A stretch of DNA of 28,381 nucleotides from Armatimonadota bacterium (GTDB lineage Bacteria; Armatimonadota; Armatimonadia; Armatimonadales; Armatimonadaceae). The notes beneath the pieces are model-generated. The model ran no database searches, was not told where the DNA came from, and saw only the letters and a list, made by a program, of their open reading frames with translations. Position 1 is the first letter of the stretch. Each line of letters opens with the position of its first letter. A program made the translations under genes and the position numbers. The stretch covers positions 1 to 28,381 of the forward strand of contig JAYUUO010000222.1 of the NCBI GenBank assembly GCA_043754515.1. The letters are read 5' to 3'. This document shows, piece by piece, positions 1 to 28,381 of this stretch.

Positions 1-1
1 A

Positions 2-109
2 CACAAATACGGGGTCTCGTACCAGACGTGCCATCGGTATTTCCAGGAGTGGGTCCGCGCCGATGTTTGGCGCGAGGCGTGGCGATCGCTCGCGCGAGAT
101 GGAGGATGA
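2..109 (+). mobile_element. 3' end of an ORF encoding an IS5-family transposase N-terminal (DUF4096-like) domain; no DDE domain follows
   Basis: Frame 2 reads HKYGVSYQTCHRYFQEWVRADVWREAWRSLARDGG-stop (TGA 107-109). This matches the 'KYG..WQTxHRRFxxW..xGVW' pattern of IS5 N-terminal domains. The ORF is cut by the window edge. Confidence 0.65.
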
Positions 110-324
110 TTCCCTCCTGGATTTATAGCACGTTATTTTCCGGATCGCGGAAGTATAAGGGTGCGATGGCCGTAATGATGGTCGCGCGGTGGTTCGAGAT
201 TGTTCCGCCATTTGCGGCAAGCACTTCCAAGCTGACGCGCTGACGGAGGGCAAAGGCGGCAGGCGCGACTCGAACGCCACAAAACCCGCGCGGGCGTCGC
301 GCAGTTTGTCCCGCCCCCTTCCTG

Positions 325-330
325 TATAAT
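325..330 (+). promoter_or_regulatory. -10 box of rpiA, probably a leaderless transcript
   Basis: Perfect TATAAT ending 6 nt before the ATG at 337; no SD in between. Confidence 0.55.
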
Positions 331-336
331 GCGGAC

Positions 337-1056
337 ATGATTAAGACGACAACAGGCGATAACGCGGTTGCGAAGCGGGCGGCAGCGCACGCGGCGGCGG
401 AACGCGTCGAGAGCGGCATGGTGGTCGGCATCGGGACTGGCTCGACCGCGAAGTTCTTCATTGAGGCACTCGCCGAACGCGTGGCGACCGGCGGCTTGAA
501 ACTGCGCGGCGTGCCCACCTCGCGCCAGTCCCGCGCGCTGGTCGAGCAATTCGGTTTTCCCATCGTGCCGCTAACGGCGGCGACGCGCCCCGATTTAACG
601 GTGGACGGCGCGGACGAGTTCGACCCCGCGCTAAACCTGATCAAGGGCGGCGGCGGCGCGCTGGTACAGGAGAAACTGGTCGCGGCGTCGTCACGCGAAA
701 TGATCGTGATCGCCGACGAGAGCAAGGCGGTCGCTCTGCTGGGCAAGTTCCCCCTGCCCGTCGCCGTGGTGCCGTTCGGCTGGGAGACGACGCAAGAGCG
801 GCTGACGGAGCGGTTCGGGGTCGAGGCGACCCTGCGACAGAGCCGCGACGGCCACGGTCCCTTCGTGACCGACGACGGTTTGTACATCATTGACCTGCAC
901 TTCGGGGGCATTCCCGACCCGCCGACGCTGGAGGCACGGGTGCGCGGCGTCACCGGGGTCGCGGAGGTTGGGCTGTTCGTGGGGATCGCGCGGCGCGTGT
1001 TGCTCGGCGCGAACGACGGCACGGTTCGGGAGATCACACGGGCGGCGGGCGGCTAG
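337..1056 (+). CDS. rpiA: ribose-5-phosphate isomerase A
   Basis: GIGTGSTA, DGADE, LIKGGGGAL, EKLVA and VTDDGLYIID motifs. Confidence 0.97.
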   Translation: MIKTTTGDNAVAKRAAAHAAAERVESGMVVGIGTGSTAKFFIEALAERVATGGLKLRGVPTSRQSRALVEQFGFPIVPLTAATRPDLTVDGADEFDPALNLIKGGGGALVQEKLVAASSREMIVIADESKAVALLGKFPLPVAVVPFGWETTQERLTERFGVEATLRQSRDGHGPFVTDDGLYIIDLHFGGIPDPPTLEARVRGVTGVAEVGLFVGIARRVLLGANDGTVREITRAAGG

Positions 1057-1520
1057 GGGGCGAAGCGGCGGCACAGGTAGAGCAGGCCCCAGATTCCGAG
1101 TGCTACCAGGGTCGCGGATCGGGCGACGCGGACTCCGTAGCGGAAATATGTCGCGATTGCGTAGCCGATAATGGCCGCGCCAATAGTTCTCGGGCCGCAC
1201 TCATCGTAGGCACGCGCCGGAATAAGAAGGCCCATCCCGCAATGCCCGTAATAACGAGCGAGGTGTTCCGTTATGTCCGCCGAGGCCCATAGGCACATAC
1301 CGGAAGCCGTCAGCGCAAGCGTGACACCGAAGCCACGCCGTCGGTATTCGTGCCAGTGTTCTGTTAAGATTCCGATGGTGTGAGCGCGCTTACAGCCTCC
1401 TTGCCGGGATCGTCGCAACCGTGGCCGCTCGCGCCGAGAGTCGCGCCCGTCGTCAACGCGGGTCATGAATTCGCCGCGATCCTGCGGACTAGCACCCGTG
1501 TCGCCTACCCCCCGTGACAT
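1053..1520 (-). CDS. possible small membrane protein (start uncertain, may be a remnant)
   Basis: The C-terminal ~100 aa have three hydrophobic segments. The N-terminal part runs through palindromic DNA and looks non-coding. Confidence 0.35.
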   Translation of the reverse strand: MSRGVGDTGASPQDRGEFMTRVDDGRDSRRERPRLRRSRQGGCKRAHTIGILTEHWHEYRRRGFGVTLALTASGMCLWASADITEHLARYYGHCGMGLLIPARAYDECGPRTIGAAIIGYAIATYFRYGVRVARSATLVALGIWGLLYLCRRFAP

Positions 1521-1625
1521 AAGGGGTATTCTGACCGGCGACAGGTCATGTGGGTTTCGCCCGCCCGCCGGGAACGCGGGGCGAAACCCGCGTGGCCACG
1601 GGGGAACGAAACCCGCGTTCCCGGC
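1499..1625. repeat. cluster of inverted and direct repeats (REP-like)
   Basis: IR 1552-1562/1579-1589 (GGGTTTCGCCC), IR 1567-1580/1612-1625 (14 bp), direct repeat CGAAACCCGCGT at 1582 and 1607, and a hairpin at 1499-1543. Confidence 0.6.
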
Positions 1626-1701
1626 ACGGCGGCGCGTAACTAACCAGACTATGATGTAATCGCTCTACCGGCACGGCTCATCAAACAGCGCGAGCCTACA
1701 A

Positions 1702-1749
1702 GCAAGGCATCCCGCCCCGACACTGGGGCGTCGGGGCGGGATGCCTTGC
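1702..1749. terminator. perfect 20-bp hairpin, likely a terminator or processing stem for the minus-strand frame ending at 1765
   Basis: GCAAGGCATCCCGCCCCGAC (1702-1721), 8-nt loop, then its exact reverse complement (1730-1749); the U-tract is weak. Confidence 0.6.
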
Positions 1750-1764
1750 GCGTGATCGGCGGGT

Positions 1765-1955
1765 CTACTTCCCCGCCGCGCCCCTCTCCGCGCGGCGGCG
1801 GTTGATCTTATCCTCGACCGCGCTCTCCGAGGAGTGCGGCGCGGCACCGGCGGGGACGGCCCCTTGTTGAGTAATGGGCGCTTCCTTCGGCTTCGAGTCG
1901 CACCCCGCGTTTGCGACGCAGGCGAGACCGCCCGCCGCTACAGGGATGCGAAGTG
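1765..1955 (-). pseudogene. small lipoprotein-like frame lacking a start codon
   Basis: Reads ..LRIPVAAGGLACVANAG-C-DSKPKEAPITQQGAVPAGAAPHSSESAVEDKINRRRAERGAAGK-stop, with a lipobox-like NAGC (Cys 1900-1902). No ATG/GTG/TTG occurs in frame up to the stop at 2017-2019. Confidence 0.5.
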
Positions 1956-2491
1956 TAGCTCCTCTGGGTGATGTGTGTAATTTCGAACTGAATCGTTTTG
2001 ATCTACGAGAACGGCCTCAGGTTACCGGTGCTCTAACTATTAGCCAGTGTACCTCCCTGACACCGTGCGCGGGGCAAAGGACGACAGGCGGGGCACCCCT
2101 GCAACAGCGGCCCCCCTCCAGGAGCATTGCTCCCGGAAGGACGCCGATACGCGGATTAGCGATTCTTGTTGCGGAACTCCGGCCCCGCATGGTTCTCCGC
2201 GGCATGGGGCACGGCACCCCCTGGAGCGGTCGCCGGGTCTATGTTCTTCGGCTCCTCGGTCTTTTCCGCATCCTGTTCCCAGCGCGGAGAGTAACGCGAG
2301 GAACAGGACGCACAGAGCCGAGGAGAGAATACCGCGTGTGAAGCACTCTTTAAACGACTAACCGTTAATCTACGGTTTGGTTTCCGTGTTTTCTATTATC
2401 GGCAGAGCTAATACGCTCATCAGGTCTTGTGTCAGCAGTAAGATAAAGAGTGACTTGGCGACGTCGTGTTCTAGTCCTGTCTACACGACGT
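1953..2491. ncRNA. candidate large structured non-coding RNA/ssDNA element of unknown family
   Basis: No credible ORF. Nested stems: 2101-2106/2167-2172, ~2114-2125/2129-2140, 2182-2186/2206-2210, 2229-2234/2457-2462, a long hairpin ~2250-2325, 2344-2352/2444-2452, 2360-2365/2372-2377 and 2461-2469/2483-2491. Confidence 0.6.
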
Positions 2492-2555
2492 GATCCCACG
2501 GTGTCACCGACGTGATTCCACGGTGTCACCGACGTAATCCCACGGTGTCACCGAC
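2487..2555. repeat. three tandem 22-bp direct repeats GACGTRATYCCACGGTGTCACC plus a partial GAC
   Basis: Units at 2487-2508, 2509-2530 and 2531-2552; units 2 and 3 each differ from unit 1 by one base; no spacers. Confidence 0.95.
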
Positions 2556-2624
2556 AGCGGCGCGCAAACACGACAAGCCGCCGGGCAGGATTAACTCGCT
2601 CCCCCCGCGAATAGTAGAGGTACC

Positions 2625-3203
2625 ATGTCATCGAAAGCCGTATTACGACTCCTAATCGGGTGTGTCATCTCCGCGCTACTCCTCGTCTGGCTCTTGCCCG
2701 TGATCGGCGTGCCGACGTCTTACCTGCTCCCCCCTTCCGTGGAACTCGGAACGGCGAAAGGCAAGACGACCGCCTACGTCACCACAAAGAAGACAGGGGG
2801 AAGCATAAACCCGTTCAACTCGGGCGAGACGATGTACTACATTACCTACCAGTTCCGGGCGACGCCGCCGGAGAACTTGATCGAGAAGCCGACCCCCGAC
2901 GAGAAAAAGAAGAAAAAGGTGTACCATGGCCACGTTAATGTAACCGAAGCCACCTACCATTCGTTCCGCAACCCTGAAACGAAAGATGACCCGGCGAACG
3001 ACAAAAAGTCAGAGACTATGCCGGTACGGTTCGAGAAGACACGCCCCGATATAAACGCCGCTCTGGTGGACGGCACGCGCATGAACGATGAAGGGGGTTC
3101 CGTTTTCTTCGGGTCATGGATGCTGTTCGTCGCCGGTATACTCCTGCTCGGCTACATTATCGCGCCGTTTTTGCAACGTATCTTCCTGCGCGAGGACTAC
3201 TGA
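2625..3203 (+). CDS. membrane protein with N- and C-terminal TM helices (DUF3592-like topology)
   Basis: Two hydrophobic helices bracket a beta-rich soluble domain ('YYITYQF'); GAGG SD upstream. Confidence 0.8.
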   Translation: MSSKAVLRLLIGCVISALLLVWLLPVIGVPTSYLLPPSVELGTAKGKTTAYVTTKKTGGSINPFNSGETMYYITYQFRATPPENLIEKPTPDEKKKKKVYHGHVNVTEATYHSFRNPETKDDPANDKKSETMPVRFEKTRPDINAALVDGTRMNDEGGSVFFGSWMLFVAGILLLGYIIAPFLQRIFLREDY

Positions 3204-3242
3204 GAAAGAAGGTTTGCCGCCGGAAACGGCGAACATAGCGAC

Positions 3243-5141
3243 GTGAATGACATATACCGGTTCCTCTTGAGCACACTCTGTCTGTCCCTGGCTACCCCGC
3301 CCGCCCTCGCCCAAGCCCCGACGACCGTCGGGAGCATGCACCCCCTCCCGACACAAATCGTGATCCCCCCGCCTCCGGTGCCACCCGCGCCCTACCTGCC
3401 CTTCCCGCAGCTCGGGAGCGCACCGCTCGACGAGGCGAATAACGGCTGGGGCATCGCACAAACCACCGCCCGCTCCCGGCACTTGCAAGCCCGCATCCAG
3501 TGGATTGACGCGACCGCGAATCTGGACCGCATTAACAGTCCCGAGAAGGTCAAGGCAGTCGTCGCGCAGATCAAGGGCGCGGGGTTCAATTCCATCTGCC
3601 TCGACGTCAAGCCCATCGGCGGCGAGGTGCTCTACAACAGCCGCGTCGCGCCGAAAATCACCTCATTCTCCAAAAGCGGTCAGCTGATAAAGACGCTCCC
3701 CGCCGACTTCGACCCGCTCGCCGCCATGGCGACCGAGTGCCGCGCCCAGGGGATCAACCTTCTGGCGAACTTCAACGCGTTTTCGGAGGGGCATCAATTA
3801 TTCGGCACCGGCCCTGGCTACGCGCACCCCGAATGGCAGACGGTGCTCTATGAGGAGAAGCCATCGCTCCTGATACCGACCGCCCCTGCCCCGCTCCCGC
3901 TCGCCGTGCGCGTGAACGAACTGCCGCTGGTGGAGGCCGAAATCGCGGTATACACCGACACCACCCGGATCACGGCTGACCTCGCCTATAGCAAAAAACC
4001 GCAATCGCTCGTGGTCGTGCTGGATAAGACCGGGAGCGTTGTCGCGCAGACGACGGGCGCCTTCTGGCGGTCACCCGGCATCACGCTTCCCGAAGGCGGG
4101 GCCGCGCTCGTCGCCCTATCCCCCGCCTCGACCGACGCCCTGAAGCGGTTCGCCTCCGTCGGGGTACGTGTCACGCTCGCCTCGACGCCGAACTTCGTGC
4201 CGATAGGGCAACGCCCCCGGCGGCAGGTCCCGCTGATGACGAACCCGTTCCGGCCCGACGTGCGCGACCGCCTTCTCGCGATTATCTCGGAGGTGGTGAC
4301 GGGCTACGACATCAGCGGGGTGATCTTCGACGACCGGTTGCGTTACGCCGGACTCGACGCCGACTTTTCCCCCGAGGCGCGGCAGGGGTTCGAGACGTAT
4401 GTCGGCAGAACCGTGCGCTGGCCCGATGACATCCTGCGCTACGCCTATCGCTTCCCGACCCTGGAGCGGACGATGACGCCGGGGCCGGACTACGACGCCT
4501 GGCTCGTGTTCCGCGCGCTGACTCTGCGCAACTTCCTCGCGGGCGTCGTACGCACGGTGAAAACGGCGAAGCCGAACGTGACCGTTTCCACGTATGTCGG
4601 CTCGTGGTACCCCGACTACCCCGATGTCGGCGCAAACTGGGCGGGCGATGATTTCGGCGCGGGCTTCCGCTTTCTCAGCCCGTCCTACGAGAAGACGGGC
4701 TGGGCGGGGCTGACCGACTTCGTGGTCACCGGCTGTTATTACACGACCGCGACTATCGCGGACGCGGTGGCGAATGGCGAGGAGATCGGCTCCACGGTCG
4801 AGGCGGCGGGGCAGTTCTCGAACCGCGCCGTGAACGACAACTCGTGGACCTACGCGGGCATCGCGCTCTCCGACTTCAAAAACAAAACGCCCGACGATCT
4901 GAAACGCGCCCTGCAAGCGGCGTGCGCGACCACCCAGGGCGTGATGGTTTTCGACTTTTCGCACGACTGGGAGCAGTGGCAACCGGTGTTCGCGGAAGCG
5001 TTCAAGACCCCGGCGACGCCCCCGCATCTGGTGCCCGATGCTCTGGCCGAAGTGCGACGACAGCACGCGGCAAAGAAGGCGGCGGGTATAATTGACCCGC
5101 CCACGATCCTGTACAAGGGCAAGTCGGGGACGGGCTTCTGA
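3243..5141 (+). CDS. secreted glycoside hydrolase-like family 10 (GHL10/DUF187) protein
   Basis: Signal peptide; GFNSICLDVKP.GGEVLYNS, FDPL, NP..PDVR, YDISGVIFDD.RY motifs; an inserted domain in the middle. Confidence 0.85.
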   Translation: MNDIYRFLLSTLCLSLATPPALAQAPTTVGSMHPLPTQIVIPPPPVPPAPYLPFPQLGSAPLDEANNGWGIAQTTARSRHLQARIQWIDATANLDRINSPEKVKAVVAQIKGAGFNSICLDVKPIGGEVLYNSRVAPKITSFSKSGQLIKTLPADFDPLAAMATECRAQGINLLANFNAFSEGHQLFGTGPGYAHPEWQTVLYEEKPSLLIPTAPAPLPLAVRVNELPLVEAEIAVYTDTTRITADLAYSKKPQSLVVVLDKTGSVVAQTTGAFWRSPGITLPEGGAALVALSPASTDALKRFASVGVRVTLASTPNFVPIGQRPRRQVPLMTNPFRPDVRDRLLAIISEVVTGYDISGVIFDDRLRYAGLDADFSPEARQGFETYVGRTVRWPDDILRYAYRFPTLERTMTPGPDYDAWLVFRALTLRNFLAGVVRTVKTAKPNVTVSTYVGSWYPDYPDVGANWAGDDFGAGFRFLSPSYEKTGWAGLTDFVVTGCYYTTATIADAVANGEEIGSTVEAAGQFSNRAVNDNSWTYAGIALSDFKNKTPDDLKRALQAACATTQGVMVFDFSHDWEQWQPVFAEAFKTPATPPHLVPDALAEVRRQHAAKKAAGIIDPPTILYKGKSGTGF

Positions 5142-5258
5142 CGCGTGGTGCTCGGTCGCGGCCCCGGAAAACGGAGGCGGTTCCCATCCGCGATCCGGTT
5201 ACCGACCGGAATCCTTCTGCCGTGGCTACCTGTTGTAGGAAGTTCGGAGGCCACGACC

Positions 5259-6617
5259 ATGAAGCAATTCCTTCTGCACGAACACGAAACGCGCCCGTTC
5301 GAGTGGACGGAGCGCGACCACCACGCCGCCGTCCGCCTGAACCGGATCGCGGGCACCGAACTGGTTCGGCTCGGGTACGACGCGCGGGGCGCGAAGACGT
5401 TACAGTCATTCCAGCACGTCGGCGTGTTGCGGCTCGCGCCCGGACGCACGGTACATATCGTGCCCAAGATCCACCGGCACGCGGGCGGGTGCGTGGACGA
5501 GGATGTCGCGCGGCATGCCTCGCGGACTCTGCTCCGCTGGCTTGGTTACGCGGGAACGCTCCCGTATCACGCCGCCGAACGCGCCGCGCTGGAGACGCGC
5601 AACCCGGACTGGTTCGAGGTTTTAACTCGATTTTACGCCGAGAATCTGCGCGACGAGTGGCGACGCGGCCCGATCCGGACGTACATCTCGCGCGACGATG
5701 ACCGCTCGCCGAACCTGGTCGGGCGGTGGCGCGTCGCGGAGCAACTGTGTCGCCCCGCCGAAAAGGGCGTGTTCCGTGTCACCCGCGATGAGTTTTCCGG
5801 GGACACGCCGCTGAACCGCGTGCTACGCTATGTGTGCGAGGTGTTACGCAGGCGGACTACCGACCGGGGGAACCGGGCGATCCTGGATGGTGTGGCGGAC
5901 GAGATGGACGCCGACCCAGTGACGCTACTACTGCAAGTCACGCTCGCGGACGCCGACCCATCACGCCTCCTCTCCCGCCTGAACATGCGCTACGCCCCGC
6001 TCCTTTCTCTCGCGCGGCTGTTCCTGTCGGAGCGAGGCACGGAGCTACTGCCGGGGCAATCGCCGGACGACGAGACGTGGTCGTTCACACTCGACATGAA
6101 CCGCCTGTTCGAGCAGTTCGTCGCCGGGTTCTTCGCGCGTCACAAAACGGCCTGCCTGCCGGACGGCCTCGCGGACTGCACGGTTCTGCCGCAGGCGCGG
6201 GGCCAACGGACGCGCTATCTGGCATTCGACGCCGCCGACCGTGGCCGATTCGAGTTGCACCCCGATCTGGTGCTACGTGCCCCGGACGGCACGTTCTCGA
6301 TGCTACTCGACACGAAGTACAAGCGGCTTAACGAAACGCAGTCCAGCAAAGGAGTCGCGCAATCCGACCTGTACCAGATGTTCGCCTACGCGCACTGCTT
6401 CCCATCCCCGCGCATCGTGCTGTTATACCCAGCGTCGGATGGCGGCGCGGTCGGCGAGCGGGCCACATTCCGGTTCGGCGGCGCGGGCGACGGAACTGTG
6501 CACCGCGTGACCGTGGCTACGATAGACACGCGCAACAATTTGCGGACGGCGGGCGATGTTGACCGGATGGCCCGAGAGTTGCGGCAGATTTTGACGGAGG
6601 AACCTGAAGCAACATGA
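5259..6617 (+). CDS. mcrC: McrC-family PD-(D/E)xK restriction endonuclease subunit
   Basis: HIVPKI, DTPLNRVL, DMNRLFEQFV, PDLVL...LLDTKYK and SDLYQMFAYA motifs. The start is placed at ATG 5259 after GGAGG rather than at 5145. Confidence 0.92.
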   Translation: MKQFLLHEHETRPFEWTERDHHAAVRLNRIAGTELVRLGYDARGAKTLQSFQHVGVLRLAPGRTVHIVPKIHRHAGGCVDEDVARHASRTLLRWLGYAGTLPYHAAERAALETRNPDWFEVLTRFYAENLRDEWRRGPIRTYISRDDDRSPNLVGRWRVAEQLCRPAEKGVFRVTRDEFSGDTPLNRVLRYVCEVLRRRTTDRGNRAILDGVADEMDADPVTLLLQVTLADADPSRLLSRLNMRYAPLLSLARLFLSERGTELLPGQSPDDETWSFTLDMNRLFEQFVAGFFARHKTACLPDGLADCTVLPQARGQRTRYLAFDAADRGRFELHPDLVLRAPDGTFSMLLDTKYKRLNETQSSKGVAQSDLYQMFAYAHCFPSPRIVLLYPASDGGAVGERATFRFGGAGDGTVHRVTVATIDTRNNLRTAGDVDRMARELRQILTEEPEAT

Positions 6618-8635
6618 GCATCGAGAACGAGAGTACCGAGAACGAAGAGACAATCGAACAGGCCGACAACACCGGTACGCTTTCGCCAAACCGCTACGGA
6701 GTAGATCGCGAACATGCCGATTCCGCCGAGGCCGTGTTCAAGAAATTGATCCCGGATATGGCGGCACGTTCGGCGGTGGTGAAGCTATTCGCTGATGTCG
6801 CTGAAATAGCCGACATAGCAACGCCGGGTAATTGGAGTGTTCGCCTCGATTCGGACGGTATATATCTGGTCGCGGGTGCTTACCGCGTCCTTTATCTCCG
6901 AAGTATGGGCTTGCGCGTCGCGCTCGTCACATTGGCAATCACCGGCGAATTAGCCGCCGCGCTGAAGGACGCTGGTGCCACGCTCTCGGAGGACCAGTTC
7001 AAGAGACTGACAGGTGTGCAACGCTATGACTTGCCGGAACCCGTCGCGGCGAGTTTAGTACCTGTTATCAGCGAGCTGATGCCCGCATTTTTTGACCTGC
7101 GAGAGGTACGTGATTATCAGTTTCCCCGAGACAGCATAGAGGCACACTCTCCCGGCATTCTGAAATTCCTCCGTCGCGAAACCGGGCGGGACATTCCCGA
7201 TCCTACTCACTCCCGTGGAATCGGACAAACTGAACCGCACGCTAAATCCTTGTCCACACCAGGGACTGCTGACGCGGAGCCAATCGTCCCGAACAATGCA
7301 GTCGTGGGCGAGCTTCTCGCGCTGACAAAACGCACGAGGAACATCCTGCTCTACGGCCCGCCCGGAACAGGCAAAACGTATCATGTCCAGAAGTTCGCAG
7401 AAGCGTTCCTCACACCACCGCCCGTGGCAACGTCCGAAGACAAAGCGGCAAAACGACTAGCGGTACTCCGCGAATTAAAGTGGTACGAGACGATATCGCT
7501 AGCGATCTACCTGAGCGGGCACGAACGATTGAAGGTTGCCGCGATTCTGAACTTACAGATGATGCTAGATTACGTCAAGTTAAAGAATAGCAACCATCCA
7601 AAGCAAACTATCTCGGGGCGCCTACAGGCGCACACGCACCTCGGGAGTACAACGGTTAGCTCCACAGACCAGCGTGAGCCGTTCCTGTTTGACAAGGGCG
7701 AAAGCTCCGAGTGGTTCCTGACCGCCGAAGGGCGCGAATGGGTCGAGGACAATCTCGCCGACGAACTTGCGCTCTGGCGCGGGCAGGGACCTCCCGCGCC
7801 GTTTGACAGGGCCGACTACATGACGTTCGTGACGTTCCACCAGTCGTACGCCTACGAGGAGTTCGTCGAGGGGTTGCGCCCCGACACCGACGACGAGTCC
7901 GAGTCGGGGCAGGTACGCTACCGCGTCCGCCCCGGCGTCTTCCGCGAGATCTGCGCCCGTGCCGAAGCATCGCCGCACCGGAAATTCCTGCTCGTGATTG
8001 ACGAGATCAACCGCGCCAACATCGGCAAGGTGTTCGGCGAACTGATCACGCTGATCGAGGACGACAAGCGGCTCGGTGAGCCGAACGAGGTCACGGTCAC
8101 GCTCCCCTACAGCGGCAAGCGGTTCGGCGTGCCGCGCAACCTGTATATCCTCGGGACGTTGAACACGGCGGACCGCTCCATCGCGCTACTCGACCTCGCA
8201 TTGCGTCGCCGTTTCACATTCGTGGAAATGGCACCAGAGCCGGACCTGCTAACGCAAACCGTGGAAGGCATTCCGCTGTCCGCTCTAGTGGCGCGGCTGA
8301 ACCGGCGCGTCGCCGCGCTACTCGATGACGATCACCGAATCGGGCACGCGTACTTCCTGTCGGTGGCGAACCTCGACGACCTGCGCTTCGTCTGGTATCG
8401 GAAGGTAGTGCCTCTTCTCTCCGAATACTTCTACGGCGACGGGGAGCGGCTACGAATGGTGCTCGGCGCGGCTTTCTTCGCCCCAAACGCGTCAGGGGAA
8501 GGCGGCTTGTTCGAGGATGGGAACGATCATGGGAACGCTTACCTATACGAACGCGCCCGCTACCCTCTGCTAGCATATGAGGACGATGACGCCGGGTTCG
8601 TCTCCGCGCTTTCCCATCTGGCGGGCCTCTCGTGA
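6614..8635 (+). CDS. mcrB: McrB-family AAA+ GTPase
   Basis: GPPGTGKT, TFHQSYAYEEFVEG, IDEINRAN, NTADRS signature, ALRRRF and IGHAYF; ATGA overlap with the mcrC stop. Confidence 0.95.
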   Translation: MSIENESTENEETIEQADNTGTLSPNRYGVDREHADSAEAVFKKLIPDMAARSAVVKLFADVAEIADIATPGNWSVRLDSDGIYLVAGAYRVLYLRSMGLRVALVTLAITGELAAALKDAGATLSEDQFKRLTGVQRYDLPEPVAASLVPVISELMPAFFDLREVRDYQFPRDSIEAHSPGILKFLRRETGRDIPDPTHSRGIGQTEPHAKSLSTPGTADAEPIVPNNAVVGELLALTKRTRNILLYGPPGTGKTYHVQKFAEAFLTPPPVATSEDKAAKRLAVLRELKWYETISLAIYLSGHERLKVAAILNLQMMLDYVKLKNSNHPKQTISGRLQAHTHLGSTTVSSTDQREPFLFDKGESSEWFLTAEGREWVEDNLADELALWRGQGPPAPFDRADYMTFVTFHQSYAYEEFVEGLRPDTDDESESGQVRYRVRPGVFREICARAEASPHRKFLLVIDEINRANIGKVFGELITLIEDDKRLGEPNEVTVTLPYSGKRFGVPRNLYILGTLNTADRSIALLDLALRRRFTFVEMAPEPDLLTQTVEGIPLSALVARLNRRVAALLDDDHRIGHAYFLSVANLDDLRFVWYRKVVPLLSEYFYGDGERLRMVLGAAFFAPNASGEGGLFEDGNDHGNAYLYERARYPLLAYEDDDAGFVSALSHLAGLS

Positions 8636-8641
8636 AACGCA

Positions 8642-8673
8642 AACGCGCCCCGGCTACCTTGCCGGGGCGCGTT
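8642..8673. terminator. bidirectional terminator hairpin between convergent genes
   Basis: 13-bp perfect stem AACGCGCCCCGGC / GCCGGGGCGCGTT with a 6-nt loop. Confidence 0.75.
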
Positions 8674-8701
8674 GTTACCCGCATTCACTCGGCACCGGCT
8701 T

Positions 8702-11700
8702 CTACTCGGCGGCTACCGGCGCGACCGCCGCGGCGTCCTTCTTCGACACGCGCCGCGCTTTAGTCCGGACAGCGGGCGGCCCGTGCTTTTTCGCGTGCGC
8801 GATGGCGGCCTCAATCCGAGCCATCTCCCGCTTCGGGTCGTTCTCGAAGTCGAGTGCCCAGACGCGGTGCAGGTTCCAGCCGCGATCCAGTAGCATGTCC
8901 ACGCGCAACCGATCCCGGTGCCGCGCCGTTTCGCCCGTCGCGTACATCGGCCCGTCGAACTCGATACCGAGCAGATACTGATTCGGCTTGTCCGGGTCCA
9001 CAACCGCGAGGTCAACGCGGTACTCGCTCAAGCCCACCTGACGGCGCAACTGGTGCCCCCTGTCCGTAAGCAGTTTTTCCACCACCCCCTCGATGACCGA
9101 GGGCGCGGGAACGTCTGGTATGTGCGTACCGGGCAGGAGTAGACTCACCGCCGGGTCATCCGACGCGCCGAGATCCGCGCGATCCACGCCCTCTTTCGCG
9201 TAGCGCAGGAACGAGCGTAGCAGGAGCATCCCCTGATGCTCCACCCCGTCCTCGGGGCGGGGCGCATCGTATGGGAACGCGGAAACGATCACCATACGAC
9301 ACCGGGCGCGGGTAATGGCGACGTTTAGCAATCGCTCGCCGCCGAACGCCGAGAGCGGCTTGCAACGCGTCGGGTCAACGCCGACGTAAAGAACAACCAT
9401 GTCACGCTCGTCGCCCTGTACGTTCTCCAGTGTTTTGAGGAAGAACCCCTCGCCCCCCTCCTCGTTGTCGCCGGGGAAAACGAGATCCGGGTCGGCGACG
9501 CGGCGGCGGGCTATCTCCTCGGTGATCCGCTCGTAGTCGGCGTCGTCGAGTGCCACGACGCCGATGGAGTGCTCCGGGTGTTGCTTCGCATAGGTCAGCA
9601 CCGAGTCAACTACCATCTCGGGACCACGCGTGTCAACGCCGGTCTCGTCCGCCGTGGTACCGAGGTACTCGATGGCGGAATCAACCGTGGCGGATGGGAA
9701 CGACACCAGTTCGGGGTAGAAGTAGCGGCGCGAAAAGGCGATCAGCGATTCGTTGCGCGAGCGGTAATGCCAGCGCAACGTGTGCGCGCCGAAGAACGGC
9801 GAGTCTTTCGACGCCACGGCGTTCGCCGCGTCTAAAATGCTCTCGAACGGCTTGTCGGACTCGACAAGCAGTGCCAGGGGCGGGATCTGTTTCGGGTCGC
9901 CCGCGATGATGATCTGTTTCCCGCGCAGAATCGCCCCGATGGCATCTTCCGTGGAAATCTGCGACGCGTCGTCGAACAACACGACATCGAAACGTAGCGC
10001 GTCGGCGTCTAAAAACAGCCGCACCGAGAGCGGGTTCATCATCACGATCGGCTTCAGCGCGAACAGAAGGTTTGGGACGTCCGCGAGTAGCCGCCGCACC
10101 TCGCCCGTCCGCCGCCGCGCCAACTGCCCTTTAAGAGTCTTCACCTCGTCGGGGTAGTTCTTCGGCGAGCGGACGCGCACCAGCTCCCGGATCAGGCCGG
10201 GGACCGCGTCCATCTGCCGCCGGTCCAGGTCACGGAACCGCTCGATCTTCGCCTCGTGCGACGCGCCGCTGAACGGCAGGACGCCCGGTACCTCGCCCAG
10301 GAACGCTTCCGCCCAGGCGCGGTAAAATCCGGCCCGGAAAAGGAGCGACAGCGTCTCGGGCGCGAGCGAGCCGAGGGATGGGGAGACCGCGCCGAGAAAC
10401 CCTTCCAGGCGGAGCGCGGCGCACTCGTCATAAACCGATTGCAGACGAAGCCCGGTGGAGAGACTGACGGTCGCCCGCCGGTGGCTCTCCACCCATGCGA
10501 TGATCTCATGATACGTCGCGCCGCGGAGGGAAGCGGACGTGCCGCCCGCGCCGCTCTCCCCGACGAGAAGGTAGTCGGGCTTGAACAGGCTTTCCAGTTG
10601 CGTGAAGGCAGGCTCCATCATGTTGCTCTCGTCCAAAAGCATCTGGCGCACCATGCGAATCTCCTCGCGATCCGCCTCCGACACCGTGCCGCCCAGTCGG
10701 AGCGAGACGCCGGGCGGGATCGGCCTTTCCCCGAATACGGAGCGGAGACGCGCGGCGGTAGACAGCGCGTCAAAAATCGCCGACCAGTTCGTCTCCTTAC
10801 CTTTGTAAGCCGAACCGAAAAGGGCACCGAGCGACTCGTACTCGGCGTCGAACGCGACGCGCTCATCGGCGACGCGGCGCGCGTTTAGCAGATCGGCGAG
10901 TACCTCCGCCACCGGGAGCGGCGGCGCGGCCGAGTCTTTGTCGTCGCCGCGGCGGTAGCCGGTGGCGATCCGGTATGCGTCGTGGAAGTCGGTCACGGCC
11001 CGCCAGTGCTCGTCGCACCAGGCGGTTAGCTCGGGAAGAGATGTGGTCGGGTCGGGCAGTGCCTCGGTAGACGCGGCGATGCCGGTCAACTTCTCCCAGG
11101 TTTCGCGCAGGTGCGCGAGTAGCGCGTTTACCTGCATAAATACCGCCTCGAACTGTTTCAGGTCCGAGTCGCCCAAGAGCATGAGGGCGATCAGAGGCGC
11201 GGGCACGCGGCTATCGTCGAACTCGGTGCAGAGCGTCGCCGCCCGGTCCAGTTGCACGCGCAAGCCGTCCCAGTCAGTGTCCATGTTCAGGTAGTACGAG
11301 CCGAACGAGTTGGTGAACCGCTCCGCGTTCTGCTGGCACCAGCGGCGCACCTCCTTCATCTCGGCGGCGAGGCGCAGATCCTCCTCGGGGTCGCGGTCCT
11401 TGGTGTTCGCCCCGGCTTTCGTCACGCCCCGTAGCACCGTGCTTACCTTGTTATTGAACGCGCTGATGATGCGCCCGAACCCGCCGCGTTGCCCGTCGAG
11501 CGCGGTCAGCAACTCGTTCTGGTTCAGGTCAAGGATGTCTTCACTGTAGTGCGTGAACAGCAACTCCGTCCCTTTGCGATACTTTTCCCACTGGCTCTGC
11601 GCGTCCTGTAATACGCCGACGAGCCGCTGGGTGGCACCCGGCGCGAACCATCCGACGCAGGGGTCCGGCAACTCGATAGCCTGGCGCGCTATTTTCAGTA

Positions 11701-13747
11701 ACTTCTGGCGCGCGTCGAGCGAGCCGTCGAGTTGGATGCCACTCTTCTCCGACAGGTACGCCAGACGCTCAGTCAAGACGCGCCCGTCTTGGCCGACCGC
11801 GTCCAGCACCGAGGCGATGTACTCGAACTCGTTAGCGACCCGATCCCGCCAGTCCTCGCCCAGGAGCTGCCCCAGCGTCCCAACGTACCGCCCGTCGAGA
11901 CGCTCGATCAGCGCGGCCTGGTTTTCGGCCAGGAAGTCGTTGTCCCAGCGGCGCAGGAACGTGTCGCGCTCTTCCTTGAAGGCGGTGTAACGGGAGACCA
12001 GATCCTCGGCTTTCCCGCGGAGCAACTCAGGATCGTCCCCACCGGATAGCCACTCGGGTTGTACCACCGAGGAGGCGTTCAGAATCACGGCGGATATCTC
12101 GAGTAGGGTCGTGCTTTCGGCGAGGCGCGACGGGGTTCCCCAGCCGCAGAGCGGGGCGAGTGCGAGCGATGCGTGTTCCATGCGCTTCGTCTGCCCCCCG
12201 ATTAGTCGTAGCACCTGCTCCACCGCCTCGCCGAGGTCGGGGCGCGCGGCGTCTTTGAACGCGCCGACCCAGATCGTGTCGGCCTCATCCTGCGCGAGAG
12301 AGGCGGTCGCGGCAAGTTCGCGCGCCTTCGCTTCCATTTGCTCTAGATCGGAGGGCGACACATCCCGGATCGAGCGCACGGGGAAGGCGAGTGGGAATAG
12401 GCCCCGCGCTTCCAGCTCGCCCGAGGCGGATGCCGCGTGGCCCGCCGCGTCATACACGGAAATGCCGAGCGGCTCCTGCACGCGATGAAGCACTTCGGTG
12501 AACGCGTTCAGGCGCGAGCGAACCGCCTTCATCTCGTCGCGCTCTTTCTGGCGGACCGAACGCACCGCCGCGCCACCGGTCGCCTTGCCGGGGGACGCGA
12601 GCGTTTGTTCGAGTTGTACTAGGATGTCGCGCTTCGATGTTTTGAGCGAGTGCGCCAGTAGACACAGATCGCCCATACCCTTGTCGGATAGCCGCTGATG
12701 CACGGCGTCCAGACTCGCCATCCGCCCCGACACGAGTAGCACCGATTTACCGGCCGCGGCGCACTCGCCGATGATGTTGGCGATAGTCTGCGTCTTACCG
12801 GTCCCAGGCGGACCCTGCAAAACGAACGACTGCCCGCGCGCGGCGGACACGATGGCGCGCTCCTGCGCCGGGTCGGCGTCCAGCAACAGATACTGGGACT
12901 CGGAAGCGTCGTCGCGCTCCAGGTCGGCGAGGCTGGGGACGGTGACGGCGGGCAGTTCGCGGAGCGATTCGGGCTGACCCGCCAGCGCGGCGATCAGGGG
13001 GTGCGACAGGGCGCGTTCCTCCTGCGCCGTCAAGTCCTCGTACAAGCGCAGTTTCAGGAGCGGGAACCGCCCGAGTACGGTACGCTCCTCGACGCTCCAG
13101 CCATCCAATCCTTCGATGGCGGTCGCGAGGTTGCCCAAATAGGACGATGGGATCAGGTACCGTTCGTCGGGAGACGGCGGGAGCGTGAAGCCGATGCCGC
13201 TTCCGGCGAGCCGCAATTTCAGAATCGGGTTGACTTCGACCGGCTCCTCCATCGCGGTGATCGTGTAACCGCTCCCGTCGGCGTGCATCGCGAGCGAGAC
13301 GGGCACGAGCAGGAGCGGCGAGCGCATGACCACACCTTCGGGGTCTACCCAGTTCAGCACGCCGAAGGCGACGAACAGCACGTTAATGTCCTGCCCCGTC
13401 AGTAGCGCGATAGCTTGATGGTGCAGATCGCGGAAACTCGCCATCGCGGCGGGCCGGGCGGCGTAGTTGCCCGCCTCGCGCAGGACGCCACGGTCCAGAC
13501 TTTTGTTACCGAGATCCCAGTAGTTGACCGATTTGCGGCGGCGCACGAGCGGGTCGAACACCTCGTTGGGCGCGGCCATGTCCACGTAGCCGCCCGACGC
13601 GAGCGTGATCAGGGGGTTCGCGGGCGAAAGGTCGAGCAGCGCGGACTTCCACGACGCGACGGTTTCGCTGACGAGCGTGGCGTCGCGTAACGCGGAGTTG
13701 TGAAGCGCGACGTCGCCTTTTACATCTTGATGTGAGGGATCCGGCAT
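8702..13747 (-). CDS. DUF4011 + UPF1/DNA2-like SF1 helicase (split by a long helical insert) + C-terminal Vsr/MTES_1575-like nuclease (Hhe-like)
   Basis: N-terminal WKSALLDLS..NPL and SPLLLVPV (DUF4011); QGPPGTGKTQTIAN, FDDASQ, GDPKQ, HYRS, VQGDERD, NVAITRAR; C-terminal RVDLAV..GIEFDG..RDRLR..GW...RVW. Confidence 0.9.
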   Translation of the reverse strand: MPDPSHQDVKGDVALHNSALRDATLVSETVASWKSALLDLSPANPLITLASGGYVDMAAPNEVFDPLVRRRKSVNYWDLGNKSLDRGVLREAGNYAARPAAMASFRDLHHQAIALLTGQDINVLFVAFGVLNWVDPEGVVMRSPLLLVPVSLAMHADGSGYTITAMEEPVEVNPILKLRLAGSGIGFTLPPSPDERYLIPSSYLGNLATAIEGLDGWSVEERTVLGRFPLLKLRLYEDLTAQEERALSHPLIAALAGQPESLRELPAVTVPSLADLERDDASESQYLLLDADPAQERAIVSAARGQSFVLQGPPGTGKTQTIANIIGECAAAGKSVLLVSGRMASLDAVHQRLSDKGMGDLCLLAHSLKTSKRDILVQLEQTLASPGKATGGAAVRSVRQKERDEMKAVRSRLNAFTEVLHRVQEPLGISVYDAAGHAASASGELEARGLFPLAFPVRSIRDVSPSDLEQMEAKARELAATASLAQDEADTIWVGAFKDAARPDLGEAVEQVLRLIGGQTKRMEHASLALAPLCGWGTPSRLAESTTLLEISAVILNASSVVQPEWLSGGDDPELLRGKAEDLVSRYTAFKEERDTFLRRWDNDFLAENQAALIERLDGRYVGTLGQLLGEDWRDRVANEFEYIASVLDAVGQDGRVLTERLAYLSEKSGIQLDGSLDARQKLLKIARQAIELPDPCVGWFAPGATQRLVGVLQDAQSQWEKYRKGTELLFTHYSEDILDLNQNELLTALDGQRGGFGRIISAFNNKVSTVLRGVTKAGANTKDRDPEEDLRLAAEMKEVRRWCQQNAERFTNSFGSYYLNMDTDWDGLRVQLDRAATLCTEFDDSRVPAPLIALMLLGDSDLKQFEAVFMQVNALLAHLRETWEKLTGIAASTEALPDPTTSLPELTAWCDEHWRAVTDFHDAYRIATGYRRGDDKDSAAPPLPVAEVLADLLNARRVADERVAFDAEYESLGALFGSAYKGKETNWSAIFDALSTAARLRSVFGERPIPPGVSLRLGGTVSEADREEIRMVRQMLLDESNMMEPAFTQLESLFKPDYLLVGESGAGGTSASLRGATYHEIIAWVESHRRATVSLSTGLRLQSVYDECAALRLEGFLGAVSPSLGSLAPETLSLLFRAGFYRAWAEAFLGEVPGVLPFSGASHEAKIERFRDLDRRQMDAVPGLIRELVRVRSPKNYPDEVKTLKGQLARRRTGEVRRLLADVPNLLFALKPIVMMNPLSVRLFLDADALRFDVVLFDDASQISTEDAIGAILRGKQIIIAGDPKQIPPLALLVESDKPFESILDAANAVASKDSPFFGAHTLRWHYRSRNESLIAFSRRYFYPELVSFPSATVDSAIEYLGTTADETGVDTRGPEMVVDSVLTYAKQHPEHSIGVVALDDADYERITEEIARRRVADPDLVFPGDNEEGGEGFFLKTLENVQGDERDMVVLYVGVDPTRCKPLSAFGGERLLNVAITRARCRMVIVSAFPYDAPRPEDGVEHQGMLLLRSFLRYAKEGVDRADLGASDDPAVSLLLPGTHIPDVPAPSVIEGVVEKLLTDRGHQLRRQVGLSEYRVDLAVVDPDKPNQYLLGIEFDGPMYATGETARHRDRLRVDMLLDRGWNLHRVWALDFENDPKREMARIEAAIAHAKKHGPPAVRTKARRVSKKDAAAVAPVAAE

Positions 13748-13998
13748 AGGGTTTATTTTATAACGATACGGTGTTGCATCCGTATAGTATCGGAAAGTTG
13801 AAGCATTCCCCTTATTATAAGTTTATGCGTTCGACACTGACAACGCTAGCAATGTAGCCACCTGTTCCAGCGAATCGGCGCGGAGCCGGAGCTTCGTCAG
13901 AGAGTGAATGCAAAATTCGTGCCACACGGCTTCGCCGTGAACCGTAATAGACTCACGCGCGGGATATTTCCCCGCCTCCATGGTATGTCACGCAAACG

Positions 13999-14028
13999 AA
14001 AGACCAGGAGGCCTCGCTCCCGGTCTTT
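13999..14028 (-). terminator. intrinsic terminator of the 14.1-15.7 kb operon
   Basis: The minus strand reads AAAGACCGGGAG-cgaggc-CTCCTGGTCTTT followed by CGTTT. Confidence 0.6.
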
Positions 14029-14085
14029 ATGTGGCACTGATGTCCTCTGAATTCCGAGGAACGGTTTGACCGACTATCTTAGACA

Positions 14086-14900
14086 TCATTGCTTTTTTTG
14101 GGACGGAACGTATTGGGAGGATTTCGTTGAGTCGCTGAATTTCACGTTCGGGTTCGACCCATCATGGTTCAGGGGTAACGTATGATCTATCGCTTCCTGA
14201 TAAGTATACGTCTGTGCCGGCACGCCGCCCTGTCCGGGGAAGCATTCGCGGTACGTAGTGAGTCGCGGCGACATGTAACGCACCTGGTCGGGGGAGACCC
14301 TGGCGATCTCACCGTCCTCCCAGAGCACCAGATAGAAGCCGGCCGGACTCATGGTCTTACGCCCGGAAAAAAGCATTCGTTCTGATGGCAATAAATACCA
14401 GATAGGGCCAGGACATCACGCTTCCCAGGGACTTTGTTAGCGAGCCGTGGCGAACCGTCGGGGTGCTTGGGGGCGAACTCGAACGGCGAGGCCACCGTGG
14501 GGTCCGGTATGATCCCATACAAATCGGAGTATCTCATGTCCGGGTTCTTGTCCCGGGTGCAAGCCTCGTCCGCGTTCTTGAACCCGTCATAGAGCGCAGT
14601 TCTTTATGGCATCGTGCCAAATTTGCAGGTATGAAGTGGGGAAGCTACCGTGTCGCGACTTGTAAACAGTTATTATCTGATAAAGGCGGCGTAAGTCTCG
14701 CGTGGTACGTTCGGGATCGCCGGGCACTTTCCCGTGTGTGTTGTTGGGGTACCATCCCTCCGGGGGATGACGTCGGGCATAACTCCTTTGGCCGCAACGC
14801 ACTTCTCTTCAGTGTGCGGGCGGAAGAGCCAGACGTTAAATAATATGGCTATGGTAGCGAGAGCGAACAGGATGATTCTAAAACGGTTGGCATTCGACAC
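14086..14900 (-). pseudogene. membrane-anchored hypothetical protein split into four frames by about three frameshifts
   Basis: AAGGAG SD plus GTG at 14900 gives a TM helix. Protein-like sequence continues in overlapping frames 14587-14802, 14349-14537 (plus upstream) and 14086-14391. Confidence 0.7.
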
Positions 14901-14981
14901 TGATCTATGCTCCTTCCGTGAGAACGGATGAGAGAGGGGCGACCAACCACCGGGCCGCCCTTCCACGAAGTTGCGACCCTA

Positions 14982-15304
14982 TCAGTTAGTGCAACCAGGA
15001 CATTGACCACCGAATGAGTCGATGCTTGCGCTCCCATAGTATCACTCGTATCGCAGTAGTTAGTTACTTCCCCCTTCTGGAAGGCAACACAAGGGCGTGT
15101 ACTGTTCTGGCAACAGGTAAACTGGTAGGCAGTGATTGTGCTTACCGCTACGATGGTGCTATGACTGACACAGTCAGGACAAACATTAACGGGATATGTA
15201 CAGGACGCGCGATAGTCTATGGCCTGTACCGGTTGCGCTCCCGGCACTAGAAACGCGGCGACAGCGACGGCGGCAGCGGCGATAAGCAGTTTGATGCTGT
15301 TCAT
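14982..15304 (-). pseudogene. Cys-rich secreted small protein with a probable frameshift near 15043
   Basis: Signal peptide ending VQA and 7 Cys. The shifted frame gives YYGSASIDSFGGQCPGCTN-stop (TGA 14982-14984), followed by a hairpin at ~14936-14960. The unshifted ORF runs on to 14849 over the next gene. Confidence 0.65.
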
Positions 15305-15694
15305 GGTTTCGGTTTCCTTTCAGGAAGGACGTGTTCCTTTATCACGAGTTGCGTGCCGCGCGGGTTGTCACTGGTGATCAGGCGGACGGGTTGATAAACA
15401 TCCCCGGAACGACCCGATGTGTCGTATGTAGTGCTTACGAGTACACTCTCGAACGGCGCGAGGCGGGCGGGCAGTGGACGGTCGGCGATAGGTCTGGTGC
15501 AGCCACACGACCCTTTGACCTCGGTCAGCGTGACGGGCCACGGGTGCAGGTTGCGGGCGTTGACCTCGTCGCCCGCGGTGGCGACATTGAAGTTATAGAC
15601 CGGTGACGGAACGTAAAGCGATCCGGCGAAAAGGGGAAACCGGTAGGCGAGAACCGCCACGCCAATGAGCGCGACGATCAGGACATCTAGTCAT
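15301..15694 (-). pseudogene. DUF1573 (Ig-like, SCGC motif) protein; 5' ATG out of frame
   Basis: VTLTEVKGSCGCT...LAPFES..YDT..ITSDNP. The hydrophobic leader VLIVALIGVAVLA extends upstream of the GTG at 15660, and the ATG at ~15694 is offset by one base. Confidence 0.7.
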
Positions 15695-15857
15695 ACGTCC
15701 CCACGCTACGGCGGGGGGGGAGCCATTTTCCCCGTGTCGCTTGCAACGTCGCTAACCGTGACCTGATTTTACCCACGGCAAGTCAGCTTATCAAGAAAAA
15801 ACGGAACTGTTTTTCGCCGCACCAATTCACGCCATTTCGAGGCACTGCGGGATCATC

Positions 15858-16871
15858 TTACCGCAGCAACCGCTCGACCAATCCGTCCAGTTCGTCCGCC
15901 GAGAAGAAGCCCAGTTCTATCCGCCCCGTCCCGCCGCCCGCGTCGAAATGCACCCGCACCTTCGTCCCGAACGCCGTGCGGAGCGTGTCCTCTAAAGCGA
16001 CGCGATTCGGGTCGGAGGTCGGTATCGCCGTGCCGGTCATAGCGACGGCTTTGCCCGCGCCCTTCGCGGCGGCGTCCGCTTTGCGCGTCCCCGTCTCCAG
16101 CGCGACCTCCGGTTCGATGCGCATCATCCGCTCGACGTCGCGCACGGTGAGTTTTTCGCCCACCGTGCGGTCGAACACCATCTTTTGGCGGGCGCGGAAC
16201 GCCTCGTTGTCGCTCTCCGCCCCCTCGCCGCCGAGCAGGCCGCGCGCGTGGCCTTCGGACAACTCGCCGCGCTCCACCGACTCCTGGATTTCGGGCGGTA
16301 GTTTCAAGAGGCGCAAATGGTTCGCGACCGACACGCGGCTTTTGCCGACCCGCTTGCCCATTTCGTCTTGGGTCCAGCCGAAATCGCCCATCAGCCGGGC
16401 GTAGGCGCGGGCGGTTTCGAGCGGCCCGATGTCCTGCCGGATCAGGTTCTCGATCAGAGCGACTGCGAGGGCCTGCTCGTCGGACAGGTCGCGGATCACG
16501 ACCGGGATCGTTGTCCGCCCGGCGTCACGCGCGGCGCGGTAGCGCCGCTCCCCCGCCACGATCTCGTAGCCTGGGAGCGGCGCGGGGCGCGGCCGCACCA
16601 GGATCGGCTGTAGCACACCGTTCTGCTGGATAGACGCCGACAGTTCCGCTAGCGCGGTCGGGTCGAAGTGTGTGCGGGGCTGGTTTGGGTTCGGGTGCAA
16701 CAGCGTCAGCGGCACCTCCTCGCCGATGGGCTGCTTGCCCGCGCCGATGGTCCCGGCGAGACCCAGGCTCCCCCTAGCGTTTTCTCTGCCACCATCGGGT
16801 ATTAGATCGGCTAGCCCCCGTCCCAGGACTGGACGAGCCGTTTTTTGTGGGGCCGTAGCGACGTTCGACAT
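15858..16871 (-). CDS. parB: chromosome partitioning protein ParB/Spo0J
   Basis: LGRGL, PNPNQPR, GVLQPILVR, IVAGERRYRA, ALIENL.R and HTH GKSRVSVANHLRLL. Confidence 0.97.
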   Translation of the reverse strand: MSNVATAPQKTARPVLGRGLADLIPDGGRENARGSLGLAGTIGAGKQPIGEEVPLTLLHPNPNQPRTHFDPTALAELSASIQQNGVLQPILVRPRPAPLPGYEIVAGERRYRAARDAGRTTIPVVIRDLSDEQALAVALIENLIRQDIGPLETARAYARLMGDFGWTQDEMGKRVGKSRVSVANHLRLLKLPPEIQESVERGELSEGHARGLLGGEGAESDNEAFRARQKMVFDRTVGEKLTVRDVERMMRIEPEVALETGTRKADAAAKGAGKAVAMTGTAIPTSDPNRVALEDTLRTAFGTKVRVHFDAGGGTGRIELGFFSADELDGLVERLLR

Positions 16872-17625
16872 CTGCGAGGAGTTCCTTTGCTATGGTTTCG
16901 TACGCGATCGCGCCTTTGCTGCGCGGGTCGTATACAGAAATGGGTTGTCCGAACGACGGTGCTTCGGAGAGTCGGATATTTCGGGGCACGACGGTCGGGG
17001 ACACGGCGTCTCCGAAGTAGGATTTTACTTCCTGCATCACCTGGTTCGCGAGGTTGGTTCGCCCGTCGAACAGGGTCAGGATCACCTTCCCGATGGTCAG
17101 GTCCGGGTTCAAATGCAACCGAACCCGCTCCGTGATCTCCAGCAACTGCGTGATGCCTTCCAGCGCGTAATATTCGCACTGAAGCGGGATCAGCACCTGA
17201 TTCGCGGCGGTGAGCGTGTTGACCGTGATCATGCCGAGGGACGGCGGCGAATCAATGATCACGAAATCGTACTCGTCCGCGATGGCGTCAATCGCCTTTT
17301 TGAGCACGAACTCACGCTCCTCGCGGTTGAGCAGTTCGATCTCGGTCGCGGCGAGGTTGATGGTCGCTGGCAACACATCAAGCCCCGGAATCGCGGTCGC
17401 TTTGCGCGCTTCACGAATGGGCTGATCCTGAACCAGCACGGTGTAGGTGTCCGCGACCACGGTACGCCGGTCAATACCACATCCCGACGTCGCGTTCCCC
17501 TGCGGGTCGGTATCAATGAGTAGCACCCGCCGCCCTTCCGCGAGGTACGCGGCGAGGTTCACGGCGGTGGTGGTTTTACCGACGCCGCCTTTCTGGTTGA
17601 CGACCGCCCAAACAATGGCTGGCAT
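16774..17625 (-). CDS. parA: chromosome partitioning ATPase ParA/Soj
   Basis: NQKGGVGKTTT, DTDPQGNAT, IDSPPSLG, QCEYYALEG and PRNIRLSEAPSFG. The start is placed at ATG 17625 because the ORF extension to 17757 crosses the promoter and parS sites. Confidence 0.97.
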   Translation of the reverse strand: MPAIVWAVVNQKGGVGKTTTAVNLAAYLAEGRRVLLIDTDPQGNATSGCGIDRRTVVADTYTVLVQDQPIREARKATAIPGLDVLPATINLAATEIELLNREEREFVLKKAIDAIADEYDFVIIDSPPSLGMITVNTLTAANQVLIPLQCEYYALEGITQLLEITERVRLHLNPDLTIGKVILTLFDGRTNLANQVMQEVKSYFGDAVSPTVVPRNIRLSEAPSFGQPISVYDPRSKGAIAYETIAKELLADVERRYGPTKNGSSSPGTGASRSNTRWWQRKR

Positions 17626-17666
17626 GAGGAGCGCGCGATTCCTTTTCGGGGTACGTTGGCGGGATA

Positions 17667-17682
17667 ATTTCCACGTGAAACA
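17667..17682. promoter_or_regulatory. parS site (2 mismatches)
   Basis: ATTTCCACGTGAAACA versus consensus TGTTNCACGTGAAACA. Confidence 0.75.
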
Positions 17683-17704
17683 TAAACAGGGCACCCGCGA
17701 ACCG

Positions 17705-17733
17705 ATTATACACGGTTTGCGGGGGTTTGCGAA
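17705..17733 (-). promoter_or_regulatory. sigma70-type promoter of parAB
   Basis: Minus strand TTCGCA-17 nt-TATAAT, lying between the two parS sites. Confidence 0.6.
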
Positions 17734-17740
17734 GACTTTT

Positions 17741-17756
17741 TGTTTCACATGAAACA
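17741..17756. promoter_or_regulatory. parS site (1 mismatch)
   Basis: TGTTTCACATGAAACA. Confidence 0.88.
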
Positions 17757-17874
17757 ATAGCAGGAGATAATACGACTTTTTCGCCTCGATAAGCGACGCG
17801 ACGCCGCCCTGCCGCGCACACCGAAATCGGGAGGGGAGGCCCGGCGTGCGAGAGGCAACACCGAACCGCCCGAT

Positions 17875-18285
17875 TCAGCAACCCTCGTCGGGCGAGCAAC
17901 ACGCCTGAGCCGAGGGCGGCTCCTCCAGGAAGAATATACCGAGGAGCGCGAGATCGTCCGGGTTAATGCCGCAGATCATGTTCTTACCGCGCCGCTCCAT
18001 GCGGACAAGACCGGCGCGACGCAGTTCTTTGAGATGCTCTGATATGGTGGATGTTATCCGCTCTTTGCCAGTGACGTGGCAACAAACCTCGCCCACCGTC
18101 GGCCCCACGACCGCGCGGACGTTGCCGTCGTCGTCAAGCGCGACGGGGGAATGTTGCCCGCGCAGGAACTGGTAAATGCGGAGCCGGGTCGGGTCGCCCA
18201 GGGCTTTGAACTTAGCCGCCAATTCGTTCACATCGGCGGGCGGCGCGGCCTGTCTTTCGGCGGGTGCCATCGAAAGGGTGTGCAT
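17875..18285 (-). CDS. ArsR/SmtB-family transcriptional regulator
   Basis: FKALGDPTRLRI, STISEHLKELRRAGLV; VCC and a C-terminal CC...C. Start placed at MHTLS (18285). Confidence 0.9.
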   Translation of the reverse strand: MHTLSMAPAERQAAPPADVNELAAKFKALGDPTRLRIYQFLRGQHSPVALDDDGNVRAVVGPTVGEVCCHVTGKERITSTISEHLKELRRAGLVRMERRGKNMICGINPDDLALLGIFFLEEPPSAQACCSPDEGC

Positions 18286-18358
18286 CAGAAGGTTTTTTCT
18301 CTCCGGGCTGTAGTATACCGGACAAACCTGCGTGGCTCGGCGGCGCGAGCCACGCAGG

Positions 18359-19186
18359 TCAGACGCAAAGATCCAGGCCGTCATAAGCGACCCGGATCCC
18401 ATGCGGCGCGGCGCGTTCCGACAACTCCGCGTGGTCGAGCATCCCCGTGTGCGATATGTGCGTGAGGTAGAACGGCGCGCCCACCGCGAGCCCACCGCCA
18501 CCGACCAGTTTCTCTTTCACGGAGACGCAACCGGCGAGGGAAAGATGGCCATCGTAACCGTTCTCGAGTTCGCCCAACCCGCACTCCAGAACCACCGCGT
18601 CGAGGCGACGCCCGGCCAGGAAATCCCAGGTTGCCCCGTTGTACCAGCCGGTGTCGGACGCGTACAGGATAGTTTTGCCGCTACGCGGGTCGGTCAGCAA
18701 ATAGTTGAGACAGAGTTCGTCCTTTTTGTGATGGGCGGAGATCGGCGTCACGTCGAGGTGTGCGACACGATAGGTGCGGAATGGCTCCACGGCACGCAAC
18801 GAAAGGGGTGCCGGCTCAAAAAACTTACCCATCGTCGTCTGAACCCGATCTAGCAGGTATTGCGTCCCCCAAATCCCAAGCGTACGCGCGCGGCAGGGCG
18901 CGAAGTTCGGCGACAGGTACTGCAACTCCCGCGCGGCGAAGTGATCGTCGTGCGAATGAGTGAAGAGAAGGTGAGTGATGTCGCACAACAGGAGCGACGG
19001 ATAGGCATGAACTTGGGCGAGCGTGTCGGGGGGCAGATCAATGCGGATCACCCCGTCCACGAGAACACTCGCGCGAAGCCGCAGATCCGCCCCCCCCTGT
19101 CTACGACAGCGCGAGCAGACGGCGCAGTCGCAAAAGAGAGCGGGAACCCCCTCTGCCGCCCCGGTACCTAAAAAGAATATTTTCAT
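18359..19186 (-). CDS. MBL-fold metallo-hydrolase, PhnP-like phosphodiesterase
   Basis: LGTGAAEGVP..FCDC..C, THSHDDH, YASDTG, GHL and THISH motifs. Confidence 0.9.
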   Translation of the reverse strand: MKIFFLGTGAAEGVPALFCDCAVCSRCRRQGGADLRLRASVLVDGVIRIDLPPDTLAQVHAYPSLLLCDITHLLFTHSHDDHFAARELQYLSPNFAPCRARTLGIWGTQYLLDRVQTTMGKFFEPAPLSLRAVEPFRTYRVAHLDVTPISAHHKKDELCLNYLLTDPRSGKTILYASDTGWYNGATWDFLAGRRLDAVVLECGLGELENGYDGHLSLAGCVSVKEKLVGGGGLAVGAPFYLTHISHTGMLDHAELSERAAPHGIRVAYDGLDLCV

Positions 19187-19346
19187 TGCGAATCACGGCG
19201 GTGTCGGCAACTTCCCGGTTCCACGACAGTGCCCAAGGAACCTTTTAGCAATAGGGCACCCGGTATCCTCCCTTATTTTTTGTTTTAGCGGTGTGATAAA
19301 ACGCACACCCGGCCCCGCCGCTGTATAATCACGTCGGGTATCCCAT

Positions 19347-21335
19347 ATGTCGAGTCAAACAACGCCCCTCCCGGCGGTCACCGATCCCGTGCGCCGCGCC
19401 GTCACCCTGGCGACGCGCCTTCTACGCCAGCGACGCGCCCTGCGCTTCGGCGCGAGCGGGCTGCTCGCCGGGTCGCTCCTCGGTTGCGCGGTCGCGGTCG
19501 CGATCAGCACGAATCTGTTACGCGAAACGACGCTTCCGGGCGGCGGCGCGTTCCTCTTTTTGCCGTCCCTTGCCGGCCTACTCGCGGGCTGCTTCCATGG
19601 GGCGGCGGGGAAATACGACCCCACCAGCGTCGCGCGGCTTCTGGAGCGGCGGCTGGGTTTGCAGGAACGCCTCTCGACTGCCCTGACGGCGCGAGACGAT
19701 TCCTCGCTGTCGGAAGCCCAGCGGGAAGACGCCGACGCGCACGCGCCCGACGAAGCGCGCGTGCGCGACACCATCCCCCTGCTACCGGTCCCGCGCCGCG
19801 CCTATGCCGCGCTCGCCGTCACTGCGGCGGTCGCGCTGACCTATTTCGCGCCGACACTACCAGTGTTCTGGAGCACGACCCGCCGCGCGGAGCAGGGTAT
19901 GGTTCAAAAAGAAGGGAACCGACTCCTCGCCATCGCGAAGGCAGCCGGAGACGAAGCGCGGAAACAGAACCTGCCGGAAGCGGAAAAAGCCGCCAAAAAA
20001 GTCGAGAAGTTGGGAAAAGAAATGGCGACGGGCCGGATGCCGCTCCGTCAGGCTTTAATGGAACGGGCCAAACTCGCCGAGGAGTTGCGCAAGGCGCAGG
20101 ACAAGATCACCCGCGAGCGCGGCGACCACGACGACAAGGAGATACGCAAGGATTTGTCCGCGACCGGGCGTAGCCTTCAGAAAAACTTCCAACAAAACGG
20201 CACCACGCCCGCCCCCGATGCCGCCAAAGATTCGCCGGACACCCACATGAAAGCGATTCAGGACGCGCTGGCGCAGGGCGACAAGAGCGGCGTCGCGCGC
20301 GAACTGCGCGCGATGGCGGACGCGGCGGAACGCGGCGAACCGGCACCCGGCGCACAGAGAAGCAAAACGGGCGGGCAACTTTCCGCGCTCGGCGACGCGC
20401 TCAACCGCAACAATCTGCCGGACGCGGGTAAGTCGGCAGCATGGGCGGGCGACGCGATGCGCAAAGACGCAATGCCGGACGCCGCGCGGTCGCTCCGCGA
20501 AGCCGCCGACAAAATCGAGCAACATACCCCCACCCCGCCATCCCCGACAAGCCCCCCCAAGGGGAGCGATGCGTCCCCCAAGCCGACGGGGGAGCAGAAT
20601 GCCCTACAAAAGATGGTGGGGCAGGTTCAAAAAGCAACCGGCGCGCCAAGCGCGGGAACGCCGGGCGCGAGCCAGAACAGCGGACAGGGTAGCCAATCGG
20701 GAACGCCGCCGCGCCAGACCGGTGGCCAGCCGCAACCCGGTGACCAATCCGGGCAACCGGGCAAACCCGGTTCGCAACCGGGAAAGGCGTCGGAAGCCGC
20801 TGGGGGCGAAAAAGGGCAGGAAAAGCAGGGTTCGCAGGGCGCGGTGGGGCAGGAAAGCCATCCCGGTCAGGGTCCCACACAGGCAGGAAAAGCAGGACCG
20901 CAAAGTGGGAAGAGTGGTGGCAAAGCGGGCACGGGCGCGGGAGAAGGCAACAAACCGGGGGCCAGTCAGGGCCAGTCCGGCGCACGTAAATCGGGCGGTA
21001 GCAAAGGTGGGAACGGCATCGGGTCTGGCTCCTCGGGAGCCGCGCGAACCGGCGAATCCGCGCAACGACTCGGCAAGGGCGCGCGGGAGCAGAATGTCCA
21101 CGGTAAGCAGAGCGGCACGGGGCCGGAGACGGTGATCACGGAGAACGATAACGATCATTCCGCGCTCCCGGTCGCCTCGCTCCCGTACTACAAAGAGTTC
21201 GTCAAGAAGCAAAAGGGGCCAGCGGGCGAGTCCGCGCAGACCCGCGAGGCCGTCCCGAACGCGTACCGCGATCAAGTGCGCGGCTACTTCGATTCCGCGC
21301 CCCCCGCCCCGAAGTCCGGCGAGAAAGTACCCTGA
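19347..21335 (+). CDS. membrane-anchored coiled-coil protein with a G/Q/S-rich low-complexity tail
   Basis: N-terminal TM helices, LQERLSTAL, a helical middle, a GQ-rich tail and a C-terminal 'VP.AYRDQVRGYF'; TATAAT at 19324. Confidence 0.85.
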   Translation: MSSQTTPLPAVTDPVRRAVTLATRLLRQRRALRFGASGLLAGSLLGCAVAVAISTNLLRETTLPGGGAFLFLPSLAGLLAGCFHGAAGKYDPTSVARLLERRLGLQERLSTALTARDDSSLSEAQREDADAHAPDEARVRDTIPLLPVPRRAYAALAVTAAVALTYFAPTLPVFWSTTRRAEQGMVQKEGNRLLAIAKAAGDEARKQNLPEAEKAAKKVEKLGKEMATGRMPLRQALMERAKLAEELRKAQDKITRERGDHDDKEIRKDLSATGRSLQKNFQQNGTTPAPDAAKDSPDTHMKAIQDALAQGDKSGVARELRAMADAAERGEPAPGAQRSKTGGQLSALGDALNRNNLPDAGKSAAWAGDAMRKDAMPDAARSLREAADKIEQHTPTPPSPTSPPKGSDASPKPTGEQNALQKMVGQVQKATGAPSAGTPGASQNSGQGSQSGTPPRQTGGQPQPGDQSGQPGKPGSQPGKASEAAGGEKGQEKQGSQGAVGQESHPGQGPTQAGKAGPQSGKSGGKAGTGAGEGNKPGASQGQSGARKSGGSKGGNGIGSGSSGAARTGESAQRLGKGAREQNVHGKQSGTGPETVITENDNDHSALPVASLPYYKEFVKKQKGPAGESAQTREAVPNAYRDQVRGYFDSAPPAPKSGEKVP

Positions 21336-21338
21336 CGT

Positions 21339-22589
21339 TTGTACAGATACCTACCACGCGGCGCGACCCGCCTCCTACTTTTCGCGCTACTCGGCTTGAC
21401 CACGTTCGCCGTCGCGCAACCGCAAGCACCGGGCACGATCAGGACGCCCCGCGCGGCCGTTTCGGGACGCAAGCACAAGCCGACCGCGCGTGTCCGCCGC
21501 GCCATGCGTAAGCCAGTCCTACGCGCCCCGCGCAGGCTCGTCGTACGCACTCGCCGCTACACTCCGAAGCCGGTGACACGCGCCCGCCGCGCTGTGCCTG
21601 ACCCGGTCGCGCACGCCCGCCGCGCTACGCCGAAGCCGATAGTCGCGGTTATCCCCACCATGACGCCCGCGCCAGTGGCGTCGCCGGTGCCCCGCCTTAT
21701 CGCGCGGGGGAAAGGCGTGGTTCCCGCGGCGGGCGCGTTCACGCCGGGGGTTGCCCTCTGCTCTTTCCCCCCCCCGCTCGTTGTCAACCCGACCGGACTC
21801 GCCGCTAGTCGGCGGAACCCCGGCGTTATCTGGACACACCCTGGATCCGGGGATGGTGCCCTTTTATACGCGGTAAGCCGTGTCGGTAAAACGGTCGGCG
21901 TTTATCTGACGCGGGAGGCACACGCCGCCATGTGGCAGGGGGTCGCCTACGGACCGGGCACGGACGCAAAGGTGGGGGCACTTTACATTGGAGACATCGG
22001 CGACCCCACGCACATCCGCGCCGACATCTGTATCTACCGAATACCGGAGCCGCTCCTGTCGGTGGAAACACGCATCGGCACGCCCCAGCACCCGCTACTC
22101 TCCGAGTCGGCGACGCGACTGCTCTTCCTGTACCCGGACGGCGCGCACGACGCCGAAACGCTGCTCGTCCACCCTAAGAGCGGCGCGATCTATCTGGTCA
22201 CAAAGGAGGAGACGGGCGACGCGGGCGTTTACCGGTTCCCCCCGATCAAGAAGACCGACCCGGCACTGAAGCGGTACATGCTGGAGAAAATCGGGATGCT
22301 GGCGTTCAACGAAAAGGGGCAGTACCCTTTCCCGAACCGCGTCATCGGGGGCGACGTCGCCCCCGACGGTCGGCGCGTGGTACTCCGAACCTACTACGCC
22401 GCCTACGAATGGCGTCTCCCGGACGGCGAGCCGCTCTGGGATCGGATCTGGGCGACCACCCCGGTGATGATCCCCCTGCCCGCCGCGTCCCAAGGGGCGG
22501 GGGGGATCTGCTACGCGCCGGACGGACTCGCGCTTCTGTCGTCGTCGCGCGCCGCGCCCGCCACGGTCTACGAACTACGCGCTAAGTAA
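21339..22589 (+). CDS. secreted/periplasmic beta-propeller-like protein with an Arg/Pro-rich N-terminus
   Basis: Signal peptide; GLAASRRNPGVIWTH, LYIGDIGD, YPDGAHDAETL and GDVAPDG.RVVLRTY motifs. Confidence 0.8.
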   Translation: MYRYLPRGATRLLLFALLGLTTFAVAQPQAPGTIRTPRAAVSGRKHKPTARVRRAMRKPVLRAPRRLVVRTRRYTPKPVTRARRAVPDPVAHARRATPKPIVAVIPTMTPAPVASPVPRLIARGKGVVPAAGAFTPGVALCSFPPPLVVNPTGLAASRRNPGVIWTHPGSGDGALLYAVSRVGKTVGVYLTREAHAAMWQGVAYGPGTDAKVGALYIGDIGDPTHIRADICIYRIPEPLLSVETRIGTPQHPLLSESATRLLFLYPDGAHDAETLLVHPKSGAIYLVTKEETGDAGVYRFPPIKKTDPALKRYMLEKIGMLAFNEKGQYPFPNRVIGGDVAPDGRRVVLRTYYAAYEWRLPDGEPLWDRIWATTPVMIPLPAASQGAGGICYAPDGLALLSSSRAAPATVYELRAK

Positions 22590-22603
22590 CCACAAGCTAT
22601 GGG

Positions 22604-23386
22604 CTAAGCAGTCACGGACTGCGGATCGAGCAGTTTGGAGGGGCTGGACGCCGTCTTAAACCAGCCCAGCGGCGCGTGCGGCGCGTCAAGCACATACGGC
22701 GTCGAGGGCATGGTCGGCGCGAGCCACTTCACGCCGTTTGCGATAATCTTTTTGATCTCCGCCTGGTAATAAATCGGGTTCGACTCGTGCCCCGGCGAGA
22801 AGTAGAAGATCTTCCCGTACCCGCGCCGCCACGTACACCCGGAGCGGAACACCTCGCCGCCCGCGAAGTTCGAGATAAAGAGCAGTTCGTCCGGGGGCGG
22901 TATATCGAAGAACTCGCCGTACATCTCGTGCTCGGGGATCGAGAACACCATGGGTAAACCCTCCGTAATCGGGTGACCCGGCGCGACGTTCCAGACGGTT
23001 TCCGAGTCGCCGTCCCGCCAGCAGAGCGCGCAGGTCGTCCCCATCAGTTTGCGGAAAATCTTGCTGAAATGCGCGGAGTGAAGCACCAGAATGCCCATCC
23101 CCGAAAGAACTCGCGCGTGGATCCGGTCCACGATGGCGTCGTCCACCTTCTGGTGCGCCATATGCCCCCACCAGGTCAGTACGTCGGTGTCCGCCAGCAC
23201 CGCGTCGGTCAAGCCGTGCTCCGGGTCCTGAAGAACCACCGTGCGCACCGTCACCGCGTCGCCTAATTGCTCGCGGATGCCGTCTGCGATCGCTTCGTGC
23301 ATCCCGCGCGGGTAGATCCCGTTTACCGGATGATTTTCCTGCTGTTCGTGGCTGTTCTCGCCGAACACCGTTACCCTAATCGCCAT
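22604..23386 (-). CDS. thuA: ThuA-family (trehalose utilisation, GATase-like) protein
   Basis: IYP.GMHEAIA, PEHGLT, WWGH.AH, VLHSAHFSKIF, EMYGEFFDIP and GGEVFRSG; GGAG SD before ATG 23386. Confidence 0.9.
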   Translation of the reverse strand: MAIRVTVFGENSHEQQENHPVNGIYPRGMHEAIADGIREQLGDAVTVRTVVLQDPEHGLTDAVLADTDVLTWWGHMAHQKVDDAIVDRIHARVLSGMGILVLHSAHFSKIFRKLMGTTCALCWRDGDSETVWNVAPGHPITEGLPMVFSIPEHEMYGEFFDIPPPDELLFISNFAGGEVFRSGCTWRRGYGKIFYFSPGHESNPIYYQAEIKKIIANGVKWLAPTMPSTPYVLDAPHAPLGWFKTASSPSKLLDPQSVTA

Positions 23387-23550
23387 TTGTTCTTGCTCCA
23401 TCGGTGACGCGGAGGACACGCCACCGGGCACGTTTCGGCGGTCAGGGCGTTGTACCCCGCGTCGCGTCTCGCGCCGTGAAAAGAATACCGGATCGGGAGG
23501 CGTTTACGATACAATAGAACCACCATTTTTTTAAGGACACAGTAGCCACC

Positions 23551-24108
23551 GTGAGTGACATTCTCAACCGTTCGTTCCGCCTCGGCAAAGCCTATGTTGA
23601 CCGGGTTCGCGACGCGATAGACGACAAGCTGACCGACGCCGAGCACGGGCTGGCGAAAGACGAACTCGACGGCGATCCCGGCGACGCGCCGGGCGCGACC
23701 GCCTACGGCACCGACCCGGACGCGCTGATGCGCCGCGCCGAGGAGCGCATCGCCGCCGTCCGCCGCACGGCGGACTCGAACCTGGAGCTAGCACGGGCCA
23801 ACTCCGAAGCCGCTAACACCCATCCGACGAATGTCATGCCCACCGCAAGGCCGGTTCCCGTCGTGCCCGAGGACCCGAACATGCAGGATTACAAAGTGCT
23901 CGGCCTGGAAGCGGGGAGCGACTATTCCACCGTTCAAGCCGCCTACGAGAAGCTAGCCGCCCGCTGTGACCCGCGCCGCTTCCCAGTAGACTCGGCGGAG
24001 CAGAAGCAGGCACAGGCGATCCTGGACCGGGTGAATATCGCGTACGACAACCTGCGCAAGAACCTGTCTCCGACCGAGTCGCGCTTCGGGAAACTGGAAC
24101 TGGAGTAA
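23551..24108 (+). CDS. protein with a C-terminal J-like domain lacking HPD
   Basis: YKVLGL...VQAAYEKLAARCDPRRF...VNIAYDNL. Confidence 0.8.
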   Translation: MSDILNRSFRLGKAYVDRVRDAIDDKLTDAEHGLAKDELDGDPGDAPGATAYGTDPDALMRRAEERIAAVRRTADSNLELARANSEAANTHPTNVMPTARPVPVVPEDPNMQDYKVLGLEAGSDYSTVQAAYEKLAARCDPRRFPVDSAEQKQAQAILDRVNIAYDNLRKNLSPTESRFGKLELE

Positions 24109-24113
24109 GCGGC

Positions 24114-25028
24114 ATGACCGCCGCGTCGGTGTTTGTTTACGGAACGGTCTGCCTCGACCGGTTCGTGTTCGCGGGCGGGGCCGATGCCGGAGCGACGTTG
24201 CTACCGGGCGGCGAGGCGTTTAACACGGCGATCGCGCTCGCGGGCTGGGGCGTCCCCGCTACTTTAACAGGAACGGCGGTCGGAGACGACGCGGAGGGGC
24301 TACTCCTGCGCGAACTGCTCCAGATGCACCCGCTCGCCGCCGGGATTGACATTACCCTTCTCCCCTTCATTTCGGGCGCGGTCACGCCAGTCTGCGATAT
24401 TCGGGTAGACGCGCGGGGTGAGCGGATGATGTCTGGGCGCGGCTTTAAAGAAGCCCTCGCGCCCCCGCTTAATTTGTTGCTCCTAGGCCTCGCGGAACGC
24501 CCGCTATTTACGGTTGACCCGAATCTCGGCGAATCGGCGGTAGCCGCGACCGTCGCCGCCGCGCGTGCTGGTTGCCGCGTGGTCTCGATGGACTGCGCCG
24601 ACGTGCCCGAAATACTCGCCCTCTCCGAAATCACGCTAACCTCGGCGGAGTGGGTCGCGCGGATCGGGAAGGATGCTACCCTCGCGGACGCGACACGGCG
24701 AATGACCGACGCGGGGGCGCGAGCCGCCATCGTCACGGACGGCGCGCGCGGCATTACGGTCTATGCCCCGGAGACAGGAGCGGTCGAATGGCACCCGTCT
24801 ATCGCGCCCGACTCGCCCATCATAGACACGACCGGTGCCGGGGATATATTCCGGGCGGGGCTGTGCTACGGAATGGCGCGGGGCGAGGACATTCGAGAGT
24901 CGGTTTATTTCGCCCGCGCCGCCGCCGCGCTGCATTGCGCGAAAGTCGGGGGCGGTAGCCGCTCGTCGCTGGCGGAAGTCGCGGCGTTGATAGACGCGGC
25001 CTCGGCGCGGGAAGCCACATCGTCGTGA
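24114..25028 (+). CDS. PfkB/ribokinase-family carbohydrate kinase
   Basis: PGGEAFNTA, VGDDAEG, VTDGARG and DTTGAGD motifs. Confidence 0.92.
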   Translation: MTAASVFVYGTVCLDRFVFAGGADAGATLLPGGEAFNTAIALAGWGVPATLTGTAVGDDAEGLLLRELLQMHPLAAGIDITLLPFISGAVTPVCDIRVDARGERMMSGRGFKEALAPPLNLLLLGLAERPLFTVDPNLGESAVAATVAAARAGCRVVSMDCADVPEILALSEITLTSAEWVARIGKDATLADATRRMTDAGARAAIVTDGARGITVYAPETGAVEWHPSIAPDSPIIDTTGAGDIFRAGLCYGMARGEDIRESVYFARAAAALHCAKVGGGSRSSLAEVAALIDAASAREATSS

Positions 25029-25060
25029 CGATTTCCGAACCAGGTTATGGAGCCACCGGC

Positions 25061-25381
25061 ATGAAAAAGTACTTGTTCCAACTCGAATTCGACAACCCGA
25101 TGCTCGATGAGTTGGGCTTCGACGGTCGGGGAGATTTGGAAGACGCTCTCAAAGAGTTCCTGCGCGAGAGCGAGATTATCGGAGGGGTAGTCGCCGCAGG
25201 CAGCGGGCGTGGCAGAACTGATCTGCAAATCGAGATTGACACTATCGATGTTCGAGCGACGGCTCGCCGCATCTGTGCGTTCTTGCAAGGTCTGGGGTTC
25301 GGAGCCGGGACCCGATTCGAGCAACGTCTACCTGAGCGAGAAGCGTATGACATCCCGACCGGCAATGCTCCCGCCATCTGA
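25061..25381 (+). CDS. hypothetical protein
   Basis: GGAG SD before ATG 25061; globular composition 'DLEDALKEFL..GSGRG..DLQIE'. Confidence 0.65.
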   Translation: MKKYLFQLEFDNPMLDELGFDGRGDLEDALKEFLRESEIIGGVVAAGSGRGRTDLQIEIDTIDVRATARRICAFLQGLGFGAGTRFEQRLPEREAYDIPTGNAPAI

Positions 25382-25429
25382 CCTGCGCCAGCGGATGATC
25401 GACAGGGCGCGTCCGGTTACGCTTGAAGG

Positions 25430-26287
25430 CTAGTCGAAGACGTACGTCTTGTTGCCGTTGACGAGGATGCGGTGCTCGCAGTGCCAGCGCACTGCCCGCG
25501 ATAGCACCGACTTTTCGACGTCGCGCCCCTTCTGCACCAGATCGTCGAGGCTGTCCCGGTGGGAAATGCGGAGCACGTCCTGCTCGATGATCGGCCCGTC
25601 GTCCAGCATTTCGGTGACGTAATGCCCGGTCGCGCCGATCAGTTTCACGCCGCGCTCGAACGCCCGGTGGTACGGCTTCGCGCCGATGAACGCGGGCAGG
25701 AACGAGTGGTGGATGTTGATGATGCGCTCCGGGTACCGCGCGACGAACTCCGGCGACAGTATCTGCATATAGCGAGCCAGCACGACGAGATCAACCCCGT
25801 GTTCCTCGATCACGGCGACCTGCCGCGCTTCCGCGCCCGCTTTATCGTCTTTGGGCACCGGGATATGCACGAACGGCACCCCGTGATAGTCGGCAAGCGG
25901 CTTCGTGTCGGCGTGGTTCCCGATCACGACCGCCATGTCGCACGGTATCTCCCCAGCTCGATGCCGGTACAGGAGATCCGCGAGGCAGTGGTCGTACTTC
26001 GACACAAACAGCGCGACGCGCAACCGCCGGTCGGTGAAATTGAGCCGGTAGCGCATCGCGAACGATTCGGCGATCGGGGCGAACGCGCTACGAAATCCGG
26101 CGTCGGTCGCGAGCGCGAACCCGCCCAGATCCCACTCGACCCGCATGAAAAACAAACCGTTCGCGCTGTCTTCGTGCTGATCGGCGTGGATGATGTTGCC
26201 GTTATGGCGGAACAGGAAGTCGGCGATGCCGGCGACGATTCCCTTGCGGTCGGGGCAGATGATGCGGATGATGGCGGTGTTTTTCAC
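25430..26287 (-). CDS. purU: formyltetrahydrofolate deformylase
   Basis: ACT domain CPDRKGIVA; VSKYDHCL, LARYMQIL, INIHHSFLPAF.GA.PY and GVKLIGAT. Confidence 0.97.
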   Translation of the reverse strand: MKNTAIIRIICPDRKGIVAGIADFLFRHNGNIIHADQHEDSANGLFFMRVEWDLGGFALATDAGFRSAFAPIAESFAMRYRLNFTDRRLRVALFVSKYDHCLADLLYRHRAGEIPCDMAVVIGNHADTKPLADYHGVPFVHIPVPKDDKAGAEARQVAVIEEHGVDLVVLARYMQILSPEFVARYPERIINIHHSFLPAFIGAKPYHRAFERGVKLIGATGHYVTEMLDDGPIIEQDVLRISHRDSLDDLVQKGRDVEKSVLSRAVRWHCEHRILVNGNKTYVFD

Positions 26288-26336
26288 GGTGGATGGGGCG
26301 CGGACACGCCGCCTGTCGGGACGGAATGCTTTCTTG

Positions 26337-26365
26337 TTGCGGGGTTCGTAGTCACATGGTACACT
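26337..26365 (+). promoter_or_regulatory. promoter of the tRNA gene
   Basis: TTGCGG-17 nt-TACACT with an extended -10 TGn. Confidence 0.55.
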
Positions 26366-26403
26366 TTGAATCGCCGTTCCGCTAGGATTCGGCGAGTAAC
26401 TCT

Positions 26404-26476
26404 GGCGCGTTCGTCTAGTGGTTAGGACATCTCCCTCTCACGGAGAAGGTCACGGGTTCGAATCCCGTACGCGCTA
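26404..26476 (+). tRNA. tRNA-Glu (anticodon CTC), no encoded CCA
   Basis: Acceptor GGCGCGT/ACGCGCT, anticodon arm TCTCC-CTCTCAC-GGAGA, T arm ACGGG-TTCGAAT-CCCGT. Confidence 0.96.
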
Positions 26477-27247
26477 CTTTATCTCAACAACAACGTGTTG
26501 AAAGAATATGTCGTGAAACGGCGCGATCGCGCCGAGGCTGACCGATTTTTCAACTATCCTTATGCCGCCATCGAAGAGTTACTGGTGAACGCGATTTATC
26601 ACCGTAGTTACGAGGAACGTGAGCCGATCGAAGTGCGTGTGTTGCCGGACAGCATCACGATCACCAGTTACCCCGGCCCGGACAGATCCGTCAAAATAGA
26701 GGATCTAGCCAGCGGAAGTGTCATCGCGCGTCGCTACCGCAACCGGCGCATCGGCGAGTTCCTCAAAGAGTTGCGTCTAACCGAGGGGCGGGGGACGGGT
26801 ATCCCGACCGCGATCCGCGCGATGAACGAGAACGGGTCGCCACGACCGGTCTTCGCGACCGACGAGGAGCGCACCTACTTCACTGTCACATTGCCTGTCC
26901 ACTCACATATTTTGCAACAGGAGATGCCCCCCCAAGTAACCCCCCAAGTAACCCCCCAAGGTCATGATCAAGTCAAGATTCAGGACGCGGGCAGTCGCGC
27001 CGATACTCGGCTTCGATTGATCCTTGAGTTCTGTGTAAGCCCGCGTGATCGCGTGAGCATCCAGGCGCGTGTCCATCTTAAAGATCCGAGGAACTTCCGC
27101 GACCGCTACCTCACCCCTTTACTGAATGAAAAACTACTCGCGATGACCGACCCGGACCATCCCAAGGTACCAACCCAAAAATACAGAACGACCGATAAAG
27201 GGAACGACTACCTTAAGCAGGACACAACAGCACTGTTGGGGATATAG
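26477..27247 (+). pseudogene. 5'-truncated ATP-binding protein (RecG C-terminal/HATPase_c_4-like plus C-terminal wHTH)
   Basis: YP..AIEELLVNAIYHRSY, YRNRRI, L.LTEGRGTG and a C-terminal FR..YL.PL...MT.PD.P..P.QKY. The usual N-terminal half is missing, and there is no SD or promoter space after the tRNA. Confidence 0.75.
26928..26960 (+). repeat. 12-bp in-frame tandem repeat (PQVT)x~2.8
   Basis: CCCCCCAAGTAA x2 plus CCCCCCAAG. Confidence 0.9.
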
Positions 27248-27297
27248 AGAACGGTTCGAGTGCGCTTCCCAGTTCGGGCGTGATCCGTCCGTGATCC

Positions 27298-27969
27298 TCA
27301 CGGACGAAGGTCTGCGGTCGCCGGGCCGCGCCGCGCGACAACGGCGTACAGCGGGTCGCCGACTGTCCGGCCCCGCGCATCCAACCGGCTGCGGTCCAGT
27401 TGCTCAATGTTCGCCCAGCCGCCCGCCGTTTCCAGCAGATGCGCTACGAATCGCACCCGCCCGCTCTCGTCCAGCCGATGCCACGCCGCGACCGCTTTCG
27501 TCGGGAAGCAACGGTTGGAGAACGTGATCACGAACGGTGCTCCCGGCTTCAGCACCCGCGCCGTCTCCTGAAGAACCGCGACCGGGTCGGTCAAGTAGTC
27601 AATCGAGACACAGAGTCCGGCACCGTCGAATCGTTCGTCCGCGTACGGGAGCGACGGGTTCGTGTTCAGGTTTTGCACCGTGTATTCGGTCAGGCGCGGG
27701 TTCGCCGCCAGCTCCTCGCGGTTCATGCCGAGACCCGCCAACTCGCGGTACGAAACGTTGCCGGGCAGGTGGCTGATCCAGCTACTCATCAGGTCCAGAA
27801 TCGCGCCGTCCGCGGGAAAGTACTCGCGGTACAACTGCGTGACCCCCGCGATCGCGCCGTCGTCAATGTGCGCCACGAAGCGCGGCGCGCGGTAGAACAC
27901 CTCGTCCGGCGATTCGTCATGGCGGCGGAACGCGTCAGGGGGTAGATTGAAGGTTGCGGGTTGGGACAT
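27298..27969 (-). CDS. class I SAM-dependent methyltransferase
   Basis: DESPDE.FY..PRFVAHID, LDLMSSW.SH, SIDYLT.P and FSNRCFPTKA. Confidence 0.92.
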   Translation of the reverse strand: MSQPATFNLPPDAFRRHDESPDEVFYRAPRFVAHIDDGAIAGVTQLYREYFPADGAILDLMSSWISHLPGNVSYRELAGLGMNREELAANPRLTEYTVQNLNTNPSLPYADERFDGAGLCVSIDYLTDPVAVLQETARVLKPGAPFVITFSNRCFPTKAVAAWHRLDESGRVRFVAHLLETAGGWANIEQLDRSRLDARGRTVGDPLYAVVARRGPATADLRP

Positions 27970-28038
27970 GATTGTTCTATTGGTACCCGAAAAACCCGCG
28001 ATTCGGAACGAGGCGTTCCGCGACGGAAAGAAGAGACG

Positions 28039-28381
28039 ATGAGTATTTACAGCCAGATCCAGGCCGATATGACAGCCGCGCTTAAGGCGCGTGACAGCGA
28101 GCGCCGCGCCGCGCTGTCCTTCCTATTTTCCGAACTCAAGGCGGTCGCGATTGACAAGCGCGTGCCTGAACTGCCCGACGCCGACTCGGTCACAATGCTC
28201 CAGAAGCAGCGCAAACTGCGCGACGAAACGCTGAAGTCGGCGGAGGACGGTGGGCGCGAAGACCTCGCTGTGAAAACACGCTACGAGATCGCGCTGATCG
28301 CGGAGTACCTGCCCGAGTCGCCGTCCGAAGCACAGGTCGAGGAGACAGTGCGAGCCGTGATCGCCGACCTCGGCGCGACCT
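28039..28381 (+). CDS. yqeY: GatB/YqeY domain protein (3' partial)
   Basis: MSIYSQIQADMTAALKARD...KQRKLRDET...GREDLA....EIALIAEYLP; runs off the window and is absent from the ORF track. Confidence 0.9.
   Translation, partial: MSIYSQIQADMTAALKARDSERRAALSFLFSELKAVAIDKRVPELPDADSVTMLQKQRKLRDETLKSAEDGGREDLAVKTRYEIALIAEYLPESPSEAQVEETVRAVIADLGAT

Follow-up and report, generated by a model that had tools for sequence, protein, structure and literature searches.

A long folded element of one strand ahead of a small lipoprotein-like open reading frame in an Armatimonadota genome: a possible translation-locking leader

Does a gene-free stretch of an Armatimonadota genome harbor a structured RNA, and if so, on which strand and with which function? 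The window analysed here is contig C222 (28,381 nt) of a 5.13 Mb genome which is 92.7% complete; near-identical DNA is listed for 20 runs from 11 studies. No RNA run is among those listed, and run X19 is probably DNA; neither point bears on expression. From the letters of the window, an original prediction had placed at positions 1953..2491 a highly structured, orphan non-coding element and had proposed that it is copied into structured DNA by a reverse transcriptase (RT). The element is single-copy in the host genome. To its left are rpiA and a small membrane ORF, to its right is a divergent gene for a 192-aa protein. All ten predicted stem arms and a TAGC motif were found where they had been placed, and a host-trained codon model confirms that no frame is coding across positions ~1938-2648. 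The features are collected in Table 1.

Table 1. Features of the element, of its flanks and of the retron RNA candidate of the host. Positions are those of the window unless another locus is given; WC, Watson-Crick pair.
Feature	Position	Strand	Remarks
Terminator-like perfect 20-bp hairpin directly after the ORF stop	1702..1749	-	weak U tract
Small lipoprotein-like ORF, ~60 codons	1765..1953	-	no ATG/GTG/TTG
Whole folded non-coding unit, ~570 nt	1926..2495	-	57% GC vs 62% in the genome
180-nt rod	1932..2110	-	18-bp closing helix, SD helix, 40-nt one-sided bubble, apical hairpin
Shine-Dalgarno-like AGAGGAG	1959..1965	-	paired with 2081-2075 in the predicted fold
Exact 10-nt reverse complement of the 22-nt repeat core	2058..2067
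13-bp hairpin with 3 G-U	2109..2145	-	p 0.98
Long hairpin, 8 bp + 14 bp (3 G-U) + 4 bp	2252..2325	-	local z -5.7 minus, -4.2 plus
A-rich multibranch domain	2341..2456	-	closing 9-bp helix 2452-2444/2352-2344; p 0.83
Possible pseudoknot, 5' hairpin loop 2476-2472 with 2360-2356	2356..2476	-	5 WC + 1 G-U; putative
5' hairpin, 9-bp perfect stem, 13-nt loop	2461..2491	-	p 0.95
Three tandem 22-nt repeats at the 5' edge of the element	2486..2555		two copies in three other runs
Upstream region of the 192-aa gene	2575..2624	+	alignable in three congeners
Membrane-protein gene, 192 aa, divergent from the element	2625..3203	+	no Pfam family
msr-msd-like RNA of the host retron	L151:12412-12660 (C263)	-	terminal inverted repeats, long hairpin z -8.1

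The claim of an unusual fold held against shuffled controls. On either strand the segment 1945-2495 folds better than all 100 shuffles, with z-values of -3.5 (plus) and -3.9 (minus). Of 28 further non-coding stretches of 570 nt from the host genome, 2 fold equally well, i.e., the fold is above average, not unique. The best-folding controls are C119:8739-9309 and C7:4668-5238, the latter a tandem REP-like array which has two short words in common with the element; the former presumably resembles an IS605-type end.

A different picture emerges when the two strands are compared by their uninterrupted helices. Between 1920 and 2500 the longest minus-strand helices have 18, 14, 13 and 13 bp, and the top three lengths are reached by 0, 2 and 0 of 400 dinucleotide shuffles; this interval was chosen after the 18-bp helix had already been seen, and the statistic fails to flag RNase P or tmRNA and favors the antisense, i.e., wrong, strand of the msr-msd of the host. 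The longest plus-strand helices have 12, 11, 11 and 11 bp and are at chance level (56%, 70% and 41% of shuffles). The strongest helix, 2110-2093/1949-1932, has 14 WC and four G-U pairs on the minus strand; on the plus strand the four G-U become A-C mismatches and the pair probability is 0.0. The rod which it closes, folded alone, has a z of -2.8 on minus against +0.5 on plus. Thus the idea that folding is constrained on both strands, a mainstay of the original prediction, does not survive. Among 303 other long non-coding stretches only one has an equally strong one-strand pattern, and that one is unrelated.

Could these hairpins be a neutral mosaic of decayed inverted repeats, other repeats and the start of a pseudogene, with no RNA function at all? 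The two equally well folding controls speak for it, as do 14 of the 303 stretches which possess equally long helices on their own best strand. No conservation was found outside the species, and a 14-mer and a 13-mer are common to the element and the REP-like family at C7 (pairwise E 0.005 and 0.018, both post hoc). However, decay of inverted repeats predicts G-U pairs on either strand, and the three strongest compatible helices contain seven internal wobbles on minus and none on plus. Counted in a strand-neutral way, wobble positions give no significant difference (17 vs 13, p 0.58); the four strongest helices give 9 vs 2 (p 0.065). Further, the nine helices with at least nine WC pairs are matched by only 2 of 200 shuffles, and no long match to the element exists elsewhere in the genome. 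We regard the neutral mosaic as unlikely.

Strain differences were compared in contigs of four runs, one each from four studies. They amount to four substitutions, a T run that varies by one base, and one copy of the 22-nt repeat. No minus-strand pair is lost by any of the four substitutions, which is a weak strand test because 73% of transitions break no pair. The changes at 2301 (a single contig, depth 3.5) and 2475 cost 3.3-3.6 kcal/mol in a fixed plus-strand structure, and the latter leaves the possible pseudoknot pair as G-U on minus; the change at 2112 costs 1.3 kcal/mol on minus and gains 1.4 on plus. In our judgement the minus-strand fold is probably under selection. The element is real and one-stranded; the original observation is partly confirmed.

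The 18-bp helix affects the limits of the element as well. This strongest helix lies partly outside the predicted limits, and the unit was redrawn to ~1926-2495. On the minus strand it contains 80 A and 42 U, and its unpaired regions are A-rich. Two stems on which the original domain plan was built are present in the letters, yet they give way once the 18-bp helix is part of the fold: GCAACA/TGTTGC (2101/2167) has a pair probability of 0.05 on minus and 0.98 on plus, the 2229/2457 stem one of 0.02 and 0.48. The proposed closing helix 2177-2182/2221-2226 has a pair probability of 0.0 on both strands. In the folding model, then, the stems cited for the plus strand appear as alternatives displaced by the rod, or as unformed on either strand.

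The segment 2058-2067 could pair with the core of the 22-nt repeats at the 5' edge if the transcript includes them. With 14 further copies of this 10-mer in the host genome, we put the chance of such a match at 1-2% and regard it as a lead only. Plasmid iterons or an oriC were considered and rejected (no Rep gene, no synteny).

Is the element then a retron-like RNA? As predicted, the vicinity of the element is free of any RT-sized ORF, so an RT template would have to be an orphan or act in trans. The host genome does encode two RTs (RVT_1 matches on contigs C263 and C197), and an 18-bp helix closing a 180-nt domain recalls the a1/a2 pair and the long helix which closes a domain of ~180 nt in type XIII msr-msd RNA (PMC7736814). 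However, each RT has its own cis RNA candidate. The C263 enzyme belongs to a type XIII retron (PADLOC RT_XIII, E 7e-145, with SWIM_XIII and WGR_XIII partners). Its msr-msd-like RNA precedes the entire operon (WGR/HEAT, SWIM-BRCT, RT), >5 kb from the RT, and fits the type XIII description in the same paper (PMC7736814). Homologues of this RNA were found at 13 of 18 class loci examined, out of 32 relatives with retron loci; four of the five remaining loci are truncated at a contig end, and locus L252 has two copies. A cis RNA downstream of the RT was discarded, because that region is not conserved and the candidate lies upstream of the operon.

The element shows no likeness to this conserved host RNA. 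The base after the 18-bp helix on minus is C, not the branching G expected behind a1, and the rod has no msd hairpin, its 3' half being a 40-nt open bubble. Of 71 class genomes, 33 carry the type XIII RT, and the element was found in none of the other 70. The original prediction had also likened the 5' part to sequence beside RT genes; elsewhere it matches protein-coding sequence only, and among 129 loci which carry the 5' motif no RT was found within flanks of 1.5-2.5 kb or less. In 3 of 4 kin loci checked these motifs are IYENG codons, and the nine GTDB motif matches are mostly VAPLGD or HPEEL codons, in proteins which we take to be NAD synthetase and FeoA. With the two-strand argument gone as well, an orphan or trans-acting RT template is hardly credible.

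The second RT locus (L142 on C197) comprises an Avd-like ORF, the RT and a template-like repeat, and its RT probably is DGR-like with a repeat of its own. The repeat matches C197:31087 and C271:5725-5806, the latter a possible remote target.

No Rfam family accounts for the element. An Rfam scan gave no match at gathering score, and at E<=10 only noise of miRNA, snoRNA and sRNA type. This bears out the statement that the element is none of tmRNA, RNase P, SRP, 6S or a group II intron; RNase P, tmRNA and SRP are each found elsewhere in the host genome. Models of group I and group II introns have no match in the element at E<=10, and a GACUA/UAGUC pair has neither the order nor the flanks of a group I intron (judged by eye against the consensus). 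The models of ROOL, GOLLD, OLE and HEARO did not match the element either. Outside the element a weak HEARO-like score (19 bits, E 0.21) was obtained at window positions 1500-1644, a region overlapping a REP-like palindrome family present on several host contigs.

A 6S RNA had to be considered because none was found in the family of the host: RF00013 matches 8 of 29 genomes of the sister family and none of 32 family genomes, the host included. A strongly diverged 6S RNA, or a functional stand-in, would be a 180-nt rod with a long closing stem and a central bubble, and the rod has this size and outline. However, the element has no RF00013 match at E<=10, and the bubble is one-sided. Eight 6S RNAs from the sister family do not align to the rod, and their profile finds nothing in the host genome. 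The rod itself was not found in 31 family genomes with its own model (see below). No 6S RNA was seen beside rarA. A 6S identity is very improbable.

What does the 3' end of the rod cover? The minus-strand frame 2016-1765 becomes coding-like at ~1940 according to the host codon model, and the left edge of the original prediction is the start region of this small ORF. Its translation has a hydrophobic N-terminal stretch, a Gly-Cys with an atypical lipobox and a low-complexity tail. Canonical start codons are missing; an in-frame CTT lies 5 nt and an ATC 11 nt after AGAGGAG. The TAGC at 1956, correctly located in the original prediction and likened there to retron branch sites, turns out to be the complement of the spacer behind this Shine-Dalgarno (SD)-like sequence. 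In the folding model the rod pairs the SD-like sequence and the first codons of the ORF, i.e., the SD is sequestered in the primary transcript as in type I toxin mRNAs. The modelled mean unpaired probability of the SD drops from 0.23-0.45 to 0.07-0.11 when the 3' arm is included, both at 37 and at 4 C.

The ORF resembles six small lipoprotein-like ORFs of the host (best pairwise E 2.6e-4, on C51; 3 of 6 at E<=0.003), a likeness which is in part compositional; two of the six come after prepilin-type genes. The start-less state is identical in contigs X5 and X10 from two other studies. No protein relative of the peptide was found: searches returned three weak frame matches in 31 genomes, three unrelated long proteins and, in a further search, nothing. 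An Atlas search with the small ORF gave matches at 0.89-0.90 with low recognition, a lead only. A terminator scan did not call the hairpin behind the ORF, and no sigma-70-type promoter was found. In Escherichia coli, AUC initiates at 1-2% of the AUG level and the 57 remaining codons at 0.1-1% (10.1101/063800). Possibly the small gene is already dead. We rejected an intron or an insertion that would split the signal peptide, since the right-hand frame crosses the conserved upstream region of the neighbor gene and the likeness of the flanks, judged by eye, is at chance level.

Because the rod covers the SD and the first codons, we propose that the element would be a long, folded, lineage-restricted 5' leader which holds the small lipoprotein-like gene translationally off. 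It is the best explanation available, and we advance it tentatively, at somewhat less than even confidence. Transcription of the minus strand would start near 2500-2600. The transcript would fold into four or five domains, continue into the ORF and end at the terminator-like hairpin. The last domain, the rod, would pair the SD and first codons; translation, if any, would have to use a weak non-AUG codon, either briefly, while the rod is still open, or following a structural switch or a cut. Candidate parts of such a switch are the 5' domain with the possible pseudoknot and the 10 nt which match the 22-nt repeats. The helices of one strand, the SD pairing in the folding model and the coding-like frame lacking a canonical start are computed results; transcription, co-transcription with the ORF, any switch and any protein product are inferred.

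Several observations argue for a leader. The ORF and the hairpin are on the folding strand, in the order leader, gene, terminator. The SD-like 7-mer is 5 nt ahead of a signal-peptide-like frame with coding bias. The modelled accessibility of the SD falls to 0.07 once the 3' arm is present, and the start-less frame is shared between studies and resembles small proteins of the host. The strands differ in the z of the rod and in their helix lengths, the latter a pattern which recurs in only one of the 303 stretches. A precedent for an SD-locking leader with a pseudoknot switch is timP (PMC13000454). On the other side, no search found a homologue. A canonical start codon is missing, no sigma-70-type promoter was found, the peptide stands alone, and its lipobox is atypical. 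The statistics have the weaknesses given above: a non-significant wobble count, a post hoc interval, a helix measure which misjudges known RNAs and a weak strain test. Finally, 570 nt far exceeds the length needed to hide one SD.

In its anatomy the locus is close to type I toxin leaders of the timP kind (PMC13000454): it resembles them in a long folded 5' region, a possible pseudoknot, an SD helix, a small, putatively membrane-directed ORF and a terminator-like hairpin. Yet the element is far longer, its product would be lipoprotein-like instead of a single amphipathic helix, and it has no canonical start. No antitoxin RNA was identified; the locus is likened by anatomy, not by sequence, and not assigned to the class. 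The aapA transcript is reportedly another type I toxin mRNA with an SD-sequestering leader.

How widely is the element distributed? BLAST found it in 0 of 40 relatives. Among 400 genomes of the phylum, matches of 32-52 nt in two were not upheld by nhmmer (E 0.56 and 0.13); 70 class genomes gave matches of 31-32 nt in two only, and searches of five genomes each at a loose E gave short matches only. A covariance model of the rod, built from its single sequence, found nothing in 31 family genomes (61-98% complete), in 150 phylum genomes or in 22 loci, and a single-sequence model of the 5' domain nothing in 70 and 150 genomes. Four plasmid records and three phage records matched, each over <=10% of the element. 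Viral pattern scans returned at least 120, 0, 11, 11, 4, 5, 2 and 1 loci, none alike beyond the seed, with the context compared for 31 loci of the largest set. A metagenome scan gave one chance locus; in GTDB a 22-mer had 0 loci and an 18-mer nine chance loci. Candidate structural paralogues at C201 and C171 were dismissed as ordinary hairpins or coding sequence. Since the searched genomes are not complete and a scan for exact patterns overlooks diverged relatives, the element is best described as not found rather than absent. In a literature search which did not reach most of the subscription literature, no paper described an RNA of this kind in the phylum.

This isolation is compatible with another origin: the element may be a stand-alone orphan RNA, or an ORF-less relic of a mobile RNA which came to rest at the 5' end of the lipoprotein gene and deprived the gene of its start, the SD pairing being incidental. 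The single copy, the low GC content, the scarcity of host-common 12-mers, the multi-domain minus-strand fold with a possible pseudoknot and the A-rich unpaired regions agree with it. So do the congeners. The 192-aa gene occurs in 12 of 31 family genomes; in three congeners it adjoins other upstream neighbors, likeness stops left of ~2575, and other DNA takes the place of the element. The size of the element is near the 659 nt of ROOL, and with ROOL, GOLLD and OLE it has in common the scale of 500-700 nt, several domains and the lack of an ORF (PMC12286853). It differs from these RNAs in that it has no Rfam match, is neither beside tRNAs nor in a prophage and, being a single sequence, offers no covariation. 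Against an orphan RNA or relic stand the failure of all models of group I, group II, HEARO, ROOL, GOLLD and OLE at E<=10 and the lack of a second copy, a partner gene or a clear target duplication. The SD is properly spaced from a coding frame, which suggests that the 3' strand of the rod is the own leader of the gene. We consider a stand-alone RNA or relic somewhat unlikely.

Other features of the window are recorded for completeness. The small membrane-protein ORF after rpiA (1056-1400, minus) has many strain differences and a syntenic homologue in congener G002 (36%, E 2e-6). Positions 5145-8635 contain a McrC-like gene followed by a gene for an AAA_5 (McrB-like) ATPase. At 26404-27247 a tRNA-Glu(CTC) is directly followed by an ORF resembling a C-terminal fragment, possibly an integration scar.

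The claim is limited because the element is an orphan of a single species. A bolder version, which we rate as quite improbable, is a new class of ~570-nt pseudoknotted RNA that switches non-AUG translation of a lipoprotein by way of variable 22-nt repeats, or a new stand-alone class of large RNA in bacteria of cold habitats. Should the element be transcribed and fold as modelled, it would be either a translation-locking leader of unusual length, paired with a non-AUG start, or a new large RNA from a little-studied phylum. Either outcome, if true, would be new regulatory RNA biology.
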